DNA of 64,000 nt from Alphaproteobacteria bacterium (lineage in GTDB: Bacteria > Pseudomonadota > Alphaproteobacteria > MPNO01), in NCBI GenBank assembly GCA_965248835.1, contig CBDFLJ010000002.1, positions 2,368,001-2,432,000 of the forward strand. Reading direction: 5' to 3'. A model generated the notes under the pieces. That model had not been told where the DNA came from, made no database searches, and worked only from the letters and a program-made list of their open reading frames with translations. Numbering within the stretch: position 1 is the first letter of the stretch; each line of letters begins with the position of its first letter. The translations under genes and the position numbers were made by a program. Shown piece by piece: positions 1 through 64,000 of this stretch.

Positions 1-1268
1 ATCGCCAGGTAGTTGACCCCGAAGGCACCGCCCAGGGTGCGCAGGAAGTTGCTCGCGCCGGACCCCTGGCTGACCAGCTCCGGCGGCAGGACGTGGAGGC
101 TGGCCGCCGACAGCGGCGGAAAGACCAGCGACAGGCCGACGCGGCTGAGAACGAGCCACCATGCAAACAGCCAGAACGGCGTGTCCACGTCCGCGCCGAC
201 CATCAGATAGCTGGCATAGCCGAGCATCAGCAATCCGGTGATCATGAACGCGCGGGTCCCGCCCAGATCGGTCAACCGACCGACGATCGGAAAGGCGACG
301 GCCATGGCCAGGCCGGCGGGGATCTGCAGCAGGCCCGACCGGGTCGGCGTGTAGCCTTGGACGAGCTGGACGAACAAGGGCGAGATATAGAGCGATCCGT
401 ACAGGGCCAGGCCGAATACGAACGACACGAAGGCGCAGGCGCAGAACTTGTAGGATGTGAACAGCCGCAGGTTGAGCAGCGGCGCCGGTGTCGACAACTC
501 CCAGATCACGAATCCCACAAACCCTGCCATGGAGGCCAGCAAGTAGGCGGCGATCCCATCGGAGTACCAACCGTCGCGGGGACCGTTGGTCAGGCCGACC
601 ATCAGACAGACGATGAACACCAGCAAAAACGCGAACCCGATCCAATCGAAACCGACAGCCTCCACGCGTCGATCCCGCGGCGGGATCGCGAATAGCGCCA
701 TGACCGAGGCGCACAGGCAGAACGGGACCGGAATGACCATGACCGAGTGCCAGCTCAGGGCGTCCACCGCCAGCCCGCCGACATAGGGCCCGACCGCCGG
801 TGCCAGGATGACGCCGAGACCGTAAATGCCCATCGCCTTGCCGCGTTCGTTCGCGGGAAAGATCTGAAACATCGTCAGCATGGCGAGCGGCTGGATGATC
901 CCGGCGGCGGCCCCTTGCAGGACACGACCTAAAATCAGGACCTCGATGCTGGTCGCGGTCCCGCCGATGAACGATCCCGCTACGAACACCGCCATGGCCG
1001 ACAGATAGGTCATGCGTCGGCCGATGCGCCGAATGCTCCAGTCGGCCAACAGCATCGCGCTGGTCGTCGCCGCCAGATAGCCCGACGACAGCCACTGCGC
1101 CTTGTCCTGACCGATGCCGAAGGCACCCATGATGTCGGGGATCGCGACATTGATGATGGTCGCGGTCAGGATCATCGCGATGGATCCGATCGAGACCGTC
1201 GCCGCGACGAGCCAGCGATTGGCGAACGCGCCGGGTTCAGCGGTCGTCGCGGCGCGAAGGGATGACAA
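1..1268 (-). CDS. DHA2/EmrB-family MFS efflux permease, 3' end beyond window
   Basis: Manual minus-strand translation RWLVAATVSIGSIAMILTATIINVAIPDIMGAFGIGQDKAQWLSSGY; follows HlyD gene; TTG start at 1268 uncertain. Confidence 0.85.
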   Translation of the reverse strand, partial: MSSLRAATTAEPGAFANRWLVAATVSIGSIAMILTATIINVAIPDIMGAFGIGQDKAQWLSSGYLAATTSAMLLADWSIRRIGRRMTYLSAMAVFVAGSFIGGTATSIEVLILGRVLQGAAAGIIQPLAMLTMFQIFPANERGKAMGIYGLGVILAPAVGPYVGGLAVDALSWHSVMVIPVPFCLCASVMALFAIPPRDRRVEAVGFDWIGFAFLLVFIVCLMVGLTNGPRDGWYSDGIAAYLLASMAGFVGFVIWELSTPAPLLNLRLFTSYKFCACAFVSFVFGLALYGSLYISPLFVQLVQGYTPTRSGLLQIPAGLAMAVAFPIVGRLTDLGGTRAFMITGLLMLGYASYLMVGADVDTPFWLFAWWLVLSRVGLSLVFPPLSAASLHVLPPELVSQGSGASNFLRTLGGAFGVNYLA

Positions 1269-2358
1269 TCTCGATCTCCACCATCATCCCGGGTGCCAGC
1301 GACAGCCCGTCACGCTCGATGGCGATCTTCACCGGGATCCGCTGCGAGATCTTGGTGAAATTCCCGCTCGGATTCGGACTGCGAAGAAGCGCAAACTGGC
1401 TTGTCGCGGCATTGCCGATCCGCACGACCTTGCCCGGGATGGAGCGGCCGGGATAGGCATCGACCATAACCTCGACGGGCGCGCCGACTTCGATGTGGCG
1501 CAGATCGGTCTCGCGGACGTTGGCATTGACCCAGACGTTCGCCGGGTCGTGGATCAACACCAGCCGTTGACCGGCCCTGACATACTCGCCGGCATCGACG
1601 AACGTCTGATCCACCAGACCGTTTATCGGGCTGACGATCGTCCGGTCATCGACCTCCAGCCGCTGTTGCTCGACTTGGGCCGCGACCCGCCTGGCCTCCG
1701 CGCGCAAGCGGTCGATCTGCCGGTTCAACACCGATACCTGCTTCAGGGCGGCCTTGGCTTCGGACAATTGCGCCTCGCGCGCCGCCAGCTCGGCGATCGC
1801 CTGGCTTTGCCGGTCGCGGGAGTCGCGCAAGGCTGCCTCGGCGGTCTCCAAGCGCTGCTGGGGCACGATCTTCCGGCCTGCCAGCGACCGGGTGCGCCGA
1901 TGTTCCGACGACAACAGATCGACCCGCGTCTTGGCGGCCTTGACGGCCGATCGGCCGGCGTTCACCCGGTGCCTCTGGGCATCGATCCGGTGCCGGGTCT
2001 GGCTCCGGATCATCGAGATCTCGGCTTCGGTCATTTTCTGCTCGGCCTCGATCTCGTCGATGCGCGCCTTGAGCTCCTCCAGCTTGTGCCTGGCGTCGCG
2101 CGCATCGACGTGGACCAGCACGCTGCCGGTGCGGATTCTGTCGCCCTGTTCGACATTGAGCTCGACGACCCAGCCGGCGACGCGGCTGCTGATCGAGACC
2201 ATGTCGGAGGCAATCCGCGCGTCGGTCTCGAACACGTGGCCCGCCCGGTGCTCGACCCACTGCGCCCCCCAATAGGCCCCGGCGCCGAGCGCAACCACGG
2301 CGACCGATGCGCGCAGGCGGAGGCGCGACCGCCGCGCGCGGCCCGGCCCCTCAGTCAT
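1237..2358 (-). CDS. HlyD/EmrA-family membrane fusion protein
   Basis: N-terminal TM, ISSRVAGWV lipoyl half-motif, coiled coil, GNFTKISQRIPVKI. Confidence 0.9.
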   Translation of the reverse strand: MTEGPGRARRSRLRLRASVAVVALGAGAYWGAQWVEHRAGHVFETDARIASDMVSISSRVAGWVVELNVEQGDRIRTGSVLVHVDARDARHKLEELKARIDEIEAEQKMTEAEISMIRSQTRHRIDAQRHRVNAGRSAVKAAKTRVDLLSSEHRRTRSLAGRKIVPQQRLETAEAALRDSRDRQSQAIAELAAREAQLSEAKAALKQVSVLNRQIDRLRAEARRVAAQVEQQRLEVDDRTIVSPINGLVDQTFVDAGEYVRAGQRLVLIHDPANVWVNANVRETDLRHIEVGAPVEVMVDAYPGRSIPGKVVRIGNAATSQFALLRSPNPSGNFTKISQRIPVKIAIERDGLSLAPGMMVEIEIVIPSRRDDR

Positions 2359-2809
2359 CTTTCGCGTCCAGTCGTTCGGCGTTGCGCTTGATGCATTCGA
2401 AGACATCCAGGCACGTCGCCAACTGGTCTTCGCCGATTCCGTCGAGCAGCTCCAGGCGCACGCGGTCGGCGACGCCCTGAATGCCGAGAACGCGGTTCCG
2501 GCCGACCCCGGTCAGATGGATGATCCTGCCCCGCCGATCGCCGGGCGAGACCTGGCGCTCCAGCAGCCCCTCGGATTCGAGCAGATCCAACAGACGGACC
2601 AGGCTGGGCCCTTCGATCCCGATCGCGACGGCCAAGTCCTTTTGCTGGATACCGTCGGCGGCCCGGGACACGAAAAACAGCGTCCGCCACGTCGCCTGCG
2701 AGAATCCTTCCGGGCGCAGCCTCGCATCGAGGAGACGGCGCCACTTGTGAGCCATCTCGACGAACACGAGCCCGAACGCGGCGACCAGCCGATCGCGATT
2801 GCCTGCCAT
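2351..2809 (-). CDS. MarR/SlyA-family transcriptional regulator
   Basis: QKDLAVAIGIEGPSLVRLLDLLE...DRR winged-helix motif. Confidence 0.92.
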   Translation of the reverse strand: MAGNRDRLVAAFGLVFVEMAHKWRRLLDARLRPEGFSQATWRTLFFVSRAADGIQQKDLAVAIGIEGPSLVRLLDLLESEGLLERQVSPGDRRGRIIHLTGVGRNRVLGIQGVADRVRLELLDGIGEDQLATCLDVFECIKRNAERLDAKDD

Positions 2810-2858
2810 TAGATATGCATCCTAATAAATAGCGTACTATCAAAATCGACGCTGTCAA
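2808..2858 (-). promoter_or_regulatory. Putative sigma70 promoter and MarR-type palindromic operators
   Basis: Minus-strand TTGACA (2858-2853)-N16-TACGCT; imperfect palindromes ATTAG-N9-CTAAT and ATAGCGTACTAT just upstream of the marR ATG. Confidence 0.5.
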
Positions 2859-3270
2859 CCGAGGTGCGGGCCGGGAACGGATTGATCACACCAACCTGGT
2901 CGCAATGCGCTCCAGAACCCGCGGCGGGGCACGAGTTTGAAGCCCGGCTCGTCGTCGAGGCGGCGCACGACCTCGATGACGAGGTCGAGGAAGGCGGCCT
3001 TGTCCATGAGCTGGGTCCGATCGTAGTCGCCGTCGGCGAACAAGTGCTTGACCCACGGCCAACGCTTGCGGATGCCCTCCTGGATCATCTGGGCGCCGGA
3101 GCTGTCGGAGATATCGGCCGGGGTGAGGTTGACCATCAGCAGGCGGCCGTCGGTGTCCACCACCACATGCCGCTTGCGCCCGACCGTCTTCTTGGCCGCA
3201 TCGTAGCCCCGCTTCGCGCCCGGCGCGGGAGCCTTGAGCGTCTGGCTGCCGATGACCCCGGCCCCCATGG
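2855..3270 (-). pseudogene. IS5-family transposase C-terminal fragment
   Basis: GYDAAKKTVGRKRHVVVDTDG...FADGDYD; no N-terminus, degenerate C-terminus. Confidence 0.85.
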
Positions 3271-3352
3271 GAATCCCCGTTCTCAAACGGACACCAAGGC
3301 CCGGAATAGCGGCTCCAGTCGACGACGTTGTTGTCCTGCAGGGCCTACAAAT

Positions 3353-3610
3353 TCAATTTGAAGGCGCTGAAAGAAAATTTCGAACGGCTCTGTTAAATTC
3401 TGCCGGTTGCTCAATGTTCGAGATGTGACCTGCTTGGGCGAGCTCGATGAATTGCGAGCCGCGCACCGCCTCGCGCATCTTGCGCATCACATCGGTGGGG
3501 ACCCCGGCGTCTTTTCCGCCGGCGATGAACAGCATTGGAGCGCCGATCTCTTGAAGCCTCTGCTGGTGGTCGAGACCCAGCAAGGCGCGCACGCAGCCAA
3601 CGTAACCTGC
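3353..3610 (-). pseudogene. Alpha/beta hydrolase (PcaD-like) C-terminal fragment
   Basis: PMLFIAGGKD...AGHISNIEQPAEFN; nucleophile-bearing N-terminal part absent. Confidence 0.75.
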
Positions 3611-3748
3611 GGCCGCAGGTGACCCTCAGCGGACGCTGCCTATCGGGCCGCCATCTTCCGAGTCCAGGCCTTAGGAGACATAGCTGTCAGGTATATCGGG
3701 CACACAAGTGCGGTCGCGCTGTTCAAGCTCGATCTGGACTGACCGGGT

Positions 3749-5089
3749 TCAGCCGAGCGCGGCCTCGACCCCCGCGGCGAGGCGGAGCAGGGCGCGGTCG
3801 CCCATCCGCTCGCCCATCAGCATGAGGCCAACCGGCGCCTCGCCTGCGGCTTGGCAGGGCAGCGTGATCGCGCAGCGGCCGAGGAAGTTCGCCACGACCG
3901 TGTTGCGGAGGATCAGCGCGTTCGCCGCCATCCACCGATCCCGGTCTTCGGTGAAGTCCGTGATCGGCGGGGCTATGATCGGCACCGTCGGCATCGCCAC
4001 CGCATCGTAGTCGGCGGTAACCCGGTCGGCGCGTTTGGAAAGCGCCGCGCGGCCCTCGAGCATGGCGATGTAGTCGGCCGCGGTGATCTTGGCACCGCCC
4101 CGCAGACGCTCGGCGATCATCGCGTCGCAGAGATGGCCCCGGCTCTCCAGCAGCTCGCGGTGCAAGGCATAGCCCTCGGCGATCGGGATCGTGCCATGCC
4201 GGTGGATGCCGGCGATCTCGTTGAGTTCGGGAAAGTCGATCTCGACGATCTGTGCGCCGGCCGCCGACAGCCGCGCGAGCGCGCTCTGGAAGGCCGCCGA
4301 GACCGCCTCGTCGAGGTCGTCCAGGGCCAGGCTATCGGGCACGGCGATCTTGGCGTGTGCCACCGGGGCAGGCCGCAGCGGGGAAGGCGCTGTGCCGGCG
4401 AAGACCGCATCGAGCGACGCGCAGCAGGCGACCGACCGCGCCAGGGGACCCACCGAGTCCAAAGTGAACGAGAGCGGAAAGACGCCCTCGGTCGGGATGC
4501 GCCCGACGGTCGGTTTGAAACCGACGAGGCCGCAGAGGCCGGCTGGCACGCGGATCGAGCCGGCGGTATCGGTGCCGAGCGCCGCCGCCGCCATGCCATC
4601 GGTCACCGACACCGCGGCGCCGGCGGACGACCCGCCGGGGATCCGCCCGGTGGCGCGGTCCCACGGGTTCCTGGGCGTGCCGTAATGTGGGTTGACGCCG
4701 ACGACGCCCAAGGCGAACTCGTTTATGTTTGTGGTGCCGACGATGACCGCGCCGGCGGCGCGGAGCCGCGCGACAACAGCGGCGTCGGCCGCCGCCGGCG
4801 GGCGGTGCTCCAGCGCCCTGGAGCCGGCGAGCGTGGTGTAGCCCGCGACATCGCAGAGGTCCTTCACCGAGATCGGGATACCGGCGAGCGGCGAGGGCAC
4901 GATTCCGTGTCCGCGCATCGCATCGCTCGCCTCGGCGGTGGCTGTCGCCGCGTCCTTGAAAAGGTGGATAAAGCTGCGCCCGCCCTCACCGTTCGGCTCC
5001 TCGATGCGCTCGAACGCCTCGGCGACGAGCCGGACGCTGGTCGTGCGCCCGCCCGCAAGCGCGTCCGCGATTTCTTGCAGCGTGTTCAT
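3749..5089 (-). CDS. Amidase-signature family amidase
   Basis: ISVKD, PGGSSAG, GTDTAGSIR (Lys-Ser-Ser triad); start MNTLQEI chosen by length. Confidence 0.92.
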   Translation of the reverse strand: MNTLQEIADALAGGRTTSVRLVAEAFERIEEPNGEGGRSFIHLFKDAATATAEASDAMRGHGIVPSPLAGIPISVKDLCDVAGYTTLAGSRALEHRPPAAADAAVVARLRAAGAVIVGTTNINEFALGVVGVNPHYGTPRNPWDRATGRIPGGSSAGAAVSVTDGMAAAALGTDTAGSIRVPAGLCGLVGFKPTVGRIPTEGVFPLSFTLDSVGPLARSVACCASLDAVFAGTAPSPLRPAPVAHAKIAVPDSLALDDLDEAVSAAFQSALARLSAAGAQIVEIDFPELNEIAGIHRHGTIPIAEGYALHRELLESRGHLCDAMIAERLRGGAKITAADYIAMLEGRAALSKRADRVTADYDAVAMPTVPIIAPPITDFTEDRDRWMAANALILRNTVVANFLGRCAITLPCQAAGEAPVGLMLMGERMGDRALLRLAAGVEAALG

Positions 5090-5186
5090 CGTCCGCCTGT
5101 CGCCGGCAGGGATTTTCAACCAGGCCTCAGCTGTCCGAGACAGTATGTGCGCCGTCGCTGGGTCCCCGGTTGATGTCATTCTACTA

Positions 5187-5255
5187 GCTTTGAGCCGGAG
5201 TCCAACGCCGTTTTACAAGGTTCTGTGCCTCGACCATTGGACCCTGGCTCAAAGC
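5187..5255. repeat. 69-bp intergenic inverted repeat (19-bp arms, 17/19 match)
   Basis: GCTTTGAGCCGGAGTCCAA (5187-5205) and TTGGACCCTGGCTCAAAGC (5237-5255). Confidence 0.8.
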
Positions 5256-5489
5256 CGGGGTGACCATTATTGCCATGGATGACGGCCAAGGCAAATTTAT
5301 GGAAACAAGGGCGAAGGGCCCGCCGGCGACTCTCCGGCCCGCAGGACGCGGGCGTCGACAAAGAAAGTCGCGGCTCAGTAGTCCAGCTTTTCAGGCGCTT
5401 CGCGTTTCCTCGATCACGAAATTGTCGCCCTTCACTTGCTAGAACTTGAGAGAGCATAGTTCTTCGATCCGGCAGCCGGTCCAAATGCC

Positions 5490-5625
5490 AAGCTCCCTAC
5501 CCTCAGTCGTTCTCGGAACGGCCGATCCCACTTTAGGTGCCTTTCACTCCTCATAGCCTCTTTCCTGCTCTGGTATCGCTCAGCGTACAGCAGCCTCCAT
5601 TCCCCGACTCTGGTCGATTGGTCCC
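5490..5625 (-). pseudogene. GIY-YIG nuclease (UPF0213-like) C-terminal remnant
   Basis: STRVGEWRLLYAERYQSRKEAMRSERHLKWDRPFR. Confidence 0.6.
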
Positions 5626-5780
5626 GATGCCGTTGTTGTCGCCGATCGCCGCGACATGCCGCCATCAACCGCCGAAACAAGACGCTCACGCAAATCAATC
5701 GAAAGAGATTTCGCCATCCCGGCTGGCCTCCTTCACCAGCCCACATCTTGAATCAGATAAAACGAACCGTGGGAATCTGG
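5626..5780 (-). mobile_element. IS630-family left-end remnant with orfA stub
   Basis: MAKSLSIDLRERLVSAVDGGMSRRS from ATG 5717, preceded by an IS630-like leader GATTCCC...TGATTCAAGATG...GGAGGCCAGC. Confidence 0.7.
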
Positions 5781-6132
5781 AGGGTTCTGTGAGGTCGCGC
5801 CGCTCGAACGGCGGAGGATGGCGCGGGACGCGACCTGATTGAAGCCGGATTGAACGAAGCCGCGGGATGGCGGGCGGGCTATGGGGATTGTGGCTGCGGC
5901 GCCTGGTCCGAGAGGCCGGAATGGACCGGTGGCATGTCTGACGGATCGGCCTCATCGAGTGGGTGGCGGCCGGGTCTGGGATGCCGGTCCGGACGACGGG
6001 CTGCGGCTTCACTTCGGCGGCTACGATTGTGGCGTCGTGCGAGGCGGGCAGCGTCGCGGGATAGACCGGCTCGGTATCCGACGTGCAGGGTGCTGGGCAT
6101 TTGTGGTCCGGTGCTGTCCGACGGGCGGAGTG

Positions 6133-7311
6133 TCATGAGCTGTCCTGCCAGAAGGATGGCCGGCATGGCTCCGGCCGGGGCAGGATGGTGAGGATGATCA
6201 TGGTGCCGTTGCAGCACGGGCAGCGGTCGGGCGGGTGAGCCGGGACGGTGTCCCTGGCCTGCTCGGCGGCCGGTTGCGGTGGCGGGGCGTCGAGCAGTTT
6301 GCGGCAAAGCGCGAGCTTCGCCGCGCGGTGTCCGTTGGCGAGGAAGCCGTAGTGGCGGATGCGATGGAAGCCGTCCGGCAGGGTGTGCAGTAGAAAGCGG
6401 CGGATGAACTCGTCTGCGTCCAGGGTCATGACCTTCGTCTTGCCATGGTGGCGATAGTCCTTCCAGCGGAAGGCGACCTCGTCATCGGTTACGCCGACCA
6501 ACCGGGAGTTGGCGATCGCGACCCGATGGGTGTAGCGGCCGAGATAGGCGAAGACCTGCTCGGGGCCGCCGAAGGGCGGCTTGGCGTATACGACCCATTC
6601 GAGGCGACGCAACTCGCGGAGGCGGCTAATGAAGGCCTCAGGATCCGCGAGCCCGGCGAGCGCGCCAAAGAAGCCCAGACCGCCGGCCTCGAAGGCGGCG
6701 TGCAGTGCGTCGAGGAACAGGCGGCGGAAGAGGCGCGAGAGCACGCGGACCGGCAGGAAGAACCCCGGCCGGCACGGCACCCAGCGCGAGCCATCTGGAG
6801 ATGGGCCGCCGCCCGGCACGACGCAATGGACATGCGGATGATGGTGCAGGGTCTGGCCCCAGGTATGGAGCACGGCGACGAGGCCGATCTCGGCGCCGAG
6901 ATGCTTCGGGTCGGCGGCGATCCTGCGCAGCGTCTCGGCGGCGGTTCGGAACAGGACGGCGTAGACCGTCTCCTTGTTCTGGAAGGCGATCTCGGCCACC
7001 GGTGCGGGCAGCGTGAACACGACGTGGAAGTACGGCGCCGCCAGCAGCTCGGCCTGCCGGGCCTCGAGCCATGCGGCACGCGCCTGTCCCTGGCACTTCG
7101 GACAGTGCCGGTTGCGGCAGGAGTTATAGGAATGACGTATGAGGCCGCAATCGGAGCAGAACTCGGTGTGGCCGCCCAGCGCCGCCGTCCGGCACAGCGC
7201 GATGGCGCTCATCACCCGCCGCTCGACGCGGCCCAAATGACCATCGTGCGCGCGGCGATAGGCGTCGCCGTGGCGGCGCAAGACGTCCGCCACTTCTAGA
7301 CCGGCCGACAT
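6133..7311 (-). CDS. IS91-family transposase
   Basis: Zn finger YNSCRNRHCPKC, HPHVH (HUH), YLGRY (Y2), RIRHYG. Confidence 0.95.
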   Translation of the reverse strand: MSAGLEVADVLRRHGDAYRRAHDGHLGRVERRVMSAIALCRTAALGGHTEFCSDCGLIRHSYNSCRNRHCPKCQGQARAAWLEARQAELLAAPYFHVVFTLPAPVAEIAFQNKETVYAVLFRTAAETLRRIAADPKHLGAEIGLVAVLHTWGQTLHHHPHVHCVVPGGGPSPDGSRWVPCRPGFFLPVRVLSRLFRRLFLDALHAAFEAGGLGFFGALAGLADPEAFISRLRELRRLEWVVYAKPPFGGPEQVFAYLGRYTHRVAIANSRLVGVTDDEVAFRWKDYRHHGKTKVMTLDADEFIRRFLLHTLPDGFHRIRHYGFLANGHRAAKLALCRKLLDAPPPQPAAEQARDTVPAHPPDRCPCCNGTMIILTILPRPEPCRPSFWQDSS

Positions 7312-7320
7312 GGCGCCGGA

Positions 7321-8181
7321 TCAGACGGGTGGCACCACCTCCAGCGTCAGTCGGTCGAGCGGGCTCTCCGTCCGCCCGATGAGGCGGTTCGAGACCCGCG
7401 TGTAGCGCGCCGTGCTCGACAGGTTGGCGTGCCCCAGCAGGACCTGGATAATGCGGATGTCGGTGCCGCTCTCCAGCAGGTGCGTCGCGAAGCTGTGGCG
7501 CAGCGTGTGCACCGTGACCCGCTTGGCCAGGCCGGCCGCGGCACGGGCCGATCGGCAAGCGGCATGTAACACCTGGACGTCGATCGGCTTGGTCTCGTCC
7601 CGGCCGGGAAACAGCCAATGCTCGGGCCGGGCGAGACGCCAGTAGGTGCGCAGGATGCCGAGCAACTGCGCCGACAACATCACGGTGCGATCCTTGCCGC
7701 CCTTGCCGTGCTCGACCCGGATGACCATCCGGCCGCTGTCGATATCGGCCACCCTGAGCCTCACCACCTCGGACGCGCGCAGCCCGGCGGCATAAGCCGT
7801 CGTCAGCGCGGCACGGGCCTTCAAGCTCGGCACCGCCTCCAGAAACCGCACGACTTCGTCGGCATTCAGCACCACCGGCAGCTTGCGCGGCGCGCGCGCG
7901 TAGGGGATGCGCTCGGGGATCTCGCCGTGGTCGAGCGTGACGCCATAGAAGAACCGTAAGGCGCAGACCGTCTGGTTCAGCGCCGGCCACGAGATGCCGA
8001 TCGAGACCAGGTGGACCTGGAAGGCACGCACGTCCTCCAGACCCAGCCGATCCGGCGAGCGGCCGAAATACCGGCTGAACTTCGCGACCGCGTGCAGGTA
8101 GGATCGTTGCGTCGCCGGCGACAGATTGCGGACCGTCATGTCCTCGGTCATGCGCCGGCGTAGAGGGCTCATCTCGGCCAT
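7321..8181 (-). CDS. Site-specific tyrosine recombinase
   Basis: GLRASE, GKGGKDR, HTLRHSFATHLLE, LLGH, TARY. Confidence 0.95.
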   Translation of the reverse strand: MAEMSPLRRRMTEDMTVRNLSPATQRSYLHAVAKFSRYFGRSPDRLGLEDVRAFQVHLVSIGISWPALNQTVCALRFFYGVTLDHGEIPERIPYARAPRKLPVVLNADEVVRFLEAVPSLKARAALTTAYAAGLRASEVVRLRVADIDSGRMVIRVEHGKGGKDRTVMLSAQLLGILRTYWRLARPEHWLFPGRDETKPIDVQVLHAACRSARAAAGLAKRVTVHTLRHSFATHLLESGTDIRIIQVLLGHANLSSTARYTRVSNRLIGRTESPLDRLTLEVVPPV

Positions 8182-8403
8182 CGGGGGGCTCCTGTCTGGA
8201 AGGTCGGGCTTCAACAACCGCAATCCTCTCAGACCGGAGACCTTCCCCCTATCCGCCCACTCCTGTCCCGCGACAGCGGGTTCGTTCAATCCCGCACGAT
8301 TCTATATGACCGAAAATTGCTCAGATCTGTGGTCCAGCCACAATAGGTCCGGTTGGCACTGCCAATTATGTAGACGAAGTAGGACATGGCCGACATTCGC
8401 CGA

Positions 8404-8467
8404 GGTTAGCTCGAAATTTGAACCCGCGACCTTCAGGTTTTGAGCCTGACGATGGGCTACAGGCTCC
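8404..8467 (-). pseudogene. Degenerate initiator tRNA-Met-like relic
   Basis: Minus strand TCGTCAGGCTCAAAACCTGAAGGTCGCGGGTTCAAAT resembles alphaproteobacterial tRNA-fMet anticodon and T arms; acceptor stem and D arm do not pair. Confidence 0.7.
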
Positions 8468-8488
8468 GATAGCGTCCCATCAACCAGG

Positions 8489-9889
8489 CTAGATTTGAGG
8501 CCGTCGTTCGAGCGTCGAGTGCGCGGCCTGGTACGCGTGGGCCGCCCGCAGCACAAGTTCGTCACCATGGATTGGTCCGACGATTTGCAGCCCGACCGGC
8601 AATCCTTGTTCGGTGAACCCGCAGGGCACTGTGATCGCGGGCTGTCCCGTCAAATTGAACGGATAGGTGAACGGCGACCACTGCAGCCAGTCCTCGGGAT
8701 CGTATCCGTCGGGCGAAAGCTGCCCCGCCGGGAACGCCGGAACCGCCAAGGTGGGCGTGAGCAGAATATCGAAACGTTCGTGAAACAGCCGGTTGGCCCG
8801 GCCGAGGGCGACGCGTTGGTCGACTGCCAGCTGAAACGCCGCCAGATCGGTCTCGCGCGCGGTTTCGAGGACGCGGGAAAGGCCGGGATCGAGCAGCGAA
8901 ATCTGATCCGGCCGCAGATCCCGCAACGCGTGCAAATTTCCGGCAAAGAAGTGCGTGCGGAAGCACTCGGTTGGGTCGGCGAACGGCGCGGCGACTTCCT
9001 CGACATGCGCCCCCAATTGTTCGAACGCGTGTGTCGCGGTCATGAACAGCCCCGCCACTTCCGGGTCGACCTCGGCGTAGCCGAGGGTTGGACTGAACGC
9101 GACGGACATCCCGCTGATACCGGCCTCGATCGAATCTGAATAACTGGTGTCCCGCCCTGGCAGGCAAAGCCAATCCCGGGCGTCGGGCGCGGATATGACG
9201 TCGAGGAGCAGCACGGAATCGCGAACGGTCCGGCAGATGGGACCAACATGGCTCAGGGTTCCGACGGCGCTCGGCGGATAGACCGGCACGCGACCGACCG
9301 TTGCCTTCATCGCGACGAGTCCGGTGAAGGCGCCCGGTATTCGGACCGAACCGCCGGCGTCAGTGCCGATCGCAGCGTGTCCAATGCCGGCCGCGAGCGC
9401 TGCCGCGGAACCACCGCTCGAACCTCCGGGGGTCATCCTGGTGTCCCAGGGATTACGTGTGATGCCGGACAGTGGCGAATCCGTCACGCCCTTCCAACCG
9501 AATTCCGGCGTGGTCGTCTTGCCAAGGATAACGGCGCCCTGCTCGCGGGCCCGTGCCACCGCCGGCGAATCTTCCGACCAATCCTGATCCGGGTCAACAG
9601 TTTTCGAGCCCCTGAGCGTTGGCCACCCCTTGGCCAGGACTTGGTCCTTAACGGTGATTGGAATGCCATCCAACGGTCCCAGCGGACTGCTCTCGCGCCA
9701 ACGCGCTTCGGCTTCGCGCGCCGCCGCGACCGCCTCCCCGGGCGCAAAATGACAGAACGCGTTGAGCTCCGGTTCCAGCCGGTCGACTCTATCAAGCGCG
9801 ATTTCGGTAACCTCGACGGGAGAGAGCGAGCCGCCTCGATACGCATCGATGACATCGACCACCGACAAATACGCAATATCCTCGTCCAT
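8489..9889 (-). CDS. Amidase-signature family amidase
   Basis: ITVKD, PGGSSGGS, GTDAGGSVR. Confidence 0.93.
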   Translation of the reverse strand: MDEDIAYLSVVDVIDAYRGGSLSPVEVTEIALDRVDRLEPELNAFCHFAPGEAVAAAREAEARWRESSPLGPLDGIPITVKDQVLAKGWPTLRGSKTVDPDQDWSEDSPAVARAREQGAVILGKTTTPEFGWKGVTDSPLSGITRNPWDTRMTPGGSSGGSAAALAAGIGHAAIGTDAGGSVRIPGAFTGLVAMKATVGRVPVYPPSAVGTLSHVGPICRTVRDSVLLLDVISAPDARDWLCLPGRDTSYSDSIEAGISGMSVAFSPTLGYAEVDPEVAGLFMTATHAFEQLGAHVEEVAAPFADPTECFRTHFFAGNLHALRDLRPDQISLLDPGLSRVLETARETDLAAFQLAVDQRVALGRANRLFHERFDILLTPTLAVPAFPAGQLSPDGYDPEDWLQWSPFTYPFNLTGQPAITVPCGFTEQGLPVGLQIVGPIHGDELVLRAAHAYQAAHSTLERRPQI

Positions 9890-10104
9890 GTTGGTTCCCT
9901 GGAGTTGGCGATCGGAAGGCGCTACTTGTTGTCATGCCAATTGTGGAGGCTCATGGCAATCTGTCGATTGGGAGGCGAGGCGGCGCTGATAATCCCGCTC
10001 GGCGGCGCGCTGGTCAGACCCGAGCCAACGCGCTGGCCGATCGACCGACCCCAGACGATCAACACCGCGATCGGCGAGGCTTTTCGCCACAGGGGCTATG
10101 TGCT

Positions 10105-10136
10105 GTTGAATACCGGATACGTTGAATACCGGATAC
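10105..10136. repeat. Perfect 16-bp tandem direct repeat in divergent intergenic region
   Basis: GTTGAATACCGGATAC x2. Confidence 0.85.
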
Positions 10137-10381
10137 ATTGTGTGCGGGTTCCAGACGCTGTGACGCCACCCGTTTCCCGCCGATTCACGGCGGTCTCGGC
10201 ATCGCCAGCAGCACCGCTACCTGGGCCGCTGTCGCTGCTCGGCCCTCTTGTGGTTGCTGTCCCGCCAAGTTTCGAGAATTGCGCCGCCGGGCGATGGACT
10301 TCATGCGGGATACTTTCTTCGACTCGTTCGTGCTAACGTTCCCGGCGTAATTCGCATTCACTGAGACGGGGAGGAAACGAC

Positions 10382-11464
10382 ATGACCATGAAGCGAGTTC
10401 GATCGGCAGTTGGCGTGGCGGCGGTTGCCGCGTTGGCCGGATTCCTGGGCCTTGCCGCCGCGCCGGGCGCGCCAGCGCAAGCGCAAAATGCGTTGAAGCT
10501 CACTTCCTACGTGCCGGTCGGCTCCGGCACCTGGAACCTTTTCCACAAGCCTTTCATCGACCACGTCCACGACCTAACCGACGGTGAGGTCAAGATCAAG
10601 GGTTACAGCGTCGGCGTGCTGGCCAGCCCGTTCGATGCCTGGAAGAAGGTCCAGCAAGGCGTCGCCGACATCTGCTTATGCTTCCCGGCCTTCGCGGCCA
10701 ACGCCGATCCGACCAACGCGATCCTGGCGGGAATCGCCGGCGGCATGAACACCGATGCGTTCCTGCACTGGATATTCTACGGCGAAGGCGGCAAGCTGTG
10801 GCGCGCGTTCCGCCGCGATAGGGGCAATTTTGCAATAGCCCCCACGGCTGTCTCGCCGACCGAGATCTTCCTCCATTCGCACCGCAAGATCTCGAGCCTC
10901 GACGACCTCAAGGGCATGAAGATCCGCACCACCGGGGCGTGGGCCGACATCCTCAAGTCTCTCGGCGCATCGCCGACGGTGTTGCCGCCGTCCGACATCT
11001 ACACTGCGCTCGAGCGCAGGGTGATCGACGCGACGGAGTTCATCACTCCGGCGACCAATTTCAAGCTCGGCTATCACAAGATAGCTAAATTCATAATCAT
11101 CCCGGGCGTCCATCAGCCGTCGTCGGCCAACGAGATCGTATTCCGAGGCAAGGACTGGGACAAGATGTCCGCCAAGCACAGGTCGCGCATCACCATGGCT
11201 GCCCAGATGTCGGCCATTGACACGTATATGCGCCTCGGCTTGCAGGATTTCGACGCCATGAAGAAGTTGCGCGCGGGGCGCAACACCTTCATCACGCTTC
11301 CCGGCGACGTCATGGCCAAGGTCACCCAACTGTCCCGCGCCTGGACGGCAGATCAAGCCAAGAAGCAGGCCGCCAAGGGCAACATGTGGACGCAGAAGAT
11401 CCAGGATTCATACTGGGCCTTCTATGACAAGTACAACAAGTACGGTGATTACCGCGTCCAGTAG
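10382..11464 (+). CDS. dctP: TRAP substrate-binding protein (DctP)
   Basis: Signal peptide, DLKGMKIR, IYTALERRVIDATE, PGVHQP. Confidence 0.93.
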   Translation: MTMKRVRSAVGVAAVAALAGFLGLAAAPGAPAQAQNALKLTSYVPVGSGTWNLFHKPFIDHVHDLTDGEVKIKGYSVGVLASPFDAWKKVQQGVADICLCFPAFAANADPTNAILAGIAGGMNTDAFLHWIFYGEGGKLWRAFRRDRGNFAIAPTAVSPTEIFLHSHRKISSLDDLKGMKIRTTGAWADILKSLGASPTVLPPSDIYTALERRVIDATEFITPATNFKLGYHKIAKFIIIPGVHQPSSANEIVFRGKDWDKMSAKHRSRITMAAQMSAIDTYMRLGLQDFDAMKKLRAGRNTFITLPGDVMAKVTQLSRAWTADQAKKQAAKGNMWTQKIQDSYWAFYDKYNKYGDYRVQ

Positions 11465-11482
11465 ACACCCATCATGTGAACG

Positions 11483-11521
11483 CCGGCTCGGCGGAGGACG
11501 TTCGCGTCCCCTGTCGGCCGG
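11483..11521 (+). other. Stem-loop between dctP and dctQ
   Basis: GGACG-TTCG-CGTCC core with extended CCGGC/GCCGG pairing. Confidence 0.55.
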
Positions 11522-11536
11522 TGACCGCAAATTGCC

Positions 11537-12070
11537 ATGACACCGCTTTTCCGCGTCGTCGACCGACTATCCACCATGTGCGGCTACGCGATGATGGTGG
11601 TTTTCATCATCCTCGTCTCGGACATGATGTACGAAGTGGTCTCACGGCGAATCTTCAACGCGCCGACGCTGTGGGCCTACGATATTGCCTACATGTCAAA
11701 CGCGGCAATATTTATGGTCGCCGCCGGATATGCACTTCTGAATAACGAGCACATCCGCATCGATTTCCTGTCGACCCGGATGCCGGCACGGTTCCAGGAT
11801 TGGACGAACGCAATCGTTTATCTATTTCTACTGTTGCCAGCGCTGTGGTATGCCGGAACTGAAGCCGTGGCGGTCGCGTGGGAAGCATTCCAAACTGGTG
11901 AACTCGAGCCGTCGAGCCCGTGGAAGCCGGTGATTTGGCCCTATTATACCGCGCTCGCCCTTGGACTCATGGTGTTCTTCCTGCAGACAATCGTGCAATG
12001 TATCCGCCACGCCCAGGCGGCACTTGGGCATGGCAAGTCGCCTCTAGACCGTGCCGGTGGAAGCGCCTAG
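11537..12070 (+). CDS. dctQ: TRAP small permease (DctQ)
   Basis: 4 TM, FNAPTLWAYD, HIRIDF. Confidence 0.92.
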   Translation: MTPLFRVVDRLSTMCGYAMMVVFIILVSDMMYEVVSRRIFNAPTLWAYDIAYMSNAAIFMVAAGYALLNNEHIRIDFLSTRMPARFQDWTNAIVYLFLLLPALWYAGTEAVAVAWEAFQTGELEPSSPWKPVIWPYYTALALGLMVFFLQTIVQCIRHAQAALGHGKSPLDRAGGSA

Positions 12071-12072
12071 CC

Positions 12073-13395
12073 ATGTTCGAAGGTTCAAATGCCGTACTGA
12101 TGTTCGTCATGCTGTTCGGGCTGGTGTTCCTCGGAATCCCGGTGGCGGTCAGCTTGATTTGTACTGCATTCGCCTTCGGTCTAGCGTTATTTGGCGATGC
12201 TTTGTCGGCCCAGTTTCACAGCCGGATCGACGATGTCGGCAAGAATTTCGTCCTTGCGGCGATCCCACTGTTCATTTTCATGGGCGCGATGCTCGAGCGT
12301 TCGGGCATCGCTAATCGGCTCTTCGAGGCGGTGCGAATGTGGCTCGGACGGCTGCCCGGCGGACTGTCGCTCACCACGATTGTGATGTGCGCGATCTTCG
12401 CAGCGACCTCTGGCGTCGTCGGTGCGGTCGAGATCGTCGTCGGGCTGATGGCGGTGCCGGCAATGTTGGCGGCAGGCTACAAAAAGGATCTCGCGGCGGG
12501 CTGCGTCTGCGCCGGCGGATCGCTCGGCACGACCATCCCTCCTTCGGTTGTGATCATCATCTACGCCTCGATTACCGAGCAGTCGATCGGCGATTTGTTC
12601 GCCGGTATCATGATCCCGGCAGTGGCGATGGTGGGATTGTTCATCCTATACATTCTGGGACGCTGCATTTTGCAGCCCAGCGCCGGGCCAGGCCTGCCGC
12701 GGTCGGAGAGCACCGCGAGTCTGGCTGACAAACTATGGTTCGGGCTCACCGCGTTCATACCGGCAGTGCTCCTCGTGACCGCCGTCCTCGGCAGCATTTT
12801 CGCGGGCATCGCCTCACCGACCGAGGCTGCCGCCGTCGGATCATTCGGCGCGGTGGTGCTGACAGCGTGTTACGGACGGCTCACGTTGTCGGTTCTGTTC
12901 GGGGCGCTAAAGCGCACCATCATGATCAACACCATGGTCATGATGATCGTCGTCGGCGGGGTGATGTTTGCCAGCGTTTTCATCGTCAACGGCGGCGACG
13001 AGCTCATCGGGCAACTCGTGAAGGTGCTCGAGCTTTCGCCGATGGGTATCGTCATCCTATTCCTGGCGATTGTCTTCATCTTGGGATTCGTACTCGACTG
13101 GATCTCGGTGCTGCTGATCGCGCTGCCGATCTTCGATCCGCTGGTCCGTGCCGCCTCGATCGATCCGATCTGGTTCGGCGTGCTGGTCTGCATCGCATTG
13201 CAGACCTCGTACCTGACTCCACCGATGGCACCTTCGATCTTCTATCTCCGCGCCATCGCGCCGCCCGATATCACCTATATCGACATGTACAAGGGCGTCG
13301 CGCCCTTCGTCATGGCGCAAGTCGCGACCCTGCTTCTCGTCATGCTGGTACCCTGGACGGCGACTTTCCTACCGGACTATTTGTTCGGCTGGTAA
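12073..13395 (+). CDS. dctM: TRAP large permease (DctM)
   Basis: LAAIPLFIFMG, GSLGTTIPPS, SYLTPP. Confidence 0.93.
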   Translation: MFEGSNAVLMFVMLFGLVFLGIPVAVSLICTAFAFGLALFGDALSAQFHSRIDDVGKNFVLAAIPLFIFMGAMLERSGIANRLFEAVRMWLGRLPGGLSLTTIVMCAIFAATSGVVGAVEIVVGLMAVPAMLAAGYKKDLAAGCVCAGGSLGTTIPPSVVIIIYASITEQSIGDLFAGIMIPAVAMVGLFILYILGRCILQPSAGPGLPRSESTASLADKLWFGLTAFIPAVLLVTAVLGSIFAGIASPTEAAAVGSFGAVVLTACYGRLTLSVLFGALKRTIMINTMVMMIVVGGVMFASVFIVNGGDELIGQLVKVLELSPMGIVILFLAIVFILGFVLDWISVLLIALPIFDPLVRAASIDPIWFGVLVCIALQTSYLTPPMAPSIFYLRAIAPPDITYIDMYKGVAPFVMAQVATLLLVMLVPWTATFLPDYLFGW

Positions 13396-13424
13396 CGCGC
13401 GTTAACGGCGGCGGCCGTCGCGCT

Positions 13425-13880
13425 ATGGCGGACGAGTTCGCCGTCGCCGGTGGCATCCGAGGCGAGGCGGTGCCGCTGATCAAGTACGAGACCGCTGACA
13501 TCGAGGTGCCGGCAACGGCTTAGATCGTCATCGAGGGCGAGATCCTGATCGACGGGCTCGACTCCGAGGGACCGTTCGGCGAGTTCTCCGGCTACATGGC
13601 CGGCGGGCGTGCCGGCCCGGTGTACAAGGCGACCTGCATCACCCACCGCAACGACCAGATCCTGCTCGGCAGCATCAGCCGGTTCCCGCCGAGCGAATCA
13701 TCGTTGATCAAGCGCGCGCTGCTGGAGGCCGGCCTTAAGAAGCACTTGCGCGACAGCTTCAACATCTCCGATATCTCGCTGCCGCTGATGGCGCACCTGC
13801 GGTCCGTCGCCGAGGACTGGGACGCCTGCGGCCTGCCCCCGCTGGACGAGCTCAAGCTGCCGCGGGGGGTTAAAGCATGA
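13425..13880 (+). pseudogene. UbiD-family decarboxylase remnant
   Basis: EVPATA*IVIEGEI...EGPFGEFSGY...CITHRND; in-frame TAG at 13521; large deletions. Confidence 0.85.
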
Positions 13881-14540
13881 TCCATTTAGCCTGCATTTCC
13901 CAAGTGAACGTCGTCTCTGGACGTTCTGGGCACCGATTCTATGATCTGTATCACACGGTTAGGTCGAATGGGGGCGGCTCGGATGCGGAACCCGGAGGGT
14001 GAATCGGATCGGCAGCCTCTGCGCCCGATTTTCGACCGCCGTTTGAAGCTTGAGTTTCACGGATCGCGGGTGACCTCCGACGCCGGTCTTCTTGCCTATC
14101 GCGAACTCGACGACGCCCTCGGACTGACTGCAATGGCGGGCGAAGTTCTCGCCGACAGCCGGACCGGCAGGAACGGCTGGCACGGCATCGTCGGTCTGCT
14201 TCGCCAGTCCGTCTGTGGTCGCCTCGCCGGGTACGAGGGCGTGAATGACGCCGACCGGCTCGGGCGCGATCCTGCGATGCGCTGGATCGGCGGCGGCAAG
14301 GTCGTCGAGCGCGGCGGTGCCTCGACCAGTCAGATGGGGAGATTCGAGACCACACTGCTGGCGACCGAGGAGAACCTCGCTGCCCTGGCGGATCTGTCGG
14401 GCGTTTGGATCGATCGGGTTCATGCGCGGAAGCTGCCGAGAATGATCGTTCTCGACATGGACAGCTCCGTCAGCCCGACCCACGGCGAGCGGGAAGGCAC
14501 GTCCTATAACGGCCATTTCGGCTGCACCTGCTATCATCCC

Positions 14541-14563
14541 CTTGATCCGCTTCGCGGCTAAAG
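14541..14563. repeat. 23-nt hairpin insertion, copy A
   Basis: CTTGATCCGCTTCGCGGCTAAAG. Confidence 0.9.
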
Positions 14564-14957
14564 CGTCTTCAACCAGTTCGGCGACCTGGAGCGCTGCACC
14601 CTTCGTCCCGGCAACGTGCACAGCGCCCACGAATGGCGCGACGTGCTGGAGCCGGTTGTCGCCCGGTATCGGGATCGGAAGCTGCGGCGTTATTTCCGAG
14701 GCGATGCGGCGTTTGCATTGCCGGGGATATACGAGTTTCTCGAGGCCGAGGGCTTCAGGTATGCGATCCGGCTTCCGGCCAACAAGGTGCTCCAGGACAG
14801 CATCGCGCATATGCTCAAGCGCCCCGTCGGCCGGCCACCGAACGATGTGCGCCGGTATCACGCAAACTTCAGCTATCAGGCTGCCAGTTGGACGAAGCCC
14901 CGGCAGGTCGTCGCCAAGGTCGAGTGGCATCCGGCCGAGCTGTACCCGCGTGTCGGG

Positions 14958-14980
14958 CTTGATCCGCTTCGCGGCTCAAG
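14958..14980. repeat. 23-nt hairpin insertion, copy B
   Basis: CTTGATCCGCTTCGCGGCTCAAG (22/23 identical to copy A). Confidence 0.9.
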
Positions 14981-15580
14981 CGTGACCAACCTGAGCCGTC
15001 CCGCCGAGCGCGTGGTCGGATTCTACAATCAGCGCGGCACGGCCGAGCAGTACATCAAGGAGGGAAAGAACGCCATCAAGTGGACACGCCTGTCGTGCCA
15101 GAAGTTCCGCAACAATGAGGTCCGGCTCCAGCTTCACGCGCTGGCCGACAACCTCGGCAACTTCATGCGAACTCTGGCATTACCCGAGGCGGTCGAGCAA
15201 TGGTCGCTGACGACGCTGCGGGAGAAGCTCATCAAGATCGGGGCGAAGATCGTCCGCCACGGCCGCTACGTCGTGTTCCAGATGGCCGAGGTCGCGATCC
15301 CGCGTGAGCTGTTCGCTGACATCCTGCGCCGTATCGACCGGCTCAGACCCAAGCCAGCTCCGGCATGAGCGACCGCACCCCGTTCCTTCGCGTCGCCGCC
15401 GACAGGATCGGTGCGCCCGGATCACCGGCAAAAAAGCCATTCCGCGCCACCAACGCCGCCAATTGGTCCTCAATCATCCGCATCGACTCGAAGACGGACG
15501 TCATTCGAAGGCCGATTGCACATCGAGCGGTTTCGAGTCACGTTCAACGGGCTAGGAAGGTTCCATATGGGGAATCCCGG

Positions 15581-15924
15581 ATTACGCCAAACACGGCTAC
15601 TACCCGATCATGCACCTGTTCGCGTTCAGGCGTGCGCTGATCGAGCAACATCCCTGGCTCGCCCGCGCACTGATGGATATGTGGGAGGACGCCAAGACCC
15701 AGGCACGGGCGTTCTACGAGGATCCGGGCTATGCGAGCCTCGCATTCGCCCGCAACGACTTCGAGGACCAGGTCGCTGCCATGGGGCCGGATCCCTGGCC
15801 GTCGGGCATCGCCGCCAACCGCGCGAACCTCGAACGGTTCATCTCCTATGTCCACGACCGCCGCCTGATCGAAACCCCGGTCAACGTCGACAGCCTGTTC
15901 CACGACACGACGCGGGATAGCTGA
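15581..15924 (+). pseudogene. 4,5-dihydroxyphthalate decarboxylase-like C-terminal fragment
   Basis: HGYYPIMH...HPWLA...GPDPWPSGIAANRANLE; begins at the IS end. Confidence 0.8.
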
Positions 15925-16057
15925 TCGGGGCTGAACCAGGACGGGGGCTTGACAGTTATGCGCCGCTGCCGAAAAGTCCCGGCGACGGCAAGTGATCAGG
16001 CCCGCTGCCCGGCCTGTGTCACGGTGATACCCTGGCACGGAACAAGAGGACCTGAAA

Positions 16058-16633
16058 ATGAAATGGAATACAGCCCATGCGATCTCGGCAGTCTTCGCGC
16101 TCGCATTGGCGGCGGCGCTTGCCGGTCAGGCCCATGCCGCCTGCGGCAGCGGCCAGAGAATGAGCCACCAGGACGCGGAATGCCTGCGCACCGCGACACG
16201 CACGGTTGAAAACGGAAAAACCGTCGAAGTCCAGAACCTGTGCCCGTCCTTCGGGGACGTTGTCGCATGGATCGACAGAGAGATAGAGACGGACCTGACA
16301 TTGTATTTGACCGGCGAAAACACGGTAAAACGGTCCGTCATCGAGGTCAACGGGGTTTACTGCTGCAAGGATCTGAGCGATCTCTGCAACACCTCGGACA
16401 TCGTCAACGATGAGTCGTGCTTTGACCAGTTCCAGGCCAGCGCCGCGAACGATTCGTGCAAGGATGAAACCGCCACCGCCAATGACGATATTAAGTGCAA
16501 GATCAGCGCGTATTGTAAGGACTCGGGTGGGACTTATTTGCGTGTTCCGTCAACGATAACCGTGCACTGGCCCACAGTCCCAAATCTCAAAAACTGTGGG
16601 GGTAACCTCTGCGGGTCTGAGAGTGTTGACTGA
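16058..16633 (+). CDS. Secreted Cys-rich protein (12 Cys), C-terminus resembling a CVNH half-domain
   Basis: RBS GAGGA, Sec signal ending AHA, SC...ISAYCKDSGGTY...STI...LKNCGGNL. Confidence 0.75.
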   Translation: MKWNTAHAISAVFALALAAALAGQAHAACGSGQRMSHQDAECLRTATRTVENGKTVEVQNLCPSFGDVVAWIDREIETDLTLYLTGENTVKRSVIEVNGVYCCKDLSDLCNTSDIVNDESCFDQFQASAANDSCKDETATANDDIKCKISAYCKDSGGTYLRVPSTITVHWPTVPNLKNCGGNLCGSESVD

Positions 16634-16900
16634 CCCGGAGTTCCGCGGCGGCCACCGGACTGATACCCCGCGGCGCCACGAACCCGACCCGATTCCGGGG
16701 AGCAAAGCGCTCGCTCAAAACAGTATGTAGCGCGTCAATCCGAGCGAAATAGCTGGCGGTGATGTCAGGCTGGGCAAACCACATCGAGCCCGCCAAGGAC
16801 ACCCGACACGGCAGATAAAGATTTAGTCTGCGAGGCACAGCTGGGGGTCGGATGTCATCCTTCCTGAAGACCTGTACAGACTGAATGGGACGTGATCAAT

Positions 16901-17533
16901 TCATAACGCGTAGACGATCACGCGGATGGGCGTCGGCTCGAAGCCGGCGGCGTTGTTGAGGGCCTCGGGACAGTTGGAGAGGACGGCCAGCACGTCGATT
17001 TCGGCGCGGAGGTCCACGTAGTCGCCGGCCTTCGATATCCCCGGGGCGATCGCCACGTCCCCGTTCGTCTCCACGGGCACGTACATGAAGAGGTTGATGT
17101 TGGCGACGACATCCTTCGGGCCAAGCCCATGCTTGGCGAGTTCGGACTCGAAATTGCCCTGGCAGCCCCGGCCATTGTTCTTGCCGAAGCGCACGTCGTC
17201 TATTTCCACGGAGCAGCAGCCGTAAAGGGTATCGTGGGAGCCGCAGGTATCTTCGATGAAAGTCATCAACTTGCGGGCCCGCACGGACCACACGCCCGAG
17301 TCCTTGCCGAGATAGATGTTGTTGTTCAGCTTGATGGTGTTGGCGGCATTGTAACGGTCCGTCGGGTCGTCGGCGTTGTAGCACAGAAAATCGACCGCTT
17401 GCTGGCCCTCGAGATCGATGATGCGCAGGATTTCCCCCTTGCGCATCCTGGTGCTCCACGGCTCGCGCGCCGGGACGATTACGTCCTCACGAATCGTTGC
17501 TCCTGGAATGGAAAGGTCTGTTTTCGCCGCCAT
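16901..17533 (-). CDS. DUF1989 / urea carboxylase-associated family protein
   Basis: IIDLEGQQAVD, EDTCGSHDTLYGCC, NINLFM, SNCP. Confidence 0.9.
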   Translation of the reverse strand: MAAKTDLSIPGATIREDVIVPAREPWSTRMRKGEILRIIDLEGQQAVDFLCYNADDPTDRYNAANTIKLNNNIYLGKDSGVWSVRARKLMTFIEDTCGSHDTLYGCCSVEIDDVRFGKNNGRGCQGNFESELAKHGLGPKDVVANINLFMYVPVETNGDVAIAPGISKAGDYVDLRAEIDVLAVLSNCPEALNNAAGFEPTPIRVIVYAL

Positions 17534-17602
17534 TTCTCCGCCCCTGATGCGTGGTCCGATTTGAATGTTAGCTCATGCCGCACCTCGGTTTCAATGGGAG
17601 CC

Positions 17603-17653
17603 TGGTCTCCAATTACTCCGCCCCGCTGGTCTAATCTTGCTCCGCCGTTGACA
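17603..17653 (-). mobile_element. Isolated IS21-family terminus
   Basis: Minus strand TGTCAACGGCGGAGCAAGATTAGACCAGCGGGGCGGAGTAA with repeated GGCGGAG blocks. Confidence 0.65.
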
Positions 17654-17658
17654 CCCGT

Positions 17659-17898
17659 TTAGTCCGAAGGCGCTTCTTGCGCGGCGTCCGCCTGGATGAG
17701 CCTGTCTGTCCGCTGACCGAACTTCACCAGGCTGCCGCTCGGGTCGATCACATACAGCTCGTCCATGCCCCACGGCGTTTCGACGACCTCACCGACATCG
17801 AAGCGCTTGGCGAAATCTGCATGCAGCGCATGAATGTCGTTCACACGGACGTAGCACGAGGTGTTCTCGGCGACGTGCTTGTCCGAGCAAAGCATAAG
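17659..17898 (-). pseudogene. VOC/bleomycin-resistance protein, 5'-truncated by IS1380
   Basis: SCYVRVNDI...TPWGMDELYVIDPSGSLVKFG. Confidence 0.8.
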
Positions 17899-19581
17899 CC
17901 CGGATATCCCAGATAGGAGCCGATTTCGCTGCCTACCGAAGCATGATAGTCCAGCCATTGCAGCAGGTTAGCCATGGAGGAGCGGGGATTTGGCGGTGAA
18001 CGCGACGGGTGAAGCAGAATCCGTCCCGCTGCGGCTCCAGTTTGACCGCTCGGTGAAGCTGGCGTTCTGCGGCTCTTCTATCAGTTCCGACGGTGGTCTG
18101 CTGCTTCACCGCGAACTCGATGATGCCCTTGGCCTCACCGGCATGGCGGCCGATCTCCTCGCCGATCCGCGCACCGGGAAGAACGGCCGTCACCATCTAG
18201 CGGCACTCCTGCGGCAATCGATCTTCTCTCGCCTGGCGGGATATGAAGACGTCAACGACGCGGATCGTCTTTGCCGCGATCCGGTGATGCGTCAGCTCGT
18301 TGGCGGACGGGCGGTGAAGCACGGTGCGGCCTCGGCGAGCGCCATGGGCCGGTTTGAGACGGAGATATTGACCCAGCCTGATAACCTTACTGCTCTCGCC
18401 GATCTGCCCGGCCGCTGGATTGATGCGATCCATGACAGGCGACCACCGAAGAGCATCACGCTCGACATGGACAGTTCGGAAAGCCCGGTGCACGGTAGTC
18501 AGGAGGGCTCCGCCTGGAACGGTCACTTCCAGTCGAAGTGCCTGCATCCGCTGTTCGTGTTCAACCAGTTCGGTGATCTGGAGCGGTGCTCCTTGCGTCC
18601 CGGCAACGTCCACAGCGCCGCCGGCTGGGAAGATGTGCTGCGGCCGGTTCTGGCGCGCTACTCCGCGTCTGCCCGGCAATCGATCACGCGGCGGCGGTTC
18701 CGGGCTGATGCTGCCTTTGCCATCCCGGCGTTGTTCGACCTGCTGGAAGCCGAGGGCTGGGACTACGCCATCCGAATCAAGGGCAATGCCAAGCTCCACG
18801 AGCGCATCGATTGGCTGACGAAGCGCCGGCCTGGCCGGCCGCCGAACCATGTCGTGCGCCTCTACACCAGCTTCCATTACCGGGCGAAGAGTTGGTCGAA
18901 GCCGCGCCGGGTGGTGGCCAAGGTGGAGTTCCATCCAGGCGAGCTGTTTCCGACCGTCGGCTTCATCGTCACCAACCGAGGCCTGCCCAACGAGCGGGTG
19001 CTGGCCTTCTACAACGACCGCGGCACCGCCGAGCAGCACATCAAGGAGGGCAAGTATGCGCTGAAGTGGACGCGTCTCTCCTGTATGCGCTTCGCGGCAA
19101 ACGCCGTGCGGCTCCAATTGCATGCGCTCGCCTACAACCTCGCCAACTTCCTGCGGACAGCGGCGACGTCTGAACTGATCGAGCGCTGGTCCCTCACATC
19201 CTTGCGCGAACGGCTGATCAAGACTGGCACGCGGCTCGTGCGCCACGCCCGCTATGCGGTGTTCCAGATGGCGGAGGCCGCGCTGCCCCGCTCTGTCTTC
19301 GCAGGCATACTCGGCCTCATCAACGGACTGCGGGGGCCGCCAGCCGTGACGGTGCCAGCATGATCAACGGTCATCTTCGAGCCGCGATGCGCACGGCCGG
19401 AGGCGCGAGAGGTGCGACCTGCGGGAGCCAAAATGGCTTTCCTCGCTGCGCCGAACCGCTACCGGCACGCTTTGCAGGCTCGACGTCGGCCGAACGAGGC
19501 GAAGCACAGGCATTCGTTGGCTTGATCAGCGACCCCACAAATGGCATCGTCAGTGGGAGTGTTCCATATGGGGAATGCCGG
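17899..19581 (+). mobile_element. IS1380-family element (copy 2, apparently intact)
   Basis: Ends CCCGGATATCCCAGAT / ATATGGGGAATGCCGG; flanks TAAG/CTAA. Confidence 0.9.
17990..19363 (+). CDS. IS1380 DDE transposase
   Basis: SSDGGLL, LDMDSS, HPLFVFNQFG, RADAAF, VGFIVTN, RGTAEQHIKE. Confidence 0.93.
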   Translation: MAVNATGEAESVPLRLQFDRSVKLAFCGSSISSDGGLLLHRELDDALGLTGMAADLLADPRTGKNGRHHLAALLRQSIFSRLAGYEDVNDADRLCRDPVMRQLVGGRAVKHGAASASAMGRFETEILTQPDNLTALADLPGRWIDAIHDRRPPKSITLDMDSSESPVHGSQEGSAWNGHFQSKCLHPLFVFNQFGDLERCSLRPGNVHSAAGWEDVLRPVLARYSASARQSITRRRFRADAAFAIPALFDLLEAEGWDYAIRIKGNAKLHERIDWLTKRRPGRPPNHVVRLYTSFHYRAKSWSKPRRVVAKVEFHPGELFPTVGFIVTNRGLPNERVLAFYNDRGTAEQHIKEGKYALKWTRLSCMRFAANAVRLQLHALAYNLANFLRTAATSELIERWSLTSLRERLIKTGTRLVRHARYAVFQMAEAALPRSVFAGILGLINGLRGPPAVTVPA

Positions 19582-19584
19582 CTA

Positions 19585-20262
19585 ATGGCCACGGCCAATG
19601 GGGCTATCCGACAAGAGGTGATAACCGTTTGCCGTGTGCTGGACGGGTTGGGGTTGGTGGAGGGTTTCGGCCACGTCAGCGTTCGCCAGCCGGATGGCAA
19701 CGTACTCATCACCCCTGCCCGAGCGCCAGGGCTCGTACGACCAGACGAATTTCTAACGTTTAACCTGGAAGGCGAATTGGTCGCCGGAGACGACGGAACA
19801 GGGCCCTTGGAACGCTGGATGCACTTCGCCGTATACCGGGCGCGACCCGACATCCGGGCGATTGCTCGCACCCATTCTCGAATGGCTGCCGCGCTGGGTG
19901 TGGCGAATACGCCCATTTTCACCGCGCACGGCTTCGGCGGAATGTTGGGCGCAGTCGTACCTGTTCACCCAGAAAACGACCTGATTACGGATGATGCGAT
20001 GGGTCAGGCCGTAGCGGCGTCCCTGAATGGCAACGCCGGAGTGCTTCTGCGGGGAAATGGAGCGTTGGTGACAGGGACTACATTACCTCAAGCCTGCGTC
20101 CGCGCCATTTATCTAGAAGAGGCCGCTTGGTTGCAGGTAACAGCAGCCGGGGTCGGGGGGGTGGTTCCATTCACAGTGGACGAGCTAAACGCGCGGTCAC
20201 GCTGGCACGAAGCTGAGATGGAGCGCGCCTGGCATTACTACAGCGCCAAATTCGGCGTTTAG
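19585..20262 (+). CDS. Class II aldolase/adducin family protein (N-terminus may be clipped by IS)
   Basis: EGFGHVSVR, PLERWMH, ARTHS, LLRGNG. Confidence 0.85.
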   Translation: MATANGAIRQEVITVCRVLDGLGLVEGFGHVSVRQPDGNVLITPARAPGLVRPDEFLTFNLEGELVAGDDGTGPLERWMHFAVYRARPDIRAIARTHSRMAAALGVANTPIFTAHGFGGMLGAVVPVHPENDLITDDAMGQAVAASLNGNAGVLLRGNGALVTGTTLPQACVRAIYLEEAAWLQVTAAGVGGVVPFTVDELNARSRWHEAEMERAWHYYSAKFGV

Positions 20263-20298
20263 GGGTCGCGTGTGCGACATAGCTGGTGAAGGTTAGGC

Positions 20299-20385
20299 AT
20301 GGCGCGGATCGGTTACGCTCGGGTCAGCTCCCGCGATCAGGATCTGAGCATCCAGCTCGACGCGCTGGAAAATGCTGGTTTAGAA
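20299..20385 (+). pseudogene. Serine resolvase N-terminal stub
   Basis: MARIGYARVSSRDQDLSIQLDALENAG. Confidence 0.8.
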
Positions 20386-20444
20386 ACAAATCCCAGGTCA
20401 TTGGGAGCCATCCATCGTGGGGAATGTAAATTAATAGAGATTGG

Positions 20445-21076
20445 GTGATCCCCATCATTAGGAACAACAAAGGATATGAGAAATTACCAATATTTCTCAT
20501 GGGTTCTCTTTACATAGACTTTGAAGATGAGCTTCTTTACGAGAAAACTACGAAGAACTCCTTCGATCATTGTTGGATGAGCCTGTCCTGCCGATACCTC
20601 CGCTTGGGGAAAACCCATTTAAAACTGTAAGACAGTTCACCAATGAGAAATTCTTGCCCAATTCCGAAAAATACGTATCACCAGAAACTACGGGTAGAGT
20701 TACTTTCGACTATTCCAACAACAACGGAAGGTACTGCATTGGATCTGGAGAGTTAATGTTTGACATAAATTGGTCCAAGTCCAGTGATCATAACATTCAA
20801 CTTCTCAGTGATCCAGATAGTATCGACACTGTTGCAGTGGTCAAAGACAAGAATCAGATAAGAGAAATAGACGACGCGCGGACTTACGACAATTCTTCTA
20901 GGATTCGCCGTCCCAAGGTTGAACAGATTGCAGTGTTAAGGAACGCGAACGGGTTTTTTGCAGCAATAAAGGTCATAAGTATTAAGGATGACAACCGTGG
21001 TAGTCCATTCGATGAGATTACCTTCGACTATGTTATCCAGACCAATCGATCACCAAGCTTTGTCGGAAGCGCCTGA
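20445..21076 (+). pseudogene. AT-rich TIR/SEFIR-type protein remnant (5'-truncated, frameshift near 20547)
   Basis: IPIIRNN...KLPIFL...YIDFED.../YEELLRSLLDEPVLPIPPLGENP then a 150-aa domain (FDYSNNNG...SSRIR). Confidence 0.6.
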
Positions 21077-21271
21077 CCGCTATTTGAGTCCGTTTGTTGA
21101 TTCACATGCTCAAGAAGAGCTTGTACAGAGCGACGAGCCGTGCAAGTTGTCCCGTTCCTAAAACGGAGCCAAGCGACCACCTCTGCACCATACCTTGGCG
21201 TTCGTCTATGATGGGGAATGGCCCAGTTTACTGGATTCGGTCTAAACATGCACTGTTGGAATGCGGATCCA

Positions 21272-21648
21272 GACTCAAGCCCCTCCCCTTCATGATCAAC
21301 CGCGCGCCATAGATAATGTGTCTCGCCGTTGATCCGGACAAACACCTCATCAAGGTGCCAGGGCCAGTTCGAACACGAGTGATGATGAACCCGGCGCTTG
21401 CCGATCACCGCGGCAAACAGCGGACCGAAGCGGTGCCACCGGAACCGCACCGTCTCGTGACAGACGTCGATGCCGCGCTCGAACGGCAGATCTTCGACCT
21501 GTCTCCGCGGCAACGGGCAGCGGACACACATCATCACCGCGAGGCGGACGACCTCGGACGAACTATTGAAATAACGGAGGGGATTTCGCATCCGGCAAAA
21601 CTATGGATGCCCCATCTGCCCATCAATCCATTTTTGTCTGACAACGCC
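21272..21648 (-). mobile_element. IS6-family left part, truncated
   Basis: IR GGCGTTGTCAGAC at 21648; ERGIDVCHETVR, WHLDEVFVRINGETHYLWRAVD. Confidence 0.88.
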
Positions 21649-21649
21649 T

Positions 21650-21780
21650 CTGGATATGGTGTTCGATCCGGCGGCCAGAATATACGCTCTCGACCTCGGC
21701 CGGGTTGTTGCGTCCGGGGATTCGAACGCGATCCGCGGCAACGCGGCCGTCGCCGCATCCTGTCTCGGTCAGCTACGCGG
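21650..21780 (+). pseudogene. Branched-chain amino acid ABC ATPase C-terminal stub
   Basis: DMVF...RIYALDLGRVVASGD...NAAVAASCLG. Confidence 0.6.
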
Positions 21781-21827
21781 ATGCGCCGCGTGCGACCGGG
21801 CTTATCAACCCGATGGGAGATCATGCG

Positions 21828-22259
21828 ATGAGACTCAAGGAAGTCAGCATGGTGGCTTCTGACTGCGACCGAACGGCGGCTTTGCTGGCGCGGCTTCTGG
21901 ACTGCGAGGCGTCGCCGGCGGTGGTGTGCCCCGATCCGCCCGTCCAATCGCGGTTTGCAAGTCTGCGGTGCGGCGACGCAACGCTCGCCGTCATGGAGAG
22001 CACCGCATCCGGCAGTCCGATCGATCGCTTTGTCGGCGCGCGGGGCGAGGGTCTGTTCTCGATCACGTTCGAGGTCGATGACATCGACGCGGCGATGGCG
22101 CATTTTCGCGCGTGCGGCGCAGAGTTCGTGTGCGAGGAACCGGTTCGACTCGCGGACTATTCCACCGGGTTTGACACGTATCGGGAGTGCCTGGTCAACT
22201 TCACGCATCCCCGGTCGACGGCGCGGATCCTGATCGAGCTGCAGGAGCTCCGCAAATAG
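21828..22259 (+). CDS. VOC family (methylmalonyl-CoA epimerase-like) protein
   Basis: SPIDRFVGARGEGLFSITFEVDDI, FTHPRS...LIELQE. Confidence 0.82.
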   Translation: MRLKEVSMVASDCDRTAALLARLLDCEASPAVVCPDPPVQSRFASLRCGDATLAVMESTASGSPIDRFVGARGEGLFSITFEVDDIDAAMAHFRACGAEFVCEEPVRLADYSTGFDTYRECLVNFTHPRSTARILIELQELRK

Positions 22260-22300
22260 CCGCGGACCCGCGCGCCGGAGAAAAGAGTAGCGAGGACGCC

Positions 22301-24337
22301 GTGACCAGATCGTTTTGCCGTGTCTGCGAACTAGGCTGCGGCTCGAGGGTCGAGATCGACGGCGAGATCGTCACCGTCGTCCCCGACCCGCAAAACCCCT
22401 ATTCCAAGGGCTATTTTTGCATCAAGGGGCGCTGGGCGGGGGCCGTCGAGACGGATCCGGCGCGGTTGGATTCGCCCCTGCTTCGTCGCAACGGACAGCT
22501 CGGCCCGGCTTCCTGGACGGAGGCGATCGACACGATCGGCGCGAATTTGCGCGACGTCGCCGCACAGTACGGTTCCCGGTCGATCGCCGTGTTCTCGGGG
22601 AACTCGGCGGCCTATTCGGGGCATATGAGCCTCGCTGTTCGCAACCTGATGGCCGGGCTCGGCACCGACACGCTGTTCACGTCGTTCACGGTCGACTGCG
22701 TCGCCCGCTATCACGTCGCCGCCGAGGCCCTGAACCTGATGTATGCGGTCCCCGTTCCGTTTTACGACGCGGTTCCCGGCATGCTCCTGATGGGCTCGAA
22801 CGCGACCGTAAGCCAGTGGAGCCCCGCCGGAAGCACACCCGGCGGCGCCAAGGTGGCGCGCGACCTCCGTGCGCGCGGCGGTTGGCTCGGCGTTGTCGAC
22901 CCCGTCCGTCATCAGGTCGCCGATCTGGCCGACGACCATCTGGCCATACGCCCGGGAACCGACGCCGTCTTTCTCGCCGGGTTGCTGTCGTTCGTATGGA
23001 ACGGGGGCCATGTCGCGCGCGACTATGTGGACAGACACTGCCTCGGTCTGGAAGACGTCGCGGCGGCGTGCGGCGAATGGAGCCCGAAAGATATTGCATC
23101 GGCCTGCGGGCTCGAAGCCGCGGACGTCATGCGGGTGTTCGAGCAAGTGGTCGCGCGTCCGGCCGTGGTGCTCGATCGTTCAGGCCTGAGCATGGCGCCG
23201 AACGCCACCGTCACCGCCGGTCTCGCCCTGGCGGTCAACGCATCGCTGGGCCGTCTCGATGTTGCTGACGGGCTGTTCGTCCCCGACTATTCGCCGGTTC
23301 GCGGGAGAGCGATTCGCGGACGGCCCGACGGCGCACGATACGGAAGGGAATGGCCGAGCGCGCTGTTGGCGACGGCGATCCTTGGCGGAGAGTCTTCTCG
23401 AACCGCGCCCGATCTCCCCGAGGTCAGGGCGCTCATCGTGGTCGGCGGCAACCCGGCGCGCAGCCTGCCCAATTCCGGGCGCGTCGCGGAAGCCCTGTCG
23501 GCACTCGACCTGCTGGTGGTCGTCGACATATTTCCCACCGATACGACGCGCCTGGCGCACGCGGTGCTGCCCGGCAGCGGCCATTACCAGCGCGCCGATT
23601 TCAACCTGGTGAGCGCCGGACTCACGCCCGAGCGCTATCGAATTTGGACCGAAGCCGCCCTGCCGCTCCGCCGGGGCCAACGCGAGGAGTTGTGGATCGC
23701 GGACCGCCTCGCTGCGGCGTTCAACGGGGCGGATGTCGACCGGCAGCCCGAGACATTCCGCGATGCCTTGGCGAGCTGGGGAGAGGCGGCGCCGGGTTGG
23801 GCGGGTGGCGTCGTCAGCGTCAAGCGATGCGGCAGGTATCTGGAGGAGGGCTTTCCGACGCCCTCCGGCCGCATCGAGTTCGATCGCCCCTGGACCGGAG
23901 GGATAGGCGCCGCCCTGCGATCGGCATGCGCGACGGCGCCGAAGGACCGGGGCGTGCTCGCCGTCGCCGGCCGTCGACTTTCCCATGCCGTCAACTCGTT
24001 TCTTCACAACATCCCGGAAGCTGCCGCACGGGGGAATCCCGCCGTCATCTCGCCGGGCGATGCGCGGGCTCTGGGATTGAATGCGGGAGAACGGGTGCGT
24101 CTCGACGGACCGGGCGGCACCACCGAGGCGGTGCTCGCCGTGAGCGCTCGCGTGCCCGATGGCTCGATCGTGCTGTCCCACGGGTGGGGCCACGACGATC
24201 CGGACGGGACGTCCCACGCCGGGAAGCGATCGGGAGCCAACGCAAACGCGCTTACAAGCGATGTCGATATCGACCCGTTCTGCGGCATGCCGGTCTTTCA
24301 GAGCCATGTCGTGCGAATTGGCAAGATGGCCGGGTGA
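22301..24337 (+). CDS. Molybdopterin-dependent oxidoreductase (DMSOR superfamily, cytoplasmic)
   Basis: CRVCELGC...CIKG 4Fe-4S motif, IRPGTD, GGNP, AHAVLP, C-terminal dinucleotide-binding domain; no Tat signal. Confidence 0.9.
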   Translation: MTRSFCRVCELGCGSRVEIDGEIVTVVPDPQNPYSKGYFCIKGRWAGAVETDPARLDSPLLRRNGQLGPASWTEAIDTIGANLRDVAAQYGSRSIAVFSGNSAAYSGHMSLAVRNLMAGLGTDTLFTSFTVDCVARYHVAAEALNLMYAVPVPFYDAVPGMLLMGSNATVSQWSPAGSTPGGAKVARDLRARGGWLGVVDPVRHQVADLADDHLAIRPGTDAVFLAGLLSFVWNGGHVARDYVDRHCLGLEDVAAACGEWSPKDIASACGLEAADVMRVFEQVVARPAVVLDRSGLSMAPNATVTAGLALAVNASLGRLDVADGLFVPDYSPVRGRAIRGRPDGARYGREWPSALLATAILGGESSRTAPDLPEVRALIVVGGNPARSLPNSGRVAEALSALDLLVVVDIFPTDTTRLAHAVLPGSGHYQRADFNLVSAGLTPERYRIWTEAALPLRRGQREELWIADRLAAAFNGADVDRQPETFRDALASWGEAAPGWAGGVVSVKRCGRYLEEGFPTPSGRIEFDRPWTGGIGAALRSACATAPKDRGVLAVAGRRLSHAVNSFLHNIPEAAARGNPAVISPGDARALGLNAGERVRLDGPGGTTEAVLAVSARVPDGSIVLSHGWGHDDPDGTSHAGKRSGANANALTSDVDIDPFCGMPVFQSHVVRIGKMAG

Positions 24338-24349
24338 GGCGGCCTGGAG

Positions 24350-24410
24350 GCATTGTCAGACCAACTGGACAGGATTTGTAGAACCTGCAATCAAGCGCCT
24401 TCAGGCTGCT
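24350..24410 (-). mobile_element. IS6-family right-end remnant
   Basis: GGCATTGTCAGAC, same IR as at 32770. Confidence 0.65.
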
Positions 24411-24749
24411 TGTCTCTTCTATTTATTACATCGGCCCTCCCAACGACGGCTCGGTTTTCCGGAACGGACATCAAATTGATTAGTGGATTTTGCAATCGAC
24501 CACGAGCCAGCATCACCATGTTCATTTTTCCGGTTCGTGCCAGCGAACACTGTGCAAGGGCATGCGGATGCTGGCTGCGTCCATGTTGCCGCAGAGAGAA
24601 ATTGATCGAAGCCCAGCGGAGATAGTCAGGTCGCGAGACGCTCGTAACGATGATGCAGGCCACCGACCTTGGGCAGGGAAACAACCTTTCCGGGACTGGC
24701 CGGCTGAACGGGTCGTCCATACGGGTTGTCCTTGCCGAGCGACAAGTGG

Positions 24750-24874
24750 GTTCAAGCCCCACAGGCGCAGCAGCAACAGGAAGATCGATTCAAGGGAATA
24801 CTGGCAGCCTGAACTTCAACCGGAATACACCTTAGCCCGGCCGCCAGGCTGTCCGAAAAGGTGGAGCCACCTCA
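24750..24874 (+). mobile_element. IS3-family right-end remnant
   Basis: Homologous to reverse complement of 36140-36267; ends GGTGGAGCCACCTCA; starts at GTTCAAG. Confidence 0.85.
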
Positions 24875-25043
24875 GATTTTGTGCATGCCGGAAAAGGTAT
24901 CCGGTGGTGATGCGAAATTCCAAGGTTTCTAAGGCAGAGGAGATAAATGGGAGGGACAGGACCCGGGGAATGCGGAATTCTTCGCGGATTACGGCCCGGA
25001 CATCAAGCCGTCGAGACGCGACCCCGCCTACCGGCGATGACGC

Positions 25044-25229
25044 TCAATCGGGATCGTCGGTCTTCCGTTTGGTCTCGGGGAACAGCCACACGGCAATCAC
25101 CATGAACGCGCCGAGGCCGGCGGCCAGCCATTTCAGAAAGACCCCCCCGGCGTTGTGTTCGAACCAGAAGGCCCCGCAGGCAATCAGCACCACGACAACG
25201 GTAAGCGCCGCGCGAATATTGTTGGGCAT
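25044..25229 (-). CDS. Small 2-TM membrane protein (61 aa)
   Basis: Purine-rich RBS, two hydrophobic helices, divergent from panB-like gene. Confidence 0.65.
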   Translation of the reverse strand: MPNNIRAALTVVVVLIACGAFWFEHNAGGVFLKWLAAGLGAFMVIAVWLFPETKRKTDDPD

Positions 25230-25322
25230 CGCCCTGCCCTTCCCCTCGATCGCCCATCCGCCCCGGCGACGGAGCGCCACGGCACATCATTGCCTCTCAA
25301 GGCGAAATCCGTCGCCGACACA

Positions 25323-25378
25323 TTGACGGGTTCGATACGCTCCACCAAGATAGTACTTAATATATCACAGATAGATCA
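25323..25378 (+). promoter_or_regulatory. Putative promoter with two GntR-type operator-like sites
   Basis: TTGACG at 25323; TAATATATCA 25358-25367 and AGATAGATCA 25369-25378. Confidence 0.6.
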
Positions 25379-25394
25379 ATGGAAAGCGGACGTC

Positions 25395-26273
25395 ATGGCA
25401 CAGACCGGCGAGACGGAAAGGAAGAAGCGGACCATCACCGAGATCCGGGAATCCAAGACCACCGGCGAGAAAATGGTCTACATGTCCGTGCCGGACTACA
25501 CCTCGGCGAGATGGGCGGAAATGGGCGGTGTCGATGTCGCCGTCGTCGGCGACAGCCTGGCGATGGTCGCCCACGGACATCCCAATACCGTACCGGCGAC
25601 CATGGAAATGATGATCATGCATTCGTTGGCGGTACGCCGCGGCGCCCCCAACACCTTCGTGCTGGGCTGTATGCCCTATCAGAGCTACAACACGGTCGAC
25701 CGGGCCCTGGTGAATGCGACCCGCTTCATGCAGGAGGCGGGGGCCGACGCGGTCAAACCCCAGGGAGGCAAGAGCCAGGCGCATGTTCTGCGGGCGCTGG
25801 TGGATTCCGGTATTCCGACCGCGTCCCATATTGGCCTGACGCCGCATACCGTGGCGGTGTTCGGCGGCTTCAGGATACAGGGCCGGACGGCGGTCGCGGC
25901 GATGAAGATTCTGGAGGACGCGCTGGCCATCGAGGATGCGGGGTGCTTCATGCTGGAGTTCGAGGCGGTGCCCGCCAAGATCGCCAGGCTGATCTCCGAA
26001 CAGCTGGAAATCCCCACCATCGGGATAGGCGCCGGAGCGGGGACGGACGGCCAGATACTCCTGTGCTATGATCTGCTCGGCGTATTCACCGACTTCAAGC
26101 CGAAATTCACCAAGCGATACACCAATCTGACCGAGGTCGCGGTGCGGGGAATATCGCAATACGCGAGCGAAGTCAGGGGAGGCGTCTTTCCGGACGATGA
26201 TCACAGCTATGGCGTCGACGATACCGAGTTCGAAGCTTTTGCGGCGATGGTGGAAAAGCGCCGCCAGATCTGA
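25395..26273 (+). CDS. panB: Ketopantoate hydroxymethyltransferase-like protein (divergent PanB homolog)
   Basis: VGDSLAM, HIGLTP, PTIGIGAG, DGQIL, PKF; atypical GCMPY and VKPQGG. Confidence 0.85.
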   Translation: MAQTGETERKKRTITEIRESKTTGEKMVYMSVPDYTSARWAEMGGVDVAVVGDSLAMVAHGHPNTVPATMEMMIMHSLAVRRGAPNTFVLGCMPYQSYNTVDRALVNATRFMQEAGADAVKPQGGKSQAHVLRALVDSGIPTASHIGLTPHTVAVFGGFRIQGRTAVAAMKILEDALAIEDAGCFMLEFEAVPAKIARLISEQLEIPTIGIGAGAGTDGQILLCYDLLGVFTDFKPKFTKRYTNLTEVAVRGISQYASEVRGGVFPDDDHSYGVDDTEFEAFAAMVEKRRQI

Positions 26274-26366
26274 TCCACCCGCCCTGTCGTCCGACCCCGG
26301 CGGCACCCGAAGCTGTCATGGCGACGATCGATCCGGCCCGGTCCGGCCCGGTCCGACGTTGACACC

Positions 26367-27041
26367 GTGAAGCACGCATCGGCGACCCTGACCGACCGCG
26401 CCTATGATCGGCTGGAAGAGTCGATCGTCACATTGCGGCTGCAACCCGGCTCCGTGCTGTCGGAAAGCGCGCTTGCCGCCGATCTCGGTTTCGGTCGCAC
26501 ACCGATCCGCGAGGCGCTGCAACGTCTCGCGCGCGAGGGGCTGGTCGTCATCCTTCCGCGGAAGGGAATCCTCGTCTCCGACATCAATCCGCGCAACCAG
26601 CTCCTGCTCCTGGAAGTCCGGCGGGAATTGGAAAGACTGATCGCACGCAAAGGCGCGCTTCGCCGCACGGAGGAAGAACGTCTGCAGTTTCTCGAAATCG
26701 CCGACGGGATGGAGAAGGCATCGCGCGAGAACGACGACATCGCGTTCATGCGATACGACCAGGCCCTCAATCAACTCCAAGCCCAGGCGTCGCACAACGA
26801 ATACGCGCAGCGCGCCATGGGTCAGACGCATGGGCTGTCCAGACGCTTCTGGTACATGCACTACAGGGAGGCGGCGGATCTGCCGCTCTGCGCCAGGCTG
26901 CATGCCGAGCTCGCCCGCAGCATCGCCGAAGGCGACCCGGATGCGGCGGGACGGGCCGCCGATCGTCTGATCGACTATGTGGAAGAATTCACCCGCGCGA
27001 CCCTGGACTCGGTATCGCCGGGCCGCGCGGTCGGGAGGTGA
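26367..27041 (+). CDS. GntR family regulator (FCD domain)
   Basis: LSESALAADLGFGRTPIREALQRL. Confidence 0.93.
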   Translation: MKHASATLTDRAYDRLEESIVTLRLQPGSVLSESALAADLGFGRTPIREALQRLAREGLVVILPRKGILVSDINPRNQLLLLEVRRELERLIARKGALRRTEEERLQFLEIADGMEKASRENDDIAFMRYDQALNQLQAQASHNEYAQRAMGQTHGLSRRFWYMHYREAADLPLCARLHAELARSIAEGDPDAAGRAADRLIDYVEEFTRATLDSVSPGRAVGR

Positions 27042-27068
27042 GAGCACCCTCGCCCGGCGCGGGCCAGC

Positions 27069-27113
27069 TTTACAAGCGTTCCCGGCCGGGATAGCATACC
27101 AGAGATATATCAG
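27069..27113 (+). promoter_or_regulatory. Putative promoter plus GntR-type operator
   Basis: TTTACA-N17-TAGCAT followed by AGATATATCAG (27103-27113). Confidence 0.65.
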
Positions 27114-27125
27114 AGTGACGGCGCG

Positions 27126-27470
27126 ATGAAGGTCTATTCCGGCTCCCGGACCATCGACGGCATCGTGGTGCTGGTCGACGGCAAACCGCTCGATTGCCGC
27201 TATGGCTTGAAGAGATTCACGACAACCGGATTCGAATGGACCTATGAGGGCGCCGGGCCCGCCCAGCTCTCATTGGCCTTGCTGGCCGACCATCTGGATG
27301 ACGACGGAAAAGCCCTGGATCTTTGCCGGAATTTCATGCGCTCCGTCGTGGCCAATTTGGAGAACGACTGGGAGTTGACGGGCGACGACATCGACCGGGC
27401 CCTCGAGACCCTCGGGGACCGGAGTTCGGTAAAGACGCAACAAACCAATGAAGGGAGGAGCACATCATGA
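27126..27470 (+). CDS. DUF6166-like conserved hypothetical protein
   Basis: GFEWTYEGAGPAQLSLALLAD motif. Confidence 0.75.
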   Translation: MKVYSGSRTIDGIVVLVDGKPLDCRYGLKRFTTTGFEWTYEGAGPAQLSLALLADHLDDDGKALDLCRNFMRSVVANLENDWELTGDDIDRALETLGDRSSVKTQQTNEGRSTS

Positions 27471-28528
27471 CCCTTACACGAATTCATGCCCGGCTGGCCG
27501 CGGCGGCGGTTTTAGCGCTTGCCGTGACCGCGGCGCAGTCGGCCTTCGCCGCCGGCGAGCACAAGTGGAAATTGGCCGCAAGCTGGGGCGGCGGGCCGCT
27601 GATGAAGATCGGCGCCGAGGCCGTGGCCAAGAAGATCGACTTCCTGACCGAGGGCCGCATCAAGGTGCGGGTCTTCCCGTCCGGACAACTGTCCAAGGGG
27701 TTGGATGTCCGCAGCGCCGTCGCCAAAGGTGTGGCCGAGGCGGGTCACACCTGGATGGGCTATGACTGGGGCAAGGACAAGACAACCGTGCTGTTCGGCG
27801 GCTATGCCGGCGCCATGGATTCGGAACGCATGCTGCACTGGATCTATGAGGGCGGCGGGCTGGAGATGTGGCAGGAATTCAGCCAGGAGCGCTTCGGGCT
27901 CGTCTCTTTTCCGTGTTTCACCCGTACCGCTGAAGCCTTTCTGCACTCTCGCAAGGCGGTGAAGACCCTCGCCGATCTCAAGGGTCTCAAATTCCGGACG
28001 GCGGGCGCCTGGCTTGAGATTTCCAAGGGTCTCGGCGCGGCTCCGGTCACCATGCCGGGCGGCGAGGTCTACACCTCCCTGGAGCGCGGCACGATCGATG
28101 CCACGGAATGGGGCACGCTTTACGAGAATATCTCGTCCGGCTTTCACAAGATCGCCAAATACGTGATCATTCCCGGCATTCACCAACCGACCGCGCCCTT
28201 CGAGCTGGTCATCAACCAGAAGGCCTGGGCCAAGATCTCCGACCGGGACAAGCAGCTCGTGGCGCTCGCGGCCAAGCTGGTCACCTTCGAAAGCTGGACG
28301 CGGATCGGCCACGAGGACGCCAAGGCTCTCGACTTCTACAAGAAGCAGGGCAACGAGATCATCGTGCTCGACGCCGACGTCCAGCGGCAGGCGAAAAAGC
28401 TGTCGATCGCCTGGGCGCAGAAGCAGGCCAAGACCAACCCCTGGTTTGACAAGGTCCTGAAGAGCCAGCTGGCCTTCGAGCAGCTGTGGCGGGACGCGTC
28501 GCATTATCGCAACGTGATCTCCGACTAG
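27467..28528 (+). CDS. dctP: TRAP substrate-binding protein (DctP)
   Basis: Signal peptide, DLKGLKFR, PGGEVYTSLERGTIDATEW, PGIHQP. Confidence 0.93.
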   Translation: MTLTRIHARLAAAAVLALAVTAAQSAFAAGEHKWKLAASWGGGPLMKIGAEAVAKKIDFLTEGRIKVRVFPSGQLSKGLDVRSAVAKGVAEAGHTWMGYDWGKDKTTVLFGGYAGAMDSERMLHWIYEGGGLEMWQEFSQERFGLVSFPCFTRTAEAFLHSRKAVKTLADLKGLKFRTAGAWLEISKGLGAAPVTMPGGEVYTSLERGTIDATEWGTLYENISSGFHKIAKYVIIPGIHQPTAPFELVINQKAWAKISDRDKQLVALAAKLVTFESWTRIGHEDAKALDFYKKQGNEIIVLDADVQRQAKKLSIAWAQKQAKTNPWFDKVLKSQLAFEQLWRDASHYRNVISD

Positions 28529-28547
28529 CCCCGTCACCGCCAACGGT

Positions 28548-28582
28548 CGAGGAAGGTCGCGGCCCGCGCCGCGCCTTCCTCG
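28548..28582 (+). other. Strong stem-loop between dctP and dctQ
   Basis: CGAGGAAGG(T)CGCGGC / GCCGCGCCTTCCTCG; no U tract. Confidence 0.65.
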
Positions 28583-28651
28583 TCGACCCCGCCGGCTGAA
28601 GCTCCGGCCGACCGCGACGATGTCACGCTCAGGCGCGGGGGCGCTGCGATC

Positions 28652-29176
28652 ATGATGGCAATGGTTCGCCTCATCGACCGGGTGAACGGGTTGTCCGGCG
28701 TCATTGTCGCCTGGGTCGTGTTCCCCCTGATACTCGCGAGCTGCTTCGAGGTCTTTTCCCGCTATGCGCTGAACGCGCCGACGATATGGGCGTTCGAGCT
28801 GGGTTACATGGCAATGGGGACCCATGCCCTGATCGGCGCCGCTTATACGCTGCGGGAAGGCGGCCATATCCGCATCGACGTGCTCTACAGCCACTTTCCC
28901 GACAAGACCAAGGCGGTCGTCGACACGGCCGGGTATCTGCTGCTGTTTCTCCCGGTGGTCTGCTGGGTGAGCTACGGTCTTTGGGACTATTGGGTCGAGG
29001 CCTATGTCGACAACGACCATTCGGGACAATCCGCCTGGAACCCGGTGATCTGGCCGTTTCGTCTGGTGTTTTTCGTCGGCTATTTCCTGCTCGCGTTGCA
29101 GGGCGTGGCGGAGCTCGTCAGATGCGTTCGCGTCCTGACCGGGAAGACGCCCGAGGGGCAGCCGCCCGATGGGTGA
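28652..29176 (+). CDS. dctQ: TRAP small permease (DctQ)
   Basis: LNAPTIWAFE, GGHIRIDV. Confidence 0.92.
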   Translation: MMAMVRLIDRVNGLSGVIVAWVVFPLILASCFEVFSRYALNAPTIWAFELGYMAMGTHALIGAAYTLREGGHIRIDVLYSHFPDKTKAVVDTAGYLLLFLPVVCWVSYGLWDYWVEAYVDNDHSGQSAWNPVIWPFRLVFFVGYFLLALQGVAELVRCVRVLTGKTPEGQPPDG

Positions 29177-30491
29177 TTATCTCGCTTTGATCATGTTTCC
29201 GGTGCTGTTGCTGGCGCTGTTTATTGGGTTCCCCGTCGCCTTTTCCATGATGGGCGTCGCCCTGGTCTTCGGCTATCTGACCTTCGATTCCGCGGTCATC
29301 TTTCAGTTCGCCCAGAAGGTCGACGCCGTCGCATCGAATTTCGTCCTCGCGGCCGTGCCGTTGTTCATTTTCATGGGGGCGATGCTGGAGCGTTCCGGGA
29401 TCGCGGAAAAGCTGTTCGAGGCGGTGCATCTCTGGACCCGCCGCCTGCCGGGCGGCCTGGCCGTCGGCACTGTGGTCATGTGCGTGATTTTCGCCGCATC
29501 GTCGGGGGTCATCGGAGCCACCGAGACCGTCGTCGGGCTCCTGGCGATCCCGGTGATGATGAGATACGCCTACGACAAGGGCCTGATCTCCGGCACCATC
29601 TGCGCCGGCGGTTCGCTGGGGACGATCATTCCCCCGTCGGTGGTGGTGGTGGTGCTGGGCCCGGTGGCCGATGTCTCGGTCGGCGATCTCTTCGTCGGGA
29701 TGGTGTTCCCCGGCTTGCTGATGGCCGGGCTCTACATCGCCTATATCCTGGTTCGTTGCACCGTCGATCCCCGGGCCGGGCCGAGGATTCCGCCCTCGCC
29801 GGACGAGCCGCCGCTGCTCGCGAGGATCCACGTCACGCTGGTCGCCCTGGCTCCGCCCGTGGCGATGATCACCGCGGTGCTGGGTTCGATCATGTTCGGC
29901 CTCGCCGCGCCCACGGAAGCGGCCGCGCTCGGTGCCCTCGGGTCGATAATCCTGGCGATCCTCTATCGGCGCTTCAGCCTCGCGGTGTTGAACGAGGCCG
30001 TGCTGAAGACCCTGAAGGTCACCTGCATGATCTTCCTGATCCTGCTCGGCGGGAACATGTTTGCGGGCGTCTTCGTGGGGTCCGGCGGCATCGCGCTGGC
30101 GCAGGACCTCATCCAGCAGGCCCAATTGACGCCGTGGATGACGCTCGCGGTGTTTCTGTTCATATGCTTCGCCGCCGGGTTCGTGCTGGACTGGATCTCG
30201 GTGCTGTTGATCTTCATCCCGGTCTTCATGCCCATCGTCGAGTCGATGGGGTTCGATCCGGTCTGGTTCTGCGTCATGTTCCTGGTGGTGATCCAGACCA
30301 GCTATCTGACGCCGCCGATGGCCCCGGCGATCTTCTATCTGCGCGGCATCAGCCCGCCGGAGATCACCCTCCGCCACATGTTTTCCGGCGTGGTCCCCTT
30401 CATCCTCTTGCAGTTGATCTGCCTGGCGATCGTCGGCTATTTCCCGCAAATGGTGCTCTGGTTGCCGGCGCAGCTCCTCGGTTTCAGGTAG
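29169..30491 (+). CDS. dctM: TRAP large permease (DctM)
   Basis: LAAVPLFIFMG, GSLGTIIPPS, SYLTPP. Confidence 0.93.
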   Translation: MGDYLALIMFPVLLLALFIGFPVAFSMMGVALVFGYLTFDSAVIFQFAQKVDAVASNFVLAAVPLFIFMGAMLERSGIAEKLFEAVHLWTRRLPGGLAVGTVVMCVIFAASSGVIGATETVVGLLAIPVMMRYAYDKGLISGTICAGGSLGTIIPPSVVVVVLGPVADVSVGDLFVGMVFPGLLMAGLYIAYILVRCTVDPRAGPRIPPSPDEPPLLARIHVTLVALAPPVAMITAVLGSIMFGLAAPTEAAALGALGSIILAILYRRFSLAVLNEAVLKTLKVTCMIFLILLGGNMFAGVFVGSGGIALAQDLIQQAQLTPWMTLAVFLFICFAAGFVLDWISVLLIFIPVFMPIVESMGFDPVWFCVMFLVVIQTSYLTPPMAPAIFYLRGISPPEITLRHMFSGVVPFILLQLICLAIVGYFPQMVLWLPAQLLGFR

Positions 30492-30512
30492 CGGCGACGA
30501 TGACCGGGGGGC

Positions 30513-30552
30513 TTGACCTTCGCTTCTGCTTGATGTTTTACTGATATATCAG
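30513..30552 (+). promoter_or_regulatory. Putative promoter with perfect palindromic operator
   Basis: TTGACC at 30513; CTGATATATCAG 30541-30552. Confidence 0.7.
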
Positions 30553-30610
30553 ACACTGGGCGGGATGCGACACCGTCGCCGCTGATCCCGCGCGCGAGCC
30601 GAGAACCGCC

Positions 30611-31510
30611 ATGACACCAGACGAAATTCGTGCAATCCCGCCGAAATTCCTGAGCGAGGCGCAGCGGGAATCCTATTTCGAGACCGGCTATCTGCTGGTG
30701 GAAAAGGCCATATCCGACGACTGGATCGAACGGTTGTGCGCGACCACCGAGGAGATGATCGACCGCAGCCGCGCGATCGGGCGTTCGGACGCGGTGTGGG
30801 ATCTGGAAGAGGGTCACGGCGCCGCCAAGCCCCGCCTCCGCCGGCTCTCCAGCCCCAACGACGAGCATCCGACCTACTGGGACTATGCGGCCAAGTCGAT
30901 CGTGCCGGACATCGTCGCCGACCTGGTCGGGCCCAATGTGAAATTCCATCACTCCAAGCTCAACTTCAAATGGGCCGAGGGCGGCGAAGCCGTCAAATGG
31001 CACCAGGACATCGGCTTCTGGCCGCATACGAACTACAGCCCGTTGACGGTCGGCACCTATCTCTACGATTGCGGCCCCGACCAGGGACCGCTCTGCGTGG
31101 TCTCGGGAAGCCACAACGACGGTCTGCTCGATCAGTACAACGACGAGGGGGAGTGGGTCGGCTGCCTGTCCGACGCGGATGCGGCGGAGATCGACATGTC
31201 CCGGGTCAGGGATCTCGAGGGGCCGGCGGGGTCGATCACCATTCACAACTGCCGCACCATTCACAGCTCCCGGCCGAACAACTCGCCGATCAGCCGCCCG
31301 CTATTGTTGAACGTCTATGCGGCCGTCGACGCGTTCGCCTATACGGTCAATCCGCTTCGTTCCCGTTACGACCGGGCGATCCTGCGCGGCGGGCCCGTCC
31401 GATGGGCCCATCACGACCCGCGCCCGTGCCTGATGCCGCCGGATTGGTCGGGCGGCTACACGTCGATATTCGCCCTTCAGCAAGAGGAAGACCGGCACGC
31501 GTCGCCGTAG
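30611..31510 (+). CDS. Phytanoyl-CoA dioxygenase (PhyH) family Fe/2OG dioxygenase
   Basis: SKLNFK, WHQD, GSH, IHSSRPNNSPISR. Confidence 0.92.
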   Translation: MTPDEIRAIPPKFLSEAQRESYFETGYLLVEKAISDDWIERLCATTEEMIDRSRAIGRSDAVWDLEEGHGAAKPRLRRLSSPNDEHPTYWDYAAKSIVPDIVADLVGPNVKFHHSKLNFKWAEGGEAVKWHQDIGFWPHTNYSPLTVGTYLYDCGPDQGPLCVVSGSHNDGLLDQYNDEGEWVGCLSDADAAEIDMSRVRDLEGPAGSITIHNCRTIHSSRPNNSPISRPLLLNVYAAVDAFAYTVNPLRSRYDRAILRGGPVRWAHHDPRPCLMPPDWSGGYTSIFALQQEEDRHASP

Positions 31511-31536
31511 CCGGTGCGAACGAGGAGGACCACGAG

Positions 31537-32307
31537 ATGATGAGCCAGCGACAGGTCGAGTTCCGCCGGGAGTACCGCTCTCGCATCGCCGGTTGGTACA
31601 ACGGGTATTTCCATGTGGCGGTGATCTATGCGATGGGCGGCGCCGCGCTGCTCTACTTCCTGAGCCACCTCCAGAGCGTCCTGTGGTGGGAATGGCTGTT
31701 CGTGCCGGTGTTCTTTCTCGGCTGCAACGTCTTCGAATGGACGGTCCACCGTTTCGTCATGCATCGGCCCTACAACCAGCCCGGCCTGAGGGCCGTCTAT
31801 GTGCGCCACACGCTGAACCATCACCAGTTCTTTTCCGATTCCGAAATGCGCTTCCGGGGTCCGGGCGACTGGCGGGTGACGGTCTTTCCGCCCTTTGCCC
31901 TGGTCACCTTCATCGTCATGTCGGCGCCGGCCGCGGTGGTCCTCGGCCTCGCGGTTTCCGCTAATGCCGGCTGGCTGCTGATCACCACCACGGTGAGCAT
32001 GTATCTGATCTACGAGTTCATGCATTACTGCTGCCATGTCGACGAGAACGCGTTCGTCCGCCTGTTCCCCTTCGTGAATACGCTGCGCCGCCATCATTTC
32101 GCGCACCACAACACGCGCCTCATGATGGAGGTCAACATGAACCTGACCTTTCCGATCGCCGACTGGATGTTCGGCACCTCGGACCTCGATCGCGGGCTCC
32201 TCGGCCATCTCTTCAACGGGTACAGCGAAAAACACCTGAAGAAGAATTTGCGCGGCGCGCCTGTCCCGCCCTTGGCCCTCGCCGGCGAGGCGCTGCCCGC
32301 GGATTGA
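31537..32307 (+). CDS. Sterol desaturase/fatty acid hydroxylase family protein
   Basis: His boxes HRFVMH, HTLNHH, HYCCH, HHFAHH. Confidence 0.88.
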   Translation: MMSQRQVEFRREYRSRIAGWYNGYFHVAVIYAMGGAALLYFLSHLQSVLWWEWLFVPVFFLGCNVFEWTVHRFVMHRPYNQPGLRAVYVRHTLNHHQFFSDSEMRFRGPGDWRVTVFPPFALVTFIVMSAPAAVVLGLAVSANAGWLLITTTVSMYLIYEFMHYCCHVDENAFVRLFPFVNTLRRHHFAHHNTRLMMEVNMNLTFPIADWMFGTSDLDRGLLGHLFNGYSEKHLKKNLRGAPVPPLALAGEALPAD

Positions 32308-32517
32308 AGCGCCGGACCCCGCAGCACCTTTTGAAAGAGGAACGAAGCACGCCGGATCGGGGCTCGTTGCCCGACGCCACTCCGGTGCTCTACACCAACC
32401 CGCGCACCTTCGGTTCTAACTGATTGATATCAGGTCGTTTTTTCTCCCGCACTTTGTTGCAGGGGGGCGGATTCTGCAACTGTCCGTCCCCCTGCAACTG
32501 CAACCGGGAGAACGCAC

Positions 32518-32769
32518 ATGCCCAAGATCATCCTCACCGAGGCCCGCGTCAGGTCGCTCGGGATCCGCAAGACCACCTACGACATCCGAGATGGCAAGCT
32601 CAGGGGCTTCGGCGTCCGGGTGCTCACCTCGGGACGCAAGCGTTTCTTCGTCCATTGCCAGCATCGAGCGGAACGGGTCTGGAAGGTCGTTGGCGACGCC
32701 GCGATCGTGAGCGTCGACGAGGCCCGGTCACACGCAGCAGAAATGCTTGTTGCGATACGGCGGGGCGAG
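32518..32769 (+). pseudogene. Integrase arm-DNA-binding N-terminal fragment, cut by IS6
   Basis: YDIRDGKLRGFGVRVLTSGRKRFF...SVDEAR. Confidence 0.8.
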
Positions 32770-33305
32770 GGCATTGTCAGACTAAATGGCCTGGAGCTGC
32801 AGAACCTTCAGTTGAGGACCCTTAGGCTGCAAGTTGCCTCCACTCGGCCAGCGCAGCAGCCCGGTCTTGTTTGAAAATGTCGCGGCGGTTGAGATGGCGT
32901 TGGTGGTTGAAACGGTTGTGGATCGAGGCATGGACGGAGGCGAATTTCTGCAGAGATTTTACATCCCTGAATTTGACCATTGCGCGTTCCCGTCGTCGGA
33001 AGGGTTGATGCGCGTTTCCGGCCCGGTTGCCGAGCCGTCGTCCGGTCTCTTGGCGAACCTCGTTCGCCGATCACCTGCAACGCCGCCCGGTATGACCGAA
33101 GCCTGTCCGTGGCGATCGAAGCCGGCCGGCCATAGCGCTTCATCGTGCGCTTCAGGAACTTCGGCGCTGTCCTGAGATCCCGCCGCTTCGCGGCAAAAAC
33201 CCCAAGCCCCTCCCCTTCGTGATCAACGGTGTGCCATGGATTTCGCATCCGGCAAAACTATGGATGCCCCATCTGCCCTTCAATCCATTTTCGTCTGACA
33301 ACGCC
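32770..33305 (-). mobile_element. Internally deleted IS6 with both IRs (536 bp)
   Basis: GGCATTGTCAGAC...GTCTGACAACGCC; frame jumps from MRNP to WHTVDHEGE; left end near-identical to 21585-21648. Confidence 0.88.
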
Positions 33306-33743
33306 GGCGCCGGCGCTGTCGAGGTCGGCGAGGGTGGCGACGGCCGGATCCGCCTGGCGCAGATCGAAGACTTCTCCGCCGACAGCCTGCACGCCTTCCC
33401 GGGCGCCAACCTCGCAACCGGCGCCACCGCCAGGACCGACGGCTGGGCCGGCTGCCTCGGCGCGTCCGGCGTCACACACGACCCGCACGTCGTTGGAAAC
33501 ATGGCCGCCCATATCGTCCTGCCCTGGGTTCATCGCGTCTTCGCCAACCTCAAGACCTGGGCGCTGGGCGTCTGCCACGGCCTCCGACGCCGACACCTGC
33601 AATCCTACCTCGACGCGTTCGTCTCCCGCTTCAACCGGCGCCGGTCCCGCCACGCCGCCTTCCGCTCCATCCTCGGCATCGGCCCCGCAATCAACCCGGC
33701 AACCTACAAAATGTTGATCGCACCGGAGCTACAGGGATAAGCC
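33306..33743 (+). mobile_element. IS1595-family C-terminal fragment with right IR
   Basis: TDGW, LPWVHRVFANLKTW, HLQSYLD..RFNRR; ends CTACAGGGATAAGCC. Confidence 0.85.
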
Positions 33744-33809
33744 TTTCCCGTATAAACTGTGCCCGAAAGCCGGGCAATCTACCTACGAATCCGAGGGGGA
33801 TCTCGCTCG

Positions 33810-35138
33810 ATGCACGATCTCACGGATGTTGCCAGAGGCGACCGGTGTCGGGCGCTCGGGTTGAGCACCTTCTCGTTCACCGTGTGCTTCGCCGTTTGGA
33901 CAATATTCTCGATCATCGGCGTGAAGATCAAACAGGATTTGGGTCTGTCGGAGACCGAATTCGGCATCCTGGTGGCCACCCCGGTGCTGACCGGGTCGGT
34001 CAGCCGCATCTTTCTGGGTGTCTGGACCGAACAATACGGCGGTCGCCTGGTCTTCACGCTCCAGATGCTGGCAACCGCGGTGGCTTGTTGGCTGTTGTCG
34101 GAGGTGCAGACCTACGAGGTCTTCCTGATCGCCGCCCTCGGCGTCGGGTTGGCCGGCGGATCGTTCATCGTCGGCATCGCCTACAACGCGCAATGGTTCG
34201 ACAGGGAGCGCCAGGGCACGGCGCTCGGCATTTTCGGGGTCGGCAATGTCGGCGCGGCGGTCACCAACTTCGGTGCGCCGTTCCTGGTGCTCGCTTTCGG
34301 CTGGGAGCAGACCGCCCAAATCTATGCGGTGCTGCTGGCGCTGACCGGCGTCGCCTTCTTCCTGCTGGCCAAACCGGACCCCGCGGAGGTGGCGCGCAAG
34401 CGCGAGGGGCACAAGCCGGTCTCGGCCAAGGACCAGCTTGCGCCGCTCAGGAACATCCAGGTCTGGCGCTTCGCCACATACTATTTCTTCGTGTTCGGCG
34501 GCTTCGTCGCGCTCGCCTCCTATCTGCCGCGTTTCTACCTCGGCGCCTACGACCTGCCGCTGGCGACCGCAGGCATGCTGGCAGCGGCCTATTCCATGTC
34601 CGGTTCGGTATTTCGTGCTCTCGGCGGCTGGATGTCGGACAAATGGGCCGCGCGCTCGGTCATGTATCTGACCTTCGTCGTGTCGTTGATATGCCTGTTC
34701 GTGATGAGTTATCCGCGTACCGAGTACACCGTTCAGGGCATTGCCGGGCCAATCCAGTTCACCTTCGGCGTCAGTCTGACGGTCTTCGTCATGCTCACCA
34801 TGCTGCTCGGTTTCTCGATGTCGCTCGGCATGGCCGCAGTCTACAAGCATATCCCGGTCTACTACCCGCATCACGTCGGTTCCGTCGGTGGGCTGGTCGG
34901 CATGATCGGCGGCCTGGGAGGGTTTGTCCTGCCGATCACGTTCGGCATCCTGAACGATTGGTTCGGCGTTTGGACCAGTTCCTTCATGCTGCTGTTCGCG
35001 ATCGTGCTGGTGAGCACGGTCTGGATGCACGTGGCGATCCGCCTTATGGAGCGCCGCCGTCACCCGGCGCTGGTTGACGAACTCTATCTCAGCGATGTCC
35101 CGGAAACGCCGCAGCCACCGCCGGAGTCGATGCGCTAG
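33810..35138 (+). CDS. narK: NarK1-type nitrate/nitrite MFS transporter
   Basis: GLAGGSF, GTALGIFGVGNVG, GGLVGMIGGLGGF. Confidence 0.92.
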   Translation: MHDLTDVARGDRCRALGLSTFSFTVCFAVWTIFSIIGVKIKQDLGLSETEFGILVATPVLTGSVSRIFLGVWTEQYGGRLVFTLQMLATAVACWLLSEVQTYEVFLIAALGVGLAGGSFIVGIAYNAQWFDRERQGTALGIFGVGNVGAAVTNFGAPFLVLAFGWEQTAQIYAVLLALTGVAFFLLAKPDPAEVARKREGHKPVSAKDQLAPLRNIQVWRFATYYFFVFGGFVALASYLPRFYLGAYDLPLATAGMLAAAYSMSGSVFRALGGWMSDKWAARSVMYLTFVVSLICLFVMSYPRTEYTVQGIAGPIQFTFGVSLTVFVMLTMLLGFSMSLGMAAVYKHIPVYYPHHVGSVGGLVGMIGGLGGFVLPITFGILNDWFGVWTSSFMLLFAIVLVSTVWMHVAIRLMERRRHPALVDELYLSDVPETPQPPPESMR

Positions 35139-35187
35139 ACCCTGCCCGCCGGCGCGTATTGCCGGCCGGGTTCGAAGAAGGAGAATG

Positions 35188-36139
35188 ATGGCCAAGAACC
35201 TGGCGACCTGGGATCCGGAGGACGATGCGTTCTGGCGCGCCGGCGGCAAACGCATCGCGACCCGCAACCTGTGGATCTCGATTCCCTGCCTGCTGGTCGG
35301 CTTCGCGGTGTGGCTCTATTGGGGGATCATTACGGTTCAGATGATCAATCTGAAGTTTCCGTTCTCCCAGGCCGAACTGTTCACCCTCGCCGCGATCGCC
35401 GGGTTGAGCGGGGCGACCCTGCGTATCCCCTCCTCCTTCTTTATCGGTATCGCCGGCGGCCGCAACACGATCTTCTTGACGACGGCGCTGCTGATCGTCC
35501 CGGCAGCCGGGACCGGGCTCCTGCTCCAGGATCCAAATACGCCGTTGTGGCAGTTCCAGATCATGGCGCTGCTCTCCGGCTTCGGCGGCGGCAATTTCGC
35601 TTCCTCGATGTCGAACATCTCCTTCTTCTATCCGAAGAGCGTGCAGGGCTATTCGCTCGGCATGAACGCCGGCCTCGGCAATTTCGGCGTCACCACGATG
35701 CAGATTCTGGTACCGCTGGTGATGACGGTGGGGATTTTCGGCGGCTCGGCCCTGGTGCTCGCCAACAGCTCGGGCACGCTGATCGGCAAGATCCCGGCCG
35801 GAACCGAGACCTATATTCACAACGCCGGCTATGTCTGGATCGCCATCCTGATCCCGCTGGTGGTCGCTGCCTGGTTCGGGATGAACAACATCACCGCGGA
35901 GCATGTCTCGCCCGGTCTGACATCGACCCCGGCCGCATTCGGCAAGATTCTGGGCATGCTGGCGATCGGGCTCATCACCGCGGCGGTCGGCCTGTGGTTG
36001 TTGCTGCCGGCCAAAGCCAGCGGTTCCGGACTGGAACTGAGCAAGTGGATCGTCCTTCCCCTGGTCATCGCTTCGACGGTTTTTGCCTTGCGGCTGATCC
36101 CCGGCACCATCCGCCGCAGCCTCGACCAGCAATACGCAA
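35188..36139 (+). pseudogene. narK: NarK2-type antiporter truncated by IS3
   Basis: WDPEDDAFW...RNLWIS, GFGGGNFASSMSNISFFYP; homology stops at IS end. Confidence 0.9.
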
Positions 36140-36201
36140 TGAGGTGGCTCCACCTTTTCGGACAGCCTGGCGGCCGGGCTAAGGTGTATTCCGGTTATCG
36201 A

Positions 36202-37152
36202 TCAGGCCGCCAGGATCCCTTTCATGCGATCTTCCTGTTGCTGCTGTTGCGCCTGTGGGGCTTGAACGCATGCGTTCAAGGGCAAGGCGCGGAGCGGCTT
36301 GTCCATCATATCCACGGGCGGGTCGCCGCGGTATGCCTCGGCCGGGGTTCGCCCGTCCAGCGCCGCGTGCGGCCTCTCGAGGTTGTAAAAGCGGACCCAA
36401 TCACGGGTCAGGCGCCGGGCGGCGTAGCCGTCGGCGATCTCGTGGAGATAGACCGCCTCGTATTTGAGCGAGCGCCACAGCCGCTCGATGAAGATGTTGT
36501 CCATGCACCGGCCCCTGCCATCCATCGAGACCCGGATGCCGGGCGCCTGCAGGCGCCCGGTGAAGGCGAAGCTGGTGAACTGGCTGCCTTGGTCGGTGTT
36601 GAATATCTCCGGCCTGCCGTATCGACCCAGGGCCTCGTCGAGCGTGTCTGTACAGAAGCCCGCGTCCAGCGTGTTCGACAGCCGCCAGGCCAGGACGTAC
36701 CGGCTCGCCCAGTCCATGATCGCCACGAGGTAAAGGAAGCCACGCTGCACCGGGATGTAGGTGATATCGGCGCACCAGACATGGTTCGGCCGCTCGATCG
36801 CCAGGCCCCGCAGCAGATATGGGTAAACCCGGTGCTCGGGGTGCGGCGCGCTGGTCCGCGGCGCCCGCCAGATCGCCTGAAGCCCCATCAGGCGCATCAG
36901 CCGTGCGGCCCGCCGGCGCCCGATACGCACGCCCTCGCGGCGCAGGTGAAGCACCATCCGGCGGGCGCCGTAAAACGGGTACTTCAGGAACAGCTCGTCG
37001 ATCCGCCGCATCAACGCCAGCGTCTCGACGCTCTCCCCCTTCGGCTCGTAGTAGAGCGAGGAGCGCGCGATCGACAGCAGGCGGCATTGCCGGCTCAGGC
37101 TCAGCGCCGGGTGATCACGCACCACCATCGCGCGCCGCTCCGTCCGGCTCAT
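36202..37152 (-). CDS. IS3 transposase OrfB (DDE)
   Basis: WCADITY, NTDQGSQF, DNIFIERLWRSLKYE. Confidence 0.93.
   Translation of the reverse strand: MSRTERRAMVVRDHPALSLSRQCRLLSIARSSLYYEPKGESVETLALMRRIDELFLKYPFYGARRMVLHLRREGVRIGRRRAARLMRLMGLQAIWRAPRTSAPHPEHRVYPYLLRGLAIERPNHVWCADITYIPVQRGFLYLVAIMDWASRYVLAWRLSNTLDAGFCTDTLDEALGRYGRPEIFNTDQGSQFTSFAFTGRLQAPGIRVSMDGRGRCMDNIFIERLWRSLKYEAVYLHEIADGYAARRLTRDWVRFYNLERPHAALDGRTPAEAYRGDPPVDMMDKPLRALPLNACVQAPQAQQQQQEDRMKGILAA
36261..36280. repeat. Perfect 20-nt palindrome with CTTGA/TCAAG ends inside OrfB tail
   Basis: CTTGAACGCATGCGTTCAAG. Confidence 0.9.
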
Positions 37153-37433
37153 CGACCGGACCCGCGCGATAAAAAATCCCGCTCCACGATCAGCTCCCCG
37201 ATCTTGGCATGAAGATCGCGGACCTCGCTCTCATGGTCCCGAACCCGCCGCTCGGCGCCCTTCGAGAACACCTCGACCAGACCCTCCATCGCCTGGCGCT
37301 TCCAGGCACCGACCTGGTTCGGATGGACCTGATGCTGCGAGGCGATCTCCTGCAGCGTTCGATCCCCGCGAAGCGCCTCCAGCGCAACCTTCGCCTTCAG
37401 CTCTCCCGAAAATCGACGTCGCTTGCTGCTCAT
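37149..37433 (-). CDS. IS3 transposase OrfA
   Basis: KAKVALEA...VHPNQV..WK; GATTTTTT candidate slip site before ATGA overlap. Confidence 0.9.
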   Translation of the reverse strand: MSSKRRRFSGELKAKVALEALRGDRTLQEIASQHQVHPNQVGAWKRQAMEGLVEVFSKGAERRVRDHESEVRDLHAKIGELIVERDFLSRGSGR

Positions 37434-37509
37434 CTGCATTCCTCCGTTAGACGGGGGAATACACCTTAGCGACCTGTCCGAATTTCCGGGGCCACCTCAG
37501 TCAGCCTGG

Positions 37510-37830
37510 ATGCCATTAGCCTATTCACAGGATTTGCGGACCGTGTGATAGACGCGGTCGCGGTTGGGGGGATGAGCCGGCGTGCTGTGGCGCGTCGGTT
37601 TGGCGTGAGCGAAGCGTCAGAGATTAAATGGGTGCAGCGCTACTGCCGAACCGGGGCGTGCGTGCCGGTGGGCACGGGCGGGCATCGGCGCTCGGTGCTG
37701 AAACCGGAACGCGCCTGGCTGATGGCGGTGATCGAGGCAGCGCCCGGCATCACGCTGGAAGCCCTGCCGCGGCGTCTGGCCGCCGAGCGCGGGGTGCGCG
37801 CCGACACCTCGATGCTGGGCCGGTTCGACC
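37510..37830 (+). pseudogene. IS630 OrfA fragment (frameshifted)
   Basis: MPLAYSQDL/..VIDAVAVGGMSRRAVARRFGVS...IKWVQR. Confidence 0.8.
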
Positions 37831-37845
37831 AGGCCGGACTTTGCC

Positions 37846-38322
37846 CTACAGCGGGATTACCAGCAGCGTGTCGATGCTGCGCGAGTCGCAGACGGCGAGG
37901 CGTTCGGCGAATTTGAGGCCGTCTGCGGTCTCGACGATCCGGTCGAGATACTTGCCGCAGGCGAACACCGACATCGCGCCCGAATGCATGGTTCGGATCA
38001 CCGTGAAGTTGCTCTGGACGCGGTGCACACCGCCCTCGCTCGCCAGGATCTCGGCGGCGGCGATCGTGTGGCGGTAGTGGTGGGGCTCGAAGATGTTGGC
38101 GGTCCTGAGCGCGCTGATGCGGTCGCGCAGCATGCCGACCCCCTCGCAATGCATGATCGCGAGCGGCAGGTCGAGCTCGCGGTTCTCGCGGGTGAGGATG
38201 CGATAAAGCCCGTCATCGACGAAGAAGCCGGGCCAGTCCTCCAGCCGGTCGTCGTCGATCGCATGGACATAGGCGGCGTGCAGCCGCTGGATGCGCGCAA
38301 GCAGGGCAGCGTCCCCGCTCAC
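37846..38322 (-). CDS. Ring-hydroxylating oxygenase beta subunit (NagH/AndAd-like)
   Basis: IDDDRLEDWPGFF, MLRDRI, GKYLD, IDTLLVIPL; GTGA overlap with alpha gene. Confidence 0.9.
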   Translation of the reverse strand: MSGDAALLARIQRLHAAYVHAIDDDRLEDWPGFFVDDGLYRILTRENRELDLPLAIMHCEGVGMLRDRISALRTANIFEPHHYRHTIAAAEILASEGGVHRVQSNFTVIRTMHSGAMSVFACGKYLDRIVETADGLKFAERLAVCDSRSIDTLLVIPL

Positions 38323-39545
38323 AGATCCATGCACTCCCGCCACGCCTTCCAGAAGCCGCGCACCGCGGCCTCGGTCACCCGCGAGGCGCCGGCCGGGGCG
38401 ATCGCCCTTCCGCCCATGCGCATGAAGCTGCGCGCCTTGGGATCGGCCTTGGTGGCCGCGCGGATGAAGCCGCCGACGCAGCCGTCCTCCATCGACACGT
38501 AGCCCGCCGGCCCGACCAGGTTGTTGACCTTCATGCGCAGCGCCTGGAGTGCCGCATCGTCATCCTCGAAGCCGAGCACGGTCCACAGCAATTCGCATTC
38601 GTCGGGGCCGCGCGGGACGAGCTGGCGCAGCGCCAGCGCGTTCAGGATCTGCTGGACCACGAGCGTCGGGAAGATCGTCTGGATACCGTTGGTGATGCGG
38701 TCGCCGAGCTCCAGCCTGTGCTCCATCAGCGACGGGTCTTCCAGGCTGTATCGGTCCTTCAGCGAGCGCACCGCTTCGGCGCCGCCGGCCTCCGCGCCGT
38801 CGGCCGCGCGCTCGGTGAAGCTCAGATGGTGCCAACCGTTCTCGCTCAGCCTGATGCCGCCGCCCATGGTGAAGCGGACCACGCCGAAGGTGTTGTGGAA
38901 GACGTGCAGCAGGCTCGCGTGATAGGAGTCCTTGGTGTTCTCCATATAGAGCTTCCAGTTGTTCGGCAGACGCTGGCTGTGATAGCCCAGCACCTTCACG
39001 GGCTTGATCAGGACGCGGTCCATCGCCGCGATCATGGTCGGGCCGATATAGCTCTGGAAGTCCGGCGTCTGGTCGGAAAAGGTCCCGAAAACCAGCCCCT
39101 TGCGGAGCGCCACCCGGAGCCGTGCCAGCCCGTGCTCCGCAGCGGCAAAGCCGGGCTCCATCCCGCCCTCGCCGCCCACCCCGCTTTTGAAGGCGACCCC
39201 GGTCAACCCGCCGGCGAGATCGTAGGTCCAGTTGTGGTAGACGCAGGAGAATTCCTTGACGTTGCCGCGCGGCTTGTAGCAGAGCAGCGCCCCCTTGTGG
39301 GCGCAGCGGTTGACCAGGGCGTTGACCGCGCCCTCGGCGCTGCGCACCACGATGACCGGCGTGTCGCCGACATCGGTGGTCTTGTAGTCGCCGGGGTGCG
39401 GGATCTCGGCCTCCAGGCACAGGAAGTGCCAGGCGGGGCCGCGAAAGATCCGCTCCTGCTCGCGGACGTAGATCTCGGGATCGGAATAGACCCCAAACGG
39501 CACCCGCGAGACGTCGTCGTCGGGCCATTCGAGCGCTGTCGGCAT
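38319..39545 (-). CDS. Ring-hydroxylating oxygenase alpha subunit (salicylate 5-hydroxylase/anthranilate dioxygenase group)
   Basis: NRCAHKG...CVYHNW, NWKLYMENTKDSYHASLLH, GPAGYVSMED. Confidence 0.92.
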   Translation of the reverse strand: MPTALEWPDDDVSRVPFGVYSDPEIYVREQERIFRGPAWHFLCLEAEIPHPGDYKTTDVGDTPVIVVRSAEGAVNALVNRCAHKGALLCYKPRGNVKEFSCVYHNWTYDLAGGLTGVAFKSGVGGEGGMEPGFAAAEHGLARLRVALRKGLVFGTFSDQTPDFQSYIGPTMIAAMDRVLIKPVKVLGYHSQRLPNNWKLYMENTKDSYHASLLHVFHNTFGVVRFTMGGGIRLSENGWHHLSFTERAADGAEAGGAEAVRSLKDRYSLEDPSLMEHRLELGDRITNGIQTIFPTLVVQQILNALALRQLVPRGPDECELLWTVLGFEDDDAALQALRMKVNNLVGPAGYVSMEDGCVGGFIRAATKADPKARSFMRMGGRAIAPAGASRVTEAAVRGFWKAWRECMDL

Positions 39546-39701
39546 GGGCGTTCTCCTTGCCGCGAGGATAGGCGAATGCAACCGCCGATGACAGTGCGCG
39601 GCCGTTCCGGCCTGTCCCCACCCTGCACCCTACCCCGCACTAGGCTGCCGCCCGGCAAACCGCCATACTCGGTCCCAGCGTAGCCGGCGGGAGGACGCGG
39701 C

Positions 39702-40844
39702 ATGACGGCGGGCGGCGAGAAGCGCCGGATCACCTTGGGCGGACGAACGCTCGATGCACGGTTCAGCGTCCATCACAGCGGCAGCGGGCCGGGGCTGCTG
39801 GTGCTGGGCGACGGCGGCGGGCTCGATCAAGGGCTCGACGCGGTGGCGGCGCTGTTCGGCGAAGAAGGCTATGCCGCCTTGGCGTTCGATCCCCGCGATG
39901 TCGGGGACGTGGTCGAGGCGGCGGCGATGCTGCGCGCACTGCCCGAACGCCGCGGCGGGATCGGCGCGGTGGCCCACGGCAGCGGCGCCATCCTCGCCTG
40001 CCGGGCGGCAGCCGATGCCGGGTTCGCGGCGGTCGTCGCCTTCGATCCCGCCGACCCGACCGACCTGGCTGCGACGGTGGCCGGCATGCCCTGCCCGGTG
40101 GTCCTGCAATTCGGCACCGCCGGCTCCGGCGGTGCCGGCGCGAGCCTGCCGACGCTCGATCGCGGCGACGGCTCGAAGGTCTTCGAATACACCGACGCCG
40201 CGCCGGGCTTCGCCCTGCCGGGGCGGGCGGAATTCGACAGGCGGGTCGACGGGCTCGCCCATTCCCGCAGCCTGGAGGTGCTCCGCCGTGCGCTCGGGCC
40301 GCATTACGACCTGGTCGCGCTGTTCGCCGCCCATGTCCGCCATGAGTTCGAGACCCGCGACGTCGATGCGACCATGGCCACGATGATCGACGAGCCCTAT
40401 GTCAACCACGTCCCGACGCTCGCCGGCGGGGTCGGCCACGACATGCTCAAGCGGTTCTATGCCCATCATTTCGTCCATCAGAACTCGCGCGAGCGCGCCG
40501 GAACCCTGGTCTCGCAGACTCTCGGGCCCGACCGGATCGTGCTGGAGCAGGTCGTCCGCTTCCGCCACGACGCGGTGCTCGACCGCTACTTTCCGGGCAT
40601 CGCGCCGACCGGGCGGATGGTCGAGCTCGCGACGCTGCTGCTGGTCAAGTTCCGCGGCGACAAGGTGTGCCACGAACACATCTACTGGGACCAGGCCTCG
40701 GCACTGAAGCAGATCGGCGTGCTCGACGCGGACGGTCTGCCGATCGCCGGTGCCGAGGCGGCGGCCAAGGTGATCGACGAGACCCGGCCATCCAACATCT
40801 TCATGCAGGCGGCCTGGGCCGCCAGCGAAGGCAAACCCGTCTAA
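39702..40844 (+). CDS. Dienelactone-hydrolase-like + SnoaL-like fusion protein
   Basis: Degenerate DLH N-domain; HEFETRDVDATM, PYVNHVPT, HEHIYWDQAS. Confidence 0.85.
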   Translation: MTAGGEKRRITLGGRTLDARFSVHHSGSGPGLLVLGDGGGLDQGLDAVAALFGEEGYAALAFDPRDVGDVVEAAAMLRALPERRGGIGAVAHGSGAILACRAAADAGFAAVVAFDPADPTDLAATVAGMPCPVVLQFGTAGSGGAGASLPTLDRGDGSKVFEYTDAAPGFALPGRAEFDRRVDGLAHSRSLEVLRRALGPHYDLVALFAAHVRHEFETRDVDATMATMIDEPYVNHVPTLAGGVGHDMLKRFYAHHFVHQNSRERAGTLVSQTLGPDRIVLEQVVRFRHDAVLDRYFPGIAPTGRMVELATLLLVKFRGDKVCHEHIYWDQASALKQIGVLDADGLPIAGAEAAAKVIDETRPSNIFMQAAWAASEGKPV

Positions 40845-40942
40845 TTTCGCGCGCGGGGATCGCGAACTGTGCGCGCCGGAGGAACTTTGCTAGGCTTCGA
40901 CCTTGACCAACCGACGCCGGAAGGCGATGAGGAGATAATAGG

Positions 40943-41965
40943 ATGCGATTTCCCGGACTGAAGACGACTGCCGTCGGCCTCGTGGCCGGTGTGGCGCTGC
41001 TCGGCGCCGGCACCGCCGCGGAGGCAAAGATCAAGCGGATCACCATCGGCAGCAACCCGGCCGGCTCGGTCTACTTCCTGCTGGCCGGCGGCTTCGCCAA
41101 GCTGTTCCAGCAGAAGCTCGAGATCCGCTCGACCGCGCAGCCGCATGCCGGCTCGTCGGTCTACCTGCCGCTGATGAACAAGGGCGAGATCGTGCTCGGC
41201 CTCAATTCCAGCCTGGACTCGGGCATGGCGGTCAGCGGCCAGCCGCCGTTCCAGAGCAAGATCGCGAACGTGCGGATGATCGCGCGGATCTGGATCCTTC
41301 CCTACGCGTACATGGTCAAGGAGAACTCGGGCATCAAGACGATTGCCGACCTGCGCGGCAAGCGGGTCCTGGTCAACGTGAAGACCAACGTGTCCCTGGC
41401 CCAGGCCAACCGCACGCTGCTGTCGACCGCGGGGCTGACCGAGGCCGACGTAACCGCGATCGATTCCGGCGGCGTGGTCGCGGGCATCAACAGCGTCGTG
41501 GAGGGGCGTGCGCACGCCACCTCGATCGCCCTGACCATGCCGGCGATGCGCAAGGCCCATGCCACCGTGCCCGGCGGGCTCAGGGTCCTGGGTCTGGGCT
41601 CGATGGCCACCGACGCGTTCATGGCCAAGGGCATGGCCGGCCTCTACACGATGCAGGTCAAGTCCAGCAAGCGCCTGCCCTTCGTCCGCGGCGATACCTT
41701 GATCGCCGCCTTCGACAGCTATCTCAACGCCGGACCGCAGGTCGATGAAGAGGACGCCTACCGGCTGGCCATGACGCTTCACGTCAACTGGAAGAAGCTG
41801 CAGAAGGACTACCCGCCGCTGCGCGGGACGCCGCAGGCGGCGCTGGCGCCGTCCGGGAACGCGATGCCCTACCATCCCGGCGCCATTAAGTACTGGAAGG
41901 AAGTCGGCATGTGGACCGACGCCAACGCCGCCAGCCAGGCCAAGGTGATGAGCATGGTCCGTTAG
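40943..41965 (+). CDS. TAXI-family TRAP solute receptor
   Basis: Signal peptide, ITIGSNPAGSVYF, SGIKTIADLRGKRV, PYHPGAIKYW. Confidence 0.92.
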   Translation: MRFPGLKTTAVGLVAGVALLGAGTAAEAKIKRITIGSNPAGSVYFLLAGGFAKLFQQKLEIRSTAQPHAGSSVYLPLMNKGEIVLGLNSSLDSGMAVSGQPPFQSKIANVRMIARIWILPYAYMVKENSGIKTIADLRGKRVLVNVKTNVSLAQANRTLLSTAGLTEADVTAIDSGGVVAGINSVVEGRAHATSIALTMPAMRKAHATVPGGLRVLGLGSMATDAFMAKGMAGLYTMQVKSSKRLPFVRGDTLIAAFDSYLNAGPQVDEEDAYRLAMTLHVNWKKLQKDYPPLRGTPQAALAPSGNAMPYHPGAIKYWKEVGMWTDANAASQAKVMSMVR

Positions 41966-42008
41966 GACCGCCGCAACGGCGCAGACCACACCACGCGGCG
42001 ACGCGACG

Positions 42009-43904
42009 ATGGATCGCTTCACCGGAGCGTTGCTGCGTGTCTGCCTGGCGCTGATCCCGATCATCGGGGTGCTGTGGATCTTCTCGGTCAGCGATCGGCT
42101 GGGCGTCACGCTGACCTTCCAGCAGACCGTCGGCACCGTCCTGGGCATCTCGGTGGCGGCGGCGTTTCTCAAATACCCCTATGCCAGCCGCACCGGATGG
42201 GGCGAGATCGTGCTGGCGGCGGTCGCGTTCGCGGCCTGGTTCTGGATGGCGATCCATTTCGAGCCGTGGATCGTCGGCATGGCCGACCGCACGCCCGAGA
42301 AGTGGGTGCCGGGCGTGATCGCGATCCTGACGATGATGGAGGCGCTGCGCAAAGCCTGCGGCACCGTCATCACGGCCCTGGTCTGGATCATGATCGCCTA
42401 TGCCTATTTCGGCGGACACCTGCCGGGCGTGCTGGAGGCCGAGGTGTTCCCGCCGACCAAGGTCATCCTCTACCTCTACGCCGACAACAACGGCATCCCG
42501 GGGCTGGTGCTGCGCGTGGTGACCGAGCTGGTGCTTGCCTTCATCATCTTCGGCAAGCTGCTGGAGGTCTCGGGCGCCACCCGGTTCTTCACCGATCTGG
42601 CGATGGCGCTGATGGGCCACCGCCGCGGCGGGCCGGCCAAGGTCGCCGTCGTCGCCTCCAGCGCATTCGGCACCATCTCCGGCTCGGCGGTCGGCAACAT
42701 CATGTCGACCGGCATCGTCACCATCCCGATGATGAAGCGCACCGGGTTCGAGCCGCGCTATGCGGCAGGGATCGAAGCGGTTGCTTCCAACGGCGGGCAG
42801 ATCGCGCCGCCGGTCATGGGGGCGACGGCCTTCATCATCGCGGAGTTTCTGGAGGTCCCGTATATCGACGTGGTGATCGCCGCGGCGATCCCGGCGGTGC
42901 TCTACTATCTGGTCCTGTTCCTCCAGGTCGATGCGATCGCCGTCCGGTTCGGGCTGCGCGGCTTGCCAAGGGCGGAGCTGCCGCGTGCGCTGCCGGTGCT
43001 GCTGGGGGGCTGGGTGTTCGTCCTGCCGCTCGGCGTGCTGATCTATTTCCTGTTCGGGCTCGGCTACAATCCCGGTCTGTCGGCGATGTATGCGGTGCTC
43101 GCGCTGCTCGCCTTGACGGTCGTCCGCAACCGGCGCCTGCCCAGCCGGGCGGAGTGGGCGGACTACACCTTCGGCTCGGGCGAGAACCTGCTGCCGCTGA
43201 TCCTGATCGCCGGCGGCGCTGGCGTGGTGATGGGGGTGCTGAATTCGACCGGGCTCGCCTTCCAGCTTTCGATCATCCTGGCCGAGCTCGGCGAGAGCGC
43301 CGGCATCCTCGCGATGCTGCTGGTGACCGCGCTGGTCTCGATCATCCTCGGCATGGGCATGCCGACGGCGGCGGTCTACATCATCCTGGCGACCGTGATC
43401 GCGCCGGCCCTGATCGAGATGGGGCTGCAACCGATGGCGGCCCACCTGTTCCTGTTCTATTTCGGCCTCTTGAGCATGCTCACCCCGCCGGTCGCAGTCG
43501 CCAGCATGGTTGCCGCAGGAATCGCGGGCTCGGACATGTGGCGCACCGGCGTCGTCGGGGTCCAGCTTGCCGCGGCCGCCTACCTGCTGCCCTTCCTGTG
43601 GGCGTTCAACCCCGCGCTGGTGATGGAAGGCTCCTGGCAAGCGGTCCTCTACGTCACCGCGACCGCGGCGGTCGCCGGGTTCCTGGTCGCCGAGGCGGTG
43701 GTCAAGCTGAGCGATCCCGGGCTGGTGAACAAGGGCCTGGCGCTCGCCTACTTTGCGGCGACGATTGCCGTCGGCGGCGCGACGATTTGGATCGGCCACG
43801 ATTCCCCCCTGACGCTTCTGGCCGCCGCCGCCGGTGCCGGGCTCATCGTCCTGGTCCGCCGCTGGGCGCCCGCCCGACAGCCGCGGACCGAGCCGTCGAC
43901 ATAG
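42009..43904 (+). CDS. TRAP 4TM/12TM fused permease
   Basis: GGPAKVAVVASS, GGQIAPPVMG, GMGMPT, TPPVA. Confidence 0.93.
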   Translation: MDRFTGALLRVCLALIPIIGVLWIFSVSDRLGVTLTFQQTVGTVLGISVAAAFLKYPYASRTGWGEIVLAAVAFAAWFWMAIHFEPWIVGMADRTPEKWVPGVIAILTMMEALRKACGTVITALVWIMIAYAYFGGHLPGVLEAEVFPPTKVILYLYADNNGIPGLVLRVVTELVLAFIIFGKLLEVSGATRFFTDLAMALMGHRRGGPAKVAVVASSAFGTISGSAVGNIMSTGIVTIPMMKRTGFEPRYAAGIEAVASNGGQIAPPVMGATAFIIAEFLEVPYIDVVIAAAIPAVLYYLVLFLQVDAIAVRFGLRGLPRAELPRALPVLLGGWVFVLPLGVLIYFLFGLGYNPGLSAMYAVLALLALTVVRNRRLPSRAEWADYTFGSGENLLPLILIAGGAGVVMGVLNSTGLAFQLSIILAELGESAGILAMLLVTALVSIILGMGMPTAAVYIILATVIAPALIEMGLQPMAAHLFLFYFGLLSMLTPPVAVASMVAAGIAGSDMWRTGVVGVQLAAAAYLLPFLWAFNPALVMEGSWQAVLYVTATAAVAGFLVAEAVVKLSDPGLVNKGLALAYFAATIAVGGATIWIGHDSPLTLLAAAAGAGLIVLVRRWAPARQPRTEPST

Positions 43905-44027
43905 GGCTTGTCCGGAACATGGTCCGGCGGCGGCGGCAGAGTCGGTTTGATGCCGATCAAAGTCGGAATCGCGCCGCGCGGGCTTTGAGATTAATCTGGG
44001 GCGTCGGGGAACGAGGATGCGGAGACG

Positions 44028-44303
44028 GTGATGACGGATTACTGGCTGAACAAGCTGATGTTCGACCTCCAGGGGCCGGGCGGCAAGGACCGCTGGCAGG
44101 CGGACCGAACCGCCGTGCTCGATCAGTATCCGCTGGCGCCGGAGGTCCGCCAAGCGCTGCTCGACGACGACATGAAGGTCATTCAGCCGCTGGCCAACCC
44201 CTATCTGCTGCGCTTCCACCTGCTGATCAGCGGCTACGGCGATGCCGAATCGATCGCGCTGCTGAGCGCGCTCGCCAAGACCGAGGAGAGAGTCGATGGC
44301 TAG
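44028..44303 (+). CDS. LigA/CarBa-like small subunit of extradiol dioxygenase
   Basis: YWLNKLMFDL...YPLAPE...ANPYLL; overlaps LigB-like gene. Confidence 0.75.
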   Translation: MMTDYWLNKLMFDLQGPGGKDRWQADRTAVLDQYPLAPEVRQALLDDDMKVIQPLANPYLLRFHLLISGYGDAESIALLSALAKTEERVDG

Positions 44304-45129
44304 GATCGTAGGCTCGTTTGCCGCCTCGCACGGCCCCAACATCGCGCGCGAATGGGAGACCTTGAAGCCCCAGACGCGCGAATGGGTCCAGACCCGGTTC
44401 GACGACATGGGTGCGCGCATCAAAGCATTGGCACCCGATGTTCTGGTCATCCATTGCACCGACCATTGGGTCAATTTCTTCCTCGACAACATGCCAGCCT
44501 TCTGTATCGGCATCGGCGAGCAGCATGACGGCCCGCCCGAGCCGTTCATGAAGCCGGTCTTCCCCTACGAGACGCTGCCGGGCCACGCCGGGCTCGGCCG
44601 GCATCTCCTGAAGGCGGCCTTCGCCGCGGATTTCGACCCTGCCTATTCCATGCGCCTCAAGCTCGACCACGGCATGTGCGTGCCGATCTGGAAGCTCGAC
44701 TTCGACCCGATCCCGCCGATCGTGCCGGTGCTGATCAACCTGGTGGAAGAGCCCTTCCCGAGCCCGGCACGCTGCATCGCCTGGGGGCACATGATCCGCG
44801 ATGCGATCGAAAGCTATCCCGAGGACCTGCGGGTCGCGGTGCTGGGCACCGGCGGGCTCAGCCATTCGATCGGCGAGATCACCATGGGCTGGATCGACGA
44901 GCCGTTCGATCACGCCTGCATCGATCTGTTCAGGAACGCCTCGGACGGCGAGATCGCGGCGCGGCTGGACGAGATGCTGGAGCACACCGGCAACGGCGGC
45001 GCGGAGGTCCGCGCCTGGGCGGTCGCCCACGCCGCGGCCGGCAGCCAGGGCTTCGACCTGATCGACTACATCCCGATGCCCGAGGCGCTGATCGGCTGCG
45101 GCCTGGCCGAATGGCGTATCCCGGCCTGA
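44296..45129 (+). CDS. LigB-family (class III) extradiol dioxygenase
   Basis: ASHGP, DHWVNFFLDNMPAFCIG, LDHG, GGLSH, GNGGAEVRAW. Confidence 0.92.
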   Translation: MARIVGSFAASHGPNIAREWETLKPQTREWVQTRFDDMGARIKALAPDVLVIHCTDHWVNFFLDNMPAFCIGIGEQHDGPPEPFMKPVFPYETLPGHAGLGRHLLKAAFAADFDPAYSMRLKLDHGMCVPIWKLDFDPIPPIVPVLINLVEEPFPSPARCIAWGHMIRDAIESYPEDLRVAVLGTGGLSHSIGEITMGWIDEPFDHACIDLFRNASDGEIAARLDEMLEHTGNGGAEVRAWAVAHAAAGSQGFDLIDYIPMPEALIGCGLAEWRIPA

Positions 45130-45162
45130 GCCCTACCCCGATGAGGTGATCGGAGCCGGCCC

Positions 45163-46365
45163 ATGAACGCCGTCCACAGGTCCACCGCGATCAAGGACCG
45201 GATCCCCGTGCTGGGGCTCAAGGAGTACTGGCACCCCGGCGTGCTGGCCCGCAAGGTGGGCAAACGTCCGGTCGGCATGAAGATGCTCGGTGAGGATGTC
45301 GTCTTCTTCCGCGGCAAGGACGGCAGGGTGGTCGCCGCAACCAATACCTGTCCACACCGCGGCGGATCGCTGATGCACGGCGATTGCCACTACCGAGGCA
45401 CCATCGCCTGCCCTTACCACGGCTGGGTGTTCGACGAGCACGGTGCGTGTCTGGCCGTGCTGTCGGAAGGGCCGAACAGCGCGATGCCGGGCAAGGTCAG
45501 GCTCCGGATCTACCCGACGCGGACGCTCAAGGGCCTGGTATTTGTCTGGATGGGTGAAGGCGTACCCGCCGCGATCGAAGAAGACGTCCCGCCCGAGTTC
45601 TTCGAGGACGACGGCACGATGCTGTTCATCTCCGTCCGCGACTGGGCGGTCAACTGGCGCGGCGCGCTGGAGAACGGCATGGACTCGCACGTCATGTACG
45701 TCCACCGCAACGCCCTGTTGTCGCTGATGGAGCCGATCCAGCATTTCGGCCCCGTCGGCTACTACCCCAAGGTGGTCAACGACAGGGCGGTCATCGGGTT
45801 TCTGAAGGACCCGCCCAGCAGCCGGAAACAGCATTTTGCGGCGCTGGGCGATAGCTGGCCCCGAACCGAGTGGCGCCGGCTGTGGCTGTGGGCCTTCGCC
45901 TGGCGCGCGAACCGGATCAAGAACAGCCCGCCCTTCCACGAGGACAGACAGGAATGGGGCATGCACGCCAAGGTCGACGGCAGATACGTCCGCGCGGCCG
46001 GCCACCACCTGCCCGCGATGTTCCGTTTCGATTTCGGCGGCCAGATGTATACGCGCTTCTGCGTCGCGACCACGCCCGATGAGACCAGGATCTTCTACGT
46101 CCACGCCTCGCGCCGTAAGGGCTGGCTCAACAGGAAGCTGCGAGCCGTCTACTACCACTGCTTCCGCAACTGGGCGCTGAACATCAACTTCTCCAGCCAG
46201 GACTACCGGGTGATGGCGACCCAGGACTATGCGGCGCCCGAGATGCTGTCCACCAGCGACGCGGAGATCGTCCAGTGGCGGCGCCTACTGCTGCGCGCCC
46301 GCGGAATGCCTCAGGCGCCGCATGCGGCTGAGACCGGGACGGCGGAGCGGACCGCGGCCGAGTAA
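45163..46365 (+). CDS. Rieske oxygenase, alpha-only (CarAa/OxoO-like)
   Basis: LGLKEYWHP, CPHRG...CPYHGW, VNWRGALENGMDSHVMYVH, NFSSQD. Confidence 0.85.
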   Translation: MNAVHRSTAIKDRIPVLGLKEYWHPGVLARKVGKRPVGMKMLGEDVVFFRGKDGRVVAATNTCPHRGGSLMHGDCHYRGTIACPYHGWVFDEHGACLAVLSEGPNSAMPGKVRLRIYPTRTLKGLVFVWMGEGVPAAIEEDVPPEFFEDDGTMLFISVRDWAVNWRGALENGMDSHVMYVHRNALLSLMEPIQHFGPVGYYPKVVNDRAVIGFLKDPPSSRKQHFAALGDSWPRTEWRRLWLWAFAWRANRIKNSPPFHEDRQEWGMHAKVDGRYVRAAGHHLPAMFRFDFGGQMYTRFCVATTPDETRIFYVHASRRKGWLNRKLRAVYYHCFRNWALNINFSSQDYRVMATQDYAAPEMLSTSDAEIVQWRRLLLRARGMPQAPHAAETGTAERTAAE

Positions 46366-46384
46366 CCCGACAAAAGGACGTTCA

Positions 46385-47443
46385 ATGGCGGAGATCCTCG
46401 GTCTCGGTCTGACCCACTATTCAGGCCTGCGGTTCACCGATGCCGACATGAGCATCTTTCTCAGAAGGACGCTCGAGGGCAGCCGGGTGCCAGCGGCGAT
46501 GAAGGACCCGGCCAATTGGCCGGCGCCGATGCGCGCCGAATGGGCGGACGACCGCGGTCTCGCCGCCGCGACCGCGCACCGCGCCCGGCACTGGGCGGCG
46601 TTCTCCGCAATCCGCGAGGAGTTGGCCCGGTTCGCGCCGGATTTCATCGTGATGTGGGGCGACGATCAGTACGAGAACTTCGTCGAGGACATGGTGCCGC
46701 CATTCTGCATCTACATCCTGGACCGTATCGAGTCCAAGCCGTTCCTGGCGGATCCCCGCCAGCCCGACGCCGCCAACCCGTGGGGCGAGGGCGCGGAGAC
46801 CGCCTTCGTCCATCGCGGCCACCCTGCAGGCGCGGCCTATCTCGCAGCGGGTCTGGGCGAGCGCGGGCTCGACGTTCCCTATGCCTACCGGCTGCGCTAT
46901 CACCGCGGGCTCGCGCATGCCTTCATCAACACACTGATGTTCCTCGACCACGACCGGACGGGGTTCGACCACCCGCTGGTGCCGTTTCACGTGAACTGCT
47001 ACGGCGGGGACCTGATCCGGACTCAGGGCGGCCACCTCGCGCCCGGCCAGGGGGGCGATGTGCCCGACCCGCCGGCACCCTCGGCGCCGGCGTGCTTCGA
47101 CCTCGGCCGTGCGGTCGCCTCGGTGCTGGCGGCATCGCCCTGGCGGGTGGCGTTGATGGCGTCTTCGAGCTGGTCGCACGCCTTCCTGACGGCCAAGAAC
47201 GCCTGGATCTACCCCGATCACGAGTCCGACCGCCGGCGCCTGGCGGATTTGCGCGCGGGCGACTACGCGCGCTGGCGCAGCTTGACCGGCGAAGAGATCG
47301 AGACCGCCGGCCAGCACGAGTTCCGCAACTGGATCTGCCTCGCCGGCGCGATGAGCGAGATCGGCTCGCAGGCGGAGATCATCGACTATATGGAGAGCTA
47401 TGTGATGAACTCCAACAAGTGCTTCGCCGTGTTCAGGCCATGA
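46385..47443 (+). CDS. Second LigB-superfamily ring-cleavage dioxygenase
   Basis: LGLTHY, WGDDQYENF, LAHAF, ASSSWSH, GQHEFRNW. Confidence 0.88.
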   Translation: MAEILGLGLTHYSGLRFTDADMSIFLRRTLEGSRVPAAMKDPANWPAPMRAEWADDRGLAAATAHRARHWAAFSAIREELARFAPDFIVMWGDDQYENFVEDMVPPFCIYILDRIESKPFLADPRQPDAANPWGEGAETAFVHRGHPAGAAYLAAGLGERGLDVPYAYRLRYHRGLAHAFINTLMFLDHDRTGFDHPLVPFHVNCYGGDLIRTQGGHLAPGQGGDVPDPPAPSAPACFDLGRAVASVLAASPWRVALMASSSWSHAFLTAKNAWIYPDHESDRRRLADLRAGDYARWRSLTGEEIETAGQHEFRNWICLAGAMSEIGSQAEIIDYMESYVMNSNKCFAVFRP

Positions 47444-48804
47444 ACGAGGCGCGCCAGGCCGACCGGCCCGGCCCGGCGGCGCCGCTCAGCGCGCAGCAGC
47501 GCGAATGGATCGCCGAGGCGAGCGCTGCGATCGACATGGATTTTCTTCTGGCAACGCTGGAGCGCGCGGTCGAGATTCCGAGCCCGACCGGGGCGGAGCG
47601 CGCCGTGGGCGCATTTTTTACCGAGACGATGAACCGGCGCGGGATCACCGCCCGGGACCAGCCGATCGACGAGCACCGCGCCAACAGCATCGGCCGCGTC
47701 GAGGGGACCGGCGAGGGACCGGACCTTTTGTTCTACGGCCATCTCGACACCACGTTCACCGCCGACCTCGATGAGGATCGTCCGGTCCTGGGCCACGCCC
47801 CGCGGCCGGACCTGCAGCCCAGGTTCCAGCGCCGCGACGACCTGCTTTACGGCCTCGGCCTGCAGAACCCCAAGGGCAGCGTGTGCTGCGCGATCGCGGC
47901 GGTCGATGCGGTCCTGCGCAGCCGCGTCGCGCTCAAGGGCAGCGTCACCGTCGGGTTGGCCGCCGGCGGCATCCACAAGGGCCCGGTCGAGGGGTTGATG
48001 CGGCCCTATCGCGGCGGCCGCTACCAGGGTTTCGGGGTGGGCTGCGAATACATGCTCAAGCACGGCCTGACCGCGGACTACTGCATCAGCACCAAACCCG
48101 GCTACGGCATCGTCTGGGAAGAGCCCGGCGAGTGCTGGTTCCGGGTCGAGATCACCGGCAGGCTGTGCTATTCGGGCCTGCGCCATATCCAGCCCAACCG
48201 CAACCCGATCGTCGACGCGGCCGCGATCATTCCGATGATCGAGGACTGGATCGCCGACCACACCAGGCGCCAAACGCTCGGCCAGATCGCGCCCCAGGGC
48301 ACGGTCGGGGCGATTGAAGCGGGCTGGCCGTTCAAGCCCGAGTTCATCCCCGGCATCTGCGTGCTCTACATCAACGTCCACACCAACGCGGTGCAGACCC
48401 CGCACGAGCTGCGCCGGAGCTTCGCCGCCCTGATCGAGGAGATACGGGCCGCGCGGGAGGGCATCGAAATCACCTGCGACATGCTGCTGTCATGGCCGGG
48501 CTCGCGGACGCCGCCGGAGGACTGGATCGTCCGCTCGGTCTCCGGCGCGCTGGAGGCGGTCGAGGGGCGGCCGGTTATCGTCAGCGGTCTCAGCGGGACG
48601 ACCGACGGGCCGATCCTGCGCCGTGCCGGGATCGCCACCGCACGGGTCGGGCTGCCCGGCATGGCCGAGCCGGAGCCCGACTGGCCGCCGATGTTCGATG
48701 CCTGCCGCATCGCCGACCTTGAGCGGCTGAGCAGGGTCTATGTCCATGCGCTGATCGATACCTGCACGCGGCCCCGCGAGGAGACCGCCGCACCAGGCCC
48801 TTGA
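47440..48804 (+). CDS. M20/ArgE-DapE fold protein with altered metal ligands
   Basis: EIPSPTGAE, FYGHLDT, YGLGLQNPKG, GTTDG. Confidence 0.82.
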   Translation: MNEARQADRPGPAAPLSAQQREWIAEASAAIDMDFLLATLERAVEIPSPTGAERAVGAFFTETMNRRGITARDQPIDEHRANSIGRVEGTGEGPDLLFYGHLDTTFTADLDEDRPVLGHAPRPDLQPRFQRRDDLLYGLGLQNPKGSVCCAIAAVDAVLRSRVALKGSVTVGLAAGGIHKGPVEGLMRPYRGGRYQGFGVGCEYMLKHGLTADYCISTKPGYGIVWEEPGECWFRVEITGRLCYSGLRHIQPNRNPIVDAAAIIPMIEDWIADHTRRQTLGQIAPQGTVGAIEAGWPFKPEFIPGICVLYINVHTNAVQTPHELRRSFAALIEEIRAAREGIEITCDMLLSWPGSRTPPEDWIVRSVSGALEAVEGRPVIVSGLSGTTDGPILRRAGIATARVGLPGMAEPEPDWPPMFDACRIADLERLSRVYVHALIDTCTRPREETAAPGP

Positions 48805-48893
48805 ACCACAGCGGATTGTCGTAGCCCGGGGTTTCCGACATCATGGGCCGCCGCCCGTTTCCGGGTCGGCCGAACCGGCTGGAGTTTCACCCG

Positions 48894-49934
48894 ATGCGCA
48901 TCGTCGATTCACACTTCCACTGGTGGCCGCGCTCGATCTTCGAGCAGCTCTGCAAGCGCAGTGGCTACCCGCGCGCGGAGGTCAACGACATCGGCGGCTA
49001 TGCCTATTGGCGCCGCGAGGATAGCGCGGAACCGCTGAATATCTGGGGCGAGTGGTTCGACCTCGACAAACAGCTCGAACACATGGACGGCCTCGGCCAC
49101 GAGGTGGACGTGGTCTGCTCGATCGGACCGTTCTCGGTCCATTTCTCCGACGTTCCCGCCGACCAGGGCCGCGACGACGCGATGCTGTGGAACGAGGAGA
49201 TGGCCGGCGCGCAGCGCAGGTATCCGGGCCGGGTGTGGGCGAGCGCGGCCGTACCACTGACCGACACCGACATCGCCATCGAGGTCTTCGATCATGCGAT
49301 CAACGAGCTCGGCCTGATGGGGGTCAACCTGCCGGGCAGCGTCGGCAGCGACCCGCGCATCGACGCCGACCGGCTGGAGCCTTTCTACGCCCGCGTCGCG
49401 GAAGCGGGCGTGCCGATGTTCCTGCACCCGACCGACGCGGTATTCCAGGACATGCTGCAGGGCTATGACGGTGCGCTTCACCTCAGCCTCGGCCGGGTGA
49501 TCGAGGTCAGCGTCGCGGCCATGCGATTGGTCCTGTCGGGGATACTGGATCGTCACCCCGATCTTACGGTGGTGATGTCCCACACCGGGGGCGCCCTGCC
49601 CTACCAATCCGGCCGGATGGACAAGAACGGCAAGGCGGCGAAGCTTCCCGAGCCGCCGAGCACCTACATCAAGCGGCTCTACAGCGACACCGTCTCGCCG
49701 CACATGGCAGGCATCCGCTACGCGATCGAGTATTTCGGCGTCGACCGCGTCATGTATGGCAGCGACTACCCTTGCTGGATGCCGGCCGAGGCTCTGCGCT
49801 ATCTGGAAGAGGTCGGACTGCCGCCGGCGGATCGGGAGAAGATCCTGAACACCAACGCCAGGCGCATCCTGGGGTTGCGCGATCCGGTTGCGCCGGTGGT
49901 CCGGCTGCAGGCAAGCGCCGCCGCTCTGGTCTAG
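48894..49934 (+). CDS. Amidohydrolase_2 (ACMSD/LigW-like) decarboxylase or hydrolase
   Basis: DSHFH, FLHP, SHTGGALP, YGSDYP. Confidence 0.9.
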   Translation: MRIVDSHFHWWPRSIFEQLCKRSGYPRAEVNDIGGYAYWRREDSAEPLNIWGEWFDLDKQLEHMDGLGHEVDVVCSIGPFSVHFSDVPADQGRDDAMLWNEEMAGAQRRYPGRVWASAAVPLTDTDIAIEVFDHAINELGLMGVNLPGSVGSDPRIDADRLEPFYARVAEAGVPMFLHPTDAVFQDMLQGYDGALHLSLGRVIEVSVAAMRLVLSGILDRHPDLTVVMSHTGGALPYQSGRMDKNGKAAKLPEPPSTYIKRLYSDTVSPHMAGIRYAIEYFGVDRVMYGSDYPCWMPAEALRYLEEVGLPPADREKILNTNARRILGLRDPVAPVVRLQASAAALV

Positions 49935-50130
49935 CCCATGCCGCGAACAGGTTGGATCCGCGCTCCGCAGCGAGCGGGTCCAATCTATGCCTGAAGCCAG
50001 CCCGAACAGGTCGACCCGCCGCCGGCGGACGCTCACCGGAATGCGGGCCGCCGCACCGGTCCAGCGTCCTTGGGACATCACCGTTCGGCACAAATCCTGT
50101 AGGATGGGAGCGGAACCGAGGAGAGACGAC

Positions 50131-50379
50131 GTGGCGGAATTCTATCGTCCGGATCTCGGCGCCAATGCCGATGATCCGTTTGCCCGCGATGCCGACGGCA
50201 AGCTCGTGCGGCGCGGCTACTGGCTGGACATGGCCGACCGGTCTCTGGTGCTGGCGATGACCCAGGGGGTCGGCGCCAATCTGAGCGCCGATCAGAAGCG
50301 CGCCCATCTGGCGGATATCGGCCGGGACCATCTCATCGAGGCGGTCTGCGTCGTCGAGATCCTGCCGCCGGAGAAGTGA
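50131..50379 (+). CDS. Small hypothetical protein (82 aa)
   Basis: RBS GAGGAG, GTG start, GC3-rich codon usage. Confidence 0.7.
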   Translation: MAEFYRPDLGANADDPFARDADGKLVRRGYWLDMADRSLVLAMTQGVGANLSADQKRAHLADIGRDHLIEAVCVVEILPPEK

Positions 50380-50469
50380 TCGCCGCGATCTGCACGAGCG
50401 ATCGGACCGGGCTTGAATTGCCGCTTTGGCGGCGTGTTTGCGATCATGGGACCGACCCCGACAAAGAAG

Positions 50470-51315
50470 ATGCCCGACGATCTCGAAGGCCTCAAACGCC
50501 ATATCGGAAACACCGCCGTCGCGCATGACGTCGCCGCCGCTTCCCAGGCCGGCAGGCTTGCCGCGACCCTGGGGGTCGCCCATCCGGCGCCCAATCCCGG
50601 CGATGCGTTGCCGCAGGGTTGGTACGGAATCTTTTTTCCGCCGCTCACGCCCACCGCCGGGCTGCGCGCCGACGGGCAGCCGGGCGAAGGGCTGGTGCCG
50701 CCGGTCCCGCTGCCGCGGCGGCGGCTGGAATCGGTGCGCGCGGTCTTCCACGAACCGATCCGGATCGGCGACCGGCTGAAAAAAATCTCCGAGGTCGCCG
50801 AAATCTCCGTCGAGGACCGCGGCGCCGGGCCGGTCGTCGGCGTGACGATCACCGAGACGATCACCGCGGAAGACAGGCTCTCGGTGGTCGAGCAGCGCGC
50901 GTTCCGGTTTTTCGGCGAGGCCGGGCCGGGCGCACCGGCCGAAGCGCCGTCGGTGCCGCAAGAGGCCGAATGGAGCCGGCGGATCGAGCCGGACCCGGTG
51001 ATGCTGTTCCGTCTGTCGGCGGTTCGGTTCAACAGCCACCGGGTGCATTACGACCGCGAATACGCCACCACGGTCGAAGGCATGCCGGGGCTTGCGGTGC
51101 CGATCACGCTGGTCTCCTCCCAGATGATCGAGATGCTGCGCGAGGCGCTGCCCGACCGGAGCCTGGCTTCGATCACCTACCGCTCGGTCAGACGGATCTT
51201 CGATCTCGGCGCCTACACCATCAACGGCGCGGCGGCGGACGGCGCGGCGGCGTTATGGGCGCGCGACCATGAGGACGCGCTCGCCGTGCTGGCGGAAGCG
51301 ACCTTCGCCGGCTGA
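50470..51315 (+). CDS. HTD2/MaoC double hot-dog acyl-CoA hydratase
   Basis: LRADG, PLPRRR, LFRLSAVRFNSHRVHYDREY. Confidence 0.85.
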   Translation: MPDDLEGLKRHIGNTAVAHDVAAASQAGRLAATLGVAHPAPNPGDALPQGWYGIFFPPLTPTAGLRADGQPGEGLVPPVPLPRRRLESVRAVFHEPIRIGDRLKKISEVAEISVEDRGAGPVVGVTITETITAEDRLSVVEQRAFRFFGEAGPGAPAEAPSVPQEAEWSRRIEPDPVMLFRLSAVRFNSHRVHYDREYATTVEGMPGLAVPITLVSSQMIEMLREALPDRSLASITYRSVRRIFDLGAYTINGAAADGAAALWARDHEDALAVLAEATFAG

Positions 51316-51337
51316 GACGAGCGATCGCCGCCGGGCA

Positions 51338-53659
51338 TCATTGCGACAGCAAGCCGAGCACGCGCTGGGGTGTGATCGGCAGTTCGATCCCGGCGATGTC
51401 GAGCCCGAGCGCATCGATGACCGCGCCCGCGATGGCCGCCGGCGCGCCGATGGTGCCGCTCTCGCCCATGCCCTTGTAGCCGCCCTCGGTCAGCGGCGAG
51501 AGCGTTTGCTGGTGGACGATCCGCAAATCGGGCCCTTCGAAGGCGGCGGGGATCATGTAATCGGCAAACGAGCCGGTCTGGAGCTGCCCGTCCTGGTCGT
51601 AGTTGATCTCCTCCAGGAGCGCCGCCCCGATCCCCTGGACCACCGCTCCCTGGATCTGCGCCACGACGGTCTCCAGGTTCGCGATCCGGCCGCAATCCTC
51701 GGCGACGGTATAGCCGATCACCTCGACCTCGCCGGTTTCGGTGTCGACCTCCACGACGGCGATATGCACGGCCGAGGAGACCGCCGCACCCGGCGTGGTG
51801 AAACTTGCCGTGGTCATCAGCCCGTGCTCCAAGCCTTCGGGCAGCCCACCGACGGGCGCGTGTGCGAACGCGGCGATCTCCGCGAACGTCGCGAACCGGT
51901 TGCCGCCGGCGCTGAAGCGTCCGTCGGCATACGCGATCTCGCCCGGATCGACATCGAAGCGAATCGCGGCAAGCCGGGTCATTCGCTCGATCATCTTGCC
52001 GGCGGCACGCTGCAGCGCCCCGCCGCCCGAAACCAGCCCCCGGCTGCCGAACGCGCCGGAGCCGTGCGGCATCGCCGATGTGTCCGCGCACCGCACGGCG
52101 ACGGACTCCGCGGCGACCTCGAGTTTGCCGGCGAGGATGGCGCGCATCGAATTGAACGGGAGCTGGCCCATCGCCGGCACCGTGACGTAGGCCTCGACAT
52201 CGCCTGAGCGGGCGACGCGGATCTGCGCGGCATCGAAGGCCGGGATCTCGGACATGCCGCGGCTGCGGAAGACGCTGCACCCCATCCCCGTCGGCTCGAT
52301 GAAGCACGACAGGCCGATGCCGCGGCGGCGTCCGGGCCGCGCAGCGCCGCGCGGCTGTGCGGCGAGCCTCGCGTAACCGGCGGCATCCAGGGCCTTGTCC
52401 AGGAGCGCCGGATAGTCGCCGCTGTCCAGGATCGCCCCCGATGCGCTGCGGAAAGGATGGGCGTCGGGCTGGACCATGTTGCGCCGGCGGATCTCGGCAC
52501 GGTCGATGCCGGTGCGCCGGGCGAGCCCGTCCATCAGCCCCTCGGTCACCAGCGGCGCCAGGGCGAAGCCGACCCCGCGATAGGGACCGGTCGGGCACTT
52601 GTTGGTCGCCACCGCATGGCCGGTGTAGTCGTACCACGGCACGACATAGGGACCGGGCAGGCCGACGATGGCGGTGTGCGGCTCCAGCGCGCATCCCAGC
52701 GGATAGGGGGAATAGGCCCCCGAATCGCACCAGACCTGCGCGCGCAGGCCCAGGATGCGGCCGTCCTCCGTGGCGCCGAGCTCGGCTTCGATCACCGCGT
52801 CGCGGGCGTGATAGGCGGTCTGCAGGTGCTCGATCCGGTCCTGCGCCCACTTGACCGGCCGGCCAAGCCGCCGGGCCGCGAAGACCGTTACCACCTCTTC
52901 GGCATAAAGCGGCATCTTGACACCGAATCCGCCGCCGATATCGACCGGGATCACTCGGATCTTCGACTCCGCGATGTCGAGGAAGCGCGCCAGCCCGTCG
53001 CGCAGCATGTGCGGCGTCTGGCTCGGCGAATAGACGTCTGTCTGGTCCAGGCGCCGGTCATGGACGGCGACGCATCCGCCGCATTCGATCGGGGATGCGG
53101 CGACACGCGGATGGCGGAACCGGCCCGAAATCCGCACCGGCGCAACGGCGATCGGATCGGCCTCCGGATCGGTGACCATCCGGCTGCGGAACATCGTGTT
53201 GTCTTCGATCTCGGCATGCACCAGCGCCGCGCCGGGGGCAAGCGCCGCCTCGACATCGGCCACCACGGGCGCGGACCCGTAGCCGACCTCGATCAGCGCA
53301 CAGGCATCTTCGGCCCGGTAGAGATCGGTCGCAACGACGGCGGCCACCGGCTCGCCGACGAACCGGACCCGATCGACGGCGATCGCGGGCCAATCGGTCT
53401 CGCGATAGCTGTACCAGTCGGCTTCGTCCATGCGCGCGGCCATCGGCGCCACGCGGCCGGCAAGCGCCGCCCCGGTGAGGACCGCGATCACGCCCTCGGC
53501 CGCTTCGGCCGAACCGGTGTCGATCCCGATGATTTCCGCAGCCGCGAACGGGCTGCGCAAGAAGGCGATGTGAAGACAACCGGCCGGCGCGACGTCGTCG
53601 ATATAGCGGCCCCGTCCGGACAGCAACGGAACGCGCTCGTCGAGGGGATCGATGCTCAT
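51338..53659 (-). CDS. Xanthine dehydrogenase-family molybdoprotein large subunit
   Basis: GRGRYIDD, IGGGFGVK, PYRGVG, GAFGSR, KGMGE. Confidence 0.93.
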   Translation of the reverse strand: MSIDPLDERVPLLSGRGRYIDDVAPAGCLHIAFLRSPFAAAEIIGIDTGSAEAAEGVIAVLTGAALAGRVAPMAARMDEADWYSYRETDWPAIAVDRVRFVGEPVAAVVATDLYRAEDACALIEVGYGSAPVVADVEAALAPGAALVHAEIEDNTMFRSRMVTDPEADPIAVAPVRISGRFRHPRVAASPIECGGCVAVHDRRLDQTDVYSPSQTPHMLRDGLARFLDIAESKIRVIPVDIGGGFGVKMPLYAEEVVTVFAARRLGRPVKWAQDRIEHLQTAYHARDAVIEAELGATEDGRILGLRAQVWCDSGAYSPYPLGCALEPHTAIVGLPGPYVVPWYDYTGHAVATNKCPTGPYRGVGFALAPLVTEGLMDGLARRTGIDRAEIRRRNMVQPDAHPFRSASGAILDSGDYPALLDKALDAAGYARLAAQPRGAARPGRRRGIGLSCFIEPTGMGCSVFRSRGMSEIPAFDAAQIRVARSGDVEAYVTVPAMGQLPFNSMRAILAGKLEVAAESVAVRCADTSAMPHGSGAFGSRGLVSGGGALQRAAGKMIERMTRLAAIRFDVDPGEIAYADGRFSAGGNRFATFAEIAAFAHAPVGGLPEGLEHGLMTTASFTTPGAAVSSAVHIAVVEVDTETGEVEVIGYTVAEDCGRIANLETVVAQIQGAVVQGIGAALLEEINYDQDGQLQTGSFADYMIPAAFEGPDLRIVHQQTLSPLTEGGYKGMGESGTIGAPAAIAGAVIDALGLDIAGIELPITPQRVLGLLSQ

Positions 53660-55119
53660 GCCGGCTCCACGTCATAGCTGTTCATCAGGCCGCTGAGAAT
53701 GTCGTCGAGCCCTTCCCAGTCGCAGACAAGGAAGCTGTAGAGGTTCATCACGAAACCGGGCCCGGCGTAGAATTTTTCGTACTGGGAATGCCGGCCGGCG
53801 AACTCGGAGCCCAGCAGGTCCCAGGCGAGCCGAAGCAGCTTCATGCGCTCCTTGGCGGTCTGGTCCGGCGCCGACCAGTAGGTTTCGAACTTCTCGGCCA
53901 GCTCCGGGTCGGCCAGCACCGAGGAATCGGCCGGCATCTGGAACGGCCCGCCGCCCATCAGCTCGCGCACCTGGTCGCAGATTTCCGAATAGTTGGTGGA
54001 GCACCAATGAAGCGCGGCATACATGTAGCGTCGGTTGACGGTCACGTAGCCGGAGCCCGGCACCATCTCTTCGCAGTCCAGGAGCTGGCCCCTGATCAGC
54101 CCTTCGAGCGTGGCGAGCTTGGCGGCAAGCTCGCCCATCACGCCCTGGACCGCGGGGATGTCGGCCGCATTGTTCATCTGCACGATGCGGTGGGCGACCG
54201 CGACGATCAGCTTGAGCTTCTCCAGGAAGCGGATATTGGCCTGGTGGTTGGCGAGCGAATGCCCGGGTGTCAGCGTGTAGATCGCCCGTGTCATCTCGAC
54301 GTCTTCGTGCAGGAAGACGTTCTCCCATGGCACATGGACGTCCTCGAACAGCACGGCCGCGTCGGTCTCGTCGAAGCGCCATGACAGCGGCATATCGAAT
54401 TCATTGATCGCGAACTTCTCGTATGGCTTGCGCGCCCAGATCGACACGCCCGGCGTTCCCAGCGGCACCGCGCAGGTAATGGCCTCCTTCTCCTGGCCCG
54501 GTGCGACGGGCTGCAGGTTGCCGACCCAGGTGGCATGGCAGAAGACCGCCGAAGTGCCGATCATCTTCAGCCCGTTGAGCGTCACCCCCGCGTCGTCCTC
54601 GGCCGTCACCCGCAGCGTCGGTGTCGGCCGGCCGGCATCGGTGAACGCCTTCGGCCGGCGGCTGACCTGCGGGTTTGTGACCGTGTGGGCGAGGAACAGG
54701 TCCTCCCGCCGCGCCTTCCTGTAGTAGGCGGTGAGGTTCGCGCCGGTGCCGGGCCGCAGGCTCTCGAACAGATCCGGCCTCGTGGCGAGCCCGCTCAGAT
54801 AGCTCGGGAAATTATCGGGCGAACGGCCAAGCAGGCCGTAGGACCACGAGGCGATCCGGCGATGGACCTCATAGCGGCGTTCCAGATCCGCGCGGCAGCG
54901 CGCCATCAGCCAATAGGCCGAATACGCCTCGCCATCCTCCTCGCACACCATCAGGTCGCGCTGATCCGGCGCGCGTTTCCTGTCGTAGATCTCGGCGAAG
55001 GACCGCGCCGCGTTGCGGAACGCCGGATGGGCCGTAACGTCCTCGATTCGCTCGCGCCCGACATAGACGCAGCGGCCGTCGCGCAGGCTCTCAAGGTATT
55101 CCTCACCGCTCAGCAGCAT
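53656..55119 (-). CDS. 4-hydroxyphenylacetate 3-hydroxylase (HpaB/PvcC) family monooxygenase
   Basis: YLESLRDGR, GRSPD, FDETDA, SEFAGRHSQYEKFYAG. Confidence 0.92.
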   Translation of the reverse strand: MLLSGEEYLESLRDGRCVYVGRERIEDVTAHPAFRNAARSFAEIYDRKRAPDQRDLMVCEEDGEAYSAYWLMARCRADLERRYEVHRRIASWSYGLLGRSPDNFPSYLSGLATRPDLFESLRPGTGANLTAYYRKARREDLFLAHTVTNPQVSRRPKAFTDAGRPTPTLRVTAEDDAGVTLNGLKMIGTSAVFCHATWVGNLQPVAPGQEKEAITCAVPLGTPGVSIWARKPYEKFAINEFDMPLSWRFDETDAAVLFEDVHVPWENVFLHEDVEMTRAIYTLTPGHSLANHQANIRFLEKLKLIVAVAHRIVQMNNAADIPAVQGVMGELAAKLATLEGLIRGQLLDCEEMVPGSGYVTVNRRYMYAALHWCSTNYSEICDQVRELMGGGPFQMPADSSVLADPELAEKFETYWSAPDQTAKERMKLLRLAWDLLGSEFAGRHSQYEKFYAGPGFVMNLYSFLVCDWEGLDDILSGLMNSYDVEPA

Positions 55120-55210
55120 CCCGACGACTCCACACAAACGCGATGGGCGAGCATAGGGCGAAGGCACCGGTGCTGCTACTCTGGCCGGCGGACAGCAAGG
55201 GAAGACGGGC

Positions 55211-56572
55211 GTGGACGAGGGACCGACCGGGGTGCTGGCGCGCTTTGCCGCATCGCTCGATCACGAGGCGATCCCGCCTTCCGTGCGCGAGGCTTGCAAG
55301 ACATTGCTGCTCGATGCGCTGGCCTGTGCGCTGGCGGGCCACAGGGGCGAGGAGACCGGCCAGATCGAGGCGATGGCCGCCGCACTCGGCCGGTCGCGCG
55401 AGGCGCGCGTCATCGGCGGCGATGCGTTGTCGCTCGCCGGTGCGGTGCTGCAGAACGGCTACCTGATCACCGCGACGACGATGTGCGACGTCCACCGCGA
55501 GACGCTGAGCCACATCACGCCGGAGATCATCCCGCCGGCGCTGGCGATCGCCGAGCGCGACGGCGCGTCGGGCCGGGCGCTGCTGACCGCGATCGCGGCC
55601 GGATGCGAGGTCGCGACCCGGGTGGGCATCGGCCTCGACTACCCCGTCTTCCGTGCCAAGGGCTGGCATGGGCCGGGTGTGATCGGGCCGTTCGGCGCGG
55701 CGGCTGCGGTGGGCAGCCTGCGCGGCTTCGACGGCACAGCCATGGCGCGTGCGTTCGGCCTGGCCGGCAGCCAGTCCGCCGGGACGTTCGCCGCCTGGGG
55801 AACCCCGACGGTGAAGTTCCACCAGTGCCGCGCCGCCTTGTCCGGGCTGATGGCCGCACTCCTGGCGGAACAGGGATTCGTTGCAACCGAGGAATTCCTG
55901 ACAGCGCCGGACGGCGGGCTCTACAACACCTATGCCGAGGGCGGCAGGCCGGAGGATGCGCTCGCCGGGCTCGGCACAAGCTGGGAGCTGACACGCATCG
56001 CGCTCCGGCTCTGGCCTGCGGCGACCGCGCTGCAGGCCGTCCTGACCGCGCTTGCGGCGCTGGAACAGATCGCATTTTCGGATATCGAGCAAGTCCGCAT
56101 CGGTCTCGGCCGTACGCCGTTCGAGATGCATGGCGGGTTCGCGGCCTACGCAGCGAAGTTCGAAGCGCTGCTGTCCGCCCACTACGTTGCCGCAGTCTAC
56201 CTGCGCGATCGGATGCTGACGCTCGATCAGTTCGAGCCTGCCTGCTACGACGACCCGGTGCTGCGCCGTTTCGCCGCCGGGAAGGTCGCGGTGGTCCACG
56301 ATTCAGCGCTTGCCGACGGCGAGGCCTTGGTCACGTTGACCACCACGGACGGGCGCGCGCTTGCCGCCCGGTGCGAGCATCCGCTGGGAAGCCCGGAGAA
56401 TCCGCTTTCGCGCGGCCGGATCGAGGAAAAGTTCCGCATCTATGGCGGCCCCCGCCTGGGTGCGGAGCGCGCCGAGGCCGTGATCGCCGCGGTCGGGGAA
56501 CTCGAAAATCTCCCTTCGGCGGCAGACCTCACGGAAATTCTCGGCACACCGCTCAAAGCGCCCGGCCGATGA
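55211..56572 (+). CDS. MmgE/PrpD family protein
   Basis: LLLDALACALAG, DVH, GWH, GSPENPL. Confidence 0.9.
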   Translation: MDEGPTGVLARFAASLDHEAIPPSVREACKTLLLDALACALAGHRGEETGQIEAMAAALGRSREARVIGGDALSLAGAVLQNGYLITATTMCDVHRETLSHITPEIIPPALAIAERDGASGRALLTAIAAGCEVATRVGIGLDYPVFRAKGWHGPGVIGPFGAAAAVGSLRGFDGTAMARAFGLAGSQSAGTFAAWGTPTVKFHQCRAALSGLMAALLAEQGFVATEEFLTAPDGGLYNTYAEGGRPEDALAGLGTSWELTRIALRLWPAATALQAVLTALAALEQIAFSDIEQVRIGLGRTPFEMHGGFAAYAAKFEALLSAHYVAAVYLRDRMLTLDQFEPACYDDPVLRRFAAGKVAVVHDSALADGEALVTLTTTDGRALAARCEHPLGSPENPLSRGRIEEKFRIYGGPRLGAERAEAVIAAVGELENLPSAADLTEILGTPLKAPGR

Positions 56573-57698
56573 TGTGCTTCATGATCTCGTTGGTGCCGGC
56601 ATAGATCCGGTGGACTCGCGCGTCGGCCCAGGCGCGCGCGATCGGGTATTCCCACATGTAGCCGTTGCCGCCGTGGAGCTGGACGCAGCGATCGAGCACC
56701 TTGTCGGCCAGCTCGGTGGTGGCGAGCTTGGCCATCGCCGCGACCTCGGCGGTCAGCATGTCTTCCGCGACGGCAGCGATGCAGCGGTCGACGAAGGGGC
56801 GCATAGCGGCGCACGCGGTCGCGAGATCGGCCAGGGTGAACTGGGTGTTCTGGAAATCGAACACCGGCCGGTCGAAGGCCTTGCGCGACTTGGTGTAGTC
56901 GATCGTCTGTTCGAGCGCGGTCTCGGCGATCGCCATCGAGCGGACCGCGACGACCATGCGTTCACGCGCGAGCCCGGCCATGAGCTGGCGCCAGCCGTTC
57001 TCGTCGCCGCCGAGCAGGGCCGCGGTCGGCAGGCGCATGTCGTCGAAGAACAGCTCGGCCGTGTCCTGCGCCTTGTTGCCCACCTTCTTGAGTACTCGGC
57101 CACGGCGGAAGCCCTCGGTGTCGGTCGGCACCAGGAACAGCGCCACGCCCTGCGCGCCCAGCTCCGGGTCGGCCGAGGCAGCGAGCAGGACCGCATCGGC
57201 GATGTGGCCGTTGGTGATGAAGGTCTTCGCACCGTTGATCACATAGCCGTTGCCTTCGCGCCGCGCGGTGGTACGGATGCCCGCCAGGTTGCTGCCGCCA
57301 TCGGGCTCGGTCAGCCCGAGGCCGAAGATCGCCTCACCGGCGGCCATCCTGGGCAGCCATTCGCGCCTCTGATCCTCGCTCGCATGCGCGACAAGCATGG
57401 GCGCGATGATGTGGCCGTGCATATCCCAGGCCGGCGCCGCCAGGCCGTGCCGGCCGAGCTCCTCGATGACCACCGCATCCCACAGGAAATCGCCCCCCGC
57501 GCCGCCATAGGCCTCGGGCACGCTGGTCCCAAGGAGGCCCATCTCGCCCGCCCGACGCCAGATCCCGCGCGGCGTCCGACCCTGTTCCTCCCAGCTCTCA
57601 TAATGGGGCACGACCTCGGCGGCGAAGAACGCGCGCACGCTGTCGCGAAAGATCTCATGATCGGGTGAGAACAGCGTTCGTTCCAGTCCGGGGATCAT
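56553..57698 (-). CDS. Acyl-CoA dehydrogenase
   Basis: LTEPDGGS, INGAKTFITNG, QLHGGNGY, IYAGTNEI. Confidence 0.95.
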   Translation of the reverse strand: MIPGLERTLFSPDHEIFRDSVRAFFAAEVVPHYESWEEQGRTPRGIWRRAGEMGLLGTSVPEAYGGAGGDFLWDAVVIEELGRHGLAAPAWDMHGHIIAPMLVAHASEDQRREWLPRMAAGEAIFGLGLTEPDGGSNLAGIRTTARREGNGYVINGAKTFITNGHIADAVLLAASADPELGAQGVALFLVPTDTEGFRRGRVLKKVGNKAQDTAELFFDDMRLPTAALLGGDENGWRQLMAGLARERMVVAVRSMAIAETALEQTIDYTKSRKAFDRPVFDFQNTQFTLADLATACAAMRPFVDRCIAAVAEDMLTAEVAAMAKLATTELADKVLDRCVQLHGGNGYMWEYPIARAWADARVHRIYAGTNEIMKHIIGRAL

Positions 57699-57852
57699 TC
57701 CGTACCGACCTTTCGTCTGGCCATATATCGGCCGCCATTCTAGCGCGAGGGAGGACCGGGCGGGCGGCGATCAGCCGGACGGCCGATTGGCCTTGCCCGC
57801 CGTTCGCGGCTTCGCGTAGGCTTCGGCCCCGGGGCAAGGATCGGGACGGACC

Positions 57853-58578
57853 ATGGCGCAGGACTCGAAGGACGCGACCATCGTGGTCACCGGCGCGGGC
57901 AGCGGCATCGGATACGCCGTCACCCGCCGGCTGCTCGATGCCGGGTATGCGGTTTCGGCCTGGGATGTCGCGGAGGGCAAGCTCGCCGGCGCCAACGATG
58001 CCGGGCTCGCCTTCCACGAGATCGACGTCCGCGACAAGGCGGCGATGGACAGTGTCGTCGCCGGAATCCGCACCCCGATTGCCGGGCTGGTCAACTGCGC
58101 GGCGATCTACAAGCCGGTGCCGTTCCTCGAGCTCGACGAGGCGAGCTGGGACACCCATCTGGGCATCAACCTCAAGGGCACGCTGCTCGCCAGCCAAGCG
58201 GTGCTGCCGCTTATGCGGGCCCGCAAGTCGGGCGCGATCGTGATGTTTTCCTCGGGCATCGCACGCACCGGCGCGCGCCACGGCACCGCCTATGCCGCGA
58301 CCAAAGGCGGCGTTCTGGGCCTTGCCCGCGGCATGGCCCTGGACGTCGCGGCCGACAATATCAGGGTCAACGTGATCTCGCCCGGGGTGACCGATACGCC
58401 GCAGCCGCGCGGCCACCGATCCCAGGCCGATCTCGATGCGATGGCCGCGGCCAACCCGATGGGCCGGATCGGCGCGCCAGAGGACATGGCCGAAGCGGCG
58501 CTGTTCCTGCTGGAAGACGACAGTTCCTTCATCACCGGCCAGGACATCCGGGTCAACGGCGGCGGGATGCTGATCTGA
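57853..58578 (+). CDS. SDR family oxidoreductase
   Basis: TGAGSGIG, YAATK. Confidence 0.93.
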   Translation: MAQDSKDATIVVTGAGSGIGYAVTRRLLDAGYAVSAWDVAEGKLAGANDAGLAFHEIDVRDKAAMDSVVAGIRTPIAGLVNCAAIYKPVPFLELDEASWDTHLGINLKGTLLASQAVLPLMRARKSGAIVMFSSGIARTGARHGTAYAATKGGVLGLARGMALDVAADNIRVNVISPGVTDTPQPRGHRSQADLDAMAAANPMGRIGAPEDMAEAALFLLEDDSSFITGQDIRVNGGGMLI

Positions 58579-59321
58579 TGGGCACAGCAATCGTGACAGG
58601 CGCAGCCAGCGGCATCGGACGGGCCACGGCGGAGCGGCTGGCCAGGCGCATGACGGTCGCTGCGGCCGACCGGGACACGGCCGGACTCGCCCGGACGGTG
58701 GACGCGATCGAGGCCGAGGGCGGCAAGGCCATCCCGATCGAGGTTGACGTCGCCGACGGGAAATCGGTGCGCGACATGATGGAACAGGTCGATGCGATCG
58801 GCGATCCGGTCGAGGCCGCCCTCCTCGCCGCCGGCATCTTCATCAAGGGCCCGGTCGATACGATTACCGAAGACGACTGGGACCGGATGATCGACACCCA
58901 CGCCAAGGGCACGTTTCTGTGCTGCCAGGCGGTGCTGTCGCGCATGGTGCCGCGCGGCGCGGGCGCGATCGTGACCATGTCCTCGGACTTCGCGGTGATG
59001 GCGGTACCCAACGGGGCCGCCTATTGCGCGGCCAAGTCGGCGATCTATTCGATGACCAAGTCTCTGGCGCTCGAGTTCGCCGGCAACGGCATCAGGGTGA
59101 ATACGCTGGGACCCGGGCCGATCGACACGCCGATCCTGCGCTCGGGCCGCAGCGAGGACGAATACCGGCAGGCCCGGGTGTCGATCGCCGAGCGCCTGCC
59201 CTTGGGCCGGCTCGGCCGGCCCGAGGAAGTCGCCGCGTGCGCCGATTTCCTGCTGAGCGAGCGGGCATCCTACATCAACGGCCAGATCATCCACCCCAAC
59301 GGCGGCCAGCAGACCTGGTAG
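58578..59321 (+). CDS. SDR family oxidoreductase
   Basis: TGAASGIG, YCAAK. Confidence 0.93.
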   Translation: MGTAIVTGAASGIGRATAERLARRMTVAAADRDTAGLARTVDAIEAEGGKAIPIEVDVADGKSVRDMMEQVDAIGDPVEAALLAAGIFIKGPVDTITEDDWDRMIDTHAKGTFLCCQAVLSRMVPRGAGAIVTMSSDFAVMAVPNGAAYCAAKSAIYSMTKSLALEFAGNGIRVNTLGPGPIDTPILRSGRSEDEYRQARVSIAERLPLGRLGRPEEVAACADFLLSERASYINGQIIHPNGGQQTW

Positions 59322-59331
59322 GCATACTGCG

Positions 59332-60363
59332 ATGCGCCTGGGGATCTGGACACCGTTGCCGCACACCGTCCGGGTCGAGCCCGAGATGGCGGTTGCGATC
59401 GAGGAGCTGTCCCACCAGGGAAAGGGCGGGGCGTCGGACCGTTCGCTGGGCCTTGCGCTCGCGCTGGTCAAGCGGGCCGAGGAGTTGGGTTTCGCGACCA
59501 CCCTGATCGCCGAGCGCCACCTGGGGCCGGATCTCGAGGCCTGGATCATGGCCGCGGCGATGATCGCCGAGACCTCCACCATCGAGCTGATGGTTGCGGC
59601 CCATCCCGGCATCGTCCACCCCCAGCTCGCGGCCAAGATGGGGGCGAGTCTGGACCGCATCAGCGGCGGACGGTTCGCGATCAACGTGGTCAACGGCTGG
59701 TTCCAGAAGGAGTTCGAGGTCTTCGGCAACGATTCCTGGCTCGACCACAGCGAGGCGCGCTATTGCCGCATGGGCGAGTTCATGCAGGTCCTCAAGGGGC
59801 TGTGGTGCGAGGACGGCTTCGACTTCGACGGCGCCTATTTCCGGCTCGTCGACGCGGTCCTGCCGATCAAGACCCTCCAGGTCCCCAACCCGCCGATCTA
59901 TGCCGCAAGCAGCGCCCGGCAAGGAATGGATCAGGTCGCCCGCCACGCCGATGTCTGGTTCGTCGGCTACGAGCCCGGCTTCGACAGCGCCGCGCAGAAT
60001 ATCGAGCGCATCGCCCGCGACGTCGCGCACATGCGCGAACGCAGCGCCGCGTACGGCCGCACGTTGCGGTTCGGAATCAGCGCCCACGTGATCTGCACCG
60101 AGAACCGCAAGGAGGCCGTCAGCCAGGCCCGCGCGCTGGAGGCCTACGGCGCGCAGGACCGGATCGCTCTGGTCGCGGCCAAGGGCCTCGGGGCGGGACT
60201 CGTCGGCACGCCCGATGACATTGTCGAACGCCTGAGCGCGCTCCATCAGATCGGCATCGAGACCCCGATGGTCCATTTCTACCCGATGCGCGACGGGCTG
60301 GAGACATTCGCCAGGGAGATCGTGCCGCGCCTGCCGAATTCGCAACCCTCGGGGTGCGGGTGA
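59332..60363 (+). CDS. Luciferase-like (LLM, SsuD-like) flavin monooxygenase
   Basis: AEELGF..TLIAE, LDRISGGRFAINVVNGW, LVGTPDDI. Confidence 0.9.
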   Translation: MRLGIWTPLPHTVRVEPEMAVAIEELSHQGKGGASDRSLGLALALVKRAEELGFATTLIAERHLGPDLEAWIMAAAMIAETSTIELMVAAHPGIVHPQLAAKMGASLDRISGGRFAINVVNGWFQKEFEVFGNDSWLDHSEARYCRMGEFMQVLKGLWCEDGFDFDGAYFRLVDAVLPIKTLQVPNPPIYAASSARQGMDQVARHADVWFVGYEPGFDSAAQNIERIARDVAHMRERSAAYGRTLRFGISAHVICTENRKEAVSQARALEAYGAQDRIALVAAKGLGAGLVGTPDDIVERLSALHQIGIETPMVHFYPMRDGLETFAREIVPRLPNSQPSGCG

Positions 60364-60394
60364 CGGCCGGCCGCGCGTTCGATAAGGTGGGCGC

Positions 60395-61585
60395 ATGAGA
60401 CGAAGCGAAGATCGAATTCTCACCACCCATGTCGGGAGTCTCATCCGCCCGCAGGAGATCAAGGACCATCTGCTCGCCAAGCAGGCGGGCGGATACGACG
60501 AGGCGGCGCATCGCCGCAGCCTCACCAGGGCGGTTGCCGAGGTGGTACGCGGGCAGGCCGATGTCGGGGTCGACGTCGTCAGCGACGGCGAGTTCGGCAA
60601 GGGGATAAGCTGGTCTCAATATATGCTCGAGCGGCTCAGCGGTTTCGAGCGCCGGTTCCTCGACAAGGGCGCGCCGGACCCCTATGCATCCGGTGCCGAC
60701 CGCGCGCGCTTCCCCGAGTTCTACCGCGAGATGGATGAGGCCGACGCGCAGACATCGCGGAGCGACGGCGGCGCCGTCAAGGCCGAATCGATCTGCGTGG
60801 GGCCGATAAGCTACACCGGCCAGGCCGAACTGCAACGCGACATCGACAACCTGAAGGCGGCGATCGGCTCGGTCGACGTGGAAGAGGCTTTCCTGCCGGT
60901 CGCCGCACCTGCCAGCGCCATACCGGACCGGCGCAACGAATACTATGCGACCAACGAAGAATGCGTGTTCGCGCTCGCCGAGGCGATGCGCACCGAATAC
61001 AAGACCATTGTCGATGCCGGGCTGCTGGTGCAGATCGACGACGCGCGCGCGGCGGTCACCTTTGACCGAATGGTCCCGCCTGCCGGCAAGCAGGAATTCC
61101 TGTCGTGGCTGGCGATGCATATGGAAGCCCTCAACCATGCGATCGCGGGCATACCGGCGGAACGCATCCGCTATCACGTCTGCTGGGGAAGTTGGCCCGG
61201 GCCGCATACAACGGACGTTCCGCTGAAGGATATCCTCGACCTGATCCTGTCGGTCAATGCGGGCGCTTATGTCATCGAGGGCGCAAATCCGCGCCACGAG
61301 CACGAGTGGCTGGTGTGGCAGGACGCGAAGCTGCCCGACGGCAAGCTGCTGATCCCCGGGGTCATCAGCCACGCCACCAATGTGGTCGAACATCCCGAAC
61401 TCGTCGCCGAACGGATCGTCCGCCTCGCCAAGCTGGTGGGGCGCGAGAACGTGATCGGCAGCACCGATTGCGGCTTCGCCCAAGGTCCGTTCCATCGGCG
61501 CGTGCATCCCAGCATCATGTGGGCGAAGCTGGGGGCATTGGCCGCGGGCGCCGAGCTCGCCACCCGGGAGCTGTGGAAGCGGTAA
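60395..61585 (+). CDS. Cobalamin-independent methionine synthase II-like (single-barrel) protein
   Basis: TTHVGSL, SDGEFGK, HVCWG, EGANPRHEHEW, DCGF. Confidence 0.9.
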   Translation: MRRSEDRILTTHVGSLIRPQEIKDHLLAKQAGGYDEAAHRRSLTRAVAEVVRGQADVGVDVVSDGEFGKGISWSQYMLERLSGFERRFLDKGAPDPYASGADRARFPEFYREMDEADAQTSRSDGGAVKAESICVGPISYTGQAELQRDIDNLKAAIGSVDVEEAFLPVAAPASAIPDRRNEYYATNEECVFALAEAMRTEYKTIVDAGLLVQIDDARAAVTFDRMVPPAGKQEFLSWLAMHMEALNHAIAGIPAERIRYHVCWGSWPGPHTTDVPLKDILDLILSVNAGAYVIEGANPRHEHEWLVWQDAKLPDGKLLIPGVISHATNVVEHPELVAERIVRLAKLVGRENVIGSTDCGFAQGPFHRRVHPSIMWAKLGALAAGAELATRELWKR

Positions 61586-61598
61586 CCCGCTAGCCGGC

Positions 61599-62375
61599 CT
61601 AGGCTTCGGCGCCCTCCTCGCCGCCCATCGCGGCAGCAATGGCGTGGTGGCGGTCGGCGAGCCAGTCGGAGTCGGCCCGGTCTTCGGGGCGGACGGCGAC
61701 CTCGATGGCGACCTTGGCCGGGGCGGCGAGCACCAGGACGCGGTCGGCCATCTCCAGCGCGTCGTCGATGCGGTGGGTGATCAGGACGCAGGTCTTGCCG
61801 AGGCGGCGCACCAGCTCCGTGAAATCCGCGCGCAGCGTCTTGGAGGTGACGTGGTCGAGCTGGCTGAAGCTCTCGTCCAGCAGCACCAGCGCCGGATCGA
61901 CGCACAGCGCGCGGGCGAGCGAGACCCGCTGGCGCATGCCGCCGGACAGCTCGTGCGGGTACTTCCTGACATTCTCCTCGCCGAAGATCTTGACGTTTTC
62001 CAGCCAGTCGATCGCCTGCTTGCGCTGGAAGTCCTTGTCATGGCCGAGGATCTCCAGCCCCAGCGCGACGTTCTCCCAGGCCGTGCGCCAGGGCAGCAGG
62101 CGGTCGGTCTGAAAGCTGACCGCAAGCTTGCCGCGCAGTTCGCGGAACTGGTTGTAGGGGTCCAGCCCCTCGACCCGCACGGTGCCTCGGGTCGGCTCCA
62201 TGACGCCCATGATCATGTGCAGCGCGGTCGACTTGCCGGCGCCTGTCCGGCCCAGCAGCGCCACGATCTCGCCTTCCATCACCTCGAACGAGAGGTCAAG
62301 CACCGCCGCGTGCGCGCCGAAATACTTGTCCACCCGGTCGATCTCGATGACCGCGCGGCCGTTCGCACCGTTCAT
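61599..62375 (-). CDS. NitT/TauT-type ABC ATP-binding protein
   Basis: GRTGAGKS, LSGGMRQR, LLDE. Confidence 0.93.
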   Translation of the reverse strand: MNGANGRAVIEIDRVDKYFGAHAAVLDLSFEVMEGEIVALLGRTGAGKSTALHMIMGVMEPTRGTVRVEGLDPYNQFRELRGKLAVSFQTDRLLPWRTAWENVALGLEILGHDKDFQRKQAIDWLENVKIFGEENVRKYPHELSGGMRQRVSLARALCVDPALVLLDESFSQLDHVTSKTLRADFTELVRRLGKTCVLITHRIDDALEMADRVLVLAAPAKVAIEVAVRPEDRADSDWLADRHHAIAAAMGGEEGAEA

Positions 62376-63187
62376 CGCACGGTCACCTCGGGGCGCCATT
62401 TGAGCAGCCGCTTCTCGGCCCGGGCGACGATTGCCTGGACGCCGAGATTGACGATCACCAGCAGGATGGTCCAGCCGATCACACCCTGCATGTTGAGCTC
62501 GTCCTGGGCGAGGCCCATGCGCGCGCCCATGCCGGTATTGACGCTGACCAGCTCGGCGAATGCCGTCATTCGTGCCGCATAGCCGATGATCGACTTGGTG
62601 GTCATCAGGATGTAGGGGACCACGTGGGGCAGGATCAGAAGGCGAAAGACCTGCCAGCGGCTCGGCCGGAAGGTCTCCACCACCTCGACCAGATCGGTCG
62701 ACAGCGCCTTGATGCCGTCATAGACGTTGAGCGCGTAGAACGGGATCAGTATCACGCCGAGGATGAAAAAGACCCGCTCCTCGGTGCCCCTGAACCAGAA
62801 GATCGCAAACAGCATCCAGGACAGCGCCGGCACGCCGGTGAAGATGACGATGATGGCCTTGAGGTACGGTTCGGCCGTCTTCGACATGCCCATGACCGCG
62901 CCGATCATGCTGCCGATGACCAGCGAGAAGGCGACTGCGAAGACCAGCCGCAGGATCGTGGTGATGATGTGGATGTAGTCCTCGGCCAGGATCGTGAGGA
63001 TCTCGGCCCCGGTCAGCAGAGAGGACGGCATGATGTAGACCGGGGCGGCCCAGCTCCAGGCCTCCATGCCGAAGACGATCGCCGCGATGACGACGATGCT
63101 GGCGAAGAAGTCGCGCCGGAAATAGTTGCGTTCTGCCGCGCCTGAGACGGGCTCCGGGCCGGCGGCCGGATCGATCCGCGTGCTCAT
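62372..63187 (-). CDS. NitT/TauT-type ABC permease
   Basis: Six TM, VPALSW, AELVSVNTGMG. Confidence 0.9.
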   Translation of the reverse strand: MSTRIDPAAGPEPVSGAAERNYFRRDFFASIVVIAAIVFGMEAWSWAAPVYIMPSSLLTGAEILTILAEDYIHIITTILRLVFAVAFSLVIGSMIGAVMGMSKTAEPYLKAIIVIFTGVPALSWMLFAIFWFRGTEERVFFILGVILIPFYALNVYDGIKALSTDLVEVVETFRPSRWQVFRLLILPHVVPYILMTTKSIIGYAARMTAFAELVSVNTGMGARMGLAQDELNMQGVIGWTILLVIVNLGVQAIVARAEKRLLKWRPEVTVR

Positions 63188-63205
63188 GCCCCGCGCGCCG
63201 GCCGC

Positions 63206-64000
63206 TCAGGCCGCGAAATAGGACTCCGGCAGCTTTTGCGGCAGGGCGCCGGCCTTGCGCATGATCTCGGCGGCGAAATGGACGTCCTCGCGGTTCCTGC
63301 TCTCCGACATCGGCCGCATCTTGAACTGCATCCGGCCCGAATCCATCGCTGTCTTGAGGATCTCGGACTTGATCCGCACCGAAGGGCCGAGCGCTTGGAA
63401 ATCCGCCGGGTTGGACATGATCCACTCGAAGCAGTCGGTATAGACCTTGATCGCGCGCGCAATGGTGTCGGCCGGCACTTCGCCCAGCGCCTTGCTGTTG
63501 ATGGCGATGCAGAAATAGGGCTGATCGCGGCCGGTGTGGCTGCGGTAGAAATCGTTGATGTTGAGGAACACCTTGGAACCCGGGATCTTGTGCAAACCGG
63601 TCGACAGCGCGTGCTCCCACACGATCGCGGCATCGGCGCGCTCGGCGGCCACGATGCTGATCGTCGCCGGCGGGTTGGGCGCATTCTGGATGCGCACGTC
63701 CTTGTCGAAATCGATGCCGCCGAAGACCTTGGCCCAGGTCTTGGCCATCTTGAAGGTGCCCGAGGCCTGCATCGCGGCCACGGTCTTGCCCTTCAGCTCA
63801 TCCAGCGAGCTCGGCCCGTCCTTGCGCGCGAAGATGCCGGCCAGGGTGCCGGTCGAGACGATGCCGATGACCTGCATCGGCGCACCCTTCATGTGCATCT
63901 TGGCGAACGAGTCCCAGGTGCCGACGCCGATCTGGAAATTGCCCTTCAGGAAATCGGCGTAGTAGGTCCCCAGCCGGTTGTAGACGCGGAAGGAATCGAA
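63206..64000 (-). CDS. NitT/TauT-type ABC substrate-binding protein, 5' end beyond window
   Basis: SLDELKGKTVA, ADAAIVWE; upstream of permease. Confidence 0.85.
   Translation of the reverse strand, partial: FDSFRVYNRLGTYYADFLKGNFQIGVGTWDSFAKMHMKGAPMQVIGIVSTGTLAGIFARKDGPSSLDELKGKTVAAMQASGTFKMAKTWAKVFGGIDFDKDVRIQNAPNPPATISIVAAERADAAIVWEHALSTGLHKIPGSKVFLNINDFYRSHTGRDQPYFCIAINSKALGEVPADTIARAIKVYTDCFEWIMSNPADFQALGPSVRIKSEILKTAMDSGRMQFKMRPMSESRNREDVHFAAEIMRKAGALPQKLPESYFAA

What the first reader, a model, noticed from the sequence alone, without database searches (positions are those of the whole stretch)
14541..14980. The same 23-nt hairpin inserted twice, in frame, into conserved motifs of one IS1380 transposase
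Seen: CTTGATCCGCTTCGCGGCT(A/C)AAG occurs at 14541 and 14958, folds as CTTGA.CCGC-TTC-GCGG.TCAAG, and both copies begin on a codon boundary. The intact IS1380 paralog (17990-19363) reads HPLFVFNQFG and VGFIVTN at these positions. Copy 1 reads HPLDPLRG*SVFNQFG and VGLDPLRGSSVTN. Each event is +18 nt net, equal to 23 nt replacing about 5 nt with no target duplication. One base difference in copy A creates the only stop in the gene. Inference: a very small mobile palindrome that enters by replacement rather than by DDE insertion. It is conceptually similar to cyanobacterial small dispersed repeats or Rickettsia palindromic elements, but I do not recognise it as a named family. It could inactivate or diversify mobile genes.
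Basis: partly seen in the sequence, partly recalled or inferred. Interest (0 to 1): 0.85.

Follow-up and report, generated by a model that had tools for sequence, protein, structure and literature searches.

The report
Travelling DNA hairpin inside jumping-gene genes
A 23-base DNA hairpin that is a common repeat in some acetic-acid-type bacteria has been pasted twice into one jumping-gene (IS1380) enzyme gene here, and the same hairpin turns up at fixed spots in the enzyme genes of several other jumping-gene families in many bacteria.

Summary
The 23-mer sits at 14541 and 14958, each time adding 18 nt in frame, and a C-to-A change in the first copy makes the only internal stop.

- **Not native to IS1380.** 110 of 120 close homologues lack the block. 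One carrier and one empty protein agree at 276 of 290 aligned positions; eight of the 14 differences are the insert block.
- **Where it comes from.** It is the apical core of a REP/REPIN-like repeat family. That family has 15-120 copies in a patchy subset of alphaproteobacterial genomes, most labelled Acetobacteraceae or Alphaproteobacteria, with compensatory stem variants.
- **Inside transposase genes.** The bare core also lies in genes I assign to six IS families (IS1380, IS630-type, IS256, IS3, IS21, IS66). It recurs at the same position in divergent members.
- **How it enters.** Each entry replaces 4-5 target bases, leaves no target duplication, occurs in either orientation and usually sits next to GG(G).
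- **In this genome.** The window's genome and its family hold no free copies. All five copies lie in IS1380 elements, so the hairpins are imported passengers.
- **Enzyme.** No RAYT or IS91 link was found, so the inserting enzyme is unknown.

I found no description in print. Verdict: a new variant of small palindromic mobile repeats, with an unexplained bias for transposase genes.

The parts
13887..15584 (+). IS1380-family element, copy 1 (ends approximate)
   Evidence: It aligns to paralogs from about 13890 to 15580. The conserved ends ...GCATTTCCCAAGTGA and GGGGAATCCCGGATTA are read directly.
13941..15368 (+). Transposase reading frame (DDE_Tnp_1_4), broken by one TAA
   Evidence: Translation. 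In Pfam, residues 29-200 match profile positions 3-171, and the match ends exactly at hairpin 1.
14541..14563 (+). Hairpin copy 1, CTTGATCCGCTTCGCGGCTAAAG. It replaces about 3-5 nt of ...CCC CTG TTC GTC... (net +18). A C-to-A change gives TAA and weakens the stem.
   Evidence: The same site (profile position 171) is filled in locus L047 from another genome.
14958..14980 (+). Hairpin copy 2, CTTGATCCGCTTCGCGGCTCAAG. It replaces TTCAT/TTCGT of GGG TTC RTY GTS (net +18) and reads LDPLRGSS.
   Evidence: The same junction occurs in three other IS1380 copies of this genome and in 10 of 120 homologues.
17990..19363 (+). Intact IS1380 paralog with both sites empty (comparison allele)
36261..36280 (.). 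Related 20-nt perfect palindrome CTTGAACGCATGCGTTCAAG (same CTTGA/TCAAG arms) in the C-terminal part of an IS3-family orfB (36202-37152, - strand). It encodes LNACVQ.
   Evidence: An 80%-identical fragment (C2:503667) has GGGG|ATGTG|GGC where the others have the 20-mer (+15).

Best explanation
**What it is.** The 23-mer is a copy of the conserved apical hairpin (the core) of a REP/REPIN-like family of palindromic repeats. That family is abundant in a patchy subset of alphaproteobacterial genomes, most of them labelled Acetobacteraceae or Alphaproteobacteria.

**How the core behaves.** It acts as a small non-autonomous insertion module of defined length. A 23-nt unit (20 nt in a relative) is pasted in either orientation, usually beside GG(G). 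It replaces 4-5 nt of the target and leaves no duplication. It survives in three settings:
- inside other palindromes;
- in intergenic DNA;
- conspicuously, inside transposase genes, where it hits the same position again and again in divergent members.

**What happened here.** IS elements that carry it keep multiplying and move between genomes. The window's IS1380 copy picked up two hairpins in a donor lineage and brought them into a genome that has no free copies. In copy 1 the first hairpin has since mutated to a stop, so the gene is dead.

**Shown and inferred.** Shown: unit boundaries, replaced bases, lack of duplication, both orientations, recurrence, patchy distribution and passenger status. 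Inferred: that a structure-specific enzyme acting on single-stranded DNA cuts at the base of the stem and swaps the unit into one strand, with the change fixed at the next replication. The enzyme is not identified. It is not a RAYT, and no core lies by the IS91-type genes.
For: **Copies in this genome.** There are 5 copies at up to 2 mismatches, with the reversed-pattern control at 0, and all lie in IS1380 elements.

**Copies elsewhere.** A scan of public genomes found at least 116 stretches holding 119 exact copies. By flank motifs and by reading the flanks, these sort as follows:
- 69 inside C-rich/G-rich outer palindromes;
- 18 with one such arm;
- 22 in transposase-type flanks;
- 10 other.

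**Copy numbers and stem variants.** At up to 2 mismatches the counts are 120, 58, 17, 9 and 19 in five genomes, with compensatory stem variants CTTGG..CCAAG, GTTGA..TCAAC and CTCGA..TCGAG. Exact counts are 99, 23 and 15 in three repeat-rich genomes. 9 of 101 genomes of that family have any copy.

**Doublets and cored/coreless units.** Inverted doublets sit 80-115 nt apart. The same outer unit occurs with and without the core: GAGGG|AGGGG|GCTGGGG against GAGGG|23-mer|GCTGGGG, and GCGGG|AGAG|GTTGAGG against GCGGG|23-mer|GTCGAGG. In one repeat-rich chromosome 21 of 21 copies examined lie in one three-hairpin unit.

**Recurrence in IS1380.** 10 of 120 IS1380 homologues carry the site-2 block. The tree needs 6 changes, at least 4 of them forced by well-supported branches, and 0 of 500 label shuffles were as low. 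P0004 (filled) and P0032 (empty) agree at 276 of 290 positions, with FI against LDPLRGSS.

**Recurrence in IS630-type genes.** The DDE_3 match ends at profile position 118, right at the hairpin, in 7 loci and at 116 in one more. A filled/empty pair shows GACC|TGAAC|CC replaced by the 23-mer.

**Other hosts.**
- IstB_IS21, HTH_21 (IS3) and Transposase_mut (IS256) are supported by Pfam.
- An IS256 with two hairpins has 3 copies, 99-100% identical, at different loci.

**Passenger status.**
- Genomes with IS-embedded copies hold only 1-4 copies in all.
- 0 of 19 relatives in the window's own family have any.
Against: - No mobilising gene was found, and no insertion was seen happening.
- Only exact 23-mers were searched in public genomes, so unit boundaries and perfect conservation are partly ascertained by the search itself.
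- The empty alleles used for IS630, IS256, IS3 and site 3 are 66-86% relatives or inferred from conserved protein motifs, so the replaced bases there are uncertain by 1-2 nt. Some events are +19, not +18.
- Eight of the 22 IS assignments rest on my reading of the flanks or on similarity of flanks alone. These are L012, L107, L114, L061 and L066, which gave no Pfam hit in the frames tried, and L024, L095 and L108; L024 gave no hit in the frame tried and L095 and L108 were not sent as such, though L142, the same place in G006 as L024, matched Transposase_mut. L042 (IS66) is below the Pfam cut-off.
- The right flank of site 2 is 23/23 identical between copy 1 and a 77% relative, against 20/23 with its nearest relative. 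This hints that some spread is by conversion between IS copies rather than fresh insertion.
- Amplification and horizontal spread of IS elements could by themselves inflate the share of IS-embedded copies.
Confidence: 0.6

Rival explanations
1. One insertion per site, then spread by recombination. The hairpin entered each site once. It then moved between related IS copies in the same cell by short-tract gene conversion, helped by the conserved motif sequence on either side. That would explain why filled sites sit in the most conserved motifs.
For: Downstream of site 2, copy 1 is 23/23 identical to the 77%-identical C2:1025050 copy but only 20/23 to its nearest relative. Filled sites lie in conserved motifs. 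All three copies of the IS256 in G006 carry both hairpins.
Against: Left flanks of the filled IS1380 copies are only 60-72% identical over 30 nt. The eight IS630-type carriers differ widely in sequence yet share the position. The same core also sits in unrelated IS families and in repeat units, so first entries must occur anyway. The 3-mismatch difference is weak evidence.
Confidence: 0.2
2. Targeted attack on transposase genes. The hairpin is delivered preferentially to transposase genes at catalytic motifs, either as a host defence against IS elements or as a parasite of them, by a system that recognises these genes or their DNA intermediates.
For: In this genome 15 of 15 CTTGA-N-TCAAG hairpins with an inner stem of 3 or more pairs lie in IS transposase genes. 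Four different IS elements carry two hairpins each: window copy 1, the C1:26950 type, C2:1025050 and the IS256 of G006. Of about 32 solo copies, 22 are in transposase-type flanks. The sites include DDE_3 position 118 and IstB profile position 163; the Walker B reading of the IstB site is mine.
Against: No machinery was found. In repeat-rich genomes the copies I looked at are all in repeat units. IS copy number and horizontal transfer bias the sample. Some insertions leave the frame open, for example P0030, 426 aa. Hairpin-laden IS elements still multiplied.
Confidence: 0.15
3. Templated repair. Breaks or stalled forks in IS DNA are repaired by a polymerase that switches briefly to a genomic repeat hairpin at a microhomology and back. 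This leaves a copied patch and a small deletion.
For: There is a small target loss with no duplication at every site. Short similarities exist between target and core: TTCATC against TTGATC at site 2, and CTSAAYCC against CTCAAGCC in IS630, read.
Against: The boundaries are the same 23 nt (plus or minus 1) at unrelated sites, and flanks of the donor unit are not co-copied. The same position is hit repeatedly. Similarities of 5-6 nt to some part of a 23-mer are expected by chance.
Confidence: 0.1
4. Native feature of an IS1380 subfamily (a regulatory hairpin kept by selection), or an assembly or adapter artefact.
For: The block is in frame at both sites. Eight of the 10 carrier proteins keep LDPLRGSS exactly.
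Against: 110 of 120 homologues lack it, and a pair that agrees at 276 of 290 positions differs by it. It occurs in other IS families, in intergenic repeats and in many independent assemblies. A read-derived contig holds it.
Confidence: 0.03

Closest known systems
REP sequences and REPINs (Bertels and Rainey 2011, PMC3116915; abstract and passages seen)
   Same: A short imperfect palindrome in tens to over a hundred copies, mostly intergenic. It has compensatory stem variants, inverted doublets 80-115 nt apart and a patchy distribution between genomes.
   Different: There is no GTAG tag. No RAYT gene was found in 4 of 6 repeat-rich genomes, only fragments elsewhere, and none of those lie next to the hairpin. 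The conserved part is the apex of the unit, not its arms. The bare core occurs alone inside genes.
CGTC-tagged REPs, including Rickettsia RPE-4/RPE-6 (Di Nocera et al. 2013, PMC3733652; abstract, section 6 and passages of sections 15 and 17 seen)
   Same: Alphaproteobacterial hairpin repeats that lack a dedicated transposase. They are sometimes located inside genes, sometimes twice in one gene.
   Different: The described CGTC tag, the A/T pairs at the first two stem positions, the 4-5 nt loop and the CCA tail are not seen here. Here the stem starts C-G then T-A, the loop is 3 nt, and the flanks are GAC or AAC and CCC. The passages I read name repair and RNA-related genes as hosts, not transposases. 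Their Additional file 3 could not be seen.
Rickettsia palindromic elements (RPE-1; recalled, and cited in the passages of PMC3733652)
   Same: Palindromic repeats that enter coding sequence in frame and are tolerated.
   Different: RPE-1 is about 100-150 nt (recalled) and sits in housekeeping genes. Here the unit is 23 nt, often breaks the frame, and the hosts are transposase genes.
Cyanobacterial small dispersed repeats (Elhai et al. 2008; recalled, the paper is not held)
   Same: As I recall, these are 21-27 nt hairpin repeats found nested in other repeats and in otherwise homologous sequence, with no known enzyme.
   Different: A different phylum and sequence. I could not check their target rules, or whether they sit in transposase genes.
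MITEs
   Same: Small non-autonomous repeats with inverted ends.
   Different: There is no target-site duplication but a 4-5 nt target loss. At 23 nt the unit is far below MITE size.
IS elements that insert into REPs (Tobes and Pareja 2006; only the reference listing seen)
   Same: A link between REP-type hairpins and IS elements.
   Different: The topology is the reverse. There the IS splits a REP; here a whole hairpin sits inside the IS gene.

Membership tests
REP/REPIN with RAYT | Short imperfect palindrome, many dispersed mostly intergenic copies | tested here: met
   Copies in repeat-rich genomes: 120, 58, 17 and 19 at up to 2 mismatches in four genomes, and 23 and 15 exact copies in two more. 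The reversed-pattern control is 0. 21 of 21 examined copies in G112 lie in one repeat unit.
REP/REPIN with RAYT | Inverted doublets able to form a long hairpin | tested here: met
   Pairs 80-115 nt apart in G001 and G002.
REP/REPIN with RAYT | Conserved GTAG at one end | tested here: not met
   The unit starts CTTG and ends CAAG, with flanks GAC or AAC and CCC.
REP/REPIN with RAYT | A Y1 (RAYT) transposase gene flanked by the repeats | tested here: not met
   PF01797 gives no match in G001, G003, G112, G047, G100 or G000. There are only fragments in G002 and G005, with no core within the fetched loci.
CGTC-tagged REPs | CGTC tag, 8-9 bp stem starting with two A/T pairs, 4-5 nt loop, CCA tail (as written in section 6 of PMC3733652) | tested here: not met
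   Read directly: 5+4 bp stem with one mismatch, starting C-G then T-A; 3-nt loop; no CGTC tag in repeat units. The paper's figure 2 was not seen.
MITE | Target-site duplication made by a DDE transposase | tested here: not met
   Filled/empty pairs show loss of 4-5 nt and no duplication.
IS91 / rolling-circle by-product | Hairpin at the end of a Y2-transposase element | tested here: not met
   Y2_Tnp genes exist in G000, G001, G002 and G005. No core-like sequence (up to 5 mismatches) lies in the 7 loci around them that I examined.
IS1380 family (the host gene) | DDE_Tnp_1_4 transposase between inverted ends | tested here: met
   Pfam E 5.2e-45 for 13941-14540. Homologues carry PF13701 and the name IS1380 family transposase.
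Known RNA family | Rfam match at gathering score | tested here: not met
   No match in 13500-16000. Repeat units gave only sub-threshold microRNA-type hairpin hits.

The most novel reading that the evidence does not exclude
The CTTGA...TCAAG hairpins form a class of ultra-small elements that specifically seek out transposase genes. They are parasites of, or a host weapon against, insertion sequences. They strike fixed catalytic-motif positions in at least six IS families by a strand-replacement reaction that removes 4-5 nt, and they then ride the crippled IS elements into new genomes.
Probability: 0.2. Interest if true: 0.85.

Novelty: new variant of a known kind. Interest (0 to 1): 0.66.

Why it matters
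- **Size limit of mobile DNA.** If a 23-nt hairpin can be pasted as a defined unit with a fixed 4-5 nt target loss, it points to a DNA insertion chemistry with no described enzyme. It would also push down the size limit of mobile DNA in bacteria.
- **Fate of insertion sequences.** Its recurrence at the same positions in transposase genes of unrelated IS families would be a new layer in the life cycle of insertion sequences. It would mean decay, control or hyperparasitism by still smaller elements.
- **Tracing and annotation.** The hairpin gives a marker for tracing IS transfer between lineages. Recognising it explains odd 6-8 residue blocks (LDPLRGSS, LERQSRSR, LNACVQ), stops and frameshifts in annotated transposases.

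Tried and rejected
**Dead ends and rejected ideas**

- **Plasmid search.** Copy 1 against the plasmid collection (megablast) gave no match.
- **RAYT link.** Rejected.
- **IS91 / Y2 rolling-circle link.** Rejected.
- **Known RNA.** Nothing at gathering score.
- **Site-3 hairpin as a repeat core.** CTTGAGCGGCAAAGCCGATCAAG was found in 0 of 301 genomes searched in G001's family. Metagenomes gave only 9 stretches: 6 at IS1380 site 3, 1 in an IS3-type orfB (my reading) and 2 elsewhere.
- **Close DNA pair for site 2.** 20 IS1380 loci from G001's family were at most 79% identical and all empty, so they gave no close pair.
- **L066 as a hairpin-to-hairpin deletion.** I first read it so and withdrew that. 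Its left flank is the normal site-2 flank, and the deletion lies further upstream (reread).
- **Nested-palindrome classifier.** Classifying by exact complementary runs failed: re-paired flanks also reached 7 or more in 14 of 119. I replaced it by flank motifs.
- **Unassigned loci.** The longest flanking ORFs of 8 loci (L111, L115, L086, L092, L085, L065, L072, L119) gave no Pfam hit and look intergenic.
- **Reads.** Four runs of one sample, held as contigs, gave no listed contig across hairpin 1. They also gave a low-depth joint 14530 to 14981 that I cannot explain.
- **Literature.** Searches for the core strings and for LDPLRG found no paper. A word search gave Di Nocera 2013 and reviews. Elhai 2008 is not held. 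Supplements were not opened.

Full report
**The observation.** The pattern CTTGATCCGCTTCGCGGCT(A/C)AAG occurs twice in the window, at 14541-14563 and 14958-14980. None is expected in 100 shuffles.
- Read in the frame 13941-15368, the gene gives HPLDPLRG*SVFNQFG and VGLDPLRGSSVTN. The TAA in the first copy is the only internal stop.
- The paralog at 17990-19363 reads HPLFVFNQFG and VGFIVTN.
- DNA alignments show an 18-nt gap in the empty copies at both places.
- Copy 2 folds as drawn (-10.8 kcal/mol, z -3.7). Copy 1 has lost its outer stem through the C-to-A change.
- A contig from a public run covers 14828-14981 without a difference. Loose ends in the same runs show empty-site paralogs.

**Not native to IS1380.**
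- The closest full-length relative in the genome (81% identical) and a partial one (84%) are empty at site 2, and the full-length one is also empty at site 1.
- Of the 120 best homologues of the C-terminal 250 residues, 10 carry the site-2 block: 8 exact LDPLRGSS, one LDPLLGSS and one LDPFHGSS. The other 110 are empty at the site (nearly all read VGFI or VGFV).
- On a tree built without the insert columns, the carriers need 6 changes. At least 4 are forced by well-supported branches, and 0 of 500 label shuffles were as low.
- P0004 (filled) and P0032 (empty) agree at 276 of 290 aligned positions. The only gap is FI against LDPLRGSS.
- One carrier, P0030, is a 426-residue open frame.

**The same hairpin elsewhere in this genome.**
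- The genome (4.89 Mb, 2 contigs) holds 5 copies at up to 2 mismatches, with the reversed control at 0. The three outside the window lie at site 2 of other IS1380 copies that are only 73-78% identical to copy 1.
- Those copies, plus one fragment, carry a second hairpin about 265 nt downstream: CTTGAGCGGCAAAGCCGATCAAG. It has the same outer arms but an inner stem changed on both sides. It adds 19 nt and a TGA.
- A third hairpin with the same arms, the perfect 20-mer CTTGAACGCATGCGTTCAAG, lies in the C-terminal part of an IS3-family orfB, present in 7 copies (one at 36261). An 80% fragment lacks it.
- In all, 15 of 15 CTTGA-N-TCAAG hairpins with an inner stem of 3 or more pairs lie in IS genes here.
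- None of the 19 other genomes of the window's family has the 23-mer.

**What it is in other genomes.** Most are from records labelled Acetobacteraceae, Rhodospirillales or Alphaproteobacteria. Sorted by flank motifs and by my reading of the flanks, the 119 copies fall into four groups:

| Context | Copies |
|---|---|
| C-rich arm and matching G-rich arm (nested palindrome) | 69 |
| One such arm | 18 |
| Transposase-type flanks | 22 |
| Other | 10 |

- Five genomes hold 120, 58, 17, 9 and 19 copies at up to 2 mismatches. Their variants keep the stem: CTTGG..CCAAG, GTTGA..TCAAC and CTCGA..TCGAG.
- Many copies stand in inverted doublets 80-115 nt apart, like REPINs.
- In one repeat-rich chromosome, 21 of 21 copies examined (of 23 listed) sit in one unit of three consecutive hairpins inside an outer stem.
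- Only 9 of 101 sampled genomes of that family have any copy. Three are rich, with 99, 23 and 15 copies.
- Units with and without the core exist side by side. A 4-5 nt filler stands where the core would be.

**Inside transposase genes.**
- Pfam places the end of the DDE_3 (IS630-type) match at profile position 118, exactly at the hairpin, in 7 loci and at 116 in an eighth. One further locus, read by eye, gave no hit.
- Other hosts supported by Pfam:
  - IstB of IS21, with the match resuming at profile position 163;
  - an IS3 orfB (HTH_21);
  - IS256 (Transposase_mut), at two different sites;
  - IS1380 site 2, and IS1380 site 1 in another genome, where the profile match ends at 171 as in the window.
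- IS66 is weak and below the cut-off. One helix-turn-helix case is my reading only.
- An IS256 with two hairpins, one causing a frameshift and one giving a TGA, has 3 copies 99-100% identical at different loci. That genome has no other copy of the hairpin.
- Genomes with IS-embedded copies hold 1-4 copies in all.

**The entry rule.** Where a filled and an empty form can be compared, the unit replaces 4-5 nt and nothing is duplicated.

| Site | Change | Net |
|---|---|---|
| IS1380 site 2 | GGG\|TTCAT\|CGT becomes GGG\|23-mer\|CGT | +18 |
| IS1380 site 1 | 3-5 nt lost | +18 |
| IS630-type | GACC\|TGAAC\|CC | +18; +19 in a second lineage |
| IS3 palindrome | GGGG\|ATGTG\|GGC | +15 for a 20-mer |
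| Repeat units | AGGGG or AGAG against the core | +18 or +19 |

For site 3, IS256 and the IS3 case L100, the empty form is inferred from conserved motifs and gives 4 nt lost (+19). The unit occurs in both orientations relative to its flanks, and GG(G) adjoins one end in most cases. These last points rest on about ten sites and on my reading.

**Mechanism.**
- Sharp 23-nt boundaries, a constant small target loss, no duplication, either orientation and repeated use of the same sites together fit a structure-specific reaction on a folded single strand better than random repair. That is inference.
- No RAYT was found in 4 of 6 repeat-rich genomes, and none lies near the hairpins. No core lies near IS91-type genes. 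No Rfam family fits.
- Conversion between IS copies may add to the spread. The evidence is a 23/23 identical right flank against 20/23, which is weak.
- Whether IS genes are truly preferred, or are merely tolerant and amplified carriers, is open.

**Comparison and novelty.**
- The family works like REP/REPIN repeats and like the intragenic CGTC REPs and RPEs described by Di Nocera et al. 2013 and by Bertels and Rainey 2011. It fails the tags and the RAYT link that define them.
- The closest concept is the cyanobacterial small dispersed repeats, which I know only from recall.
- I found no paper holding the core sequence or the LDPLRG peptide.
- I rate it a new variant of a known kind. The recurrence in transposase genes is the unusual and untested part.

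Noticed in passing
window 36261-36280, inside ORF 36202-37152 (-): A perfect 20-nt palindrome CTTGAACGCATGCGTTCAAG with the same outer arms sits near the C-terminus of an IS3-family orfB (HTH_21, rve, rve_3). The 1.36-kb IS has 7 copies. A 74.7% relative has it with 1 mismatch, and an 80% fragment lacks it (+15 nt).
   Followed up: partly
own genome C1:28300, C2:674498, C2:854000, C2:1023051 (not in the window); loci L178-L186: A second hairpin, CTTGAGCGGCAAAGCCGATCAAG, sits at a third IS1380 site (LREK|LIKIGAK), adding 19 nt and a TGA. In metagenomes it occurs 6 times at that site and once in what I read as an IS3-type orfB (YG[LERQSRSR]PICRVL).
   Followed up: partly
L142 (G006:C12:131500-135500), hairpins at 1984-2006 and about 2060-2085: An IS256 element carries two hairpins, one direct and one reverse-oriented variant. 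It is present in 3 nearly identical copies in a genome with no other copy of the hairpin, so a doubly broken transposase gene still multiplied.
   Followed up: partly
window 14530 to 14981 (table 5): One low-depth contig in each of four runs of one sample joins 14530 to 14981, skipping 450 nt from just before hairpin 1 to just after hairpin 2. This may be a deletion variant or another paralog.
   Followed up: no
window about 6328-6885 (-) (= C2:2374328-2374885): An IS91-family Y2 transposase gene, one of three near-identical copies in the genome. No hairpin core lies near it.
   Followed up: partly
L046 and L076 (records labelled Streptomyces): The exact 23-mer also occurs in two actinobacterial genomes, upstream of the same histidine-kinase-type gene. 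In L076 a partial second copy lies 10 nt upstream.
   Followed up: no
L197-L216 (G112 chromosome): The repeat unit there is about 85 nt: an outer stem CCCTCACCC/GGGAGAGG enclosing three hairpins, with the 23-mer as the middle one. It looks like a cloverleaf and matches no Rfam family at gathering score.
   Followed up: partly
L111: A partial core, CTTGGTCCGCTTCGCGGC, is directly followed by a full core. It looks like one core inserted into the arm of another.
   Followed up: no
own genome C2:1022700-1025050 (-): This IS1380 copy, which carries hairpins at sites 2 and 3, is also split in its N-terminal half by several hundred nt of unrelated sequence.
   Followed up: no
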